From NCBI GenBank assembly GCA_963663165.1, contig OY760175.1, positions 2,016,001 to 2,080,000 on the forward strand: DNA of 64,000 nucleotides, in the 5' to 3' direction. Positions within the stretch are counted from its first letter, which is position 1. Each line of letters starts with the position of its first letter. The DNA is from an uncultured Desulfospira sp. (lineage in GTDB: Bacteria > Desulfobacterota > Desulfobacteria > Desulfobacterales > Desulfobacteraceae). A program made the translations under genes and the position numbers. Positions 1 through 64,000 of the stretch are shown here, piece by piece. Below the pieces are notes generated by a model, which worked only from the letters and a program-made list of their open reading frames with translations, did not search any database and was not told where the DNA came from.

Positions 1-1
1 C

Positions 2-319
2 AAACTCGGTATCTTCATCCCCCTGATCGTGGTTAACTGTATCGTTCTGGGCCGGGCCGAAGCCTTTGCCGGGAAAAACACCGTGCTGCCATCGGCGGCA
101 GACGGGCTTGGCATCGGCATAGGGTTTACCCTGTCCCTGGCGGCACTTGGCGCCGTAAGGGAATTTTTAGGCGCCGGCACCCTGACCATATGGGGCGGTA
201 ATCCGGTGGTAGACCTTGGGGCCAGTTTCATGCCCTTCCAGTTTATGATTGAGGCACCCGGCGCATTTGTCGGGCTTGGGCTGATGCTCTGCCTGATGAA
301 CCTGATCGGAAAAAAATAA
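2..319 (+). CDS. rnfE: Rnf electron transport complex subunit E (5' truncated by window edge)
   Basis: LGIFIPLIVVNCIVLGRAEAFA and GAVREFLGAGT motifs; lies immediately upstream of rnfA. Confidence 0.9.
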   Translation, partial: KLGIFIPLIVVNCIVLGRAEAFAGKNTVLPSAADGLGIGIGFTLSLAALGAVREFLGAGTLTIWGGNPVVDLGASFMPFQFMIEAPGAFVGLGLMLCLMNLIGKK

Positions 320-336
320 TTTAAGGAGAACCAAAT

Positions 337-912
337 ATGGGCGATCTATTTGTTCTGGCCATCAGCTGTATACTCATTAATAACATTCTCCTTTCCCAGT
401 TTTTGGGGAACTGTCCCTTTCTGGGAACATCCAAAAAAATGGAGACCGCTGTCGGTATGGCCATGGCGGTTGTCTTCGTACTGGTCATGGCCGGCATTAT
501 CACCTGGATAGTTGATGTCTATCTGCTCAAGGCCCTGGATGTTGAATATTTAAGAACCTTATCCTTTATCCTGGTTATTGCCTCTCTGGTACAATTTGTG
601 GAAATGTTCCTGAAAAAAAGCATGCCGGCCCTTTATGCGGGCCTGGGTATCTTTCTTCCGCTGATCACCACCAACTGTGCGGTTATGGGCGTCTGCCTGA
701 TTAATGTCAAAGAAGAATACACCTTTGTTGAGGCAACGGTTTCCTCTTTTGCCTATGCGGTGGGTTTCGGCCTTGCCCTGATCCTGTTTGCCGGGGTCCG
801 GGAACGGATCAATGTGGCAAGGGTTCCCAAGCCTTTACAGGATACTTCTATCGGGCTGGTCACTGCCGGAATCATAGCCTTGACCTTTATGTCCTTCAGA
901 GGAATGGTGTAG
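337..912 (+). CDS. rnfA: Rnf electron transport complex subunit A
   Basis: NNILLSQFLGNCPFLG and LGIFLPLITTNCAVMG motifs; hydrophobic 191 aa; RBS aggaga. Confidence 0.93.
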   Translation: MGDLFVLAISCILINNILLSQFLGNCPFLGTSKKMETAVGMAMAVVFVLVMAGIITWIVDVYLLKALDVEYLRTLSFILVIASLVQFVEMFLKKSMPALYAGLGIFLPLITTNCAVMGVCLINVKEEYTFVEATVSSFAYAVGFGLALILFAGVRERINVARVPKPLQDTSIGLVTAGIIALTFMSFRGMV

Positions 913-913
913 T

Positions 914-1076
914 CAGCTTTTAGCTATTAGCCGTTAGCTTTTAGCTTTTGAAATCATCATACTAACGGCCAATCTGAGATGGATTAAAAGGGTATCTGAA
1001 AAGGTACCCTTTTTTATTAGCTATTAGCTTTGAGGCGTTCAGGCAGCTAATGGCTAACTGCTAACAGCTAATAGCT
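914..1076. repeat. Heptamer tandem repeats (TAGCYNT units, then inverted NNGCTAA units)
   Basis: cagcttt-tagctat-tagccgt-tagcttt-tagcttt at 914-948; cagctaa-tggctaa-ctgctaa-cagctaa at 1044-1071. Confidence 0.85.
986..1016 (+). terminator. Rho-independent terminator after the rnf genes
   Basis: aaaagggtatc-tgaaaa-ggtaccctttttt hairpin with T tract. Confidence 0.7.
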
Positions 1077-1098
1077 TTAAAAAAAACATGGATACCAT

Positions 1099-2115
1099 TT
1101 GAAAAAAGCCTTTAAAGGGATGGCCCTGGTGCTGGGGATCGGTCTGATAATTTCCCTGTCCGGAGCCGCATTTGGCATTTACTGGGTTTCAAAATCCGTA
1201 TCCGTGCCGCTGAACCCCCAGGCGGAACGGGTGATGTTCAGGATCGATCCCGGCACAGGTCTCAATGCCGTGGCGGACCAGCTTCAGGCAAAGGGGCTGA
1301 TTGCCCACGCCCTTGGCCTGAAACTCTATGCCCGGTATCAGAAAACGGCCTGCCGGATAAAGGCCGGCGAGTATCTGATTTCAGCGGCCATGCCGCCGGC
1401 GGTAATATTGCAGATCTTCATTGAGGGCAAAGAAAGGCTCTTGCGGGTGACCATTCCCGAAGGCTTCAATATGGACCAGATTGCCCAACGGGTGGCGGCC
1501 AGAGGCTGGTGCAGTAAAGAAACGTTTCTGACACTCTGCCGTGACATGGACTTTATCCATACCCTGAATGTTCCTTCCCATACCCTGGAAGGATTTTTAT
1601 TTCCCGAAACCTATTTTTTCCCGCCCCATGCCGACTGCCGCCAGATTATCCAGAAAATGGTCGACACCTTTTACACGGTGTTTACCCCGGCCTGGCAGGA
1701 ACAGACAAGACTGATGGGGTTTTCCCTTCAGGAAATCGTTACCCTGGCCTCCATGATCGAAAAAGAAACCGGCGACCCTGGTGAGCGTCCCATGATTTCA
1801 TCGGTATTCCATAACCGGCTGAAAAAGCGGATGCGCCTTGAAAGTGACCCCACAGTGGTTTACGGGGATACGGAATTCACCGGCCGGATCCGGACCCGGC
1901 ACCTGAAACGATTCACCCCTTACAACACCTACCAGATCCCGGGGCTTCCCAAAGGTCCCATTGCCAGCCCCGGCACCAAATCCCTTGAAGCCGCCCTTTA
2001 CCCTGAAAAAAGTAATTTCCTGTTTTTTGTTTCTAAAAACGACGGCACCCACCAGTTTTCCAGGACCCTGGCCCAGCATAACAAGGCGGTCAGAACCTAT
2101 CAGCTCAATCGGTAA
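1099..2115 (+). CDS. mltG: Endolytic transglycosylase MltG (YceG family)
   Basis: N-terminal TM helix; VTIPEG, LEGFLFPETY, LASMIEKET, SDPTV, YNTY and GLPKGPIASPG motifs. Confidence 0.95.
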   Translation: MKKAFKGMALVLGIGLIISLSGAAFGIYWVSKSVSVPLNPQAERVMFRIDPGTGLNAVADQLQAKGLIAHALGLKLYARYQKTACRIKAGEYLISAAMPPAVILQIFIEGKERLLRVTIPEGFNMDQIAQRVAARGWCSKETFLTLCRDMDFIHTLNVPSHTLEGFLFPETYFFPPHADCRQIIQKMVDTFYTVFTPAWQEQTRLMGFSLQEIVTLASMIEKETGDPGERPMISSVFHNRLKKRMRLESDPTVVYGDTEFTGRIRTRHLKRFTPYNTYQIPGLPKGPIASPGTKSLEAALYPEKSNFLFFVSKNDGTHQFSRTLAQHNKAVRTYQLNR

Positions 2116-2701
2116 ACTGTTTGAGATAAACGATCAAGGCCCCGCTTTTGGTTTTTTTCTTTTGTTCCCACTGATAGCTCAACACCACATCCTGTTTTTT
2201 TAATTCTTTGAGCAGGTCCTGGATCACGTCGGGCAGAACAGGGCCAAGGTCCGAGTGAAGCCCCCTGCCCACAATAATTCTAACGGTAAAAAATCCCTGG
2301 TGCTTGCAGGACAGGATAAAGGATTTTGCCCTGAGCTGGGCCCCGAGGGCCGTGAACCCGTGAAGGTCCAGCTCCTTTTCAGGGCCGGGATACCGTTTGA
2401 GTTTTTTATGCAGGGAAACCGGCTTACGGACAGGCTTGGACCTTGGGGCCGTTTGTTTAAAAGAGGCTTCCAGCAGGGTTTCAAAATCTTCCTTAACCTC
2501 ATCTTCCCCATCACCGGTAAAGACCTCTGGCAAATCCCGGATCACCGGCAGGCCGTGCCGGTTTAAGTCAGGACCGGGAGCCGGGGGGGGATCTTCAGGG
2601 CCATGGGCTCTTTTTTTACGGCTGAATGCCTTGAGAAAATCATGATCCGACTCAAGCACCGGCAGCTTATTTTTATTCTTTTTTTTCCCCTGTTTTCCCA
2701 T
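2105..2701 (-). CDS. Smr/MutS2 C-terminal domain protein
   Basis: ELDLHG...IIVGRGLHS...GALIVYL Smr motifs. Confidence 0.88.
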   Translation of the reverse strand: MGKQGKKKNKNKLPVLESDHDFLKAFSRKKRAHGPEDPPPAPGPDLNRHGLPVIRDLPEVFTGDGEDEVKEDFETLLEASFKQTAPRSKPVRKPVSLHKKLKRYPGPEKELDLHGFTALGAQLRAKSFILSCKHQGFFTVRIIVGRGLHSDLGPVLPDVIQDLLKELKKQDVVLSYQWEQKKKTKSGALIVYLKQFTD

Positions 2702-2908
2702 GGGGCTATTTTATGTCAGGGTTCCTTTTTTTTCAAGGAGAGGAAAACCCGGGAAACCGGAGACGGGAGAAAAAGAAGCCGCAGACCGGATGCGAAACCC
2801 CTGATGATCAGCGATCCGGTTTTCGGCTTTCTGTCTGGTGTCTTCTGACTCCTGTTTCTTGTCTCTTGTCTCTTGAATTTGTCCCCCCTTCCTGTTATGG
2901 TCTCCCCC

Positions 2909-4888
2909 ATGGAAATTGGCGCTATTGTAGAATATATTGAACAGCAAAAAATCATTTCAGCGGTAATACTGGCCTGCCAAAAAGGCAAGCTTCGGTTACT
3001 CAATGAAAACAGCCGGGAAGTCAATTTTTCAGAAAACAGACTCTCCCATATTGCTCCCTTGCGCCTGGACTTAGACCAGCCCAGAACCACCCTGGTCAGC
3101 CTGCTTAAAGAAACCACGGAAAACCGCAAAAAACTGTCGGAAAGCATTGATATCAAAGAGCTGTGGGAAATCCTCCATGATGAGGACGGCGAGATTGACA
3201 TTTCCGCCATGACCCTGTTCTGTTTTGATCCGCCCCTGACGCCTGACCATGAGGCCGCCGTTATCCGGGCATTTTTCAACGACAGGCTCTACTTCCGGTT
3301 TAATAAACTTATCTTTGCGCCCTATACGCCGGACCAGGTCAAAGCCCGGAAAAGACAGATTATAGAAACCGAAAAAAAAGAGCGCCTGATCCAGGAGGGC
3401 ATCCAGTGGCTGACCAGTATTATCCGGCCCGGCAAGGAGGTGGTCCCCCCCCCTGCAGATGTCTTAAAGGTTCTCAAATCCTATTATCTGTTCGGCAATG
3501 ACTCGCCCGGGGCAGCCATGGCCCGGCAGATGCTCAAAAAATCCGGCCTGACCACCCCGGATCCGTTGTTCAACTATTTTGTCAAAGCCGGCATCTGGGA
3601 TAAGGATGAGAACATAGATCTGCTCACCCTGAGGATCCCTACCCAGTTTTCAGACCAGGTCCTGGAAAAAGCCCAAACGCTGATCAAGACCCATTCCCTG
3701 GTCTACAAGGATCCCTGCCGGACAGACTTGACCCACCTGCCCTTGATCACCATCGACGGCCAGTCCACCCTGGATTATGACGATGCCTTAAGCCTTGAAA
3801 CCACTGAACAGGGGTACCGGCTCGGGATCCATATCATTGATGTGGGGGCCTATATCAAAACAAGCGATCCCATTGACCTGGCGGCAAGGGAAAGGGCCAG
3901 TTCCATCTACATGCCCGATGACAAGCTGCCCATGATCCCCCCTTCCCTGTCCGAGGACCTGTGCAGCCTCAAGCAGGATGAAATCCGGCCCGGGGTATCC
4001 ACCCTGGTCCAGATGAACCGGTTCTTTGAGGTCCTGGACTATAAGATTGTTCCCAGTATCATCAAGGTCCATCAGCAGATGAGCTACACTGAAGCCAACC
4101 AGCTCAACGGAAAGAATGACCCCATCACCACCCTTTATAAGATAGCCACCCTGCTCAGGGAGAAACGGCTCAAGGCCGGGGCGGTCCAGATTACCCTGCC
4201 CGAAGTCAACGTATGGCTGGAGGAAAACCGGGAAATCCGGTATGCCAAGATCGACCGGGAAAACCCGGCAAGAATGCTGGTATCTGAAATGATGATCTTT
4301 GCCAACTCCCTGATGGCGGGATTTCTGGCCGAAAACGAGATACCGGCCGTGTTCAGGTCCCAGGCGGCACCCAAGCAGCGGCTGTTCAGCGGCATTGAAA
4401 CCCAGCTGCTTCCCAATTTCATGCAGCGCAAACATTTAAGCCGGGCCATTATCGGCACCTTCCCCGAACCCCATTCAGGCCTTGGGGTCAGCGCCTATGT
4501 CACGGCCACCTCCCCCATCCGCCGGTACCATGACCTGCTCACCCAGCGCCAGATCAAGGCGGTCTTAGGCTTTGGAAAGGCCTATTCCCGGCAGGAATTA
4601 GATGAGATTTTACAGGCCGTGTCCATTCCCATGGCCAATGCGGGCAGGGTCCAGGGAGCCAGAAAAAAATACTGGCTGATCAAGTATCTGGAAGCCATGC
4701 GGGGCCAGAATTTTGAAGCCCTGGTCCTGGAGTGCCACAGGGATTATTATAATATCCTGATCAAGGAATTCATGCTTGAAACCCGGATGTCCGTTTCCGG
4801 ATACAAGTTCAAACACGGGGACGCCATCCAGGTCACCATTCAGCATGCGGACGCCCGGCGTAATCAGCTCTCCATTTTCCCGGCCTGA
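2909..4888 (+). CDS. RNB-domain exoribonuclease (RNase II/R family)
   Basis: TIDGQSTLDYDDALS, VSEMMIFAN and ATSPIRRYHDLLTQRQ motifs; ATG at 2909 chosen as start. Confidence 0.92.
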   Translation: MEIGAIVEYIEQQKIISAVILACQKGKLRLLNENSREVNFSENRLSHIAPLRLDLDQPRTTLVSLLKETTENRKKLSESIDIKELWEILHDEDGEIDISAMTLFCFDPPLTPDHEAAVIRAFFNDRLYFRFNKLIFAPYTPDQVKARKRQIIETEKKERLIQEGIQWLTSIIRPGKEVVPPPADVLKVLKSYYLFGNDSPGAAMARQMLKKSGLTTPDPLFNYFVKAGIWDKDENIDLLTLRIPTQFSDQVLEKAQTLIKTHSLVYKDPCRTDLTHLPLITIDGQSTLDYDDALSLETTEQGYRLGIHIIDVGAYIKTSDPIDLAARERASSIYMPDDKLPMIPPSLSEDLCSLKQDEIRPGVSTLVQMNRFFEVLDYKIVPSIIKVHQQMSYTEANQLNGKNDPITTLYKIATLLREKRLKAGAVQITLPEVNVWLEENREIRYAKIDRENPARMLVSEMMIFANSLMAGFLAENEIPAVFRSQAAPKQRLFSGIETQLLPNFMQRKHLSRAIIGTFPEPHSGLGVSAYVTATSPIRRYHDLLTQRQIKAVLGFGKAYSRQELDEILQAVSIPMANAGRVQGARKKYWLIKYLEAMRGQNFEALVLECHRDYYNILIKEFMLETRMSVSGYKFKHGDAIQVTIQHADARRNQLSIFPA

Positions 4889-4945
4889 TATCACTAAGAA
4901 TTTGCCATGGGCAAGGTGTCAGGACAATCGCATGTAAAACATATG

Positions 4946-5032
4946 GAGACCGGAAACCGGAAAAAGGGGGACCGGAATGCGCCCCCCTAAGGATGCGTGA
5001 TCCGGTCTCCCGTCTCCCTTCCTCCGGTCTCC
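4946..5032. repeat. Inverted heptamer-type repeat cluster (GGAGACC/GGAAACC ... GGTCTCC)
   Basis: ggagaccggaaaccgg...ccggtctcccgtctccc...ccggtctcc; similar units near 2745-2770, 11815-11840 and 23848-23914. Confidence 0.65.
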
Positions 5033-5170
5033 TTCTTTACATACTCACATATAAGACAGTCGGCAGATTACATGAGATTACCCTGGGCAAAGTGTTCATA
5101 AATCTTGTCTTTTCCGGCTCCCTTATGATAGTATTTTTATCTTTATGACAGCGCAAAGGAGATTGAATGC

Positions 5171-7048
5171 ATGGGGCATTTACAGGAATTTGAACTGGCA
5201 CTGCATCAGATCAGTGAGTTCCCTTTAACATACGAAACCATTATCCCGGAAGAATGCCACCTGTTTCAGGATGTCCGGCGGTACCAGACCCGGACCGCCC
5301 GGCTGAACGTCCAGATGATCAATATCGACGGCCGGATCACCCTGGATTCTGAAATGATCCACGTGCCCATGGCCAAGCTGACATCAGCGGAAAAAAAAGA
5401 CTTTACCGAATACCTTAAATTAAGAATCACCAGGGGCGACAATATCGGCTCCACATGGGCCTTTTTCAGGCCGGCCGGCAAACAGAGTTCCCAAAAAGCC
5501 CTGACCGCCTTCGGGGCCAATATTGTCCACAGGGATGCGGCCCAGGGGCAGGACCGGGCCAGGCAGTTGCTATCAGCCCTTCAGAAAAGCACCACCATGG
5601 CCTTGCTCACAAAACAGTACCTGAAAGTCTTGCTTTTTGCCGCATTGATCGCAGCCCTTTTGTTTGGGGGATTCAAGTATGGGTACCTGGCCAAAAGGCT
5701 GCCCTTTTCCAATTTCTCTTCCAATACCCACCCCAGGGAAATGGCATTTTACCAACACCTGTTTCCCCATGTGTATGACTGGCGCAATGGCGATGACCCG
5801 GCCTTGAAAAAAATTGCCAAAGATCTGCTCAAACCCGAGTTTATTACCGATCTGTTATCCTCCATGGACCAAAGCTTTCATTATTCCATCCATACCGAAG
5901 ACCGGAACCCGGGAGACCGGCTGGTCATGTTTATTTATTTTAATTACAACCATGAGGTAAAAAAGGCCCTTGATAAATACTCGGAAAGCCTGGAAGGCAC
6001 CGAGTTAATGCGGCTTGCCCGGATCTATTCCTGCCGGCTGTCCGGCTATTTGAGCAATATTTTTTATTTCAAGGTCGGGGACCTGGACATCCAGAATGCG
6101 GAAATCAGTAATTTTTTGAAAAAAAATAAAATCTCATACCGGGACTATGAAAAACTCAGGGATACGGATTCCTTTTCCGATCTTCTGGAAAAGGACAACA
6201 TCAGTTTTAAGATGAAAAATTTTCTTGAGGATGTGTATACCTTTACCCCGTTGCGGATTAAGGCCCCGGTTGAGGGATTTGAGTGGTATCTGCTGACCCA
6301 GGCCGACCCCGGCGGCAACTTGGATTTTGCGGCATTTTTCCAAAACGACCGGGCCACCCTGGTGCCCAGAAGAATAGGAGATGCACTGCTCAACGGCTCA
6401 GCGGAAAATGATACTTTCTGGTATGCCGTATCAGATGCCCAGGCCCGGGAGTTAAACCTGGCCGAAAACAGCCTGATCTATTTTAGCAAAACAGCGGGAC
6501 AGGCCCTGAAGCTGGACCTGATCCAGGATAAAATTGCCGCCATGAATTTAAATGTCCTTCCCGCCCCTTTGCAGGTAACGGTCCACCGGGAACTTCTCAT
6601 GGAGGACAGCAAAGGCAAATACGGGATCCAGTGTTATGACCCGGTAACCAGCCTGGTCCTGTCCAACCTGATCACCAAATCCTCTTTTGAATATGACAAT
6701 ATCTCCTTAAAACGGGACCCCATCCAGGTGAACACCACCCTGGTTCAGCTGTCCAAGGATGACGGATTTTCCACCCAGTCCGTTACCATTACCCCTGGCA
6801 AAACCGGTATTATCAACCTGTTCAGGGACCGGGACAACTTTGAAGCCCGGTTTCCGGACGGGTCCACGGTGCTGTTTGAACGGGCCGATGTCAACCTGTT
6901 TAACCCGTTTTCATTTATCGTGCGCAACGACAGCATTACCTTTAGTTTTAAACGGGATATCACCGATATAAAGATCACCTTAAGAGATGCGCACCTTAAG
7001 GTCGTCACTGCCAGTGACGGAAACCTTCAGATCCTTCGAACCAATTAA
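5171..7048 (+). CDS. Hypothetical single-pass membrane protein (SrfA-like architecture, inferred)
   Basis: 625-aa ORF with RBS aaggag; one hydrophobic helix (LKVLLFAALIAALLFGGF) near aa 150-168; long beta-rich C-terminal part. Confidence 0.8.
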   Translation: MGHLQEFELALHQISEFPLTYETIIPEECHLFQDVRRYQTRTARLNVQMINIDGRITLDSEMIHVPMAKLTSAEKKDFTEYLKLRITRGDNIGSTWAFFRPAGKQSSQKALTAFGANIVHRDAAQGQDRARQLLSALQKSTTMALLTKQYLKVLLFAALIAALLFGGFKYGYLAKRLPFSNFSSNTHPREMAFYQHLFPHVYDWRNGDDPALKKIAKDLLKPEFITDLLSSMDQSFHYSIHTEDRNPGDRLVMFIYFNYNHEVKKALDKYSESLEGTELMRLARIYSCRLSGYLSNIFYFKVGDLDIQNAEISNFLKKNKISYRDYEKLRDTDSFSDLLEKDNISFKMKNFLEDVYTFTPLRIKAPVEGFEWYLLTQADPGGNLDFAAFFQNDRATLVPRRIGDALLNGSAENDTFWYAVSDAQARELNLAENSLIYFSKTAGQALKLDLIQDKIAAMNLNVLPAPLQVTVHRELLMEDSKGKYGIQCYDPVTSLVLSNLITKSSFEYDNISLKRDPIQVNTTLVQLSKDDGFSTQSVTITPGKTGIINLFRDRDNFEARFPDGSTVLFERADVNLFNPFSFIVRNDSITFSFKRDITDIKITLRDAHLKVVTASDGNLQILRTN

Positions 7049-7085
7049 AAGGAAGGGCCGCCAAAGGCCGAAAGTTTGACCCCAT

Positions 7086-8567
7086 ATGAATATCAGTCCA
7101 GAACGCATCACTGCCTTAACCCAGGAAGTAGAGTCCATTATTCGGCAGATCAACCTTTTGCCGGCGGCAAGCACCAAGATCACCGGGCAGATCCTTGACC
7201 GGTGCCGGGACTGCCTTGAACAGGCACCGGCCACCGATACCCCGGTCTATATCCATATCACCGGCACGGATAAATCCTTTAAAACCAGTTACCTGCTGGA
7301 CCTGTTTGACCATGAGGTGTTACGGGGCCTGTTTTCGGTTAAAGTGAGGACCACATCGGAAAACACGGCGGTTCCCTGCATGATCAAACCGGTTGACGGG
7401 ATCAGCAGCGTAATGGTCAGCCAGGTGTCCATCAGCACGGGCCGGACCATAAGGAACAACCTGACCCAGGAGCAGTTCAACCGACTTTATGACCTGGCGT
7501 CAGGGGCCCAGCCCGACGATTATCTCATTGTCATTGAGGTGCCGGCCCATGAGACGCCCATGGAACTTGCCGCCATTGAATACCCGGGAATCAAACAGGG
7601 CGCCGATTCCATGGAAGCCCAGAAACTGCTTCATAAAAAATTTGAAGAAAACATGATGACCTGCCTGGTCAAGTACCCGGGGATCCTGGTGGCCTGTTTC
7701 CAGCATAAGGTGGCCATTCCCAAGGGCCACCCCATGGACGCCATCCTTAAAAAATACGGACAGACTTTGAAAACCTCGGCCTCCCACCACAAGCTGCCCC
7801 TGGTCCTGTCCCTCCAGGGGGAAACCGCCGTGGCCAGCTATTGCGGGAATACCAACGTGGTAAAGGACATTCAGAGCGATTTTAAAAGCTTTACCGACTT
7901 TGATTCCATGATCCAGCTGATCAACCCCTGCCACCAGGAATACCCGGCCAGCTTTATCCCGCCCGGCCCCCATGTGGATGAATGGATTGAATCCCTGTCC
8001 CGGTACAAAACCTTAAATGAAATCAAAGAACAGATCCGGTTAGACGGCGGTATTGCCTGGTCCAGGCAGCTGCTCAAGGAGCTTTGCACCACCTCCTATA
8101 TCAAGGAAGCCTTGAACAACATCTTTTTCAAACCCTGGATTATAGAAACTCAAAATCTGGTGGAAGAAGCTGCCAATTGCCTTCACGAAGCCACCAACTA
8201 TGATGAATCCGCCGAAATCAAAGAACGGATGAGACAGGTGATTCTCGATGACGAGTATTTAACGTTGCGCCGGATCTTTGACGAGGAACTAAGCTATACC
8301 CATGAGAACACCATAGACGACCATCAAGGGTTCTGGACAGGGGTTTTTTCAAACTATCTGGACCAGTTTTTCCGGGATACCGACCGGAGCAAAGCCATTG
8401 CCGGCATCATGTGGGACAATATCTTAAAACGGATTGACCCGGAGCAAAAAGGGTTTTTCGGAGCCCGGGAAAAGGATTTGCCCTATATCATTATGAACAT
8501 GGCCGAATTCTATGTTCCCAACGCCCTGATGAGGGGAGACTATCTTCTCATGGAAAAAGATCTTTAA
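7086..8567 (+). CDS. Hypothetical protein with degenerate dynamin-like GTPase motifs (SrfC-like, inferred)
   Basis: HITGTDKSFKTSYLL (G1-like), ENTAVP (G2-like), AIEYPG (G3-like DxPG); helical C-terminal region. Confidence 0.65.
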   Translation: MNISPERITALTQEVESIIRQINLLPAASTKITGQILDRCRDCLEQAPATDTPVYIHITGTDKSFKTSYLLDLFDHEVLRGLFSVKVRTTSENTAVPCMIKPVDGISSVMVSQVSISTGRTIRNNLTQEQFNRLYDLASGAQPDDYLIVIEVPAHETPMELAAIEYPGIKQGADSMEAQKLLHKKFEENMMTCLVKYPGILVACFQHKVAIPKGHPMDAILKKYGQTLKTSASHHKLPLVLSLQGETAVASYCGNTNVVKDIQSDFKSFTDFDSMIQLINPCHQEYPASFIPPGPHVDEWIESLSRYKTLNEIKEQIRLDGGIAWSRQLLKELCTTSYIKEALNNIFFKPWIIETQNLVEEAANCLHEATNYDESAEIKERMRQVILDDEYLTLRRIFDEELSYTHENTIDDHQGFWTGVFSNYLDQFFRDTDRSKAIAGIMWDNILKRIDPEQKGFFGAREKDLPYIIMNMAEFYVPNALMRGDYLLMEKDL

Positions 8568-8578
8568 GGAGAAAGACC

Positions 8579-10330
8579 ATGCTGTTTGATTTTTTCAAAC
8601 GGAAAAAAACACCGGTGGATGAATTCCAGCTTGCCCTGGAAGATGATGATAAACTTTACTATGAAACCATTGCCGGAAGAACCCCGAGAGACCCCAATAA
8701 CAAAGAAGAGTATATCCTTTTTATCGATTTTGGTTCCTATAGAACGTCGGTCCTGTGCTGGCCGTGCAGTTTCGGCCGGGATAAAATCACCGATTCCTGG
8801 AAGTACGTGGTCCACTTTGACGGTGATGACCAGGGGGGATTCCCTTCCGCCTTTATCAACCCCCCGTCAGGGGACGAACGGGACTTTGCCTTTGTCTCCA
8901 GTGTGGAAGAGGCCAACATCAGCCCAAGCCAGGTGGTTAGAAGCGCCAAATACGCCTTTGCCAGTAAATTTGCCGCATACAAAGGGGACGTCCCCCAGTT
9001 CAAGCTGTACATTAAAAAAATTCTGGAACACAGTTTCAAATATGTGACAGAGCCTAAAGAAGACCGGCCCTGGAACGGCCCCGCCATCCCCATTATCACC
9101 GAAGTCAGGGTAACGGTGCCGGACCTTTTTATTGAAAACCTGCGGGCCGGGTACCGGGAAAATATCTTTGGCGTCTGCATGGAACTGGCCGGCCACGCCA
9201 AGTGGAAAAACATTTTTCCGTCCAACCTCCGGCATCTGAGAAAAACCTTTGTCAATATCTCCTCGGATGAAAGCGGGGCCTGCGAACTTTACTTTTTAAA
9301 CCTGATCAAACTCATGCCCTTCTGGGAGCTGTCCAGCTACAAGGACCGGCTGCCCGGTATTGACGAGGTTCACTTTTTGTTTTCCCAGGACCGCCACCGG
9401 AATCCGGATAAGGACCACTTGAATTTTGTGGTCTGCCACCTGGATATCGGGGGGCTGACCACAGATGTGAGCATGCTGCTGATTAAAAGCGTCTATGACC
9501 CGGTTCTGGGCATTACCACCACTTTGAAACGCAAAGAGTCCTTTTCCGAAAAAAAGGCCGGCGAGTATTTTGCTGAAAGCTTTGCCGCCGACAGGACCGC
9601 TGACAGCCCGGCCCACTGGTGGGATTCTCAGGACTTCATTGACACGGAATTTGCCAAATTCTTGGGCATGCTCACCGGCAAACAGGCCGTGCTGCTCAAA
9701 GAGTGGCACCGGGAAAGAAAGCTTAACGGCATTTACTTTCTGATCTCCGGCCGGCCCACCAAGGCCCCCCTGGTCCAGAAAGCCATCCGCCGGCATATCT
9801 TAAGGGAATTTAACCGGGAAGAATTGCTGTTACTGCCCGAGCACTGCCTGTTCATGGCCGACTACTATCATGTGGGCAAAAACGAAGAAGGGGAGCGGTA
9901 CGCCAAGAAGATAGAACATTTTGAAAAGCTGATCACCTTGCTGGGCAATGTCTACACCCTGTATGACGGGTATGACATTGACTTTGAAAACCACAAGTAT
10001 TTCATCTCCCTGGATGTGGATGCACGGACCAGCAACCAGATGGAGGTTTCTCCAGGCAAGATATACAACATGGAGACCTTTGAGACCTACAAAAAGGCGG
10101 CCCTTAAAAACAACGTCAATCACCTGGCCTTTACCCGGATCCTTGGCGGGGAACATACCACCCGGTTTTTGACGGTCAAGACCATTGCCCGGCAGACGGC
10201 GTTTCCGGCCATTAAAGTGGCCACGGCGGCGGACTATGATGACCAGGCATGGATTACGCCGTCTTTGATTATTACCAACCTGGATCAGAATGAGCAGGCA
10301 TTTGACCTGGCATGGGCCACCCTAACCTAG
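8579..10330 (+). CDS. Hsp70/actin-fold (ASKHA) protein, remote SrfB-like
   Basis: FIDFGSYRTSV (phosphate 1), VTVP, SDESGA, HLDIGGLTTDV (phosphate 2), ISGRPTKAP (adenosine motif); RBS aaggag. Confidence 0.75.
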   Translation: MLFDFFKRKKTPVDEFQLALEDDDKLYYETIAGRTPRDPNNKEEYILFIDFGSYRTSVLCWPCSFGRDKITDSWKYVVHFDGDDQGGFPSAFINPPSGDERDFAFVSSVEEANISPSQVVRSAKYAFASKFAAYKGDVPQFKLYIKKILEHSFKYVTEPKEDRPWNGPAIPIITEVRVTVPDLFIENLRAGYRENIFGVCMELAGHAKWKNIFPSNLRHLRKTFVNISSDESGACELYFLNLIKLMPFWELSSYKDRLPGIDEVHFLFSQDRHRNPDKDHLNFVVCHLDIGGLTTDVSMLLIKSVYDPVLGITTTLKRKESFSEKKAGEYFAESFAADRTADSPAHWWDSQDFIDTEFAKFLGMLTGKQAVLLKEWHRERKLNGIYFLISGRPTKAPLVQKAIRRHILREFNREELLLLPEHCLFMADYYHVGKNEEGERYAKKIEHFEKLITLLGNVYTLYDGYDIDFENHKYFISLDVDARTSNQMEVSPGKIYNMETFETYKKAALKNNVNHLAFTRILGGEHTTRFLTVKTIARQTAFPAIKVATAADYDDQAWITPSLIITNLDQNEQAFDLAWATLT

Positions 10331-10336
10331 TTTGAG

Positions 10337-10556
10337 CGAAACTTCACCCATCTGCGGCGTTGCTTCAAAAATCTGCAATCCTCACAACCAAAAGGTTGCT
10401 CCGGTTGCAGATTTTCTTGCGCCTTGCATATGGGCAAACTTTCACTCAAACACGAACCAGACGAAACTTCACCCATCTGCGGCGTTGCTGCAGGATTTTA
10501 AGATCTTAACGTATGACAAATACGCTCCGGTCTCAAAATCCTCCGGGTGCAAGCCC
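10337..10556. repeat. Two tandem copies of a structured ~110-125-bp intergenic element
   Basis: 28-bp identity cgaaacttcacccatctgcggcgttgct at 10337 and 10462; each copy folds into a nested hairpin. Confidence 0.8.
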
Positions 10557-10627
10557 CTGTCGGTTCAATTCCAACCTTCGGCACCACGAATATCAAGGCT
10601 TTCAGCGTTTCAGCGGGAAGCCTTTTT

Positions 10628-10720
10628 TATATGAAAGTCTCACTAACATCTTGAGAAAACTTTCATTATTCGTTGTGGGCGGTTCTTGGTTGGATAACCA
10701 AGGCGGCCCGTGGCCGTTAT
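10628..10720 (-). repeat. Modular two-hairpin dispersed repeat (second copy at 53571-53708)
   Basis: Reverse complement is near-identical to the modules at 53571-53708. Confidence 0.9.
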
Positions 10721-11060
10721 TTGAAATTTTGAGGGCTAACAAAAAGGTTGTGCCCCGGTAATTTCCAAAATCATCCTTTTCCTTTTATGGGTTTGGTGCC
10801 CCATAACTATTAATAACAGTCCGGGCTTTGAATCCATCATTGGAGGGATTCCGTTTTTGACATTGTCTGCGGTGTGCCCCCTCCACAATGCTTCTGTTAT
10901 TGGACTCTGTTTTGAAATAGGCCGGGGCGGGCTTAAATAGACAGGTTGTAGGGTTTCCAATTCCTCAAAAGTTCAGGAAATTAACGTGAAAATCTGCGGT
11001 ATATCCGTCAGCATTTTTTTGTTTTGGCTATTTATACTTTTTGTTCTCTGATATTTTAAT

Positions 11061-11098
11061 TTGACGCGCATCCTAAAAAGCATTATAAATAGTACTAT
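11061..11098 (+). promoter_or_regulatory. Sigma-70 promoter and operator palindrome of the first TA operon
   Basis: TTGACG-N17-TATAAA followed by palindrome atagtactat. Confidence 0.6.
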
Positions 11099-11133
11099 AA
11101 AAAGTTTTTGCAAAATGAAAATAGGAGGTTTTC

Positions 11134-11385
11134 ATGAATACTATAACGGCAAACCAACTAAAAACAAAGGGAGTCTCTGTAATTCAAAACAATCTCTTGC
11201 AGAATCAGGAATTGGTAATCACAGTTCGTGGTAAAGAAAAATTTGTTGTAATGAATATGGAACATTATAATTATCTACGAGAATGTGAATTAGATGCTGC
11301 TCTTCACCAGGCAAAATCTGATTATGAATCTGGAAGCTATATAACCGAAGATGTAGAAGCCCATATCAAAAGAATTACACAGTGA
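11134..11385 (+). CDS. Phd/YefM family antitoxin
   Basis: MNTITANQLK...LVITVRGKEKFVVM; RBS ggagg; overlaps the toxin start. Confidence 0.85.
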   Translation: MNTITANQLKTKGVSVIQNNLLQNQELVITVRGKEKFVVMNMEHYNYLRECELDAALHQAKSDYESGSYITEDVEAHIKRITQ

Positions 11386-11657
11386 CTTATACCCTCATCT
11401 ATACAAATAGTTATATTAAAAGGGCTTCTAAATTTGTCAAAAAGCACCCTGATTTAGTGTCTCAATATGAAAAAACACTGAAACTGCTGGAAATTGATCC
11501 AACTCATCCTTCATTAAGACTCCATCCATTGAAAGGGAAATTGAAAGAATTGCATTCCGTATCCATTAATATTTCTTATAGAATTACCCTTGAATTTATT
11601 CTTGTTAACAAAGAAATCATCCTGGTGAATGTTGGGCATCATGATGAAGTGTACTAA
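11382..11657 (+). CDS. RelE/YafQ-superfamily toxin
   Basis: PSLRLHPLKGKL...SINISYRI...VGHHDEVY; coupled to the antitoxin (GTGA overlap). Confidence 0.85.
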   Translation: MTYTLIYTNSYIKRASKFVKKHPDLVSQYEKTLKLLEIDPTHPSLRLHPLKGKLKELHSVSINISYRITLEFILVNKEIILVNVGHHDEVY

Positions 11658-11917
11658 AGTCAATTGTCACTTTCCAATTTTTGGCAAATGCTTCCTATAA
11701 GCCCTATTTCTGGGTCAACATGGGACCGCTAAGAGCTGATTTTAAGGATTTTTTGGGAATTTTATCATTTAAAAACAAAAGGTTGTAAGTTTTTGCTTGG
11801 TCTGACCCCTTTTTCCGGTCTCCTTTTCTCCGGTTTCCGTTTTTTACATTCACAAACAATATCCAAATATCATACCGGATTATGATGTGGTTACCCTACC
11901 CCGGAAATCAAAATGTG

Positions 11918-11946
11918 TTGACAAATGATACACATAGCCATATACT
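11918..11946 (+). promoter_or_regulatory. Sigma-70 promoter of the second TA operon
   Basis: TTGACA-N17-TATACT. Confidence 0.7.
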
Positions 11947-11987
11947 TTTTTCCATCATTTTTATGACCTTTCAGGGGAGTTGATTAT

Positions 11988-12278
11988 ATGGAAAATGCTC
12001 ACCAAACAACGGCCCGCCGGACATCCGCCATTCATATTCGGGCGTTTCCTGCCCAGAGGGAACTAATAAAGCAGGCCTGTGGCGAACTTAACAAAAAAAT
12101 GACTGATTTCATCCTTGAGGCTGCCTGCCGTGAAGCGGAATCTGTCCTGTGTGACCGCCGATATTTCTCATTGAGCCCTGAAAGCTTTGACGCATTCGAG
12201 AATGCGTTAAATACCCCCTTAAGTGAAAACCAGACGGTAAAGCATCTCCTGGCCACCCCCTCTCCATGGGAAAAATAA
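11988..12278 (+). CDS. DUF1778 RHH antitoxin (TacA/AtaR type)
   Basis: IHIRA...LIKQA...TDFILEAACREAE...SFDAFENAL...LLATPSPWE. Confidence 0.9.
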   Translation: MENAHQTTARRTSAIHIRAFPAQRELIKQACGELNKKMTDFILEAACREAESVLCDRRYFSLSPESFDAFENALNTPLSENQTVKHLLATPSPWEK

Positions 12279-12739
12279 CGCCACCGGCCCCCATCAAAAA
12301 AGAGCATCAAACCCAGGGGTTTGACTGCGCCATTATTTCACTCAATGAATGGCTGGTCCGGCGGGCAATGAAGAACGAATATTCAGGGGCTTCCCGGACA
12401 TATGTTGTTTGCAATGAACGCCGGGTGGTGGGATATTATGCCCTGGCGGCCGGCAGCGTTACCAGAGCTGATGTTCCTGGAAAAATAAAAAGGAATATGC
12501 CCGAGCCGATTCCGGTACTGGTTCTTGGCCGTTTGGCTGTGGATTACCGGTATCATGGGAAAGGCATCGGACAGGGGCTGCTCAAAGATGCCGTTGCAAG
12601 GGCTATTAATGTTTCACTGCAAATTGGCACCAAAGCATTTCTGGTACATGCATTGAACACGAATGCCGAACTTTTTTATTTAAAACATGGCTTCATAAAG
12701 GGGCCGGTGTTGAATACCTTGTTTTTACCCCTCGGATAA
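12266..12739 (+). CDS. GNAT acetyltransferase toxin (TacT/AtaT type)
   Basis: GFDC...VVGYYALAAGS...PIPVLVLGRLAVD...GKGIG...FYLKHGF. Confidence 0.9.
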   Translation: MGKITPPAPIKKEHQTQGFDCAIISLNEWLVRRAMKNEYSGASRTYVVCNERRVVGYYALAAGSVTRADVPGKIKRNMPEPIPVLVLGRLAVDYRYHGKGIGQGLLKDAVARAINVSLQIGTKAFLVHALNTNAELFYLKHGFIKGPVLNTLFLPLG

Positions 12740-12773
12740 AAGTAGAATAAATAGGTCCGGCGTCCCCGGCGTA

Positions 12774-12837
12774 AATTCCGTAATTCCGTAATTCCGGGGA
12801 CACCTTACTTAATTATTTGGAATTAAGTAAGGTGTCC
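12774..12837. repeat. Perfect 17-bp inverted repeat preceded by aattccgN x3 (REP-like)
   Basis: ggacaccttacttaatt (12798-12814) / aattaagtaaggtgtcc (12821-12837). Confidence 0.85.
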
Positions 12838-13391
12838 GTAAGCCGTAACGACTGTGGTTCTATCAGGTTTAAGTCCGGCAGGAGGAATTGTCCGTACGCC
12901 TTCTTAGCCCTTTTTACCCCCAAAAACATATAATTAAGACCCAATATGCTTATAATTTTCATGGTTTTTGCCTGTTTTCCGATGGGGTGACTTGTCCCGA
13001 CCCCAACACAAAAACAACACAAAAAATTGGAAACCCGGGGGAAACCCAAAAAACAATTCGAAATAATATAACCTTGCTGCTTCAAGGGACGGCAAAAGGC
13101 CCGCCGCCCCCGAGCAGCCCGTGAAAATAATAAAAAATCAAAATTTTTGAGGAATAGCATAGCGACAGACTATTTATGAACTCCCAGGTTTTTTTTGAGG
13201 GGGTGTTGACTTCTTTGGGTTTTGATTGATGATCTGAATATAAGATGTGCATAGATCAGGAAGTTTGCCCTTTCTATTCCTCCACATTTTTCAGCTTTCC
13301 CCAGATGCTTTTTTAGTTGTGGCTACCTTTCCAAATAATATTTAATGTTGTATAGTTATTTTGATTATTTCATTTAAAGGGAATTTAAAGC

Positions 13392-13652
13392 ATGACTGAA
13401 ATAAAAAAAAATGTCAGTTTTTCATTGGGTGCGCGAGACCGTGCCTTTATTGAAAGCCAGGTGGAACATGGTCGTTTTGGTAATAGAACAGAAGTCGTAC
13501 GGGCAGGGTTGCGTCTTTTGGAAGACTATGAGTATAGACAAAGGTTACAGCGTTTACGGGCTGAAATTGCAACAGGCGATGCAGACATAAAAGCCGGGCG
13601 GGTAACTGAATATGACAGCGCAACATCTCTATTCAATGACATCATGGCTTAA
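13392..13652 (+). CDS. ParD family (RHH) antitoxin
   Basis: SFSLG...FIESQVEHGRFGNRTEVVRAGLRLLE. Confidence 0.88.
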   Translation: MTEIKKNVSFSLGARDRAFIESQVEHGRFGNRTEVVRAGLRLLEDYEYRQRLQRLRAEIATGDADIKAGRVTEYDSATSLFNDIMA

Positions 13653-13664
13653 AATAAGGCAGGT

Positions 13665-13969
13665 ATGACATCAAATCCTTTAGTTTAATCCTGACTGATC
13701 AGGCGGTAGCAGATTTTAAGGATATTCGAGACTTTATTGCTCGGGAAAATCCAAGCGCAGCAGCATCATTTATTAAGGATCTTACGGATAAGTTAAAAGA
13801 CCTTTCAGATAAGGGGGCTACCGGCTCACCAAGGGACTGGGTAAGCACAGGATTAAGGGGATTTCCTTACAACGGGCATTGTTTTTATTTCCGAATTATC
13901 AAAGGCAAAATGATTGTGGTCCGGATACTTCATGGGAAACAGGATGTCACGACACAATCCTTCTTCTAA
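13665..13969 (+). pseudogene. RelE/ParE family toxin, frameshifted immediately after the start (or sequencing indel)
   Basis: Frame from 13673 reads KSFSLILTDQAVADFKDIRDFIARENPSAAA...VVRILHGKQD; ATG at 13665 is out of frame and stops after 7 codons. Confidence 0.8.
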
Positions 13970-14156
13970 ACTGGAAATCCGTAAAGGTCATAAGAGCCCG
14001 GGCGAATATTAAATAAATGCAAAATTTTTGCCTGATGTTTCCAAGGTTTTCTTGGGGTAAGTCAACAATCCTATCAATAAAATGAGAAATTCAGGCCTTT
14101 TTTGCGGATTTTGCCTGTCATTAAAATATATTAAGGATGCCCAAAGCCTGCTCTTT

Positions 14157-14495
14157 TCAATCGAGTTTTGCGATACTCCCGACGGCGAAGGTTGCGCATT
14201 GAAGGGCAATACTTTTTTTCTTTACCCAAAGCCTGACCATGGAAACAGATTCCCCTTCCATGTTGGCAATACTGGGCTGCTCTTCTATGTACAAAATGTC
14301 TTTAATATTAAATTCATAGTAAAACGTATGTTCGCTGAACGGATCTGCAACCAGGATTACCCTGTTTTTTTCATGGGGATGCTTTTTGGGAGAGCCGTAA
14401 AACGAACAGCAGTTTTTTTTATCAAAATCCGGGTTTCTGACATACTTTTGCAATTCAAGGCTGTCTTTGAGCTTAATAAATTTGTCAGTTGTCAT
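14157..14495 (-). CDS. Conserved hypothetical protein
   Basis: 112-aa ORF with RBS aggag and GSPKKHP...ILVADP motif; function not supportable. Confidence 0.7.
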   Translation of the reverse strand: MTTDKFIKLKDSLELQKYVRNPDFDKKNCCSFYGSPKKHPHEKNRVILVADPFSEHTFYYEFNIKDILYIEEQPSIANMEGESVSMVRLWVKKKSIALQCATFAVGSIAKLD

Positions 14496-14823
14496 ACAAA
14501 GCGCTCCTTGATTAAAATCCAATTAGATAAATTGATTTTACACCAAAATTTAAACCGATTTTACCCAAAATAAAATCATATCCCGCCATGTCAAGAGGAG
14601 CCTGCATAGTCTTGACATGGCCGCTGACGTCAAACATTTAACAAATACAAAAAAACGGTTACGATAGGATAAAAACGGCATACACAACCCCATTCCTCCG
14701 GGGCAGTTACCGCTTTTGAGATCAAAAAAAACGATCAGGAAGGGAAACATTCCCCCGGGTTGTGGTCCATCCTTACCGGGGGAATGCCTTCAATCAAAAT
14801 ATTATAATGTCAGTGATCTTTTG

Positions 14824-16074
14824 TTAATGCTTAAAGCTGCGCTGGCCGGTGTAGACCATGGTGGCACCGGTCTCGTTGCAGGCCTCGATGGACTGGTAGT
14901 CGTTCAAAGAGCCGCCGGGCTGGATCACAGCCTTGACCCCCTGCCTCAACCCTACGTCAATGCCATCCCGGAAGGGAAAGAAGGCATCCGACACCATGGC
15001 GGCGCCAATGAGCCCGCCGTTGACCCGGGCCACCCGTTCTTCGATTTCAGAGCGTTTGTCCTTGTCGGTGAGATCGGCAAAGGATATCTGGTGCTGCTCA
15101 TAGCAGTACCGGTCGGCCAGCTTGCGATAGGCCTTGTCCACAGCGATTTCAGCAACCCCCACCCGGTCCTGTTCGCCGGTGCCGATGCCCACGGTGCAGT
15201 TGTCTTTCACGTAAATCACCGAGTTGGATGTGATGCCTGATTCCACCAGCCAGCCAAAGAGCATGTCCTGGTATTCCTGTTCTGTGGGGTTACGGTCCAC
15301 GGTAAAGGTCTGCCCTTTGTACTCGGTGGCAGCCAGGCTCAGGTCTTCTTTTTTCAAGGTGGTGGGCACAAAGGACCACTGGGCCACCAGCCCCCCGTCC
15401 ATCAGGCTTTTAAAATCCACCACCCGCTCACCGATAAAGCTTTGCAGCCGGTCAATGGCATTGATCCGGATAACCCTTAAGTTCTTTCTCTGACCCAGGA
15501 TGTCAATAACCCCGTCTTCAAATTCAGGGGCCACCACCACTTCGGCGTACTGGGAGGCAATGGCTTCTGCAGTGGCCTTGTCCACGGCCCGGTTCAGGGC
15601 GATACAGCCGCCAAAGGCGGCCACCCGGTCTGCCATATACGCTTTGTGATAGGCCTGTTCAAGGCTGTCTGCCCTGGCCGCTCCGCAGGGGTTGTTGTGC
15701 TTGACAATAACCGCGCAGGGCATGTCCGTGAAGTACCGTAAAATATTCAAAGAGTTGTCCGCATCGGTCAGGTTGGTTTTTCCCGGATGTTTGCCCGACT
15801 GAAGCAGCTCTATATCGGATACCAGATATTTGCCCGGGGCAATGGTCTTTGCGTCTCCCAGGGCTAAATTCCCGTTGACCAGCCGGTAAAGGGCGGCCTC
15901 CTGGCCCGGGTTTTCCCCATACCGCAGGCCTTTTTCAACCCCGTCTATGACCCAGGACACCTTTTCATAGAACAGGGTCTGCCGTTTGTCTCCGTCCACA
16001 AAGCTGATTTCCATGGCCGGGGTAAAATGGTCATCCATTATGGTTTTGTACATCTGCTTTAAGTCTTTGGACAT
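14824..16074 (-). CDS. purH: PurH C-terminal half (AICAR transformylase domain), stand-alone
   Basis: LRYGENPGQEAA, VKHNNPCG, SNSV, GTGEQDRV, SDAFFPF, IQPGGS and RSFKH motifs. Confidence 0.9.
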   Translation of the reverse strand: MSKDLKQMYKTIMDDHFTPAMEISFVDGDKRQTLFYEKVSWVIDGVEKGLRYGENPGQEAALYRLVNGNLALGDAKTIAPGKYLVSDIELLQSGKHPGKTNLTDADNSLNILRYFTDMPCAVIVKHNNPCGAARADSLEQAYHKAYMADRVAAFGGCIALNRAVDKATAEAIASQYAEVVVAPEFEDGVIDILGQRKNLRVIRINAIDRLQSFIGERVVDFKSLMDGGLVAQWSFVPTTLKKEDLSLAATEYKGQTFTVDRNPTEQEYQDMLFGWLVESGITSNSVIYVKDNCTVGIGTGEQDRVGVAEIAVDKAYRKLADRYCYEQHQISFADLTDKDKRSEIEERVARVNGGLIGAAMVSDAFFPFRDGIDVGLRQGVKAVIQPGGSLNDYQSIEACNETGATMVYTGQRSFKH

Positions 16075-16100
16075 GGTAGATCTCCTTTAATTAGGTGTTT

Positions 16101-16161
16101 AGGCTGAAGGGGCTTAGGCTGAAGGGATCAATACCCATCCTTCAGTCTTCAGCCTTCAGTC
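16101..16161. repeat. Inverted heptamer repeat (GGCTGAA / TTCAGYC)
   Basis: aggctgaagg x2 followed by ttcagtc-ttcagcc-ttcagtc between the purH halves. Confidence 0.7.
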
Positions 16162-16169
16162 TATTTACC

Positions 16170-16844
16170 CTAAAAGTAACAGGCCTTGATTTCATCAAAG
16201 GGGCGATTGGCAAGGTAGTCGGCAATGGCCCGGTCGTATCGGGCGGTATGTTCGAATGCCTTTTGGGCCAGTTCAAACCGGTCTGACAGGCCAAGGGTAC
16301 CGGCGCCAGCCGTCATCTGTTCTAAAATTTTGGGATAGGAACCCGGGTCCACCACCGAAGCCACCCGGATAAAATTCTTGGCCGCTGCCCGGATCATGGT
16401 CGGGCCGCCAATGTCAATATTGCCCCGGGCGTTTTCCGGTGTGGCATCGGGTTTGGCAATGGTCTGGCCAAAGGGGTAAAGGTTGACCACGACCATATCA
16501 ATGGCCCGGGCATGGGTCCGCTTCAGGTCCTGCTGGTGATCGGGATTGTAGGTTTCCGTGAGCAGGCCCAGATAAATTTTAAAATCCAGGGTCTTCACCA
16601 GCCCTCCCTGGGTTTCGGGCTGGCCTGTGTATTCGGATACCGGCTTTAAATATTTATCGGCGTCAGTCCCGAGGATCTCCTTAATCTTTGAATATGTTCC
16701 GCCCGTGGAAAGAATCAGAATATCGGGGTTCAGAGCCACAATCCCCGGAATAAACGTTTCCAGGCCGGTCTTGTCTGATACGCTTGCCAGGATGGTATTG
16801 ATTTTTACAGGGTCATCAATTTGATCAACAACATTTTTTCCCAT
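16170..16844 (-). CDS. purH: PurH N-terminal half (IMP cyclohydrolase, MGS-like domain), stand-alone
   Basis: SVSDKTGL, STGGT, GGLVKTL, VVVNLYPF, NIDIGGPTMIRAAAKN and AFEHTARYD; start at ATG 16844 chosen. Confidence 0.9.
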   Translation of the reverse strand: MGKNVVDQIDDPVKINTILASVSDKTGLETFIPGIVALNPDILILSTGGTYSKIKEILGTDADKYLKPVSEYTGQPETQGGLVKTLDFKIYLGLLTETYNPDHQQDLKRTHARAIDMVVVNLYPFGQTIAKPDATPENARGNIDIGGPTMIRAAAKNFIRVASVVDPGSYPKILEQMTAGAGTLGLSDRFELAQKAFEHTARYDRAIADYLANRPFDEIKACYF

Positions 16845-16974
16845 GATCGTTCCTTTGGTTAACTTTTGGCTGTTAGCTTTTAGCTGGTAGCGCTTAGCCG
16901 TTAGGGGGTCTTTAACCGCCTGTTCATGAAATTTTAAATGGTACAAATCAAGGGATGGTAGTATGATTTCAAAT

Positions 16975-17649
16975 TCAGGTCAAGGCTGTAATTTCCCGGA
17001 CCACCGGGGCCATGGCCGCCCGGTCTTCCGGGGGGATCATGAGGACGGGGATCTTTTGGTTTCTGATGAAATGTCTGCCGGTCCGGTCCGGATCGGGCCT
17101 GGTATAGCCGGCTTCTGAAAACAAAAGGATCATGTCAGAAAGATTGCCGAAAACACCCGGCTGGTCCATCTGCTCAATATACTGAAGAAAGATATTGTTC
17201 AAGGTCAATACCCGGGGCGGCATCCGGGCATACCCGGTCTTTTCACAGGATACCTCGGACATCATGGCCCGGCATCCAAAGGGCCTTGATTCATACACCG
17301 TACAAAGGTTGTTTTCCAGCAAGGGGCACTGGCCCCACAGGGGATCATTTTCCTCTTCAGGGGTTTCTTGTCCGGACATGCAGGCTTGAACAAACCCATT
17401 GGTGGTCAAGGCCGGAATATACCGTTTTTCAGGGAAATTATCCTTAACTTTTTTTACAACCCTTTGTTTTGCCTGGCTGCCGAGCCGCAGGAATAAAAAC
17501 TCAACCTCAAGGCTGGTCACCGTTACATTACAGGTACAGCAGCCGGCACAACCCTGCCGGCATGCCGGCCCGGCCCCTTCAAGTTTGAGGATCTTTTCCA
17601 GGGCCCTCTCATAAAGGGCGTACAGGGCTCCAAGTGTGTTAACCATCAT
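16975..17649 (-). CDS. YkgJ-family cysteine-cluster (CxxxCxxCC) protein
   Basis: CRQGCAGCC and CPLL...CTVYESRPFGCR. Confidence 0.82.
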   Translation of the reverse strand: MMVNTLGALYALYERALEKILKLEGAGPACRQGCAGCCTCNVTVTSLEVEFLFLRLGSQAKQRVVKKVKDNFPEKRYIPALTTNGFVQACMSGQETPEEENDPLWGQCPLLENNLCTVYESRPFGCRAMMSEVSCEKTGYARMPPRVLTLNNIFLQYIEQMDQPGVFGNLSDMILLFSEAGYTRPDPDRTGRHFIRNQKIPVLMIPPEDRAAMAPVVREITALT

Positions 17650-19411
17650 TTTGATCTGTGGTTTGAGCGGTTTTCAACTCACTCTTTTTTTTGGATTTGG
17701 TATACCATTCATACTTACCGTACAGTTTTTCCGTGCACTCCGGACAGATGGCATGGCTGAACAGCACACTTGAATGATTTTGAATATAGGTTTCCAGATT
17801 ATTCCAAAAGCCCTTGTCGTCCCGGATCTTTTTGCAATTGGCGCAAATGGGGACAAGCCCGCTTAAGACATTTACCTTTTCAAGGGCATCCTGAAGTTTC
17901 CGGATCAGCTGTTCTTTTTCAATCTGAGCATTTTTTGATTCCGTAATATCCTGAATACTGCCAAAAAGCCGGACAGCCTTATTGCTGCTGCCATACTCGG
18001 CCTTCCCGTTAATCCAGAGCCATTTTACTTTTCCTTTGGACAGGCATACCTGGTATTCGAATTCAGCCTCCCCCTCTTTGAACATTTTAATAAGGGCTTC
18101 TTCGCTGGGCCTGATGTAATCGGGATGAATCAGCTCAAGCAAGGTGGCATATTTTACGGGGCCGTCATCCCGGTTTATCTCGAAAATTGAGTAGGTTTCA
18201 TCGGCCAGGGTATAGACCCCTCCGGCCACATCGTACTCCCACCAGCCCGATTTGCCTAAACGGTTGGCGGTTTCCAGTTTTCCGGTCAGGTCCTTGAGCT
18301 TCTGGTTGGTTGTTTCAAGTTCGGTAACGGTTTCGGCAAGGGCAGTCTGGGCCCGCCGGCGTTCTTTTATTTCCTCTTCAAGGTGACCGGTTTCTTCAGC
18401 TATCTTTTGTTTTAATTCATCGGTATGGAGCAGGACCCTGTCGGCCAGAGGGCTCATTAAAAGCCAGAACCCTGACAGAATCACCAGATAAGCAATAAAA
18501 GACCCCAGCCCCCAATAAACAAAACGGATATTCAAGGATTCATACAGCTCTTTTTTATTTTGCAGCACCACAAGCCCCCAGTCAGGGCTGTCCAGATGAT
18601 GGTAAGCGGCGACATAGTCTGAAGATATATTGTCCATGCCCGACTCGCCCCGGCACGCCTTGATCAGCACGGCCTCAAGTAAATCCCGGGGGACACCGGC
18701 ATTGTCTTTTTCTGCTTTGGAAAACGGGGTCAGTATCCCCTTTTCGGTAGCAACCCCAAGAATAACTTTCCGGTTGTCTTCAGGAGATAACCCGTTCTGG
18801 ACAATTTTTTTAAGGGCGCAAAGGTCAATCATTACCAGATCAGCCCCCAGATATGTTTTTGAGCGGTTCAGGATAGGGGCACTGACAAAAAGGGTGCATT
18901 GGGATGGGTTGCTGAACGGATTTGACAGGGATATGGTAAAGGGCTGGGTATAATCAATGGAGAACGTGGGGGGTGATATGGCCTGTCCGCACTGGGCCAC
19001 CAGTTGTCCTTGCCGGTCCAGCCGGGTGATGCCGATGATCTCTTCGGACTGGTCCATGGCATCGGACAATTTGGGCGTTGTAAAGGCAGAAAGTTCTTCA
19101 AGACTGATCCGGCCATGGTTGTATTTTTCAAGTTCCTGCCTGATCCGTGAGCGGCTGGTCACCTGAAAGGCCACATCTTTGACCCGTCTTGCCCACTCAT
19201 CCACCGCCATGGCCCTCATATCGGCATCGTGAAGGACCTTGCTGTTTTCCGTATCTTTCAAGCGGTTGTATATGGGGACCACCATAGCGGCAATCAAGGT
19301 AAGGGAAAAAATCAAAAAAAAGGAGGCCGAATATAAAAAAAGGGTTTTCCTGAATTTTTGGGGGGATATGGTTTTCAATTGCTGTTTCAAAATCTGCCTT
19401 TTTAACCGCAC
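17639..19411 (-). CDS. Membrane sensor: 2 TM helices with extracytoplasmic Cache-like domain, PAS domain and C-terminal Cys-rich motif
   Basis: Two TM segments; GWWEYD...IHPDY...QDITE PAS; ICANCKKIRD...SHAICPEC. Confidence 0.8.
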   Translation of the reverse strand: MRLKRQILKQQLKTISPQKFRKTLFLYSASFFLIFSLTLIAAMVVPIYNRLKDTENSKVLHDADMRAMAVDEWARRVKDVAFQVTSRSRIRQELEKYNHGRISLEELSAFTTPKLSDAMDQSEEIIGITRLDRQGQLVAQCGQAISPPTFSIDYTQPFTISLSNPFSNPSQCTLFVSAPILNRSKTYLGADLVMIDLCALKKIVQNGLSPEDNRKVILGVATEKGILTPFSKAEKDNAGVPRDLLEAVLIKACRGESGMDNISSDYVAAYHHLDSPDWGLVVLQNKKELYESLNIRFVYWGLGSFIAYLVILSGFWLLMSPLADRVLLHTDELKQKIAEETGHLEEEIKERRRAQTALAETVTELETTNQKLKDLTGKLETANRLGKSGWWEYDVAGGVYTLADETYSIFEINRDDGPVKYATLLELIHPDYIRPSEEALIKMFKEGEAEFEYQVCLSKGKVKWLWINGKAEYGSSNKAVRLFGSIQDITESKNAQIEKEQLIRKLQDALEKVNVLSGLVPICANCKKIRDDKGFWNNLETYIQNHSSVLFSHAICPECTEKLYGKYEWYTKSKKKSELKTAQTTDQNDG

Positions 19412-19605
19412 TGCCCTGCTATCCTCAAGGACAAGAGGATTTTTGTTTTACAAATCTGCTTGAAATCCTACTATAGTTTCTTTGAATAGTATCATTAAGT
19501 GTCAAAAAAGAAAACCATTCGAAGACACTGCCCTCGGGAAACCGCATTTATAACCCGGCATGATATTGGGGTCTTGTTAGTAAATTTTATAATGTATATT
19601 GTTGA

Positions 19606-19684
19606 GACTTGGGATATGGGATATGGGACTTGGGGAGGCCGTGAATGCCGCAATCCCCAGGTCCCATATCCCAAGTCCCAAGTC
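19606..19684. repeat. Inverted heptamer tandem repeat hairpin (GAYWTGG / CCAWRTC)
   Basis: gacttgg-gatatgg-gatatgg-gacttgg ... ccaggtc-ccatatc-ccaagtc-ccaagtc. Confidence 0.85.
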
Positions 19685-19837
19685 CAATTTTTTGGAGATT
19701 AAATGGATCAATACAAATGAAGTGATCCTGGGCATCACCCCAGGGGCAACGAAAAAGTTTGGGTTCCCTAAAAAAATGCTGTATAATCCTGATGCTTCCG
19801 CCACCTGGTTAAAAACCCAAATTAAAAAAGGAGAATC

Positions 19838-20860
19838 ATGACCACATTAAAAACACCGGCCCCCAACAAAGGCCTTTTTGATCTGTTATACCAAAGCTAT
19901 GTGCCCAAAATCATCAACGCCGCCATTGACACTGGCCTGTTTGACGCCCTTTCAAATGAAACAATGTCCCTTTCCCGGCTGTCTGAAACCCTGAAAACAG
20001 CCCCATCCATCACCGGGGCCCTGCTCAACGTCCTTGTGGCTGCAGGCTTAGTGGACCAAAAAGACGATGCCTTTATCCTTACCCCGCCCGCCCTGGATTT
20101 TCTGGTAAGGAAATCAGAAACCAGCCAGATCAATGCCGTCAAAGAATATTCGGGCAGCAGCGGCCCCTTTGATACCCTGGTGGATGCCCTTCACGGCAAG
20201 GCCCCGGCCTTTGACGGCAAAATGTGGGGTTCCAAAAAGGCGGCCCTGAATATGGAGCAGCAGCAAAAAGGGGGAGCCATCCAGTCGGTCGTCTCCTTTG
20301 CCACAGGACTTGCCCCATTCAAATCCTGCACCAAATTATGCGATTTTGCCGGCAATATCGGGTATCTGTCCTTTGCCCTGATGGCGGAAAACCAGAACCT
20401 GACGGCCCACATTTATGATCTTCCAGAGGTCTGCGCCCTTGCCCGGGACCTCAAAAAAGACCAGGAGGATTTTGACCGGGCCGTTTTTCACGATTTTGAC
20501 ATGGAAAAAGACACCTCCTTTGGCTCGGGGTATGACCTTTTTTTAAGCTCCCATTTTCTGTACGAACTCAATGCCAGCGGGGGGCTTCCGGAATTTTTTA
20601 AACGGGTGAACCAGTCCATGGTAACGGGCGGCCTGTTTATCTCAAACCATGTTGTGCCGTCCAGGGACCCGGGGCACCATCTGACCGCATCGTTGCTGGA
20701 ACTGATGACAAAGTGCATGGGATATCCCACCCATCATCTTCCGGAACAAGATCTTGTATCGGCCTTAAAGAGCGCGGGATTCGGGGAATTTACAACCCGC
20801 CGGCTGGAGACCCAATTTGCCTATCCCATGCTGCTTTTAAGTGCTGTCAAAATCAAATGA
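19838..20860 (+). CDS. SAM-dependent O-methyltransferase (dimerisation + Methyltransf_2 domains)
   Basis: AAIDTGLFDAL N-terminal domain; DFAGNIG, IYDLPEV and YDLFLSSHFL. Confidence 0.85.
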   Translation: MTTLKTPAPNKGLFDLLYQSYVPKIINAAIDTGLFDALSNETMSLSRLSETLKTAPSITGALLNVLVAAGLVDQKDDAFILTPPALDFLVRKSETSQINAVKEYSGSSGPFDTLVDALHGKAPAFDGKMWGSKKAALNMEQQQKGGAIQSVVSFATGLAPFKSCTKLCDFAGNIGYLSFALMAENQNLTAHIYDLPEVCALARDLKKDQEDFDRAVFHDFDMEKDTSFGSGYDLFLSSHFLYELNASGGLPEFFKRVNQSMVTGGLFISNHVVPSRDPGHHLTASLLELMTKCMGYPTHHLPEQDLVSALKSAGFGEFTTRRLETQFAYPMLLLSAVKIK

Positions 20861-21891
20861 AACCGTCTTCCATTCACCTGATCCATGGATTTAAAACAGC
20901 CCTGGCCACAGTGGCCTGTTATGGGGTAACCCAGGTGTTCAACCTGGAGTTCGGATACTGGGCCGTAATTTCCACGGTTATTGTCATGCAGGTATATGTG
21001 GCCGACTCCATTGACATGTGCCTTTACCGCCTGTCCGGCACCCTTATCGGTGCGGCCTTGGGTGCCGGAGTCATGCTGCTGGTCCCCCACACCCCGGTAT
21101 GGATGGGCGTGGCATTGTTTGTCACCACCGGGTCCTGCGCCTTTCTAACCCTGTATAAAACCCGGTACAGAATGGCCGCCATCACAGCGGTGATCATTAT
21201 CCTGACCGGGGTGGCCAATGAGCACATAATCGGATTTACCCTGTTCCGGGTCTTGGAAATCGGTATCGGCATTATCTGCGCATTTTTAGTCTCTGTAATG
21301 GTCTTTCCCCGGCGCAGAATCGATGCCTTGACATCCAGACTGCTGTCCCAGGCCGAAAAATGCAGCCAGCTCGGACAGGACCTGGTCCAGGCCTTTGTGG
21401 AAAAACAGCAGCATATCGATGAATCCCTTGTCAAAGCCCTGGTTGCCGAATCCCGGGAAAACCAGGCCTTTCTGGTGAACATCCACCGCCATGAGGTCAG
21501 GCTTTATCACCTGGACGGCGGTTTTCAGACCGGGGTGTTCCTGATGACACGGACCGTGGAGAACCTAAGGAACATGGCCAGAATCCTGAACAGCCTTGAG
21601 CCAGAAGGGCATCACATCATCATGGCCCAGGAAATGGCACAAATCGCCAAAAGGGCCGGCCAGGTCCTGGTGGCCTTGAATGTGGAACCAGGGGCGGCAG
21701 ATACCCAAAAACTTGCCGACGCCATTGACCAAATGGACCACCGGCTTTTTGACATCAGAAAAGAGGGGCTGACGGCCCGGTTTGATCTCAAGCGGCTGCT
21801 TCAGGTCATGTCTTTTTACAACAGCCTGAAATACTATGCCCAGGATATTCTTGAGGCGGCCCGGAAAATGGGCGAAAAAAAAACGACCTGA
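20857..21891 (+). CDS. FUSC family membrane protein
   Basis: YWAVISTVIVMQ...RLSGTLIGA...RVLEIGIG; ATGA overlap with the methyltransferase. Confidence 0.88.
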   Translation: MKPSSIHLIHGFKTALATVACYGVTQVFNLEFGYWAVISTVIVMQVYVADSIDMCLYRLSGTLIGAALGAGVMLLVPHTPVWMGVALFVTTGSCAFLTLYKTRYRMAAITAVIIILTGVANEHIIGFTLFRVLEIGIGIICAFLVSVMVFPRRRIDALTSRLLSQAEKCSQLGQDLVQAFVEKQQHIDESLVKALVAESRENQAFLVNIHRHEVRLYHLDGGFQTGVFLMTRTVENLRNMARILNSLEPEGHHIIMAQEMAQIAKRAGQVLVALNVEPGAADTQKLADAIDQMDHRLFDIRKEGLTARFDLKRLLQVMSFYNSLKYYAQDILEAARKMGEKKTT

Positions 21892-21940
21892 TTGTTCCGG
21901 TTGATGACAGGGCGTCCAATCTGCACCGGATGCCCTGTTT

Positions 21941-22420
21941 TTATATCTGATAGTCCATGATCAGCACATCAAAGGGCAGATGATCAAATTTAAGGTTCTC
22001 AAAATCCTTGAACCCCAGTCTGGTGTACCATTTTTTCAACCGGGTATTTTCAGCAATAATACCAATGCTGATACGGCTTAGATTTTTTTCTTTGGCATAT
22101 GCCATGATATGATGAACCAGGGCCGTTCCGATTCCGCGCCTTCGAAATTCCGGCAGAACTGACAGCCGGTTCAGGTATGCCGTATGGGTGTCGGGCTGCT
22201 GAAAGGCCACACAGCCTGCGGCCGCACCATCTGCCATGGCCGAAAAATACACCTGCCCGTTCTGAAAATCCGATCGGATCCAGCCCGCCGTACAAAAAGA
22301 AGGATGCTTTGCGGCATTTTCATTTGTCAGCCCGAATTGTTGGGCCACATCCCTGTTGCTTCGGCTGATGATGGCGGCAAGCTTTTGGGCATCGGCTATG
22401 GTTGCAGGTATGATTTTCAT
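21941..22420 (-). CDS. GNAT family N-acetyltransferase
   Basis: RLSVLPEFRRRGIGTAL...WYTRLGF. Confidence 0.88.
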   Translation of the reverse strand: MKIIPATIADAQKLAAIISRSNRDVAQQFGLTNENAAKHPSFCTAGWIRSDFQNGQVYFSAMADGAAAGCVAFQQPDTHTAYLNRLSVLPEFRRRGIGTALVHHIMAYAKEKNLSRISIGIIAENTRLKKWYTRLGFKDFENLKFDHLPFDVLIMDYQI

Positions 22421-22624
22421 GATATTCCCGTCAGCTGGCATATTTCAATTACAAGTTTACGCAAAATGGGGCCGTGCCAGGATCCTGCCCGAGGTTGAAA
22501 ATGCATCAATAAGACTTAAGTTAAACGGTCAGGACAGACTTTTTTTATTGTTGATGAAAAGACATAAAAAATCAACCGGTCTGCCCTGATTTATTTTAAC
22601 TGGAATGTCCTGGGCCAAAAAGGA

Positions 22625-23833
22625 GTGATGAATATGAACGCATTGCATTCTTGCGCCCTGGTTGACCTGAGCATTAGTATTTCCTGGGAAAAAGACGCCA
22701 TAACCCACGAGGATCATTTTTATGTCAATGGACTGAACGGCTACCGGGATATCTTCCCGGGTTCGCCGCTGGCACGCTTGTTCACAAAGGACCGCCCGTC
22801 AGACCTGTCCCTTGATATTCAACCCGGAGAATTTGTGCCGGGTTTTGCCCCCCAAAAAATCATGTCCCTGCCCTGGTCCCGGATCAACCACCCGCCAACG
22901 GATCAGATCCAAAGGGGCCGGTTTTACCCCAGGGGAATCTTATCCGGAATCCCGGGAATTTTTAAGGGAAATACCCAGCCGTTCCGCTGTGTGGATCTGG
23001 ATTCAAAGGGCATTCTGGCAGACATGAATCATCCCATGGCACCGCTTGGCTTTACATTGAAATTTCAAATTATGAACCGGTCCTCAAAAGCTGAGGAGCG
23101 CGGGGGCGCCTGCATGGACTGGCTTGAAGCCGCCCTGTCCGGCCCGGGCATGCAAAGCCGCTGCAATGGCTGTCCCACGGATTTTTTCACCCCATGGGCA
23201 TTTGACCGGGATGATTCCGGGCCGGATGCGGATTTTTACCGGACCGACCGGTTTGTCGGCCATGTGGATACCACAGCCGGCCGGAATCTGTCCGGGCTGT
23301 ATAAATCCCTTCTTCATCCCGGGGAAACGGTTCTGGATCTCATGGCCGGGTGGCAGTCCCATATCCCGGAGGATCTTGAGCTTGAAATGCTTCATGGGAT
23401 CGGGCTCAATAAAAACGAATTGAAAGACAACCCTGGCCTTTCCGGCTTTACCCTACAGGATTTGAACCAGAACCCGACACTTGAATTTAAAGACCATTTT
23501 TTTGATGCGGTGATCTGCTCCTTATCCGTTGAATACCTTTCAAATCCCATCCCTGTGTTTAAAGAAGTGGCAAGGGTCCTGAAACCCGGGGGCCTGTTTG
23601 CCGTATCCTTTTCCAACCGGTGGTTTGAGCCCAAAGCCATAAACATCTGGAAAGATCTCCATGATTTTGAGCGAATGGGAATGATCCTTGAATACTTTGA
23701 CAGGGCCGGCGGATTCGAATCCTTTTCAACCCGGTCCATGCGGGGATATCCAAGACCCGTGGATGACAAATATTTCCCGGAAATCCGGACCAGCGACCCG
23801 GTTTATGTGGTTGCCGGTTATACAGTTTCTTAA
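22625..23833 (+). CDS. Class I SAM methyltransferase with N-terminal FKBP/SlyD-like region
   Basis: DMNHPMA (SlyD-like NHPLA); VLDLMAGW, FDAVICSLSVEYL and RVLKPGG. Confidence 0.8.
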   Translation: MMNMNALHSCALVDLSISISWEKDAITHEDHFYVNGLNGYRDIFPGSPLARLFTKDRPSDLSLDIQPGEFVPGFAPQKIMSLPWSRINHPPTDQIQRGRFYPRGILSGIPGIFKGNTQPFRCVDLDSKGILADMNHPMAPLGFTLKFQIMNRSSKAEERGGACMDWLEAALSGPGMQSRCNGCPTDFFTPWAFDRDDSGPDADFYRTDRFVGHVDTTAGRNLSGLYKSLLHPGETVLDLMAGWQSHIPEDLELEMLHGIGLNKNELKDNPGLSGFTLQDLNQNPTLEFKDHFFDAVICSLSVEYLSNPIPVFKEVARVLKPGGLFAVSFSNRWFEPKAINIWKDLHDFERMGMILEYFDRAGGFESFSTRSMRGYPRPVDDKYFPEIRTSDPVYVVAGYTVS

Positions 23834-23995
23834 AACAGAACCATTGACCGGAAACCGGAAGCCAAATCCGGCATACGCCCCCCCCCGGTTTCCGGTTCCC
23901 GGTTTACGGTCTCCGTTAATGCAGCCAAATGAACCAGATTGACCCGACTCGTAATCTGTGACATAGTCTAACCAGATAAACCCCACATCGAACCA

Positions 23996-26161
23996 TTGAA
24001 AGAGCCAATGCCGCCATCTTCAGAAAACCAGGAAAGCCCATCGTTTAAGGCCATTGTAAGCGCCATACCGGATATGATCATCCGCATCGGCAAAGACCGG
24101 GTCTTTAGAAGTTTTGAAGGAAATATCAAGGAATTGTACGAGCCGGTCGAAAACTATCTTGGCAAGGCCATTGACCAGGTTATGCCCAAAATTGCGGCAG
24201 AGCGGTTTACCGATGCCCTTGAAAAAACCTTCAGCACCGGCCAGGTCCATCATCTTGAATATACCCTTCCCATCAACAACCAGATCCACCACTATGAATC
24301 CCGCATGGCAAAGTGCAGCGATGAAGAGGTCATTGCCCTTGTCCGGAATGTGACCCGGGAACGGGAGAATGAGCTTGAGCTGAACAAACAATGCTCCCGG
24401 CTGACCCGACGGATAAAGGACCATAGCAGCAGCCTGTCGGCCGCCGAGAAAAAATACCAGGATATTTTTCACTATTCCGGGGCCCCTGCAGTTATTATCG
24501 AGCAGGACCGGACCATTTCCATGGCCAACCAGAAATTTGAAGAGTTTATCGGGTATCCCCGAAAGGACATCGAAAACCGGATCAAATGGACGGATTTTGT
24601 GCACCCCTCAGACCAGGATATGGTTTACCGGTACCATTTTGCCCGAAGGGCCGGTAAAAAAAATGTTCCCAATGAATACGAATGTCGGTTCATGGACCGG
24701 GACCGGAATGTCAGATCCGTTATCGTCAAGGTCGGGCTTTTAGCGGAACCGGGCCGGACGGTCACGTCCATCATCGACATCACCTCTTTAAAGCAGAAAG
24801 AAAAACAGATCCGGGACCGGGAGAGCATGTACAGCGCTATCCTGGAAGGATATGAAGGGTTTATCTATTCCATTGACAAGGATTACCGTATCCGGTTCCT
24901 TAACGAAAACCTGATCCGGGACACAGGGAAAGATGTGACCGGCCAGATCTGTTATGAAGCCCTTCACCGCCGGCAGTCCAAATGCCAGTGGTGTGTGGCG
25001 GATCAGGTGTTTGCAGGCCGCCGAATCCGGTTTCAGATGAAAAACCCGAGAAACAAAAAATGGTATTACAGCGTGAACGTGCCCGTGACCCTGTCGGACA
25101 ATTCCACCTTCTGCCAGTCCATGATTATGGACATCGATGAACACAAGCAAATGGAAGAAACCCTGCGGGCAAGCGAGGCCCATTTCAGGGAAGAAAACAG
25201 CCGGCTTCGAACCCGCATGGAAGACCGCCACGGATTTGGTGATATTGTGGGCCAAAGCCCGCTGATGCAGGAGGTCTACGAACTGCTGCTCCTGGCCGCA
25301 TCCTCGGATAACAACGTGATCCTTTACGGGGAGAGCGGCACCGGAAAAGAGCTGGCAGCCCGAACCATCCATGACATGAGCGGCCGGCGGGAGCACCGGT
25401 TTGTCCCCATCAATTGCGGGGCCATTCCTGAAAACCTCCTGGAAAGCGAATTTTTTGGATATAGAAAAGGGGCGTTCACCGGTGCTGTCAGCGACAAGCC
25501 AGGGCTTTTGGATGAGGCGGACAAGGGCAGCCTGTTCTTAGATGAAATCGGTGAGATCGAAACCGGATTCCAGGTCAAACTGCTCAGGGCCATCGAAGGC
25601 GGGGGATACACCCCTGTGGGCGGCAACGACCTGCACCGGCCTGATTTCAGGATTATTGCCGCCACCAACCAGAACCTGACGGAACGGGTGAAAAAAGGGC
25701 AGATGCGCTCGGACTTTTTTTACCGGGTTCATGTGATTCCCATCTACCTGCCCCCCTTAAGAAAGCGCAAGGAAGACATCCCCTTGCTCATCGAACATTT
25801 TTTCAAGGCTTATGACCGGAAAATCAGGCCCCGGGTCACCGCCAAAATCATGGATACCTTGTTGAACTATGCCTGGCCAGGCAATGTCAGGGAACTCCAG
25901 AACGTCCTTTACCGGTTTGTCACCCTCAAACGGCTGGACTTAAGCGGCACATCCCCGTCCATGGAAGCCGGACCCGAGGCCCCTGCAGCCTTTGATCTTG
26001 ACACGGGCACCCCCTTGACAGATGCGGTGGCCGGTTATGAAAAACAGCTGATCTCCTCGGCACTGGCCGAGCATAGGTGGAACCGGACCCAGACAGCCAA
26101 GCACCTCGGCATCGGTCTTCGAACTCTCCAGCGGAAAATGAAGCAGTACGGGATCCAGTAA
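23996..26161 (+). CDS. PAS-domain sigma-54 enhancer-binding protein (Fis HTH)
   Basis: Three PAS-like segments; GESGTGKE, GAFTGA, LFLDEIGE, WPGNVRELQN and C-terminal HTH. Confidence 0.95.
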   Translation: MKEPMPPSSENQESPSFKAIVSAIPDMIIRIGKDRVFRSFEGNIKELYEPVENYLGKAIDQVMPKIAAERFTDALEKTFSTGQVHHLEYTLPINNQIHHYESRMAKCSDEEVIALVRNVTRERENELELNKQCSRLTRRIKDHSSSLSAAEKKYQDIFHYSGAPAVIIEQDRTISMANQKFEEFIGYPRKDIENRIKWTDFVHPSDQDMVYRYHFARRAGKKNVPNEYECRFMDRDRNVRSVIVKVGLLAEPGRTVTSIIDITSLKQKEKQIRDRESMYSAILEGYEGFIYSIDKDYRIRFLNENLIRDTGKDVTGQICYEALHRRQSKCQWCVADQVFAGRRIRFQMKNPRNKKWYYSVNVPVTLSDNSTFCQSMIMDIDEHKQMEETLRASEAHFREENSRLRTRMEDRHGFGDIVGQSPLMQEVYELLLLAASSDNNVILYGESGTGKELAARTIHDMSGRREHRFVPINCGAIPENLLESEFFGYRKGAFTGAVSDKPGLLDEADKGSLFLDEIGEIETGFQVKLLRAIEGGGYTPVGGNDLHRPDFRIIAATNQNLTERVKKGQMRSDFFYRVHVIPIYLPPLRKRKEDIPLLIEHFFKAYDRKIRPRVTAKIMDTLLNYAWPGNVRELQNVLYRFVTLKRLDLSGTSPSMEAGPEAPAAFDLDTGTPLTDAVAGYEKQLISSALAEHRWNRTQTAKHLGIGLRTLQRKMKQYGIQ

Positions 26162-26172
26162 AACCCTCATAT

Positions 26173-26403
26173 ACGCCATCATTGCCGCAAACCACGCCAA
26201 TAATGACGCGATTCCAATAAATACTTTAAAATCAAATAGTTAGTTATAATCAATCCCTTCGGCATGCCGATATCGGCATAGAAGACAATTCTGACAGCCC
26301 GCCCCCACCCTGCAACCTCAGCATCTCTATAAAAATTTCTCCTTTAATTTAAGATGATTACAAAATAAATACACCCCTTCCTCTTTCTGGCACAGAACTT
26401 GAT
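26173..26403 (+). promoter_or_regulatory. Sigma-54 promoter region, copy 1 (enhancer-like palindromes, IHF site, -24/-12)
   Basis: YGCC-N5-TGNCG-like sites; tgccgatatcggca palindrome at 26265-26278; AATCAAatagTTA at 26230; TGGCAC-agaac-TTGAT at 26388-26403. Confidence 0.75.
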
Positions 26404-26474
26404 ACATCTTCTACAGAAAACAATGGAAACCAAACATTGCGCAATGATAGATAATTAAACCAAAGGAAAGTATC

Positions 26475-26621
26475 ATGAAACACCCATATGAATCAGCATT
26501 TGACTCGAACCCGATAGAACTGTCAGCCTTGATCAAAGAAAGCAGAAGGCGGAGCAACCAAAGCATGATTCGCTCCCTGAAAACATTAATCAATATGCTG
26601 GGGCACACCTTAAGACGGTAG
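26475..26621 (+). CDS. Small protein, 48 aa (MKHPYESAFDSNPIELSALIKESRRR...), absent from the ORF track
   Basis: RBS aaagga; paralogue of 27157-27321; bracketed by promoter and terminator. Confidence 0.65.
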   Translation: MKHPYESAFDSNPIELSALIKESRRRSNQSMIRSLKTLINMLGHTLRR

Positions 26622-26668
26622 GACAAACGCTGACTCTGATCCAGCAAGACCCTCCTTAAGCCTATCGG

Positions 26669-26707
26669 GCAGGGCCGGTGCGGATATGGCACCGGCCCTG
26701 CTTTTTT
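26669..26707 (+). terminator. Rho-independent terminator, copy 1
   Basis: gcagggccggtgc-ggatatg-gcaccggccctgc-tttttt. Confidence 0.9.
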
Positions 26708-26853
26708 CTTCCATTCCACCGGAACCGACCCAAGCCAGCCAGTTTCCCATTTTCTGCCCGGTCGCAATGCCGTTCACTGCCTTAAGATAACGCCTATTCA
26801 TAATTGTTCGGCATTTTAAAACGGCAGCACCAGGGGGCAGCGCCCCCTTGATG

Positions 26854-27086
26854 TGCCGGGATTGCCGCAAACCACGCCATTTTTGGCGTAATTTCTATAA
26901 ACACCATTAAATCAAACGGTTACAAGAAATTAAGCCGCCCGGGATGCCGGTATTGACGCATCAGGTGATCCCGCAAGCCTGTCTCCCGGCCACCACATTT
27001 CTTAGCCTATTAAAAAATAATTCATTAATTTAAATCACTTAAAAACCAATCACACGCCCCTGCCGATCACTGGCACAGAAGTTGAT
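26854..27086 (+). promoter_or_regulatory. Sigma-54 promoter region, copy 2
   Basis: attgccgcaaaccacgcca identical to copy 1; AATCAAacggTTA at 26910; TGGCAC-agaag-TTGAT at 27071-27086. Confidence 0.75.
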
Positions 27087-27156
27087 TAATATATGGCAAA
27101 AGACAATGGAGACCAAACATTGCAAAATGACAATTAAAAACCAAAGGAAAACCCCC

Positions 27157-27321
27157 ATGAAGATTGCGTACCAAACCGCATATGACTCAAACCCTGCACG
27201 ACTGCAACTTTTAATAAAAAGAAGCAAAAACACACGCAACCCAAGAACGACTCACTCCTTAAAAACGTTGCCAACCCTCATGCTGGGAATGATCCTGATG
27301 GCAAAACGGGCCTTACCCTGA
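27157..27321 (+). CDS. Small protein, 54 aa (MKIAYQTAYDSNPARLQLLIKRS...)
   Basis: RBS aaagga; shares MK..Y..A.DSNP..L..LIK.S...SLKTL with 26475-26621. Confidence 0.65.
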   Translation: MKIAYQTAYDSNPARLQLLIKRSKNTRNPRTTHSLKTLPTLMLGMILMAKRALP

Positions 27322-27346
27322 TCCGGGACCAGTTTTGAGTCTATCG

Positions 27347-27386
27347 AACAGGGCCGGTGCGCTATCCGCACCGGCCCTGTTTGTTT
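27347..27386 (+). terminator. Rho-independent terminator, copy 2
   Basis: aacagggccggtgcg-ctatc-cgcaccggccctgtt-tgttt. Confidence 0.88.
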
Positions 27387-27610
27387 CCGTCTTTATATTT
27401 TTAAACCGGCTTTCGACTATGTCCAGATCTCGCCTATCCGTTTTCCGTGATTTTCTTTAAAAAGCATGTTGACTCGAACCTATCCCGGAGAATAGGATAG
27501 ATAAAGGGTCGGGCATATGTAAAGGAGGTGAATCTCCGCCACGCCACTTTGCCCGGACTGTGCCTGCCACCGGAGCCGGTTTTTACCCTTTCCTGCCATA
27601 CAGAGTAAAT

Positions 27611-27646
27611 TTTGTGGCTCATATTTTGGGATTTATGAGCCACAAA
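27611..27646. repeat. 13-bp inverted repeat tttgtggctcata/tatgagccacaaa (copy 1)
   Basis: Perfect IR; the same motif recurs at 28649-28698. Confidence 0.85.
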
Positions 27647-27677
27647 CAGATTTGAAGCTGCCTGTTCTTATCCTTCT

Positions 27678-28268
27678 TCATTCAACGCCTTCCCAGTTTT
27701 GATACCTGTCCCGGGACCAGCGGAGGTATTTCAACAGTTCCCAGTTCACCGAGTCGGGATCAAACTGCTCACTGTCAAAGTTGCCGCCGGCCCAATCCAT
27801 GTAGCTTTCATGATCTTCATGGGTCGGGTCCTGCAGGGCTTTGCAGAATTCAAAGTAGCCAGGAACGCCGCCCACATCTTCAGGCGGACAGGCTCGTTCA
27901 CCTTCCATACACATCAGCTCTGCTTCTGATGTTGAAACAAGATACCGGTTCTCTTCAAGAACCAGTCGGTGTTTCCAGCCATCGCCAAAATCATAATGAT
28001 AAAAAAACTCACGCCCTTTCTGTTTGATCAGATCTCCGAGCCGGTATTTCCCGCATTCAAGCCCGTCTTCTTTGGATTCCGGATATTCGGTGTAACACTT
28101 TTTACTTATCACAAATTCGTGCAGATGGCTGTCGGTCCAGCCCATGACAATCTGGATAACATCGTGGAGCCGATCCAGTGTAATACTTGCGGGCACCACA
28201 AAACGACGCCAGATTGCCGGCTCGATGTCAATCAACTCAATTTCCAACAGGTAAAATCGTTCTTTCAT
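27678..28268 (-). CDS. Plasmid pRiA4b ORF-3 family protein (copy 1)
   Basis: PAIWRRFVVP, LHDVIQIVMGWTDSHLHEF, YDFGDGW and GERACPPEDVGG. Confidence 0.92.
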   Translation of the reverse strand: MKERFYLLEIELIDIEPAIWRRFVVPASITLDRLHDVIQIVMGWTDSHLHEFVISKKCYTEYPESKEDGLECGKYRLGDLIKQKGREFFYHYDFGDGWKHRLVLEENRYLVSTSEAELMCMEGERACPPEDVGGVPGYFEFCKALQDPTHEDHESYMDWAGGNFDSEQFDPDSVNWELLKYLRWSRDRYQNWEGVE

Positions 28269-28293
28269 TTCTTCACCTCATACCCTGATTCCG

Positions 28294-28503
28294 TCATTCG
28301 GCTTTGTTTTCATCATGGTGTTCATTGCCTGCAGCCGCACCGCCTGATCGCACCCACCCGTCCACTTCATCTTTCTTGAATTTCCAAAGACGGCCGATTT
28401 TATGGGCGGGCATGCCTTTTTCGTTTATCCATTTATAGATGGTATCTCGCTTGATCCCGAGATAGGCTCCAATTTCATCTACGGACAACCATCTGTCTTC
28501 CAT
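28294..28503 (-). CDS. Excisionase-type (HTH_17) DNA-binding protein
   Basis: MEDRWLSVDEIGAYLGIKRDTIYKWI...PAHKIGRLWKF. Confidence 0.88.
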   Translation of the reverse strand: MEDRWLSVDEIGAYLGIKRDTIYKWINEKGMPAHKIGRLWKFKKDEVDGWVRSGGAAAGNEHHDENKAE

Positions 28504-28648
28504 TTTCAACTCCATCATTCCTTGAGGGCCGGGCCATTTTTTGATGTATGGCGGCTCGTCAAGTTGTTTAACCGGACGGCATCCCATAGGGTGCAATCCG
28601 GCTAAATTAGAACAACGATGTTGACGCTCATCAGATCGATACAAACGG

Positions 28649-28698
28649 GTTTGTGGCTCATATTTAACAAAAAATGAGCCACAAACTATTTTGTGGCT
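28649..28698. repeat. Inverted repeat gtttgtggctcat/atgagccacaaac plus a third arm (copy 2)
   Basis: Read directly from the sequence. Confidence 0.85.
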
Positions 28699-28710
28699 AA
28701 TTCATGATCC

Positions 28711-29454
28711 TCAAAACGCATGATACCCTTCAGCAATATTCAACAGTTCCGGGTAAGCCAGGGTGGCGGCACGGCGGCCCCGGCCCGGCTGAAGCTCTTT
28801 CAGTATCCCTTCCGACTTCAAAAGCGTGAGAATACGCTTGGCCGTGGGAACTGGAATGTCGGATGACTGAAAAAAGTCAGATGTTTTAAAAATCGGCCGT
28901 TCAAAGACCCAGTCCAGGGTATGGATGGCATACTGGGAATGGGTCATGTCGGCAAAACCGGTTTTCATCCGGTTGTACAGGTCCAGAATGGCCCGGGCTT
29001 TGGCCAGGTTCTCCTCGGCCTGGATCTTGACCGCCTCAAGAAAGAATGCGCACCACCCGGTCCAGTCGCCGGCCCGGGAGACCTCAAGCAGCCGCTCATA
29101 ATAGATATCGCGGTGGCTTTCCAGATAGGCACTGATATAGAACATGGGCTGCTGGATAAGCCCGGCCTGGTATAAAAACAACGGGATGATCATGCGGCCC
29201 AGCCGGCCGTTGCCGTCCAAAAAGGGATGAAGGGCTTCAAATTCGGCATGGAGCAGGGCCAACTGGATCAACGGATCAAGGCTCTGTTCATGGATGAATT
29301 TTTCCCACCTGGACATGGCCTGGGGCAGTTTATCCGCCGAGACCGGCACATACCGTGCTTCGGCCATGGGACAGCCCACCAGGGATATCAGGCGGCTTAA
29401 GTCCAGGTCCGTGGGTGGGAATTGCCCTTCATGATAATGTACCGGGTTGCTCAT
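28711..29454 (-). CDS. Fic family protein, probably with an internal in-frame deletion
   Basis: HPFLDGNGRLGR Fic motif; N-terminal region appears abbreviated (LISLVG|CPMAEARYVP). Confidence 0.85.
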   Translation of the reverse strand: MSNPVHYHEGQFPPTDLDLSRLISLVGCPMAEARYVPVSADKLPQAMSRWEKFIHEQSLDPLIQLALLHAEFEALHPFLDGNGRLGRMIIPLFLYQAGLIQQPMFYISAYLESHRDIYYERLLEVSRAGDWTGWCAFFLEAVKIQAEENLAKARAILDLYNRMKTGFADMTHSQYAIHTLDWVFERPIFKTSDFFQSSDIPVPTAKRILTLLKSEGILKELQPGRGRRAATLAYPELLNIAEGYHAF

Positions 29455-30940
29455 CCGTCATTCTCCTTAATGAACTCTTTATATTTCTCGGCAATTACCA
29501 ACAAATCGTTATCTTCTATCTTTTCGTTCCGGGTCAGGGTTCTTTTAACCCACTCTCCCCGGATACGAAATTTTTCTTCATAGGTTCTGGGTGCCAGGAT
29601 CTCCCGGCCATCCGGGGTGCGTTTGTACAGCCGGTTTCCCCTGCGGTCAATGCCGACTTTGTCGGCTACGGCCATAAAGGCCTTGTACTCTTTGTCTCCA
29701 CCCAAAGCTTCAATCTTTTTTTCCTGGTCATTTTTACGGCGCAAAAACAAAAGACTGGTCAGGATATTAACGTTGGCCTCGGCAATAAAGGCCTCCACAG
29801 GCAGGTCAACAGAGGCAAGGACTTGAGTTTCCCGCATGATCCACCAACGGATGTATTCAGCTGCCGGATTGTCTAAAACCCCGTCCGGCAGAACAATGCC
29901 CATGCGTCCGGTGCCCGGCTTCAGCCATTTGATGCATCGTTCAATAAAAAGGATCTCCGGTGCGACAGCTCCTTTTAGAGTTCCTGTCTTCCGAAAGCCG
30001 CCCTCTCCATCAGATTCCCAGGCATGGCCCAGTTCATACTGTTTTAGGATATGCTCGTCCGTAATGGGGATATCCGAACCAAAAGGCGGATTGGTAGCAA
30101 TGATATCCATGGAACCTAAGGGAATCTCCTTCTGGGCAGCCTTCAAATCATTGAGATGACCCAGGGGAAATTCCAGAGAGTTGATATTATAAAGATGCCC
30201 CCGCCCGTCTCCTGCCAGCACCATATTCATCTGAGCGGCCCGGATCAGGAAAGGATCAAAGTCCGCTCCAAACACTTTGTCTGCCCCGTACTCTTTGAGG
30301 CGTTGATGCACATTAAAAAACTCTATGGTATTTTCATCACCCGCCTGGGTATTCTGCTCATCCCTGAATTTTTTGAGCCAGGCCCAATGCGGCCACCAAA
30401 AACCCGCCGGTCCCGCATGCCGGGTCCAGCAGGGTCTCATCTTCCCCGGGGTCCAGCATGTCAATGACCAGCTTGACCACGCCCCTTGGGATGAAAGACG
30501 GTTTCAAAGCGCTTCTGCTCCTTTTCCACAAAGAAAAAATCCAGGCCGTTGGTCCACAGTCCATATTGAACCGACTCCACAGTGCCCAGGACGGTCTCAA
30601 TATCTTTAAGGTCTTTGGCAGCCTGGTCGTAGTCCCTGATTCGTACAGCATTCTTTCCCGTTTTGGGTTCAGGCCGGCAAATCACGGCACGACTCATATG
30701 TTCAAGTGTATGCTCACACTCATGGTGAAAAATAGCGATATCCACTTTTTTCCGCCCGGCAACAGGAAAATCCAATACCATGTTTTCGGGTGAAAAACCG
30801 TATTCATGAATAAGCGCTCGTGCCACCCGCTGCCGAACGATCTCCTTTTTGCTCTCTTTGATTTGCTTACCGGAAATATAATCCAGTGTATAACCGGCCG
30901 GAATGGTCCGCTCGGGCTGTTTTTTCTTGTCGGAACTCAT
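29451..30940 (-). pseudogene. N6-adenine DNA methyltransferase (HsdM/type IIG-like), broken by deletion and frameshifts
   Basis: Three frames: N-terminal VDIAIF nuclease-like part; IPRGVV...DPACGTGGF; NPPF and EILFIERC...GIVLPDG. Confidence 0.88.
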
Positions 30941-31192
30941 ATGAAACGGCCCCTCAGTGAATACAAAACACGTTCCATATGATTAAACATTATGGCATTG
31001 AAGTTTGCCGCCCCATCTATCTGACATAACATTATAGCAATACCTACCGTTACTGTTCCATTAACAAAAGACCCTGAATCCGACACAAGACCAACCCATC
31101 AAAAATTTATCAGGATATACTAAAATGAGTCGCGGATTACCAGTTCATTTTTTGTGTTGCAAAACACTAAACACTTAGGCTATAGAGGGGCC

Positions 31193-31609
31193 ATGAAAAA
31201 CTTTGGTGATACTATCCGTAACTTAAGGGTTGCACAAGATTTAGGGTTGCGGCAGACCGCTGCCAAGGTGGGAATCTCACCAGCCTATCTCAGTCGAATT
31301 GAAAGAGGCAAGGAACGTCCCCCAAGACCGGAAATCATCAAGGAGCTTGCCAAAGTGCTGGCGGCAGATCCGGATGTGCTGTTCAGGTTGTCGTCTTCAA
31401 CAGATCCAGAGGTTGTGGATTTCCTGAATGAGCAGCCTGAAATCATGTCTCTTTTAAGGTATATTAAAAAGAAAAATTTTTCCCAGGAAGACATCCAAAT
31501 TCTTCTACAGGCTGCAAGAGATATAAAAACAGATATGCCTAGCAGATCCATTTCAAAAATAGAACTGCGCGAATCCTCCATGCTGCCAGGTCAAGGACAT
31601 CCGGGTTGA
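31193..31609 (+). CDS. XRE family HTH transcriptional regulator
   Basis: FGDTIRNLR...LRQTAAKVGISPAYLSRIERG. Confidence 0.88.
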   Translation: MKNFGDTIRNLRVAQDLGLRQTAAKVGISPAYLSRIERGKERPPRPEIIKELAKVLAADPDVLFRLSSSTDPEVVDFLNEQPEIMSLLRYIKKKNFSQEDIQILLQAARDIKTDMPSRSISKIELRESSMLPGQGHPG

Positions 31610-31760
31610 GCTACACGGAGCGGATTGACGCAGTTTTCATAAGGTGCTGAAAAAATCGCCTGATTTCAAAACGACTTACCCGGTGCATAAGCCTGTTGTT
31701 CCAATATCGTTCGTACTTTTTCGGCAAGCAATTGGCACGTCAATAAAGGGATTCAGGCAA

Positions 31761-32193
31761 TTTGTTGGTACCAAGGGTTGCAAAAAGAACCAAGTACCAA
31801 CAAAATGTTGGTATGTCAAAGCTTAACTTGAGTTAACCGAGCACTCAGAAAAACTATGAAGTGAAAATATATTCTTTATTTTTAGTTAGTTAAGGTTAGA
31901 TGAGGGTGGGTAATTTTTAGGTGGTGGTGGAGGAAGCAGAGCCTTGCCCTAATTCGTTCTCCAAACCAAATCATATCCATAAACCCTGTTTATTCAAGAT
32001 CTTACCACACATCAAAATATTTCAAGCTGCCGGACTCCGAGAGAAATTTAATTCTCTACATTTTCCCTAAACAGAGAACGGACGTGGGTTCGATTCCCGT
32101 TGGGATGCCTCCTGTAATCACTCCGCAAACCCGAGTCTGAAAGCGGCAATGTCACAAGTTTTGTCGTGAGTTTGTCGCAAGTTTTTGTCACAG
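31761..32193. other. Putative attachment-site relic (arm-type repeats around a tmRNA/tRNA T-arm-like core)
   Basis: tgttggta repeats at 31761-31813; cggacgtgggttcgattcccg at 32079-32099; tgtcRYRagt repeats at 32150-32193. Confidence 0.5.
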
Positions 32194-32225
32194 CAGATGT
32201 CATAGCTCTGTATCGAAAAACCGGA

Positions 32226-33287
32226 TTATTCACCATCCTTGTTTTCAATTTGTTTCAACAGCCGATCAAAATCACTCTCAAAAAGACGATCCTGAATGAT
32301 ACGGTATTTTTCAAATTCGCTTTCGGCGTGGGCTTTGGCTATTTCCGCCGTTACCTTTCCGGCGTCCTGCAGGATTTCCCGGTCGGTGGCTTCGATGAAT
32401 TTATTCAAACGTATTTCCCAATCCTGCATGGTCATCGGCATCTTGCGCAAGGCCATGTCTTCAGCCACATCCAGGTAGGCGTTCACCAGCCGGGTCAGTT
32501 GTGCCATTTCATTTTCGGTCAGATAATTCTTGGCCACACTGACGTCAAACTTCTGGATTTTACCTTTTGGAGCGTCCTTCCAGGTCGTCAGGCCCATGTG
32601 TTGTTTCTGATGGTCTGCCCGGTCAACGATCACTTCGGCAGCGGTCTGGCCGTGAATGGCCCAATGCAGTTTGTTCTGTACGGTGGCAAAGAACCGTTTG
32701 GTCGCCTGAGCGGTTACGTCATAGTCGATGGAGGTGGCGTAGATATCGGTGATCTTCTGGTAGAACTTGCGCTCGGAAAGGCGGATTTCCCGGATGCGCT
32801 CCAGTTGCTCTTCAAAATATTGTTCAGTGAGGATGGAACCACCGCTTTTTATGCGCTCATCATCCATCACATAAGCCTTGATGGTGTACTCTTTAATGAT
32901 GGTGGTCGCCCATTTACGGAACTGCACAGCACGTTCTGAGTTGACCTTATAACCGACGGCGATGATGGCCGAGAGATTATAGTGCTTGGTGTTGTAGTTT
33001 TTGCCGTCAGCGGCAGTTATTCGAAAATTTCGAATAACTGAATTTTCTTCTAACTCACTGTCGGAAAACACCTTTTTTAGATGGTAATTGATGGTATGAG
33101 TTTCAACGTCGTAGAGAACCCCCATCATTTTCTGGGTCAGCCAGATGTTTTCATCCGCATAAACGGCCTCAACGCCGCCTTGGCCACTTGCCGCAACAAA
33201 AGTCAGATACTCGGCCGCCGAGGACCTGACAATGGAGGTTTCTTTTGCCCCGGTCTTTTGAAGTTGTTTGTTTTTATCCTTCTTCAT
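32226..33287 (-). CDS. rhuM: RhuM family (virulence-associated) DNA-binding protein
   Basis: WLTQKMM, YNLSAIIAVGYKVNSERAVQFRKWA, IREIRLSERKFYQK and AKNYL. Confidence 0.92.
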   Translation of the reverse strand: MKKDKNKQLQKTGAKETSIVRSSAAEYLTFVAASGQGGVEAVYADENIWLTQKMMGVLYDVETHTINYHLKKVFSDSELEENSVIRNFRITAADGKNYNTKHYNLSAIIAVGYKVNSERAVQFRKWATTIIKEYTIKAYVMDDERIKSGGSILTEQYFEEQLERIREIRLSERKFYQKITDIYATSIDYDVTAQATKRFFATVQNKLHWAIHGQTAAEVIVDRADHQKQHMGLTTWKDAPKGKIQKFDVSVAKNYLTENEMAQLTRLVNAYLDVAEDMALRKMPMTMQDWEIRLNKFIEATDREILQDAGKVTAEIAKAHAESEFEKYRIIQDRLFESDFDRLLKQIENKDGE

Positions 33288-33874
33288 TCAACCCCTCCCC
33301 AGTTTTGATACCTGTCCCGGGACCAGCGGAGGTATTTCATCAATTCCCAGCTGACCGATTCGGAATCAAATCGCTCACTGTCAAAGTCTCCACCGGACCA
33401 TTCCATAAAACTTTCGTGTTCTTCGTGATTCGGGTCTTTCAGGGCGTTGCAGAATTCAAAGTAACCGGGAACGCCACCCACATCTTCAGGCGGGCAGGCC
33501 CGTTCACCTTCAAGGCAGGCCAGCTCCGTTCTCAGTTCCGGATTGAAATAACGGCTTTCTTCGAGAATGAGTTCATGCTCCCAGCCGTCCCCGAAATCAT
33601 ACAGATAACGGAAGGTGCGGCCTTTCTGTTTGATCAGATCTCCAAGACGGTGTTTACCGCAGACCAGCCCGTCTTCCTTCGATTCGGGATATTCCGTGTA
33701 GCGTTTATTCCCGATGGTAAACTCGTGCAGATGGCTGTCGGTCCAGCCCATGACAATCTGGATAACATCGTGCAACCGGTCCAGCGAAATGTTAGCCGGC
33801 ACCACGAAACGCCGCCAGATGGCCGGTTCGATATCAAGCAGTTGTATTTTAAGCAGATAAGATCGTTCGTTCAT
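33284..33874 (-). CDS. Plasmid pRiA4b ORF-3 family protein (copy 2)
   Basis: Same motifs and length (196 aa) as copy 1. Confidence 0.92.
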   Translation of the reverse strand: MNERSYLLKIQLLDIEPAIWRRFVVPANISLDRLHDVIQIVMGWTDSHLHEFTIGNKRYTEYPESKEDGLVCGKHRLGDLIKQKGRTFRYLYDFGDGWEHELILEESRYFNPELRTELACLEGERACPPEDVGGVPGYFEFCNALKDPNHEEHESFMEWSGGDFDSERFDSESVSWELMKYLRWSRDRYQNWGGVE

Positions 33875-35229
33875 TTCTTCACTCCATATTTTGACCAGAA
33901 GCTTCGTTTGCGCCCATGGGCCTGAATGATCTGCTCTTTGAAAGCTTCGTGATGATTAAATGCTTTCCAGTCGGCAACGCCTAGCGTCAGCTTGTCCAGC
34001 TTCTTCAGATACCGGATGCCATGGGGATACGCCTTGGTGTACCCACGTTCCAGAATAGAGATAAGCAGACTGCGGTAGATCAGACTGGTAACAAGATGGC
34101 GGTTTTCCGTTTCCATTGTTTCAGCCAGAGAAAGCAGGCTGCCGTAATGGTTGCCATCGAGCTGGCCAGATAGTCCCAAAAGATATTCTTCGGCTTCATC
34201 TATCTTTCCGACTGCAATCAGAAATTCCGCATCAGATTCCCGGAGCTTGTCAGATTTGAGAATCTGCTCAACCTCATCAGCAACCACTTCATCCTTTTTG
34301 TCATGACCGATAACATCCAGAAGCGCCTGCAGGGTTTCGGTGGAATGATAGGATCTGAATTTCTGATACAGGAGGTCCGTCAATTTTTCAGAATTGCCCT
34401 GCTTATGGTAGATCTCTTCAAGCAGCTTATCCCGTTCGTATGCCTGAAAAGTGTCGCCTTCCGGGATTTTCTTCAGCCACGAATGCGCATTTTCAACATC
34501 GCCGCTTTCAAGGTAGACTCGGGAAATATCGACAAGCGCTGCAGAATTTAGCTTTCCCCATGAAGCAATGCGCGTCTTTTCAAACAGCTTTGCATCCTTG
34601 ATCTGGCGGGCCAGTGATTCAATGGATCGTAGATGATGCCGCTTGCCGTATTCATCCTTTTCTTTGTCCGCCCACTTTTGAAGCGTGGCAATCATGTTAC
34701 GGATAATCGATTCAGGCAGACATCCCTCCGCACAATCAATCAAGGCACCCCGGATGCCGTAATTGTCCTTCTGGTTTACCTTGAGAATGATGTCTGCAAC
34801 TTTTTGTTTTTCTTCACATCGTGAGGCATACTCCACAAACAGCTCTTTGGCATCATAGCGGAACACATCGCCAATATTTCCGCTGGAGTCATCACACATC
34901 TCAAAAATGGTGTTGTCGGCCTCGTAAAATGCCGCAACCAGTTCCACGCCGGCAATCGGATCGTCCACGCCGGATTTCAAATCCTGCAACAGCATTTCCA
35001 GTTCCCGTGAGAAACCGGCAGCTCCACGCCAGTCAACAAACCGCCGTGAATGTTTCATACCAGAGAGTTTTTGTTTGAACCGCTGGACATTCTCTTTAGG
35101 CGTGGCAATCAATTGTTCAATCAGATCATCAGCCTCGTCTGAGTGGACAGCAATATTCAATAATGCGTCAGCAAGAGCTTCCGCACCTAAATCGATTAGT
35201 TTTTGTTTTCGGTCACTACCCAATGTCAT
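33871..35229 (-). CDS. Uncharacterised alpha-helical protein (DUF6880-like)
   Basis: LIDLGAEALADALL, CDDSSGNIGDVF and HGRKRSFW motifs. Confidence 0.75.
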   Translation of the reverse strand: MTLGSDRKQKLIDLGAEALADALLNIAVHSDEADDLIEQLIATPKENVQRFKQKLSGMKHSRRFVDWRGAAGFSRELEMLLQDLKSGVDDPIAGVELVAAFYEADNTIFEMCDDSSGNIGDVFRYDAKELFVEYASRCEEKQKVADIILKVNQKDNYGIRGALIDCAEGCLPESIIRNMIATLQKWADKEKDEYGKRHHLRSIESLARQIKDAKLFEKTRIASWGKLNSAALVDISRVYLESGDVENAHSWLKKIPEGDTFQAYERDKLLEEIYHKQGNSEKLTDLLYQKFRSYHSTETLQALLDVIGHDKKDEVVADEVEQILKSDKLRESDAEFLIAVGKIDEAEEYLLGLSGQLDGNHYGSLLSLAETMETENRHLVTSLIYRSLLISILERGYTKAYPHGIRYLKKLDKLTLGVADWKAFNHHEAFKEQIIQAHGRKRSFWSKYGVKK

Positions 35230-35591
35230 GAGGTTTCTCTCTCCAACACAGCGCCTGCATCCTCCAGAATCGCTTTGATTTCGGGGGTCAATCTTCCCTG
35301 TATTTCTGCCGCCTGGGATATCTGTACATACTTGAAAGTGTTGAGATCAAATGGAACCCTGTCACCTGAATCCTGAGGCTCAAACAGATAGATAAGCCGG
35401 TTTTGCTCATGATGCTTGAGTGCGTAGCCTGCTTCCACATACACATTGGGGCGGTGATCGGTCATTTCATAAGGCACCGACACCGCCGCCAGATCGCGCG
35501 GATCGGCAAAGCCCCGGATCACCCGGAAAATACCCAACACGTTTTCGGCAAAATACCCTTCAAACTGGATGTATTGGCGGCCGCGTGACAT
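35226..35591 (-). pseudogene. Probable internally deleted gene; C-terminus resembles nucleoside 2-deoxyribosyltransferase-like fold
   Basis: TDHRPNVYVEAGYA...VPFDL lacks the N-terminal half of that fold and is joined to an unrelated-looking 43-aa leader. Confidence 0.5.
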
Positions 35592-35592
35592 A

Positions 35593-36978
35593 TCAGAAGT
35601 CCTCCACTGAAAGGGTGCCAAGGATGAATTTTTCTACTTTCTTCACTAACGTTTTTCGATTATCAGAAGCTTTTTGTAACAACGCCCTGCTCTCAACTCT
35701 TTTAGATTCAATTATTTTGATAATCTTTTCTTGAACGCTTAAAGGCGGTAGTGGGAACTGTAACGCCATCAGTGCCGGTTTAGATATGTTTTTCATTGTT
35801 GGTGATGCTCCTGTAAGATTGTTTTCAATCTGCCAGCGCAAATGAGGTATTTTTAATATTTCATTCAAGTATTCTGGTAATACTGTTGAATCTTGCTTCC
35901 AGATAACCCGAAACAACTTATCACACAGCATTAGTTTGGGACGGACTTTGCCAACAAGAGCACATGCTCCTACATACTGGGTGATATTTGCGCGGCTAAT
36001 GATGAGGTCTCCGGGTTTCACTTCGTACTGTTCTCTTGGCGTCAGGTTTGGTGGCAGTGCTTTATTCTGCCTCTCATCAAACCATCCGAAGGAAACAGCG
36101 CCAACCTTAAGAACACCCCATTCGTCACCCTCAACTTTCCGGCCTAAACACTTCGGACTCCATCCATTTTGTAAATCCGAAATAACCTCTGAGAGAGAAA
36201 CAACAGGAAAAGGACTTTTTGACAAGTTAGGTTGACATGTCATTTCACGGGCAAGGTTCACACCCCAACGATCGATTTCTTTCCAGAATGAAACAAATGA
36301 CCGTCTTGAATGAGCCTGTTTTAATGGTTTTAAACCTATTTCTAAAACCAAATAATCTGGGATACTGTCACTGATGTTATGAGACAGTTCAGCATGTTTG
36401 TTCGCGTTTATATTTCCCTTCTCCCAATAGCCCACAATTTTTTGCTGAACAGGAAGCGATGGGTAAGGGACTTCTACACTAAGTAAGTTTGTTTCACTAA
36501 TTTCTCCTTTACCTTGTCCTCCTGTTAATATCACAAACTGATTCCTGCAAAAAGACGAACGAAGGGCTAACCAAAGAAATTTGGTGTCAATTTTTTTGTT
36601 GTTGGGAATAAGGGTCCTGAAATGTATAGTAGAACCTATAGTATCATTCCCCTCGACAATACCAATAGCCCCTTTTCGTGCATTGATTTTTGAGACTACA
36701 ATATCACCAAAATAGCCTTTGAACTGCTTCATACGTGTTGCTGTTTTTTTTCCCGAATAGACCTTACCTTCATCAAATGAAATTCGGTCTAATAATAAAA
36801 CAGCCCCTTTTTCTATTTCATCTTTTGTAGCTTCATCGTTTCGAATTGTGACCAATAGGCCCAAGGGTGTTTTTTCCCACGCACAATGATTAACCAGAGA
36901 TAGGTATGCAGAGCGAACATCCCAAAATTGAATAGCGGAAAAATTTGAAGAAAAAACTTTTGAAGAAACAGTACTCAT
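35593..36978 (-). CDS. hsdS: Restriction-modification specificity subunit S
   Basis: Two TRD-like units ending YPSLPVQQKIV and LPPLSVQEKII; GDIVVS/GDLIISR; markedly AT-rich. Confidence 0.88.
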   Translation of the reverse strand: MSTVSSKVFSSNFSAIQFWDVRSAYLSLVNHCAWEKTPLGLLVTIRNDEATKDEIEKGAVLLLDRISFDEGKVYSGKKTATRMKQFKGYFGDIVVSKINARKGAIGIVEGNDTIGSTIHFRTLIPNNKKIDTKFLWLALRSSFCRNQFVILTGGQGKGEISETNLLSVEVPYPSLPVQQKIVGYWEKGNINANKHAELSHNISDSIPDYLVLEIGLKPLKQAHSRRSFVSFWKEIDRWGVNLAREMTCQPNLSKSPFPVVSLSEVISDLQNGWSPKCLGRKVEGDEWGVLKVGAVSFGWFDERQNKALPPNLTPREQYEVKPGDLIISRANITQYVGACALVGKVRPKLMLCDKLFRVIWKQDSTVLPEYLNEILKIPHLRWQIENNLTGASPTMKNISKPALMALQFPLPPLSVQEKIIKIIESKRVESRALLQKASDNRKTLVKKVEKFILGTLSVEDF

Positions 36979-39217
36979 TATTCCGCGCCTCCAACCTCGA
37001 CAAACGCCTCAGGATCAGCCAAAAACTCCCGATACCACTCCAGACAGGTCTTTTCCTCATCCTGCGGTTGGTTGGGCCGGGGGTATAGCTCGTTTCCATC
37101 TTCCTCACCCGTGGCAGTGATGCCGACCTTTTCGGCCTCGTACATAAAGATGGGATAGTCGAAGCGTTCTTTAAGCAACTGGCGGGATTCGACGGTCTTT
37201 TTCTCGTCCATCTCTTTAAGATAGGCGTTCAGCTCTTTTTGCAGCTCTTTGCGCCCTTCGGTATCCTTCTCCTCCTTGGCTTTGGCAATGGCCGTTTCCA
37301 GTCGTGTTGTCTCGGCGTCGATCTCACCCGCGTATTTGTCGTCTATTTCCGTTTTGGCCTGTGCATAGGTCTCATCGAATTTTTGTTTCTGCTCATCCGT
37401 ATATTTTTGCAGAAAAAGGAGGGAACATTTAACGCTGGCCCCGGAACTGACAAAGGTTTCCTGGGGCAGGCTGACCACCGCTTTTAAAAAAGCCCGGTCT
37501 TCTGTAAATTCACGCACATGGGCCAGGGAGGGGTTATTGTATATTCCTTCCGGCAATACAATTCCCATGCGGCCGCCGGGTTTGAGCAGATCCAGACATC
37601 GTTCAATGAAGAGAATTTCGGTTTTGATCTTTCCATAGACGATTTCCCCCTTCTTGCGCGTTTGTTTCGGCAGGGTAAAAGGGAGGCGATGGATTTATTC
37701 ATGGCAGCCTTTACCCTTGCCTGGGCCTCTTCGTATAAATCCCCGTACTCTTCCTTGTAGCGTTTGGCGGCTGCCGGTGTTACGGCAATCTCGCTCTCGG
37801 CAATCTTGTCACTGGGCTCCACATTGGCACCGAATGGCGGATTGGTGAGAATAATATCGAACCGCCCTTCAAAAATCCCGTTTACATTCAGGAATCCGTC
37901 ATGGTGATGCACACCGCCGTGGCCGTCTCCATGCATGATCATGTTCATCTTGCTGGTGCGGGCCATGCGGTCATTGGCGTCGGTACCATAGATACGGCGG
38001 TTGGAAAGCTTCCACATGCGCGAGCCTTCGTTGCGCTGGTCGATGGTTTTTTGGATCTCATCAAATTTTTTGCGTAATTGGACTGCTTTTTCTTCTTCAC
38101 TCAGCTTTTTGTCTTTGGTGAGTTTTTCCTTGAACACGTTATACTGCCGGTCTGCATCGGCCAGGATCTGTTCCCGGACCATTTCAAAGACACGAATCAG
38201 AAAACCGCCGGAGCCGCTGGCCGGGTCACAGACAATTTCACCCTCTTTGGGGTCGATCATGTGAACCATGAATTCGACAATGGAGCGCGGGGTGAAAAAC
38301 TGCCCGATCTCACCCCGGAAGGTACGTCCGAGAAACCGCTCAAACGCCACCCCCTTGATATCTTCACTGGTATCGGAGAGGTTGTATTTTTCCAGCAGGC
38401 GAACAATTTCCGTTCCGGTGGCAGGCTTCAGGTTGATGCGCTCATCATCCTCAAAGATTTTGTCCGTGGAATAGGCCTGCTTGGTCTGTTGAAACAACCA
38501 GTCCAGCGGATTGTCTCCCAACTGCTCTTCGAGATAATCAACACTGAACAGGTTCTTGCGTTTGCGTTTTTTGTTCAGTTCCCGTTCCACCCAGACTTTT
38601 ACAAACAGGATCTTGGCGATTTCATCAAAGGCGGCGGCCGGATCTTTCTTTTCCCGGTTACGGATCACGTTATGGCACTGGTGCAGAAGGTCGGCAAATT
38701 CCTTCTCTTTAAATACGCGAAGCTTGGATAACAGCTCTTTAATCTCTTTATCCGACGCATCGGCATGGGGGATGTTTTCGATCTCCTCTATATAACCGGG
38801 CATTTTGTCTTTTTTGACACGCCAGAATTTGGTTTCCCGCGAGTTATGCGTCACAAAAAAAGGCGCATCGGCGATGCGGGCATAGTTTTCACCCTGAGCA
38901 TAGTCCGCCGCTTTGATCGTCACATTATCGGCCTTGCATTCAATGATAATAAACGGTGCTTTCTGATCAGCCTTGTCTTTAGCGGTGCGCCAGATAATGA
39001 AGTCTGCCCGTGCCTGGGCGCTGCCCCGGCCTGTGACATTGACTTCCTCATCAATCTGATCCAGAGAATAGCCGTATTCGTCAATCAGGACGGTCAGGTA
39101 TTGCTGCCTTACCTCTTCTTCCGGCGTCAACGTCAACCATTTTTTACGTACCGGGCTGAAAATCTTGTTTCCCTCAATCCGAACCTCATCCGCCTTTTTA
39201 TATTTTTTCCCTGCCAT
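36978..39217 (-). CDS. N6-adenine DNA methyltransferase with N-terminal HsdR_N-like nuclease domain; one frameshift at ~37677-37680
   Basis: TPEEEVRQ...RADFII...IIECKA; GQFFTPR, DPASGSGGF, NPPF; restoring one T joins IASL(F)TLPK...KTEILFIERCLDLLKPGGRMGIVLPEG. Confidence 0.88.
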
Positions 39218-39230
39218 AATCTCGCGTTCC

Positions 39231-39929
39231 TTAATCCAAAATCTTTCCGTTTTCCATAAAACTGTAATAGCATTCCCGCCCGATAATAATGTGGTCCTGA
39301 AGAATGATTTCCAAAACCTCAGCCGCCTGCTTCATTTTTTGAGTTGTCTCGATATCCTGTGGCGATGGGGTTACTTCACCAGAAGGGTGATTGTGAACCA
39401 CAACAACAGCACTGGCCGAAAGCCTCAGGGCCTCTTCCATGACTTTCCGTGTATAGACAACGGATTGCGTCGGAATACCCTCCGAAATAATCCGTTCCGC
39501 TAAAAGCTTGTTTTGCCCGTCAAGCAGAAAAACCAGAAATTGTTCGTGTCGCTGACTTTCAAACTTCGGATAGCAATACCGGGCAATAGCACCCGCCGAA
39601 TCAAATGAAACCGGTTTCACATCCAGCCTTCGGACACGTTTGCCGATCTCGACAGCTGCCTTTAGCTGCGCTGTTTTTGCCAAACCCAGCCCTTTGATCT
39701 GCATGATATCTTCAGCGTGTGCCCGATCAATTCCCTGAAGTCCTCCCAGTTTGGCTATTAGCTCTCTTCCAACATCAATAGCAGATGCCCCCTCATTGCC
39801 GATGCGCAGCAGAATAGCCAGCAACTCTGCGTCGGTCAGCAATTCAGCTCCAAACTGAATCAGCTTTTCTCTGGGACGCTCGCCCTCAGGCCATTGTTTT
39901 ATTGAAAGATTATGGGGTTTTTTAGTCAT
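39231..39929 (-). CDS. radC: RadC family JAB-domain protein
   Basis: ERPREKL, ELLAILL and HNHPSG...PSPQD...DHIIIG. Confidence 0.93.
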   Translation of the reverse strand: MTKKPHNLSIKQWPEGERPREKLIQFGAELLTDAELLAILLRIGNEGASAIDVGRELIAKLGGLQGIDRAHAEDIMQIKGLGLAKTAQLKAAVEIGKRVRRLDVKPVSFDSAGAIARYCYPKFESQRHEQFLVFLLDGQNKLLAERIISEGIPTQSVVYTRKVMEEALRLSASAVVVVHNHPSGEVTPSPQDIETTQKMKQAAEVLEIILQDHIIIGRECYYSFMENGKILD

Positions 39930-40134
39930 TCAGATTCCCCAGTTCTTTCTGTGTTGCGCAAAAGGAATTGAACTGCTTAAGTGCCAGCTTGGATGGTAAT
40001 GTTTTTCCATTTTCCCACCGGTTGACAGTGGCAAAACTCACACCAATCGCATGGGCAAGGTCTTCCTGACTCAGGTTCAGCTGACTGCGTACCTTTTTTA
40101 CACGTTCAGAAAAAGGTTCTGATTCTATGGTCAT
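39922..40134 (-). CDS. XRE family HTH regulator (controller-like)
   Basis: LSQEDLAHAIGVSFATVNRWENGK; RBS aaggtgg. Confidence 0.88.
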   Translation of the reverse strand: MTIESEPFSERVKKVRSQLNLSQEDLAHAIGVSFATVNRWENGKTLPSKLALKQFNSFCATQKELGNLND

Positions 40135-40195
40135 TGCGCCACCTTGATTCTTTTTTGATGCAAAATTTACCTCGATCTTCAACTTTATTAAAGAC

Positions 40196-40223
40196 GTTAT
40201 AACATTTGCTATGGCACGTGCAA
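40196..40223 (-). promoter_or_regulatory. Putative sigma-70 promoter of the XRE-radC-RM operon
   Basis: TTGCAC-N16-TATAAC with TGn extended -10 on the minus strand. Confidence 0.5.
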
Positions 40224-40347
40224 GAATTTTGTGCAACAGCCGCACTTCGATTTTTTCACTCAATCAAAAAAAGATTTAACAGTTACCGACACGTTCTCCG
40301 TTTCTCCGGTAAGTAAGGCCCAGGTAACCTGAACACAGGAGAAAACT

Positions 40348-40539
40348 ATGGATATTAATGAATTATTTGATGGAATTGCCGAGGCGTTTCGACAGTATCA
40401 GGCGGAAATGGCAGAGCAGGGGCAGGCTTCAGCCAACCCGACTCCCATCGGACTTGAGCCCGAAAAGGAATCTGAAAAAACAGAGATAATAATGCCGACA
40501 GAGAAGGAAGTTGAACAAGATTTCCCGAAACGGGAGTGA
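40348..40539 (+). CDS. Small acidic hypothetical protein
   Basis: 63-aa ORF with RBS aggaga. Confidence 0.45.
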   Translation: MDINELFDGIAEAFRQYQAEMAEQGQASANPTPIGLEPEKESEKTEIIMPTEKEVEQDFPKRE

Positions 40540-40591
40540 TTGCAGCGTATTCGGATGGATGCTTTTATCAGCGTAAGATACTAATTTATCG

Positions 40592-40644
40592 AAACAAAAA
40601 AACCGATTCTGTTTGCCGGACTCGGTAACAGGATCGGTTTGTTT
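40592..40644 (-). terminator. Terminator downstream of ssrA
   Basis: aaaccgattctgtt...aacaggatcggttt hairpin with A tract on + strand (U tract on -). Confidence 0.7.
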
Positions 40645-40653
40645 AAATATTGA

Positions 40654-41009
40654 TGGTGGAGGCGGCGGGAGTTGAACCCGCGTCCGAAGACAATCTTCCC
40701 AGGCTTCTACATACTTATCCTGAACTTTGTAATTGACCTAAAAGGCCCCTTCAGGATGGGTTCTTTTAGGCATAGCCTGAAAAATTCAACCGTTAAAGTT
40801 CAGACATCTTTAACGGCGGTCCTGCAATTATGACGTTCTGATCCGGATCTGCAGGAGGGATGCCGGGAGAACGGAAGCCGGTTTAAGCGGCTACAGCGTA
40901 GTTATAATCATCTGCGATTATATTTAAACTTTGCCAAGTTTACGAGTCGGCAAAACACTCGGTATGCTACCATAGGCTTCAAAATCTCCGTCGAAGCCAT
41001 TTCGCCCCC
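40654..41009 (-). ncRNA. ssrA: tmRNA; tag peptide (A)ADDYNYAVAA encoded at 40915-40883
   Basis: 5' GGGGGCGAAATGGCTTCGAC; 3' GCGGGTTCAACTCCCGCCGCCTCCACCA; adjacent to smpB. Confidence 0.97.
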
Positions 41010-41077
41010 AAATTGTAAAAGATCAGTGATCAATCAGTATAATAAACCGGCCTCAGGGGAAGTCAATCCCCTGCCCG

Positions 41078-41539
41078 TTAATATTTCTTTTTCTCCCGGT
41101 CCAGGTCCCGCTTGACATCCCGCTGTTTGATGGTCTCGCGCTTGTCATACAGTTTTTTGCCCTTGCCAAGTCCGATGAGCACCTTGATTTTGTCGTTCTT
41201 AAAATAAATTTTCAAAGGAACCAGGGTATACCCCTTTTCCTTTATTTTGCCGATCAACTTGCGAATTTCATAATTGTGAAGCAGCAGCTTCCGGGTCCGC
41301 ATGGCCTCGTGATTGGCGTTATAGGCATACTTGTAAGGCGAGATGTGAAGCTGGCGCAAGAACACTTCGCCCCGCTTAATGTCGGCATAGGAATCCTGAA
41401 AGCTGACCCGGCCTTCCCGTATGGACTTGACCTCGGAACCCACCAGAACAATGCCGGCTTCATATTCATCATCAATATGGTAATTGTGCCGGGCTTTTTT
41501 GTTGGAGGCGATTAATTTAATGTAGTCCTTTTCGGTCAT
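41078..41539 (-). CDS. smpB: SsrA-binding protein
   Basis: NKKARHNY, EAGIVLVGSEVKSIR, RKLLLH and GKKLYDKR. Confidence 0.98.
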   Translation of the reverse strand: MTEKDYIKLIASNKKARHNYHIDDEYEAGIVLVGSEVKSIREGRVSFQDSYADIKRGEVFLRQLHISPYKYAYNANHEAMRTRKLLLHNYEIRKLIGKIKEKGYTLVPLKIYFKNDKIKVLIGLGKGKKLYDKRETIKQRDVKRDLDREKKKY

Positions 41540-43311
41540 TGGGCCTCTTCAGGTTCTTTATTGGGAAGGATGTCTTTATAGGCATTCTGGATATGGCGGG
41601 TGATTTCCTCAACCGTCATAAACTTCAGGGCCTGGTCAACTACTTTCTGGTTTTCCCTGACATCCAGGTCCCGGATAATTTTTTTAACCACAGGGATGGA
41701 GGCCGAGTTCATGGACAGGTTTCTTAACCCAAGCCCGATCAGAACCGGAATGTTGATGGGATCGCCGGCCATTTCACCGCACATCACCAGTTCAATGCCG
41801 CTTTGACTGGCCGCATCCACCGTCATTTTAATCATTCTCAGGACCGCCGGGTTCAGGGCCTGGTACAGGTGGGCCACCCGCCGGTTTCTCCGGTCAATGG
41901 CCATGGAGTACTGGATCAGGTCATTGGTCCCGATGCTGAAAAAATCCACCTGGGCAGCCAGCTCCTGGGCCATCATAACCGCTGAGGGCACCTCTATCAT
42001 GATCCCTAGGGGGATATCCTTGTTGAAAATCTTGCTCTCTTCAGTGAGTTTTTGGACGGCCAGGGCAATGGCCTCCTTGACCCGGATAAGCTCTTCAACG
42101 CAGGAAATCATGGGAATGAGCAGCTTGATGTTGCCAAAGGCGGCTGCCCTTAAAATGGCTTTGATCTGGGTAACAAATATGGCCTGATTCTCAAGGCAGA
42201 AGCGGACTGCCCGAAGCCCTAACGCCGGGTTGGCCTCTTCTACCGGATCAATATACGGGTTGAATTTGTCGCCGTTGATGTCAAGGGTTCTGATGGTCAC
42301 CGGCCCAGGATTCATAATTTCAACCAGTTCTTTATACTTTTGCAGCAGCTCTTCCTCTGTGGGGAACCGCTTCAAATCCAGATACAGAAACTCGGTCCTG
42401 AACAGGCCAATACCCGTGGCGCCGTTGTCTTTGGCCGCCACCACCTCTTCCACAAGCTCAATGTTGGCCATCAGGTTAAAGGAGACATTATCCCGGGTCA
42501 CCGCAGGCAGGTGGCTGTCCCGTTCAAGGTTGGCCCGGTAGGCGGCAAACCGTGCCATCCGGTCTTCATATTTGAACAGGGTTTCCTCGTCAGGGTTGAC
42601 AATGATAATCCCGGAAGACCCATCCACAATAAGGATATCATCGTTGTTTATCCTGACCGTTGCTTTCCCAAGCCCCATGACAGAGGGGATTTTCAAAGAT
42701 TTGGCCACAATGGCGGTGTGGGAGTCCCGGCCGCCCCGGTCGGTAATAAAGCCTTTGATGGTTTCCAGCTGGATCTGGCTGGCATCGGCCGGGGTCAGGT
42801 CATGGGCCACCAGAATCACCCGTTTGTCAATGTCGGCTATTTTGATGTCCTTGGCACCGATCAGATAGGACATGATCTTGTCGGAAACCTGGACAATATC
42901 GTTGACCCTGGCCTGAAGATATTCGTCATCCACCTGCTGGAACATGAGCTTGATGTCCCGGGAGACTTTTCTTAAGGCCCATTCCGCATTGATTTTTTCT
43001 GTGGAAATGGTGTCAATGGTCCGGCCGTAAAGCATTTTGTCCTTGAACAGGATCATGTGGGTTTCAAGGATGTTCAGGTTTTCAGTGAAATCAGCCCCCA
43101 AAGACGCAATAATTTTGGCATGGTCATTTTTTGCCCGGGTCACGGCATTTTTAAACCGGTCGATTTCTGCGGGGACCATGGAATCACACAGGGGATACCG
43201 CTCAATGATATTGACCCCTTCCCGCTCCACAAGGTATGCCTTGCCAATACAAATCCCTGGAGAACCGCCGATTCCGCGAAGAACTAACTGTGCCGGGCCA
43301 CCATCACTCAT
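41536..43311 (-). CDS. ptsI: PEP-protein phosphotransferase (PTS enzyme I)
   Basis: GGRDSHTAI (phospho-His), GLFRTEF, SIGTNDLIQY and CGEMAGD. Confidence 0.95.
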   Translation of the reverse strand: MSDGGPAQLVLRGIGGSPGICIGKAYLVEREGVNIIERYPLCDSMVPAEIDRFKNAVTRAKNDHAKIIASLGADFTENLNILETHMILFKDKMLYGRTIDTISTEKINAEWALRKVSRDIKLMFQQVDDEYLQARVNDIVQVSDKIMSYLIGAKDIKIADIDKRVILVAHDLTPADASQIQLETIKGFITDRGGRDSHTAIVAKSLKIPSVMGLGKATVRINNDDILIVDGSSGIIIVNPDEETLFKYEDRMARFAAYRANLERDSHLPAVTRDNVSFNLMANIELVEEVVAAKDNGATGIGLFRTEFLYLDLKRFPTEEELLQKYKELVEIMNPGPVTIRTLDINGDKFNPYIDPVEEANPALGLRAVRFCLENQAIFVTQIKAILRAAAFGNIKLLIPMISCVEELIRVKEAIALAVQKLTEESKIFNKDIPLGIMIEVPSAVMMAQELAAQVDFFSIGTNDLIQYSMAIDRRNRRVAHLYQALNPAVLRMIKMTVDAASQSGIELVMCGEMAGDPINIPVLIGLGLRNLSMNSASIPVVKKIIRDLDVRENQKVVDQALKFMTVEEITRHIQNAYKDILPNKEPEEAQ

Positions 43312-43601
43312 TTTTCTATTTCTCCAAAACCTTTCTTAAAAAAGGCTTGAATATCATTAATAATGTTTTCATCTTCCAGGGTATCGGCCCTGATTTCAAT
43401 TAAGGCCCCCTTTACCGCATTCAGGGTTAAAATATCGATAATACTTGAGGCATCCACCTGGGACGAACCATTGCACAGCCTGATTTCGCCCTTGGCTTCC
43501 ATGGCCATTGCCGCGATCTTTGCAGCCGGCCTGGCATGCATGCCTAACTCATTGATAATGGTGGCCTTCAGAGACAATACCGCTTCTTTTTTCAATCTCA
43601 A
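43308..43601 (-). CDS. ptsH: HPr phosphocarrier protein (start uncertain)
   Basis: NELGMHARPAA and DASSII motifs. Confidence 0.88.
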   Translation of the reverse strand: MRLKKEAVLSLKATIINELGMHARPAAKIAAMAMEAKGEIRLCNGSSQVDASSIIDILTLNAVKGALIEIRADTLEDENIINDIQAFFKKGFGEIEK

Positions 43602-43932
43602 CCCTTTTATCCGGAAAAATTTTTTTCTCTCTTTATATTTTTCCATTAAAAAAGTCAATGTTATCCGACTGCCAAAACCGGCCAATCGCATGTAACTTTC
43701 ATTCAGTTTAAATTTACCAAATGCAATTTCAGTGCGCCGCACTGAAACCCTGTGTTTCTCTGTGTTGCTCTGGGGTTAATTGAAAAAAAATGGGCAACGC
43801 CCACAATTTTAACAAACCAGGGGGGAATAAAAACATTTCCATCCCTTCGGGACTTCTTGTTTTTAAACCACACAGAGGGGCTATGCCCTAGGACAAGAAC
43901 TAACAGAACCGAACCTGGCCGCATGTCTCCAA

Positions 43933-46900
43933 TCATCCGGTCATCCTGACTTTTGAAGAAAAAAACACGGTGTTTTGGGGAAAAGCCTTTAAGCCCATCC
44001 TGGAGGCAATATCTTTTTTTGCCAGATTAATATTTTGAAATGTTTGCCCCTCTTTGTGCGGCATGCAAAACATTTCTCCCCAATCGTTTAAATATACGGC
44101 ACAATAATCCATGACGTTTTCAGAATACCGGTCCGTATAAAAATTTACGGATACGAACAGACAGGCCACACGGGGCGATACCCTTTCCAAATCCGCATAC
44201 CGGCGGGTTATGGTCCTTGCCTTTAAAAAAAAGTCATTCATGGCATCATAAAGTTTTTTAATGGCGTCATGGGTGACCGGCGTTGGATTAGGAATCAGGT
44301 TAATCATGGGGGATTCTTCATAAAGCTGATTGCTGATGATCCAGGCCCCCATCTCTTCAATGGTTTCACAAATGATCAACGGGGTTTCAAACCGTTTTCC
44401 CGCCGCGGTGTCCGTATAGAACAATTCCCAGCACCAGGCGGATTGGGGCCCGGGCAGACAGCGGATATAAAGCTTTGGAAAATGCCGGTGCCGCCGGGAA
44501 ACCAGCAGCAGTTTTTTTATTTTAAAGGGCTTGGCCTGGAACTCTACCTGGACCTTTCGTTCCAGTATGCTTCTGTCCGATTCTGAAATCATCTGGCCCT
44601 GGGAACTGCTCTTAAATTCCTGATGCACTTTCTGGTATTTTTCCAGCATATACTTTTCCAGTGTTTCAGACAGCCGCCGAAGGGATGCATATTTCCACTG
44701 CCTGAACCGGCCGATTTCAATCATCTTGTCCTGGCTCCATCCCCAATTGGACAGGCATTTATCCAGAATAATCTGCCGTAACCCGAAGGCGGTCCCCTCA
44801 ATTTCCTTTGGGTCTGTGATTTCAAGCTTTAAAAAAAAGCAGGTTAAAATAAGGTTCACAGACCGGGCGTCATTGTTCTGGGTGAAAAAAGCCAGCAGGT
44901 GATTCAGCAGGATAATATAAGAATCGTTCTGGGTGAGCTGAAGTCTTGTACCGCCATTCATCCACTCGTTTTTATACTGGTTGCATAATAAAAATTCTTT
45001 GCCGTAAGAGGCAATATACTTTTCCAGCAAGGCCATTTTAATGATGGATTTAAAGGGACTTTTCAACCATTTAAACATCTGCCACATGGAGGCCCCGAAA
45101 TATTCGTTTACAGGGATGGCGTGGATGTCGCCAAGGTCAATGTACCGTGCCATGGCCGAAATTCTGCCAGTCCGCTCATTGATCAGGTTGTAGTAGTTCA
45201 GGCTGACCGCCGTGGGCAGCACCGCCCACAGGGGCAGGCGGCCGGCCACCTGAATCATGGTCCGGTAGAACTCCTCTTTTAAAAGCCTGGCCTGGGCTGA
45301 GCCGGAACTTTCCGAGCTGAACCCGCCAAAATCGTTGTTCCGGGCGCTTAAAATATCCACCAGAAAAAAGGTGACGCTGATCCTGAATTTTTCCTTTGCC
45401 AGGGTTTCAAGGCAGGACAGTTTGTTTTCAAGCAGGCGGATTTCCTCTGATGTCATCCGGTCTTTATAAATGCAGACCCAGTAATCAATATCTGATTCAC
45501 GGGTCTGGGCAACCGAGCCGATGCTGCCCATGGTAAACACCCCCTCAATCCGGGGGGATGCATTTTTTTTCAGGCGGATGCTCTGTTTGTCCACATACTT
45601 TTCAAGAACCGCAAATATTGGGGGGGGCGGCTGGTAATCGGCAATGCCGCAGGGGGTCCCGGGGTCGGGGCATTTTAAATCCAGAAACTCAATATTTTCA
45701 TGGAGCAGGAACGGAACGGCCTGGAAAAAATCGGCCTGGGCCGGGCGGAAGATATCATAGGCCGTCAACAGGCTGAGCTGATTCTGTTTGAAAAACATCC
45801 CTTCCCCGTGGTGGATAAATTCACAGAAAATCAGTTGGTTAATGGTTTTCACCACCTCATTTTCAATATGGGGAAGGTCGGTTAGATCCGGCTGATACCG
45901 CCGGGCGTTGAACTTCATATCCTGGGACCGAAGTTTTGGCGTTAAATGGGGTGGAAATCGTGAAAATCTGGCCATGGCCCCATGAAAATCGGCATATTCA
46001 AGGCAGGCGTCTAAAAAAGAAACCCCGGAAATTCTGGCATTTGAAAAATCCGCATAATTCAGATGGGTTAAGGAAAATTTGGACCTTGATATTTTGGCAT
46101 CAATGAACAGGCAGCCGGTCATTACCGCCTGGGAAAAATCAGATTCAATGAGGTCAGCCCCCTGAAAACAGCAGTTTTTAAACACGCTTTTCCGGGCCTT
46201 TGTCCGGATCATGACGGCATTGTCAAACCCAATGTTCTCAAACATGGCCTCATCAAAATTAACATTGATCAGGATACAATTTTTAAAATATACGTTTCGA
46301 AAGTATGATCCGGACAGGTCACAGTTTTTTAATGTGGCATCACCAAAAAAAACGGGGGCCCCGGAAAAGGTCCGGTTTGACAAATCCTCGCCTTCAATGA
46401 CCTGGCCTTTAAAGTTCAGGCTTTCTTTCTGTTCAGCGTTTCTCAGCTCTTTGAGCCGTTTTTCTTCGGGCGACTTAAGCAGGGAAAACCGCCTTGCTTT
46501 AGGGGCGGCTTTGGGCGGTTGCCCGGACTTGCCCAAAAAGGAAGCCCCAGCCTGTTCAATATTCTTTTTTTCCTTTGCCAGCAGGGTCCGGGCCTTTTCT
46601 AAAAAGTGGGCCGTATCCGGGTTTAAGGCCTCTTTGTTGCGGGCAAAATTCTCGGCAATGGCCCGGGCCACACGCTCGGGCCTTTTCCTGACCATGCCCA
46701 GCACACAGGCAAGGTTGATATCCGGCAGCTGTTCAAGATACCATTCCTGGTTTAAGGCAATATCCTGGATGACCATAAACGAAACCCGGGACAACTGTGA
46801 AATGTGTTCGCGGATGCCGGGCAGAAATTCAGGATATTTTTCCTTGATCAGGCAGATGATTTTCCGGGGGGGCATTTTGCCCGTCACCACCAGGGCCTTG

Positions 46901-47811
46901 AAGCACTGAACCCCTTCTGACGGATCACAGGCGTCCAGCTGTTTTAAAATCGGATCAAACATCTGGGGATACACCCCTACCGCTGAATTCTCCACGATCT
47001 GATACACAACGGTTCTCAGCTTTTTCACATCCTGGTTTTCAAGGGTTTGGGAAAGCACCTGCCAGGGGACTTTGTCCGCGACGACGGCCAGGGCTTTGAG
47101 CCCGACGGCTTTAACCGCCGGAAAATTTGAAGCCGCCTCATTTTCAAGCAGGCTGTCCGCTGAGCGCAACCGGGGTTTGATATGGTTTAAGAACGGGTCG
47201 ACATCCTGATTCAGGTCAAACAGCCCGGCATAATACGCGGTCACCGTTTCCCGGCTTTGGACCCGCTTTAATATGGGTTTAAACAGTTCCGCATAGGCCA
47301 GGCGGATCTCCGGGCTTTCACTGATGTACCGGCCCGTAAAATTCAAACGAAGGGGATCGGAAGCCGTATAAAGAATCTTTTGGACGGTATCCTCACTCAC
47401 CGACTCAAGCAGCAGCGCCTTAAAGGCAAATCCCGCCCCCCGTTCACCAAGTTCCAGGAGAAGTTTGAACAGATAGCTTTGTTCATCAAACCGCATCCCG
47501 GGACGGATCTGCTGAAAAATTTTAGCCCCCACCCGGGCCGACTCCCTGATCCCGGCGGCATAATTTTCTTTATCTTCAGGCAAAGATAAGAGCCCCTGAA
47601 TCCGCTGGATGATCTGATTTAACAAGGTCCTTGCCAGGGAGCGCATCTCAAATTGATAGGACAATACCCCCTCTAAGGCCGGAAGGACCGCCAAAGACGG
47701 GGCAAGTTCATGGGCGGATTTCAGCAGGCTGACTTTCTGATTTTCATTTAATTTGTTCCATATGGCGTCAAATGTATCATGGGTAATTTCAATTTCAGGG
47801 GATGGGGGCAT
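43933..47811 (-). CDS. cyaA: Class I adenylate cyclase with helical N-terminus and pentapeptide repeats
   Basis: PFLLH, MGSIGSVAQTRESDIDYWV, LLKEEFYRT and SPFKSIIK; central pentapeptide repeats. Confidence 0.9.
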   Translation of the reverse strand: MPPSPEIEITHDTFDAIWNKLNENQKVSLLKSAHELAPSLAVLPALEGVLSYQFEMRSLARTLLNQIIQRIQGLLSLPEDKENYAAGIRESARVGAKIFQQIRPGMRFDEQSYLFKLLLELGERGAGFAFKALLLESVSEDTVQKILYTASDPLRLNFTGRYISESPEIRLAYAELFKPILKRVQSRETVTAYYAGLFDLNQDVDPFLNHIKPRLRSADSLLENEAASNFPAVKAVGLKALAVVADKVPWQVLSQTLENQDVKKLRTVVYQIVENSAVGVYPQMFDPILKQLDACDPSEGVQCFKALVVTGKMPPRKIICLIKEKYPEFLPGIREHISQLSRVSFMVIQDIALNQEWYLEQLPDINLACVLGMVRKRPERVARAIAENFARNKEALNPDTAHFLEKARTLLAKEKKNIEQAGASFLGKSGQPPKAAPKARRFSLLKSPEEKRLKELRNAEQKESLNFKGQVIEGEDLSNRTFSGAPVFFGDATLKNCDLSGSYFRNVYFKNCILINVNFDEAMFENIGFDNAVMIRTKARKSVFKNCCFQGADLIESDFSQAVMTGCLFIDAKISRSKFSLTHLNYADFSNARISGVSFLDACLEYADFHGAMARFSRFPPHLTPKLRSQDMKFNARRYQPDLTDLPHIENEVVKTINQLIFCEFIHHGEGMFFKQNQLSLLTAYDIFRPAQADFFQAVPFLLHENIEFLDLKCPDPGTPCGIADYQPPPPIFAVLEKYVDKQSIRLKKNASPRIEGVFTMGSIGSVAQTRESDIDYWVCIYKDRMTSEEIRLLENKLSCLETLAKEKFRISVTFFLVDILSARNNDFGGFSSESSGSAQARLLKEEFYRTMIQVAGRLPLWAVLPTAVSLNYYNLINERTGRISAMARYIDLGDIHAIPVNEYFGASMWQMFKWLKSPFKSIIKMALLEKYIASYGKEFLLCNQYKNEWMNGGTRLQLTQNDSYIILLNHLLAFFTQNNDARSVNLILTCFFLKLEITDPKEIEGTAFGLRQIILDKCLSNWGWSQDKMIEIGRFRQWKYASLRRLSETLEKYMLEKYQKVHQEFKSSSQGQMISESDRSILERKVQVEFQAKPFKIKKLLLVSRRHRHFPKLYIRCLPGPQSAWCWELFYTDTAAGKRFETPLIICETIEEMGAWIISNQLYEESPMINLIPNPTPVTHDAIKKLYDAMNDFFLKARTITRRYADLERVSPRVACLFVSVNFYTDRYSENVMDYCAVYLNDWGEMFCMPHKEGQTFQNINLAKKDIASRMGLKAFPQNTVFFSSKVRMTG

Positions 47812-47899
47812 ATGACTTGTTTTTACATTTTTTATTAAAAATGGTATACGGGGTTGTTTATTTCCAAGTTTTAACCAGAGTATCATAAAACCGGCATTT

Positions 47900-49855
47900 A
47901 TGAAATTATTTGATCAAGAAACGTCAAGGGTCCAGCCAGGTTCCGCCTATGATGCGGAATCCATTGAAATCCTCAAGGGACTGGACCCGGTCCGGCGAAG
48001 ACCGGGCATGTATACAGACACCCAAAGCCCGAACCATCTGGCCTTTGAAGTCATTGACAACAGTGTGGATGAGGCCATTGCCGGCTTTGCCGACACCATC
48101 AGCGTCTGCCTGACAAAAGAAAACAGCCTCCGGGTGTGTGACAACGGCAGGGGCATGCCCGTGGACATCCATCCTGAAGAGGGGATTTCAGGGGTCGAGC
48201 TGATCATGACCAAACTCCACGCCGGGGCCAAATTTTCCAACAAGGATTATGCCTTTTCCGGGGGACTTCACGGGGTGGGGGTGTCGGTTGTCAATGCCCT
48301 TTCCTTAAAAATGGACATTACCATTAAACGGGACGGGAACCAGTATCACATTGAATTTGAAAACGGGGTTAAAACCCGCGACCTTGAAATCACCGGCACG
48401 GCCGGAAAGACTGAAACCGGCACCAGTGTCGAATTTTTTCCCAACCCGGATTATTTTGACTCCCCCAAGTTCTCCACCACGGCCATTAAGGCCGCATTAA
48501 AGTCTAAGGCCGTTCTCTGCCCGGGCCTTAAGGCATTCTTTATCAATGAGGCCACCGGAGAAGAGCAGACCTGGTTTTACGCCTTAGGCCTTGATGCCTA
48601 CCTGTCCGAGCAGATGAAAGAGACCCCCTGCCTGTTTGACACCCCCTTTACCGGCACATATGAAAAAGAGGACTTTCAGATTGTATGGGCTGTGAACTGG
48701 GCGTCTGAACACCGGGATGCTGTTGAGGAAAGCTATGTCAACCTGATTCCCACAAAGCTTGGCGGCACCCACGTCAACGGGTTCAGGTCCGGGCTGCTGG
48801 AATCGGTCAGGGAATTTTGCAAATTCAGAAACCTTCTGCCCAAAGGGCTTTTTCTGGCCCCCGAAGATATCTGGTCCAACGTGGGATATGTGCTGTCGGT
48901 AAAGCTGTCCGACCCCCAGTTCTCAGGCCAGACAAAAGAACGGCTTTCTTCAAGGCATTGTGCCAGCCTGGTCAACATTAATGTCCGGGACCGGTTCAGC
49001 CTCTGGCTTAACCAGAATGTGGCCCAGGGCGAGGCCTTGGCGGAAATGGCCATTGAAAATGCCAGGGCCCGGGTCAGAAAATCCAAAAAAGTGGCCCAGA
49101 AGCAGGCCACCGGCGGCCGGACCCTGCCGGCCAAGCTGTCCGACTGCACCAGTTCTGACCAGCACCTTCGCGAACTCTTCTTTGTGGAGGGAGACTCGGC
49201 CGGAGGCTCCGCCAAACAGGCCAGGGACCGGCGGTTTCAAGCGGTCATGCCCTTGAGGGGGAAAATCATGAACACCTGGGATCTGTCCTCTTCTGAAATT
49301 ATTTCTTCCAAAGAAATCATGGATATTGCCCAGGTTCTCGGGGTAATGCCCGGCCAGGAGGACATTTCCAAATTAAGGTACAACAAAATCTGTATTCTGG
49401 CCGATGCCGATTCAGACGGGCTTCACATCGCCACCTTGCTTTGCGCCCTGTTTCTCAAGCATTTCCCCAAGGTGGTTGAAAAAGGCCATGTATTTATGGC
49501 CATGCCCCCCCTTTACCGGATTGACGCGGGAAAGGAAATCTTTTACGCTCTGGACGATGATGAAAAACAGGCCATTATCAAACGGATAGAACGAAGAAAG
49601 AAAAAGGCCAAAATCAATGTCCAGCGTTTCAAAGGCCTGGGAGAAATGAACCCGTCCCAGCTCAAGGAAACCACCATTGCCCCGGATTCCAGGCGGCTGG
49701 TCCAGCTGCTGGTCAATAATGATGCCGATGAAGAGGGGGCACTTTCCTGGGCCAGGGCCCATGAGGTCATGGACATGCTCCTGGGAAAGAAACGGGCCAA
49801 AGACAGAAAAAAATGGATTGAAACCAACGGCAGCATCAAAGAGATCGCATCATGA
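47900..49855 (+). CDS. parE: DNA topoisomerase IV subunit B
   Basis: [36 protein letters not shown] and DADSDG. Confidence 0.95.
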
Positions 49856-52121
49856 CACCGTCCCTGCCAACAGACGCCTATGAACAGATTCCCCTCCAGG
49901 AATTTACCCAGAAAGCTTATTTAAACTATTCCATGTACGTGATCCTGGACCGGGCCCTGCCCCACATCGGGGACGGCCTTAAACCGGTTCAGCGGCGGAT
50001 TGTTTACTCCATGAGCCAGCTGGGGCTTTTTGCCACCCAGAAGTTTAAAAAATCCGCCCGGACCGTGGGCGATGTGCTGGGCAAATTCCACCCCCACGGG
50101 GATACGGCCTGCTATGAGGCCATGGTCCTGATGGCCCAGCCCTTTTCCCTGAGGTACCCCTTAGTGGACGGCCAGGGCAACTGGGGGGACCCCAATGACC
50201 CCAAATCCTTTGCCGCCATGCGGTATACGGAATCGCGCCTGTCGCCCTATGCCCAGATTTTTTTAGAAGAACTGGCCGAAGGTACCGTGGACTTTGTGCC
50301 CAACTTTGACGGTACGTTAGAAGAACCCGCCATCCTTCCGGCCCGGCTGCCCAATTTACTGCTCAACGGGACCACCGGCATTGCCGTGGGCATGGCCACC
50401 TCAATTTTGCCCCACAATTTAAGGGAAGTGGCCAAGGCCCTGGTCTGCCTGATCCAGAACGGGGATGCCGACCTTGATGACATCTGCCGGCATATCAAAG
50501 GACCGGATTTCCCCACCCGGGCGGAAATTATCACTCCCCCCCAGGACATTAAAGAGATCTACCGGACCGGCACCGGCCGGATCAAAATGCGGGCTGTCTA
50601 TGACATCCAGGATGGGGAAATTGTCTATACGGCCCTTCCCCACCATGCCTCGGCTGAAAAAATCCATGAACAGATCGCCGCGCAAATGGACGCCAAAAAG
50701 CTGCCCATGGTCAGCGGCATCAGGGATGAATCCGACCATGAAGACCCCACAAGGCTGGTGATCATTCCAAAATCCAGAAATGTGGACCTTATGGCTCTGG
50801 CCGACCATCTGTTCGCCACCACGGACCTGGAAAAGTCCTATTCCGTAAACATGAATATGATCGGCATTGACGGCAGGCCCCAGGTTAAAAGTCTGCTGAC
50901 CATTTTAAAAGAATGGCTTGAATTCCGGGCCGCCACAGTCCGGAAAAAACTTGAATTCCGGCTGACAAAATCCAAAACCGGCTTCACATCCTCGAAGGGT
51001 TTAAAATTGCCTATCTCAACATTGATGAGGTGATCCGGATCATCCGGGAATCAGACGAGCCCCAGGCCGCTCTTATGGACACCTTTGGCTTAACCCAGGT
51101 CCAGGCAAAGGCCATCCTTGACATCCGGCTGCGGCAGCTGGCCCGGCTGGAAGAAATTAAAATTTTAGCAGAAATTAAAGAACTTGAAGGCCAGCGCCAG
51201 ACCCTTGAAAAAATCCTGAACAATGAAGCCGATTTTAAACATTATATCATTGAAGAAATCCAGCAGGATGCCAAGACCTACGGGGATGCCAGAAGGTCTC
51301 CGGTCAAAGAACGAAAAGAAGCCGAAGCCTTTGATGCCACAGATATCATCGACATCACACCGGTGACGGTGGTTCTGTCCAAAAACGGCTGGGTCCGGTC
51401 TGCCAAAGGGCACGACATTGTGCCGGAAAACCTTAAATTCAAAGCCGGGGACGACCTGTTATGCCATTCAAGAACCAAGAGCGACCGGCCCATTGTTTTC
51501 CTGGACGACACCGGCCGAAGCTACACGTTGTTTGCCCATGCCCTGCCCTCTGCCAGGGGGAACGGGGAGCCCCTGACCGGACATCTGACCCTGGGGGCCG
51601 AGGCAAAGATAAGGTTTATGCTCACGGCCGAAGAAACAGACCTTTTTCTGGTGGGCTCGGACAGGGGATACGGCTTTGTCATCAAATTCCCGGACTTTTA
51701 CACCAATTATAAAAATGGCAAGGCCCTGGTCAGCTTAAAACCGGGCAGCGCCCTTCTCGAGCCTGAACCGATAACCAACATGGAAACCGACCAGGTCGCC
51801 GCTGTCACCAACCGGGGCCGGCTGTTGATCTTTTCAATCAAGCAGCTTCCCATGCTCAAGAAAGGACAGGGCAATAAAATTATTGCCATACCGGAAAAAG
51901 AACGGAAGGCCGCCCACCCGGAACGGCTTAAGTTCCTAAAAATATTGCCGGTAAGCGCAAATCTTGTTATACATTCGGGCAAGCATTTTATTCGGCTGGC
52001 ACCGGGCAATCAAAAAGATTACGCCGGGATGCGCGGCCGCAGGGGAAAATTGCTGCCTCGGGGATACCGGAATGTGGACACGGTTGAGGTCAATCTGCCG
52101 GAACAAACAGCTAACGGCTAA
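49852..52121 (+). CDS. parC: DNA topoisomerase IV subunit A; apparent 1-nt frameshift at ~50964
   Basis: [21 protein letters not shown]; second frame continues [11 protein letters not shown]...IDEVIRIIR to the C-terminal domain. Confidence 0.93.
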
Positions 52122-52135
52122 CAGCTAACAGCTAA
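52108..52135. repeat. Heptamer tandem repeat (NNGCTAA)x4
   Basis: cagctaa-cggctaa-cagctaa-cagctaa; same family at 914-1076, ~16866-16902 and 59963-59997. Confidence 0.8.
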
Positions 52136-52140
52136 AAAAT

Positions 52141-53529
52141 ATGACTCGGTTTATCAGAACACACTTTATTTTCTTACTGCTGGCAGCGGCCTGTCTGGCA
52201 TTGACCTATGTCTGTGTTCTGATTCATGAAAGCCGGCTTGGCCGGACCCTGTCCAGTGTGGAAAAGGTTCAGGAATCCGGCACCCTCAGACTGGTCACGG
52301 CCAAGGCCATGAACACCTATTACCTTTATAAAGGGAAACCGGCCGGGTTTGAATATGATCTGGCCAAAGAATTTGCCAAATTCATGAACGTGGAACTTGA
52401 TGTCATTACGCCGGGATGGAACAACATGTTTCTTTGCCTTGACCAGGGCAAAGGCGACGTTGTTGCCGCCGGCATTTCCATTACCAAAAGACGGCTTAGG
52501 CAGGTGGCCTTTTCCATTCCCTACATGACCATTCAGCAGCGGATCATTCACCACCGCCTGATCCTGGAGCCAAAGGATATAGAGGATTTAGGCTTTCGGA
52601 CCATCCACGTCAGGCGGGGGACCTCCTACCATTCACGGCTTGAGCAGATAAAAATTGAGGGGGTGCCCTTAACCTATATTCTCCATGACAATACCCCCAC
52701 CGAAGAGCTCCTTGCCATGGTCAATGAGCGGAAAATTAAATTTACCGTTGCCGACTCCAACATTGCCCTGATCAGCCAGCGGTATTATCCGGACATCCGA
52801 ATCGGCATCCCTATCCAGGAAAAAGAGTCCCTGGCCTGGGCCATTCGAAAAGATGATCCGGAAATGCTCAAGGCGGTGAACCGCTTTTTTCTGTATGCCA
52901 ATGAAACCGGCATCTTGGAAGCCATTACAGAAAAATATTACCACAATATCAATGAAGTGGATATTTTTGATGTTAAAAAGTTTCACAAACGGATAAAATC
53001 AAGACTGCCCCAATACAAAAAACTGATTCAGACGGAATGCAAAAAATACGGTTTTGACTGGCGGCTGATTACCGCCGTGATTTACCAGGAATCCCATTTT
53101 GATGAGGATGCCGTCAGCAAGACCAATGTCAGGGGCTTAATGCAGGTTACCCATGCCACAGCAGCAGAACTGGGAATTAAAAATTATAAAAAACCCGACC
53201 AGAGCATCAGGGCCGGGATTAAATATTTACACAAGATGTTTCTTAAATTCGACCATATAGACGACGAATATCAACGGATGCTTTTTGCCCTTGCCAGTTA
53301 TAATATCGGATACGGCCATGTCCTTGACGCCATCAAACTTGCCCGGAAAAGGGGCCTGGACCCCGGCGTCTGGCGGTCGTTAAAGCAGACCCTGCCCCTT
53401 TTGGCCAGGCCTGCCATTGCCAAGAACTTAAAGCATGGATACGCCAGGGGCGGGGAACCGGTCCATTACATTGACCGTATCCTGACCTATTATGATATTC
53501 TCAGGCAAAAAGAAGTGTCGTTTAAATAG
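52141..53529 (+). CDS. mltF: Membrane-bound lytic murein transglycosylase F
   Basis: SBP3 domain (GFEYDLA) plus SLT domain (YQESHF, GLMQ, ASYNIG, GYARG). Confidence 0.92.
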   Translation: MTRFIRTHFIFLLLAAACLALTYVCVLIHESRLGRTLSSVEKVQESGTLRLVTAKAMNTYYLYKGKPAGFEYDLAKEFAKFMNVELDVITPGWNNMFLCLDQGKGDVVAAGISITKRRLRQVAFSIPYMTIQQRIIHHRLILEPKDIEDLGFRTIHVRRGTSYHSRLEQIKIEGVPLTYILHDNTPTEELLAMVNERKIKFTVADSNIALISQRYYPDIRIGIPIQEKESLAWAIRKDDPEMLKAVNRFFLYANETGILEAITEKYYHNINEVDIFDVKKFHKRIKSRLPQYKKLIQTECKKYGFDWRLITAVIYQESHFDEDAVSKTNVRGLMQVTHATAAELGIKNYKKPDQSIRAGIKYLHKMFLKFDHIDDEYQRMLFALASYNIGYGHVLDAIKLARKRGLDPGVWRSLKQTLPLLARPAIAKNLKHGYARGGEPVHYIDRILTYYDILRQKEVSFK

Positions 53530-53570
53530 CGGTCATGGACCGTCTTTGCCTGTTCAGCCAGGCATGGGTC

Positions 53571-53708
53571 CACAACAAATAATGAAAGTCTTCTCAAGAT
53601 GTTAGTGAGACTTTCATATAACGGCCACGGGCCGCCTTGGTTATCCAACCAAGAACCGCCCACAACAAATATTGAAAGAGCTCAAAAGGTTGCTGAGTCT
53701 TTCATATA
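53571..53708 (+). repeat. Modular two-hairpin dispersed repeat, A-B-A' arrangement
   Basis: A = aatgaaagtc...gactttcat; B = acggccacgggccgccttggttatccaaccaagaaccgcc; matches 10628-10720 on the opposite strand. Confidence 0.9.
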
Positions 53709-53731
53709 AAAATCAAAAAACAGGCATTTAC

Positions 53732-55195
53732 ATGACAAGAAAAATTTTAATCAACGCTTTGGATCCTGATGTCAGCCGGATTGCCGCAGTAGTGGAAAAC
53801 AAGCTGGATCAGTTTCACATTGAAACCCGGGCAAGACAGGTGACCCAGGGCAACATTTACAAAGGGATAGTGACCCGGGTTGAGCCGAGTCTTCAGGCTG
53901 TTTTTGTGGATTACGGCATGGAAAAGAACGGGTTTTTACAAAAAAATGAAATCCACCGGGATTACTTTCAGGACGTGGAGGAAAAGGGAAAAACCCTGTT
54001 CAACCTGATCAAAAAGGGTCAGGAGATGATTGTCCAGGTGGTCAAGGATCCCATCAACCTGAAAGGGGCCATGCTCACCACCTTTGTCTCCCTGCCCGGA
54101 CGGCTCGGGGTGTTGATGCCCGGCAACACCACCCGGGGCGTGTCCAGAAAAATCGAAGAAGAGGAAGAACGAAAACGGCTGGTGAAAATCATTAAAAGCG
54201 TTGACATCCCCGAAGGGTTTGGAATGATTGTAAGGACTGCCGGGAAAGGGGCCAATAAAACCCAGCTGACTGCTGATTTAAGGTATCTGATGAGGGTCTG
54301 GAAAAACATTGACAAACTTGGGGTTGAAAACCAGGCCCCCTGCATGCTGTATAAAGAGCAGAGCTTAGCGGTCCGATCCCTGCGGGATTATTTCACTACC
54401 GATGTCAGGGAAATTCTCATTGACAACCCCGAGACCTTTAAAGAGGTCAAAGAGTTCATGACCAATATTGCCCCTAAACAGCAGAAAATCGTTCACCTGT
54501 TTAAAGGGGAAAAACCCATTTTCACCAAATACCAGCTCGAAGACCAGATTGCCTCGATTTTCAAGCGGGAGGTCCAGCTCAAGTCCGGCGGGTTCCTGGT
54601 CATAGAGCAAACCGAGGCCATGGTGACCATTGATGTTAACTCAGGCAAATCCACCAAAAGAAAAAATATTGAGGAAACCGCTTTTCACACCAACATTGAA
54701 GCGGCGGAGGAAGTGGCCCGGCAGCTGAGGCTTCGGGATATGGGCGGCCTGATCGTGGTTGATTTTATCGACATGAAGGAAAGACGCCATAAGGCGGATA
54801 TCACCAAAACCCTTAAAAAATTTCTAAAAGGGGACAAGGCAAAAACCAAAGTCGGCGGCATCACCCCTTTCGGCCTGCTGGAAATGTCCCGCCAGAGGAT
54901 TCGGCATTCCATCACCTTTGGAAGCTATGAAACCTGCAGGCAGTGCAACGGAAGAGGAATGGTTCCATCGGTAGAAACCCAGGGACTGGCCTTTTTAAGG
55001 CAGATCAACCTGAAAACATTAAAACCGGAGGTAAAGCAGGTCGTGGGGATGATTCCCAGGGAAGTGGCCTACTACATTTTAAACAAAAAGCGCGAAGAAC
55101 TGCTGGAAATCGAATCCAAACGGAATGTGTCCATCACCATTGAAATTGATCCGGAAATGGTGTCCGGCCAGAGTAGCATTACCTGTCATACCTGA
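53732..55195 (+). CDS. Rne/Rng family ribonuclease
   Basis: GNIYKG, EPSLQAVFVDYG, IDVNSG and RLRDMGGLIVVDFIDM. Confidence 0.95.
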   Translation: MTRKILINALDPDVSRIAAVVENKLDQFHIETRARQVTQGNIYKGIVTRVEPSLQAVFVDYGMEKNGFLQKNEIHRDYFQDVEEKGKTLFNLIKKGQEMIVQVVKDPINLKGAMLTTFVSLPGRLGVLMPGNTTRGVSRKIEEEEERKRLVKIIKSVDIPEGFGMIVRTAGKGANKTQLTADLRYLMRVWKNIDKLGVENQAPCMLYKEQSLAVRSLRDYFTTDVREILIDNPETFKEVKEFMTNIAPKQQKIVHLFKGEKPIFTKYQLEDQIASIFKREVQLKSGGFLVIEQTEAMVTIDVNSGKSTKRKNIEETAFHTNIEAAEEVARQLRLRDMGGLIVVDFIDMKERRHKADITKTLKKFLKGDKAKTKVGGITPFGLLEMSRQRIRHSITFGSYETCRQCNGRGMVPSVETQGLAFLRQINLKTLKPEVKQVVGMIPREVAYYILNKKREELLEIESKRNVSITIEIDPEMVSGQSSITCHT

Positions 55196-55356
55196 TGGAT
55201 GGTTTTCCTAAAAGACTTGAATTTACCACGGACAGTTTCTTGACATAACCATAAGTTTTGTGTATCTGAAACCGTTTACCGGATTTTTAATGGCATCCCT
55301 GAAAATTTCAACCGGCGGGACCAAAGCTGCACGGCGGTTATTGCAAAGGAGAAGCA

Positions 55357-56274
55357 ATGCTGTTGAAAAAGAATTCAAACAAAATGGTCACCATTGTGAT
55401 GGGTTTAATTGTCCTGGTGGCGGCCGGTTTTTTTGTGGCAAAGGGAATCAAAACGGCGGTGACAAGCCGTTCTTCCCTGCAACCGGAAAAGCCTGAGAAC
55501 CTTTCGGACAAGGCCAAACCCGAAGGGGAAAAGGATGCCCCGCAGGTGGTCAAAGGAACCATAAAGGCAGAACCTGAAATTAATTTTAAGGATCTGAACA
55601 AAAATCCGGAACTCGATAAACTCATGGCGGACCGGAAAGCCAAGTCCGGGGTTGATAAAAGCCTGGATATGATTGTCCAGTCCGATGAAAAATTTGTTGT
55701 GGGGGGCCAGAAAATCTCCATGAAGGAAATCCTTAAAAAGGCCATGGCCCAAAAAGGAGAAATTTTCCAGGAAGATATCCGGGTTCCCGGGGAATCCGAA
55801 GAACCCGTGGCATCCAGGGCATCCGGAGGATCAGGGGCAATAAGGGAATCCAGTTCATCGGAGGGATCCGGGGTATCGGAGGAATCCGGGGCGCCGCTGC
55901 CGAAAGGAATTAAGGAATACGGCATTTATGTGGTCCGCAAAGGGGACAATATCTGGAACATCCACTTTAACATTTTAAAGGAATTTTATTCATCCCGGGG
56001 AATCAGCGTAGCCTCCCGGGCCGATGAACCGGTCAATGAGGGGGTCAGTTCCGGTGTGGGGAAAATTTTGAAATTTTCAGAACAAATGGTTATGATCTAC
56101 AACCTTACGGAACGAAAGATGGCCGATGATATCAACCTGTTGCAGCCCTTAAGCAAGATTATTGTTTACAACATGGGGGAAATATTCTCACTGTTGCAGG
56201 AGGTCACCTACGAGAACGTAGACAGAATTCAATTTGACGGAACGAGCATCTGGATTCCGGCAAAACAATCATGA
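55357..56274 (+). CDS. Membrane-anchored hypothetical protein with LysM-like start and low-complexity linker
   Basis: N-terminal TM; YVVRKGDNIWNI; G/S/E-rich repeat. Confidence 0.7.
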   Translation: MLLKKNSNKMVTIVMGLIVLVAAGFFVAKGIKTAVTSRSSLQPEKPENLSDKAKPEGEKDAPQVVKGTIKAEPEINFKDLNKNPELDKLMADRKAKSGVDKSLDMIVQSDEKFVVGGQKISMKEILKKAMAQKGEIFQEDIRVPGESEEPVASRASGGSGAIRESSSSEGSGVSEESGAPLPKGIKEYGIYVVRKGDNIWNIHFNILKEFYSSRGISVASRADEPVNEGVSSGVGKILKFSEQMVMIYNLTERKMADDINLLQPLSKIIVYNMGEIFSLLQEVTYENVDRIQFDGTSIWIPAKQS

Positions 56275-56301
56275 TTTAACATATTTGAAGGAGGCATTAT
56301 T

Positions 56302-56646
56302 TTGATCAGCACAGCATTTGCAATGGGACCAACCGGAGGGGAAGCGGCACAGGGCGGCGGACTTGCAGGGTTTCTGCCTATAATTATTTTATTTGCCATT
56401 TTTTACTTTCTTTTAATCCGTCCCCAGCAGAAGAAAGCCAAAGAGCATAAAGAGATGATCACCAACCTTAAAAAAGGGGACCGGATCATCACTTCCGGCG
56501 GTATCCACGGCACCATCCAGTCCATAGACGACACCAGCATCGGGCTTGAAATTGCCGAAAAGGTTAAAATTAAACTCTCCAGGGGAAATGTGGCCGGACT
56601 GTTGTCCGTCAGTGAACCCAACCCCAAATCATCACAGAAAAAATAA
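56302..56646 (+). CDS. yajC: Preprotein translocase subunit YajC
   Basis: FYFLLIRPQQKK...LKKGDRIITSGGIHG. Confidence 0.96.
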   Translation: MISTAFAMGPTGGEAAQGGGLAGFLPIIILFAIFYFLLIRPQQKKAKEHKEMITNLKKGDRIITSGGIHGTIQSIDDTSIGLEIAEKVKIKLSRGNVAGLLSVSEPNPKSSQKK

Positions 56647-56670
56647 AAACCACTTAGGAGCATTCTCAAA

Positions 56671-58245
56671 TTGAAATCATTTACCTTTAAACGCGTGTGC
56701 ATCCTGGGCATCATCATAGCGGCCGCTGTCTGGCTGCTGCCGACTTTCACCGACACCTGGCCCCACAAGAAAATAAACTTAGGGCTTGATCTTCAAGGGG
56801 GAATGCACCTTATTCTGGAAGTTCAGAACGTCAAGGCCGTTGAAGCGGAGATAGAAAGAGATCTTCACGAACTCAAAAAAGAGATGAGAAACGAAAAAAT
56901 CCAACACCTTGGCGTCAGCCGCCAGAAAAACAATACCATCCAGGTCAAACTCCAGGGGGCTGAAAACAAGGCCGGATTTGAAAAAATCCTGTCCAGTGAG
57001 TTCCCGAATTTTAAAGTCTCCTCTTCGGGCGGGAGCGAACAAGGCTACACTTTTCAATTAAGCCTGCCAGGCGAAGACGTGGATAATATTAAAAAAATGG
57101 CCACGGAACAGGCCCTTGAAACCATCCGGAACCGGATAGACGAGTTCGGGGTTTCAGAACCGGATATCCGGCTTCAGGGGGATAACCGGATTCTTCTCCA
57201 GCTTCCGGGTATCACCGACCCGGACCGGGCCAAATCCCTGATCGGAAAAACCGCCCAGCTGACCTTCCAGCTGGTCAATGAAGAGGCCAGCGTCGAGGCG
57301 GCGGTTAAAGGAAGCGCGCCGGTGGGCAGTGAGATCCTTTATGAAACCAAAACCGACCCGGTCTCAGGGGCAGTGTCTAAAATCCCCCTGGTCATAAAGA
57401 AACAGGTCCTTCTGGACGGCAGCCTTCTGACCAACGCCAAAGTGGAGTTTGACCAGTATCAGCAGCCCCAGGTGGGCATTGAATTCAGCCGGAAAGGGGC
57501 CCGGATTTTTGAACGGATCACCGGCCAGAACGTTAAAAAACGGCTGGCCATTGTCCTGGATAAAACCGTGTATTCCGCCCCGGTCATCCAGGACCGGATT
57601 GCCGGCGGAAAGGCCAGAATCACAGGACGGTTCACCGCTGAAGAGGCCAAGGACCTGGCCATTGCCTTAAGGGCCGGTTCGCTGCCGGCGCCGGTCACCA
57701 TCATTGAAGAAAGAACCGTGGGACCGACCCTGGGCGCTGATTCTGTCCGCATGGGGCTGATGTCCATGATCGTGGGCGGTGCCCTGGTGATCTTGTTCAT
57801 GCTGATCTATTATAAAGGGGCCGGGCTGATTGCCGACGTGGCCCTGGTGGTCAATATTATTCTTATCGGCGGCGGCCTTGCCGCATTCCAGGCCACCCTG
57901 ACCCTGCCGGGCATTGCCGGCATCATCCTGACCATTGGTATGGCCGTGGATGCCAACGTGATTATTTTTGAGCGGATAAGGGAAGAACTGAGGGCCGGAA
58001 AAACCGCCCTGGCATCGGTTAATGCCGGGTTTGAACGGGCCACCCTCACCATTCTGGATGCCAATGTCACCACCCTGATCGCCGCCATTGTGCTTTTCCA
58101 GTTCGGTACAGGCCCGGTCAAGGGGTTTGCCGTTACCCTGGCGTTAGGCATTGTGGCCAGTCTTTTTACAGCGCTGATCCTGTCAAAAAGCCTGTTTGAT
58201 TTCATCCTCCAGAAAAAAGAATCCTCATCAACTCTCAGCATATAA
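56671..58245 (+). CDS. secD: Protein translocase subunit SecD
   Basis: LGLDLQGG, RNRIDEFGVSEP and GMAVDANV. Confidence 0.97.
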   Translation: MKSFTFKRVCILGIIIAAAVWLLPTFTDTWPHKKINLGLDLQGGMHLILEVQNVKAVEAEIERDLHELKKEMRNEKIQHLGVSRQKNNTIQVKLQGAENKAGFEKILSSEFPNFKVSSSGGSEQGYTFQLSLPGEDVDNIKKMATEQALETIRNRIDEFGVSEPDIRLQGDNRILLQLPGITDPDRAKSLIGKTAQLTFQLVNEEASVEAAVKGSAPVGSEILYETKTDPVSGAVSKIPLVIKKQVLLDGSLLTNAKVEFDQYQQPQVGIEFSRKGARIFERITGQNVKKRLAIVLDKTVYSAPVIQDRIAGGKARITGRFTAEEAKDLAIALRAGSLPAPVTIIEERTVGPTLGADSVRMGLMSMIVGGALVILFMLIYYKGAGLIADVALVVNIILIGGGLAAFQATLTLPGIAGIILTIGMAVDANVIIFERIREELRAGKTALASVNAGFERATLTILDANVTTLIAAIVLFQFGTGPVKGFAVTLALGIVASLFTALILSKSLFDFILQKKESSSTLSI

Positions 58246-58259
58246 GGAAATCCAGAATA

Positions 58260-59294
58260 ATGCAGATTATCAAACCTGATACCAATATTGATTTTATCGG
58301 GAGGCAGAAATTCGGTTATATATTCTCCGGATTGTTGCTCCTCGCCAGTATAATTTCACTGATTGTTCACGGGGGGCCCAATTACGGAATTGATTTTGCC
58401 GGAGGGACCCTGGTCCAGGTCAAATTCACAAAGGATATATCCATTTCCGATATCAGGGCCAGTTTGGAAGCGCTGGACCTGAAAGATATTTCCGTTCAGG
58501 GATTTGGGGAAGCCAATGCCCATGAATACCTCATCCGGACCGCCAGTTCCGAAAAAGAAGGACAGCCCCTGGATGAAATCGTTTCAAAGGCCATTGAAAC
58601 CGCCACAGGCACCGCCCCTGAAATCCGGCGGGTGGAGATGGTCGGCCCCCAGGTGGGCAACGACCTGAAACGCAAAGCGCTTCTGGCCATTTTTTATTCC
58701 CTGCTGTTTATTACCATTTATATTTCAGGACGGTTTGAACTCAAATGGGGCCTGTCCGGGGTCACGGCCGGCGCCCTGATGGCCGCAGTTTATTTTTTCT
58801 CCATTTTCAATGTGAGCATGCCGGTCCTCATTGCCGCAGCCATGGTGGTTTCCCTGGCCCTTTTCTGGTACCTGAAGCTCCAGTTTGCCATGGGTGCCAT
58901 TGTGGCCCTGATCCACGACGTCACCATTACCGTGGGGGTGTTTTCCATCCTCAACCTTGACTTCTCTTTGTCCATTATTGCCGCTTTGTTAACCATTATA
59001 GGCTACTCGCTGAACGATACCATTATCGTGTTTGACCGGATCAGGGACAACATCAAGGGGAAAACCGACAAAGACGACCTGTCCTTCTGGTTTAACAAGA
59101 GCATCAATGAGACCCTGTCACGGACCCTTCTGACCTCCATGACCACATTGATCGTTCTGCTGGCCCTGTACTTTCTGGGCGGAGAAATCATCCATAACTT
59201 TGCCTTTGCCATGATCATCGGTGTCGTGATTGGAACCTATTCTTCCATATTTGTGGCAAGCCCGATTGTGCTGGCCAATCACAACAAGGCCTAA
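58260..59294 (+). CDS. secF: Protein translocase subunit SecF
   Basis: GIDFAGG and GYSLNDTIIVFDRIR. Confidence 0.97.
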   Translation: MQIIKPDTNIDFIGRQKFGYIFSGLLLLASIISLIVHGGPNYGIDFAGGTLVQVKFTKDISISDIRASLEALDLKDISVQGFGEANAHEYLIRTASSEKEGQPLDEIVSKAIETATGTAPEIRRVEMVGPQVGNDLKRKALLAIFYSLLFITIYISGRFELKWGLSGVTAGALMAAVYFFSIFNVSMPVLIAAAMVVSLALFWYLKLQFAMGAIVALIHDVTITVGVFSILNLDFSLSIIAALLTIIGYSLNDTIIVFDRIRDNIKGKTDKDDLSFWFNKSINETLSRTLLTSMTTLIVLLALYFLGGEIIHNFAFAMIIGVVIGTYSSIFVASPIVLANHNKA

Positions 59295-59297
59295 GGA

Positions 59298-59951
59298 ATG
59301 GTTTGGCAGCGGATTCCATATGGCATGTGGATTCTGTTTTTATGCAGTACCTTAAGCGTTTCATGTATTCACAAGGAACCGGCCGGGCAGATCCGGCCGG
59401 TTCCTTCACCCGCGCAGACATCAGCACAGCCTGTTCTTGATATTACCGAAGAACCGACACCAGACCATCAAATCCAAGAACTCACCCGGCGGGTCCGGCA
59501 GCTGGAGCAGAAAGTGACCGTCCTGGAGGCCCGGACCCAAAAGAATTCGACAAGTCAACCCGTCTATAAAATCGAATATACCGATCCGGATGAACTTTAT
59601 CAGAAAGCCCGGGACCTTTGCCTGGAAAAAGATTTCACAAGCGCGGCCAAGATATTCCAGACATTTGTCCGGGACCACCCCAAACACAACCTGGCCGACA
59701 ACGCCCTTTACTGGTTAGGGGAATGCTGGTACTCCCTTGGCCGGTATGAAGCGGCGGTAAGTGACTTTAAACTCCTTGTCAAACAATATCCCAAATCGGA
59801 AAAGGTGCCCGATGCCCTGCTGAAAACCGGTTATACCTATAAAGCCATGGGCAATGCCGCACAGGCCGATATTTATTTAAAAGAGGTGTTAAAAAAATAC
59901 CCGTTTTCACCGGCCGCTGAAAAGGCCCAGAAAAAACTGAAAACCCCATGA
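59298..59951 (+). CDS. cpoB: Tol-Pal associated TPR protein CpoB/YbgF
   Basis: Lipoprotein-like signal, coiled coil, LADNALYWLGE and KVPDALLK. Confidence 0.88.
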   Translation: MVWQRIPYGMWILFLCSTLSVSCIHKEPAGQIRPVPSPAQTSAQPVLDITEEPTPDHQIQELTRRVRQLEQKVTVLEARTQKNSTSQPVYKIEYTDPDELYQKARDLCLEKDFTSAAKIFQTFVRDHPKHNLADNALYWLGECWYSLGRYEAAVSDFKLLVKQYPKSEKVPDALLKTGYTYKAMGNAAQADIYLKEVLKKYPFSPAAEKAQKKLKTP

Positions 59952-60006
59952 TTAACCGCCAGGGGCTAATGGCTAATAGCTAACAGCTAACGGCTAAATT
60001 ATCGGA

Positions 60007-61140
60007 ATGCAATCGGACATAGAAAAAAAACTGGCCTGGTTCATTTTAAGAGAAATTCCTTTTTTAGGGAACCGAACCTGTAAACGGCTGATCCAGCACT
60101 TTAAAACACCCGATCATATCTTCGCTGCGTCAAAAGCCGACCTGGAACAGGTCAAGGGCATCACCTCAAAACAAGTCCAGGCCGTCCTCTCCTGGCCCGA
60201 CTACAAGGAAAAGGCCTTAAAAGAAATTGAAAAAATGGCGGCAAGCCATACCCAACTGGTGACCCTGGACCAGGAAACATACCCGCCCCTGTTAAAACAG
60301 ATCCATGATCCGCCCCCCCTTCTCACCTACCGGGGAAGCCTTGGCGATACCGCCACAACCCCCTGCATTGCCATTGTGGGATCAAGACGGGCCACCGCCT
60401 ACGGCCTGAACACGGCACGCCATCTGGCCGGGGCCCTTGCCCGTAACGGGTTTACCATTGTCAGCGGCATGGCCCAGGGCATTGATTCGGCCGCCCATGC
60501 CGGCGCCCTTGCCGCCGGCGGAAACACCTTTGCCGTATTGGGCTCGGGCCTGAACCGGATTTATCCAAGGCAGAATCAAAAATTATTCCATGACATCTGC
60601 GGGTCTGGTGCCGTGATATCAGAGTTTGCCCTTGACACCGAACCGTTAGCCCATAATTTCCCTGTCAGGAACAGGATCATAGCCGGTTTGTCCACAGGCA
60701 CCCTGGTGGTGGAAGCTGAAAAAAGAAGCGGCTCCCTGATTACGGCCAGGCTTTCCGGAGAGTATAACCGGGAGGTGTTTGCCGTCCCCGGCTCCATCAA
60801 GTCCAAAAAGAGCGAAGGCACCCATGCCCTGCTCAAACAGGGGGCACGACTGGTGGAAAATGAACAGGATATCCTGGACGAACTTCACCACCTTGTCCAC
60901 AAAGAGGCGGCGGCGGCAGACCCGTTGACGGATTCGTTCCAAAATACAACCAAAAATCTGCCAGCCATGGACAAAGCCCAGCGCTTAATATATAAGATGC
61001 TGGACAACTACCCCAGACATATTGATGAAATCATAGCGCAAAGCGGTCTGGAAAGCCGAAAAGTGGCCGCTGTCCTGCTCGATTTTGAATTGAACCGTAT
61101 TGCCCGGCGCGAACCCGGCAATTATTTTTCACTTTTCTAA
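60007..61140 (+). CDS. dprA: DNA-processing protein DprA
   Basis: AIVGSR, VSGMAQGID, FPVRNRIIAGLS and SGSLITA. Confidence 0.96.
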   Translation: MQSDIEKKLAWFILREIPFLGNRTCKRLIQHFKTPDHIFAASKADLEQVKGITSKQVQAVLSWPDYKEKALKEIEKMAASHTQLVTLDQETYPPLLKQIHDPPPLLTYRGSLGDTATTPCIAIVGSRRATAYGLNTARHLAGALARNGFTIVSGMAQGIDSAAHAGALAAGGNTFAVLGSGLNRIYPRQNQKLFHDICGSGAVISEFALDTEPLAHNFPVRNRIIAGLSTGTLVVEAEKRSGSLITARLSGEYNREVFAVPGSIKSKKSEGTHALLKQGARLVENEQDILDELHHLVHKEAAAADPLTDSFQNTTKNLPAMDKAQRLIYKMLDNYPRHIDEIIAQSGLESRKVAAVLLDFELNRIARREPGNYFSLF

Positions 61141-61149
61141 GGAGGAACA

Positions 61150-63435
61150 TTGGGTAAGCCCCTGATCATAGTCGAATCCCCAACCAAAATCAAAACCCTG
61201 AAAAAATATGTGGGCAAGGAATATAATGTGGCGGCCAGTGCCGGCCATATCCGGGACCTTCCGGTCAAAAACCTGGGAATCGACGTTGATGACAACTTTA
61301 AAGCCAAATACGTAAACATTAAAGATAAATCAAAAGTGATTTCCGGGTTAAAGCAGAGTGCCAAAAACAGCAGCGACATCTATCTTGCCCCTGACCCTGA
61401 CCGGGAAGGAGAGGCCATTGCCTTTCACATCATGGATATCCTTAAACACAAGGACAGAAAATTTCACCGGGTCCTGATCCATGAGCTGACCAAAAAGGGC
61501 ATTACCGAAGCCCTTGACCACCCGCTGGAACCGAATAAGGACAAATATGACGCCCAGCAGGCCAGAAGAAAACTGGACCGGTTAGTGGGGTACCAGATCT
61601 CCCCCTTACTGTGGCAGAAGGTGCAGCGGGGTTTGAGCGCCGGCCGGGTCCAGTCTGTGGCTGTTCGAATCATCTGTGACCGGGAACGGGAAATCCGAAA
61701 ATTTGTCCCCGAAGAATACTGGACCATCACCGCAGATCTTATGAGCGGGACCCCTCCTTTATTTAACGCGGCCCTGGTTAAAATAGGCGATCAAAAAATT
61801 GACCACAAAAAATATAAAATTGAAAACCAGGCCCAGGCCGACAAAATTGTAAACGACCTGAAGGGGGCTGATTTCATCGTGGATGAAATCCGGAAAAAAA
61901 CCGTTAAGCGAACCCCGCTGCCCCCGTTTATCACCAGCAAACTTCAACAGGACGCCATCAACCGCCTGCGGTTTTCCGCTAAAAAAACCATGATGGTGGC
62001 CCAGCAGCTGTACGAGGGGATTGAAATCGGCACCGGGGGCCCCGAAGGCCTGATCACCTATATGAGGACCGACTCCACACGGATTGCCCCGGAAGCGGCC
62101 CAGGAGGCAAAGGACCTTATCCTCCAGGAATACGGAACCGATTATGCCCTGAACAAACCCCGGTTTTTTAAAAACAAAAACAAGGCCCAGGACGCCCACG
62201 AAGCCATCAGGCCGACCTCGGTGTTCAATATACCGGAAAAAATAAAATCCTATCTGTCCCCGGACCAGTTCAAACTTTATGACCTGATCTGGAAACGGTT
62301 TGTGGCCTCCCAGATGGCCCAGGCCCTGGTGGATCAGAAATCCATTCTCATCAAGGCCGGGGAGCCTTACCTGTTTTCCGTATCCGGTTCCACCGTGACA
62401 TTTCCCGGGTTTATGAAGCTGTATGCCATTGCTGAAAACGGGGACGGGAAAGACATCCAGGCCCTTCCAAACGTGACTCAAGGCACCCGGCTTTCCTGCG
62501 AAAAAATCAATCCGGACCAGCACTTTACCAAGCCCCCGCCCAGGTTTACCGAAGCCTCCCTGGTCAAGGAACTTGAAAAAAACGGAATCGGAAGGCCCTC
62601 CACCTATGCCTCCATTTTAAGTGTCATCCGGGACAAGGGGTATGTGGACCTGGTCAACCGGGCTTTTGTTCCCAGTGAACTCGGGTTTATTGTCAACGAC
62701 CTTTTGGTGGCGTCCTTTCCCGATTTGCTCAACATCTCCTTTACCGCCCAGATGGAGACCAACCTGGACGATGTGGAAAACGGGGACCTCAATGAAGTGG
62801 ACCTGCTGTCAAAGTTTTACTCCGGGTTTAAAAAGACCCTGGACAAGGCCTCGGAACAGATGGTCAGCGTCAAGGGGGTGGGAATTGAAACCGGCCTTCA
62901 ATGCCCTTCCTGCGGCAAACCCTTGAACATCAAAATCGGCCGGAACGGCCATTTCCTGGCCTGTACGGGTTATCCGGAATGCACCTTTACCTCCAATTAC
63001 ACCAGGGATGAAAAGGGACAGATCGCCATTGTGGAAAAACAGGTGGATGACACCCCGGTCAAAGACTGCCCGGAATGCGGCAAGCCCATGGTGGCCAAAG
63101 AGGGACGGTTTGGGGTCTTTCTGGCCTGTACCGGATATCCTGAATGCAAACATACCGAATCCCTGCAACAGGAAAACGCCGCCAAAGACACCGGGGTGGC
63201 CTGCCCTGAACCCGGCTGTACCGGGACCATCGTTGAAAAGAAATCCAAACGGGGAAAGGTTTTTTACGGCTGTTCCAAATACCCGGACTGCAAATTTGCC
63301 TCCTGGGACAAACCGGTCAACAAAGAATGTCCGGTCTGTGGAGGCCGTTACCTGGTGGAAAAAGAAACCAAACGGGATGGGAAATTTCTAAAGTGTCCGG
63401 ACAGGGAGTGCGGACATCAAGAAACAAGAGACTAG
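61150..63435 (+). CDS. topA: DNA topoisomerase I
   Basis: IVESPTK, DPDREGE, SAGRVQS, ITYMRTDS; C-terminal Zn ribbons. Confidence 0.97.
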   Translation: MGKPLIIVESPTKIKTLKKYVGKEYNVAASAGHIRDLPVKNLGIDVDDNFKAKYVNIKDKSKVISGLKQSAKNSSDIYLAPDPDREGEAIAFHIMDILKHKDRKFHRVLIHELTKKGITEALDHPLEPNKDKYDAQQARRKLDRLVGYQISPLLWQKVQRGLSAGRVQSVAVRIICDREREIRKFVPEEYWTITADLMSGTPPLFNAALVKIGDQKIDHKKYKIENQAQADKIVNDLKGADFIVDEIRKKTVKRTPLPPFITSKLQQDAINRLRFSAKKTMMVAQQLYEGIEIGTGGPEGLITYMRTDSTRIAPEAAQEAKDLILQEYGTDYALNKPRFFKNKNKAQDAHEAIRPTSVFNIPEKIKSYLSPDQFKLYDLIWKRFVASQMAQALVDQKSILIKAGEPYLFSVSGSTVTFPGFMKLYAIAENGDGKDIQALPNVTQGTRLSCEKINPDQHFTKPPPRFTEASLVKELEKNGIGRPSTYASILSVIRDKGYVDLVNRAFVPSELGFIVNDLLVASFPDLLNISFTAQMETNLDDVENGDLNEVDLLSKFYSGFKKTLDKASEQMVSVKGVGIETGLQCPSCGKPLNIKIGRNGHFLACTGYPECTFTSNYTRDEKGQIAIVEKQVDDTPVKDCPECGKPMVAKEGRFGVFLACTGYPECKHTESLQQENAAKDTGVACPEPGCTGTIVEKKSKRGKVFYGCSKYPDCKFASWDKPVNKECPVCGGRYLVEKETKRDGKFLKCPDRECGHQETRD

Positions 63436-63478
63436 ATACAAGAAAAGCGCCTTGTCTCTTGTTTCTTGTTTCTTGTCT
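63418..63478. repeat. Inverted heptamer repeat hairpin between convergent topA and efp
   Basis: caagaaa-caagaga-ctagata-caagaaa ... cttgtct-cttgttt-cttgttt-cttgtct. Confidence 0.8.
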
Positions 63479-64000
63479 ATTCGTTCACCCGTTCTACATA
63501 CTCCCGGGTCCGGGTGTCGATTTTCACCATCTGCCCTTCGTCTACAAAGGGGGGAACCTGGATTTCAAACCCGGTTTCAAGGGTGGCGGGTTTGGTGCTT
63601 CCCGTGGCCGTGTCGCCCTTGGCCCAAGGCTCGGCTTTGGTGACGGTCAGGTTGACAAAATTGGGCAGTGTCAGGCCGATGGGGTTGCCGTTGTGAAGCA
63701 GCACCGTACACAGGGTGTTTTCCTTGAGCAGGTCAATGGCATCCCCGAGCTGATCCTTGGTCATGAATACCTGTTCATAATTTGACGAGTTCATGAAACA
63801 ATAGGCGTTCTGATCGGCATACAGATATTCCATGTCCTGTTCTGCCAGGTCAGCTTTATCAAATTTATCCCCTGACCTGTAAGTCCGTTCGAACTGGGCA
63901 CCGGTGATCATATTCTTAAGCTTGCACTTGTAAAGGGACTGGCCCTTGCCCGGCTTTTTAAATTCAAACCCGACAATAATATGCGGTTCTCCGTCGATTT
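63477..64000 (-). CDS. efp: Elongation factor P (5' truncated by window edge)
   Basis: KPGKG, KGDTA...KPATLETG and IDTRTREYVER. Confidence 0.96.
   Translation of the reverse strand, partial: IDGEPHIIVGFEFKKPGKGQSLYKCKLKNMITGAQFERTYRSGDKFDKADLAEQDMEYLYADQNAYCFMNSSNYEQVFMTKDQLGDAIDLLKENTLCTVLLHNGNPIGLTLPNFVNLTVTKAEPWAKGDTATGSTKPATLETGFEIQVPPFVDEGQMVKIDTRTREYVERVNE

Follow-up and report, generated by a model that had tools for sequence, protein, structure and literature searches.

A three-gene operon in an uncultured Desulfospira sp. appears to encode a streamlined relative of SrfABC with a changed gene order (A-C-B). This relative shows vertical inheritance within a single clade of Desulfobacteraceae and would act on the cell's own inner membrane; we give this reading a probability of roughly 0.55. 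Ancestry of the SrfABC type is very likely and, given that ancestry, a role in remodelling the cell's own membrane is likely. An envelope machine is a likelier reading of the operon than either a toxin or a defence island. SrfABC is described as widespread, has been called a virulence factor or toxin, and is said in the same sources to be of unclear function (PMC3608642; 10.64898/2026.09.18.752743).

An earlier note, made from the sequence alone, had proposed a compact A-C-B relative of SrfABC. This proposal is well supported for ORF3, moderately supported for ORF2 and based on architecture only for ORF1. The operon had also been put forward as a candidate for an undescribed system. No paper on this operon was found in the open-access literature, and none pairing SrfC with dynamin; however, the operon is a variant of the known, poorly understood SrfABC kind.

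Layout and surroundings of the operon

The operon lies in the window, the stretch of 64,000 nucleotides that was analysed. Its genes are ORF1 (5171-7048, + strand, 625 aa), ORF2 (7086-8567, + strand, 493 aa) and ORF3 (8579-10330, + strand, 583 aa). These coordinates confirm three large co-directional ORFs with gaps of 37 bp (ORF1-ORF2) and 11 bp (ORF2-ORF3). The genes had been described as unannotated, and this holds: no ORF has a match in Pfam, NCBIfam, PADLOC (PADLOC-DB 2.0 defence models) or PHROGs. The SrfABC family models (SrfA NF040486, SrfB PF07520, SrfC PF10139) match none of the three at E up to 1; canonical proteins, used as a control, match these models at E 1e-98 or better. Sequence searches of the PDB were blank for ORF3, both singly and as a profile, and returned a single chance row for ORF2.

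An RNB gene (PF00773, E 9e-75) is found upstream of ORF1. Downstream of ORF3 there are three TA-type loci: a Phd/RelE-like pair, a TacA/GNAT pair and a lone ParD. Both flanks are thus present as first noted; however, locus L051 of the same genus has no TA cluster. The cluster is a strain-specific insertion and does not belong to the conserved context.

Of 45 genome loci, 32 have the order 1-2-3 (A-C-B); in the others, a contig end truncates the operon or ORF1 has been relocated. A different gene precedes ORF2 in six genomes, five of which retain ORF1 elsewhere. Positions 5105..5134 (+ strand) probably hold a sigma-70-type promoter, read from the sequence as a weak -35-like hexamer, an 18-bp spacer and an extended -10; a consensus promoter scan made no call there. 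The pattern TGnTAnnnT precedes ORF1 in 18 of 29 loci (shuffled mean 6.5, maximum 15), related loci not being independent.

The three proteins and their probable SrfABC counterparts

Like this trio, SrfABC has three parts that are encoded together. One is a single-pass protein whose head lies in the cytoplasm; the others are an ASKHA ATPase and a dynamin-like protein. The gene order differs, being A-B-C in SrfABC.

Profile comparisons support ORF3 well as a putative ASKHA ATPase of the SrfB lineage, remotely related at the profile level. The motifs DFGSYRT, VTVP, SDE, DIGGLTTD and SGRPTKAP are present in the order originally listed. In all 17 homologues aligned, the most distant at 31% identity, the key residues of these motifs do not vary. 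Six motif blocks occur in the same order in ORF3 and SrfB (DxGxxRT, TVP, DE, DIGGxTTD, E-[GS]-F..AG[DE] and GRP[ST]). In hhalign, ORF3 matches the SrfB profile over 168 columns with a probability of 61% (E 8e-5), and residues 386-526 form a second SrfB-aligned region (E 1.3e-4). Against block-shuffled nulls, ORF3 reaches z 7.1 for SrfB and 3.8 for DnaK. An HMM of residues 138-325, picked like the other tested regions after the alignment was seen, places 11 SrfB proteins at ranks 2-12 of 7919; the best DnaK is at rank 51. When the test is reversed, DnaK and ORF3 obtain equal scores from the SrfB HMM, 17.1 bits each. The ESM Atlas returns the SrfB cluster for ORF3 at 0.92, with 165 of 256 features, which is below the 170 typical within a family.

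ORF3 (583 aa) is shorter than SrfB (~1000-1040 aa), and ORF2 (493 aa) is shorter than SrfC (~880 aa), in agreement with the earlier claim for both. ORF3 is without the ~250-residue N-terminal part of SrfB; its phosphate-1 motif lies at residue 50, compared with 259 in SrfB. In common with the nucleotide-binding domain of DnaK/Hsp70, it keeps the phosphate-1, connect-1 Glu, phosphate-2 and adenosine motifs and the Lys (K124), all of which are invariant. K124 aligns to DnaK K70. At the profile level, ORF3 has no detectable substrate-binding domain (residues 440-583 do not match a profile of DnaK 355-520, E 0.22), and it is closer to SrfB than to DnaK.

The structural model of ORF2 (pLDDT 86) has a dynamin fold by computational comparison, with a helical neck, a G domain at residues ~50-340 and a short trunk. 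A dynamin-like G domain was the expectation for this protein, and the matched structures include Fzo1 (Z 17.8, rmsd 7.2, 299 aligned residues) and MFN2 (Z 16.5). Across mitofusin/Fzo1 and bacterial dynamin-like proteins, Z is 12-18 and Foldseek E goes down to 6e-9 (MFN2), at an identity of ~10%. In mitofusin/Fzo1, BDLP, Campylobacter DLP1/2, IniA, SynDLP and EHD, as in ORF2, neck helices flank a dynamin-type G domain that is followed by a helical trunk. ORF2 differs from these proteins in several respects. Presumably soluble, it lacks both a membrane helix and an evident paddle; it is not paired with another dynamin-like gene, and its partner is an Hsp70-like ATPase.

The G motifs of ORF2 are also altered. 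Canonical G1 GxxxxGK[ST], G3 DxxG and G4 [NT]KxD are absent; ORF2 has GTDKSFKT as its P-loop (G1), EYPG at G3 and SLQG at the place of G4, each conserved. G60, K66, T67, T94, E165, P167 and G168, which make up the G1/G2/G3-like motifs, are invariant in 41 of 41 sequences. The motifs noted earlier are therefore present, but "altered but strictly conserved" describes them better than "degenerate". The link to SrfC specifically is weak. The ORF2-SrfC comparison has a probability of only 5% and z 3.5; with two further sets of dynamin-like proteins, z is 1.8 and 2.2. Whole-G-domain HMMs fail to rank SrfC. Two blocks, F-x-x-x-x-x-L-x-N-P and D-G-G-[IV], are common to both proteins.

ORF1 carries one transmembrane helix at residues ~150-168 (5618..5674, + strand; Kyte-Doolittle 2.16), as had been predicted. 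A hydrophobic helix is found at this place in 55 of 56 homologues and a second helix in none. ORF1 probably crosses the membrane once, with its head in the cytoplasm and ~450 aa of outer domains in the periplasm. No internal duplication was found in it.

The head (residues 1-141; 5171..5593, + strand) is probably a minimal, non-catalytic kinase-like fold, judging from weak structural matches of its model. Among 50 structure-match rows, 15 align 113-129 residues at Z 3.8-5.0. Twelve of the 15 can be recognised as kinases or pseudokinases from their titles or as familiar proteins, and two more are probably such, leaving one unassigned. Atlas scores for the head are below 0.8. Foldseek gave no match for the ORF1 model (pTM 0.45) at E up to 0.001 in the PDB and a viral library, a structure search by which the outer domains are barely probed.

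SrfA has been described as having a kinase-like head, a helix and a periplasmic part (10.64898/2026.09.18.752743), a layout like that of ORF1. ORF1 is placed as the SrfA counterpart only by this architecture, with no sequence signal. Comparison of the two heads scored 18.9, which is under two of 71 control comparisons, and an HMM rank test of the ORF1 head against SrfA was blank. The FLxGxW (FLNGxW) motif of the lipocalin-like C-terminal part of SrfA, present in 14 of 18 SrfA proteins, occurs in none of 56 ORF1 proteins (profile E 0.46); the SrfA alignment comprised 18 rows after exclusion of seven non-SrfA proteins. ORF1 (625 aa) is longer than SrfA (~410-510 aa) and its outer part is unrelated. 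A match between ORF1 and the membrane-protein gene that follows srfC was rejected, as it is confined to the helix.

Distribution and inheritance

All three genes are found in 55 of 161 Desulfobacteraceae genomes and any of them in 58; the three genomes with a partial set are 52-85% complete. The expected co-occurrence as an operon is confirmed. The gene trees of ORF1, ORF2 and ORF3 are congruent and follow genera; they exclude L043, metagenome loci and incomplete loci, and those of ORF2 and ORF3 are quick trees. Over 10 genome pairs, dN/dS is 0.09-0.20 for ORF1, 0.07-0.16 for ORF2 and 0.01-0.07 for ORF3; values this low indicate that the three ORFs are real genes. The three genes show strict co-inheritance; the operon is vertically inherited, single-copy and under strong purifying selection. 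The genes are nevertheless dispensable, since a search of 25 genus g3 genomes did not find them in five, one of which is 97% complete and on a single contig.

ORF3 was not found outside Desulfobacteraceae in a 401-genome sample of the phylum; metagenomes hold more distant homologues (31-56% identity). Canonical SrfB occurs in one of the 161 family genomes, and that genome is without the operon. According to a 2013 comparison (PMC3608642), the Deltaproteobacteria with srfB and srfC are host-associated, apart from a single strain of Desulfovibrio desulfuricans. Canonical srf loci are also found on plasmids (144 records), in contrast to the vertical inheritance of the trio in one family.

Some matches were set aside. 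What looks like a paralogue of ORF2 in its own genome is a repetitive shadow frame on the opposite strand of a real gene, and the P0214 match is repeat-rich. A 78-residue match to the ORF2 profile in G171 was excluded from the counts.

Proposed role at the inner membrane

In the proposed mechanism, ORF1 would cross the inner membrane, a large portion of it lying outside the cytoplasm, and would offer its kinase-like head as a non-catalytic dock. The Hsp70-like ORF3 could dock at this head and spend ATP on loading, activating or releasing ORF2. In this way ORF2 might be set on the membrane, which it could then tether, bend or stabilise in envelope upkeep or stress. A bolder and less likely version is a minimal bacterial machine for membrane remodelling. 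In it, the nucleotide pocket of a mitofusin-like protein would be rewired, and this protein would be under the control of a transmembrane receptor with a pseudokinase head and of an Hsp70-like ATPase dedicated to it. Complex prediction for ORF1 1-142 with ORF3 20-583 gave 0.35, 0.00 and 0.00 in separate runs.

The same SrfABC-type trio could instead be a transmembrane signalling or assembly switch, though this is unlikely; the periplasmic part would sense, and the two NTPases would be switches for a downstream process (e.g. surface motility) with no membrane reshaping. The short trunk of ORF2, its want of a membrane helix and its non-canonical G1, G3 and G4 fit such a switch. Salmonella srf mutants are reported to swarm poorly, with the srf operon under FlhDC (PMC4219756), and canonical deltaproteobacterial srf loci are reported to accompany tagQRST and ppkA signalling genes (PMC3608642). 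A TagQ-like match near canonical srf supports the tag association. However, canonical srf has vWA, protease, tag and ppkA neighbours, and none of these genes is found among 66 annotated neighbours of the trio; these also include no DnaJ or GrpE. Flagellar co-occurrence was rejected as the cause of the operon's distribution, since flagellin, present in 114 of 161 family genomes, is far commoner than the operon; seven of the 55 operon-bearing drafts have no flagellin match.

An anti-phage or stress-defence system, which stabilises the membrane against lysis much as Bacillus DynA does or acts by abortive infection, is improbable. DynA is reported to give phage resistance at the population level (PMC8844932). 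The operon is patchy in the family (three of 51 genomes of genus g11), TA loci adjoin it here, and a gene pair containing a methylase splits it in two loci. However, the check for co-location with defence islands that had been proposed gave mostly metabolic neighbours, a strain-specific TA cluster and no PADLOC match. The idea of a toxin or anti-phage module is likewise disfavoured, because the operon is single-copy, vertical and under purifying selection (dN/dS down to 0.01), and because searches of plasmids, phages and viral contigs were blank.

It is about as improbable that only ORF3 derives from SrfB and that ORF1 and ORF2 were recruited independently, giving a convergent machine of dynamin, Hsp70 and anchor. 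This would account for the missing ORF1-SrfA sequence signal, the unrelated C-terminal part of ORF1, the different gene order and the weak ORF2-SrfC signal. However, it needs three coincidences: an ATPase of the SrfB lineage, a dynamin-like protein with two SrfC-like blocks, and a single-pass protein whose head hits kinase folds. An exported three-part toxin against eukaryotes or competitors, as reported for the cytotoxic Xenorhabdus SrfA, B and C complex (PMC6950479), is very unlikely. The operon has a subunit anchored in the membrane, evolves like housekeeping genes and travels with neither an exporter nor an immunity-like gene, and its carriers are environmental sulfate reducers.

The strong purifying selection on these genes, in bacteria that are environmental sulfate reducers, speaks for a cell-intrinsic role. 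If the trio is the minimal remodelling machine considered above, envelope remodelling would be the core job of the SrfABC superfamily, and the labels "toxin" and "virulence factor" would be secondary. A much smaller version of SrfABC, unseen by all family models, also shows which parts are core. Species of Desulfobacter, Desulfocicer and Desulfamplus are among the matches; in such cultured non-pathogens, the operon offers a small system for asking if an Hsp70-like ATPase drives a bacterial dynamin.

Relationship of the operon to SrfABC

Three genes on the + strand, ORF1 (5171-7048, 625 aa), ORF2 (7086-8567, 493 aa) and ORF3 (8579-10330, 583 aa), form an operon in which they are separated by 37 and 11 bp; an earlier note, made from the sequence alone, had described the same three genes and gaps. 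The operon has a GC content of 50.5% and the genome one of 50.0%. Like SrfABC, it encodes a membrane anchor, a dynamin-like protein and an ASKHA (Hsp70/actin-fold) ATPase, and by sequence comparison at least ORF3 descends from the SrfABC lineage. However, the gene order is A-C-B instead of A-B-C, domains are missing, and none of the three proteins has a match in Pfam, NCBIfam, PADLOC or PHROGs; the operon therefore falls outside formal SrfABC membership. Canonical SrfB is found in 11/301 genomes of the phylum and 1/161 genomes of the family Desulfobacteraceae; none of these SrfB-containing genomes has the ORF1-ORF3 operon.

Ancestry and predicted activity of the three proteins

Alignments of canonical SrfA (18 rows), SrfB (21) and SrfC (16) were built from same-phylum genomes and plasmids; DnaK (28 rows) and other dynamin-like proteins (24 rows) served as controls. 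Using ORF3 regions picked after the alignment had been inspected, residues 142-322 match the SrfB profile (probability 61%, E 8e-5), with a second alignment at 386-526 (E 1.3e-4), and the score over block-shuffled nulls (16 each) is higher for SrfB (z 7.1) than for DnaK (z 3.8). Against 7919 sequences, which took in all long frames of the same genome, an HMM of the similarly chosen region 138-325 ranks itself first, SrfB at 2-12 and the top DnaK at 51; in the reverse test, the SrfB HMM scores DnaK and ORF3 equally. ORF3 and SrfB have blocks in common, among them the DxGxxRT Arg, E-[GS]-F..AG[DE] past phosphate-2, and GRP[ST]. ORF3 lacks the ~250 residues found ahead of phosphate-1 in SrfB. An independent ESM Atlas search (30 matches) returned a SrfB cluster at 0.92 as well as Hsp70 clusters; 22 matches without a Pfam family rank ahead of both, and the three clusters shown from this leading set are 748-871 aa long. 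Two distant ORF3 homologues (P0035 and P0037) have an additional N-terminal segment of ~90 aa.

Since D50, K124 (aligned with the DnaK IKR lysine), E231, D289 and T294 are invariant in 17/17 sequences, ORF3 is, judged by Hsp70 chemistry, likely to be an active ATPase.

The predicted ORF2 model (pLDDT 86, pTM 0.71) matches Fzo1 (Z 17.8) and MFN2 (Z 16.5) and also resembles SynDLP, OPA1, EHD4, Campylobacter DLP1 and IniA (Z 13-14); Foldseek agrees. The earlier note called ORF2 a degenerate dynamin-like GTPase. The fold stands and the G-motifs are altered: in G1 the second Gly is replaced by Phe or Tyr, in G3 Asp is replaced by Glu, and G4 is SLQG. Despite these changes, 41/41 sequences keep the Lys-Thr of the P-loop, the Thr of switch I and the Gly of switch II. 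This pattern disfavours decay and fits a site retained with altered base preference or a nucleotide-binding pseudo-enzyme. Among the 12 ORF2 rows listed, no segment has membrane-helix hydrophobicity. SrfC itself is dynamin-like, as the note had stated (probability 86% against the dynamin-like set; canonical G1-G4). Late blocks of ORF2 (272-281 and 320-334) are similar to SrfC, with modest statistics (z 3.5; SrfC at HMM ranks 8, 13, 46 and 48).

ORF1 has a single hydrophobic helix (~150-168) with a weak positive-inside bias for N-in topology. Its predicted model is mediocre (pLDDT 75, pTM 0.45), and the top Z of 5.0 in a wide structural search is in the noise range by the tool's own note. All 15 structural rows aligning over >110 residues cover residues ~10-150; at least 12 are kinase folds. 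According to a 2026 preprint (10.64898/2026.09.18.752743), SrfA combines a kinase-like head that is not catalytic with a membrane helix and a lipocalin-like domain in the periplasm; the preprint also presents a model in which SrfB docks on SrfA. The best-conserved stretches of ORF1 (276-300 and 476-550) are mostly modelled with the least confidence, as would be expected if they folded only upon oligomerisation or partner binding.

Distribution and genomic context

Homologue searches found 97 proteins for ORF1, 70 for ORF2 and 37 for ORF3, all unnamed or 'hypothetical'; named sources are Desulfobacter, Desulfobacula, Desulfamplus, Desulfocicer and their kin. The ORF3 family is small and isolated, since its alignment, run as a profile against all 1.84 billion representatives, gave 13 matches in all. 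Among 161 Desulfobacteraceae genomes, ORF1 is present in 56, ORF2 in 57 and ORF3 in 57; 55 have the complete trio and 58 at least one gene, the three partial cases being genomes 52-85% complete. Each gene occurs in 35/91 well-assembled genomes. Presence tracks genus (13/14, 20/25, 6/6, 6/8 and 5/5 versus 3/51, 0/22 and 0/9), and matches in a 401-genome phylum sample are confined to its two Desulfobacteraceae members. Plasmids, phages and viral contigs gave no match. Of 45 genome loci, 32 have the 1-2-3 order on a single strand, 7 are broken by contig ends and 6 have a different gene ahead of ORF2 (ORF1 is on a separate contig in 5 of these 6 genomes). ORF2 and ORF3 frequently overlap. One record labelled Cohaesibacter has the operon and shares its neighbours with two Desulfocicer-like loci; mislabelling or binning carry-over is likely.

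Supported groups in the three protein trees are concordant and follow genus labels; the closest locus is L051, labelled uncultured Desulfospira (95-99% identity). Median dN/dS over 10 pairs is 0.11 for ORF1, 0.10 for ORF2 and 0.03 for ORF3. Neighbours differ between genera; of 100 listed, the 66 that were scanned have mainly metabolic, transport or regulatory functions. The adjacent toxin-antitoxin (TA) cluster (~10450-14150) is a low-GC (41%) insertion specific to the strain. It encodes a Phd/RelE-like pair and a TacA/GNAT pair, as well as a ParD antitoxin after which no ParE frame of >=40 aa is found among the frames listed. It is missing in L051, where ORF3 nearly abuts the conserved gene preceding purH. 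Taken together, distribution, trees, dN/dS, neighbours and mobile-element searches indicate an ancestral operon, dispensable but constrained, and not a defence island.

Possible function

The favoured reading (probability about 0.55) is a membrane machine. ORF1 would act as anchor, perhaps sensing at the outer side, and its head would dock the ATPase ORF3; ORF3 would load or release ORF2 at the inner membrane. There, ORF2 would tether, bend or stabilise the bilayer. The data establish the parts list and the co-inheritance; each interaction among the three proteins is an inference. A signalling or motility switch is an unlikely alternative. Somewhat less probable still is DynA-like phage or stress defence, against which stand the ancestral, constrained pattern and the lack of matches in mobile elements. 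Recruitment of ORF1 and ORF2 independently of SrfABC is equally doubtful; it is favoured by profile tests of the ORF1 head, not above controls against the SrfA head, and by an ORF1 outer part unrelated to SrfA-C. The SrfABC-like A-C-B arrangement first proposed holds for gene order and ORF3-SrfB, modestly for ORF2-SrfC, and lacks a profile signal between ORF1 and SrfA. An exported toxin is very improbable.

In plasmid srf loci (L107-L115), the SrfA profile also matches portions of seven genes that lie upstream of srfA, which suggests that SrfA domains are shuffled modules; the annotated ones among these genes are vWA, protease, tellurite-resistance-domain or hypothetical genes. In two loci (L029:8021-9948 and L036), two genes are inserted between ORF2 and ORF3; one is an N6/N4 DNA methylase (PF01555), and they are probably a restriction-modification pair.

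Repeats flank the operon. An intergenic repeat between RNB and ORF1 (4945-5042) gives ~78 blastn rows genome-wide; L051 has ~4.5 kb of additional genes at this position. Immediately 3' of the ORF3 stop (10337-10490), a 28-bp sequence occurs twice, ~126 bp apart, and L051 appears to have one more copy at the insertion junction. The stretch 10326-11130 gives 355 blastn rows within its own genome; at 10624-10726 lies a ~100-bp dispersed, MITE- or REP-like repeat with hundreds of genome copies (93-98% identical).
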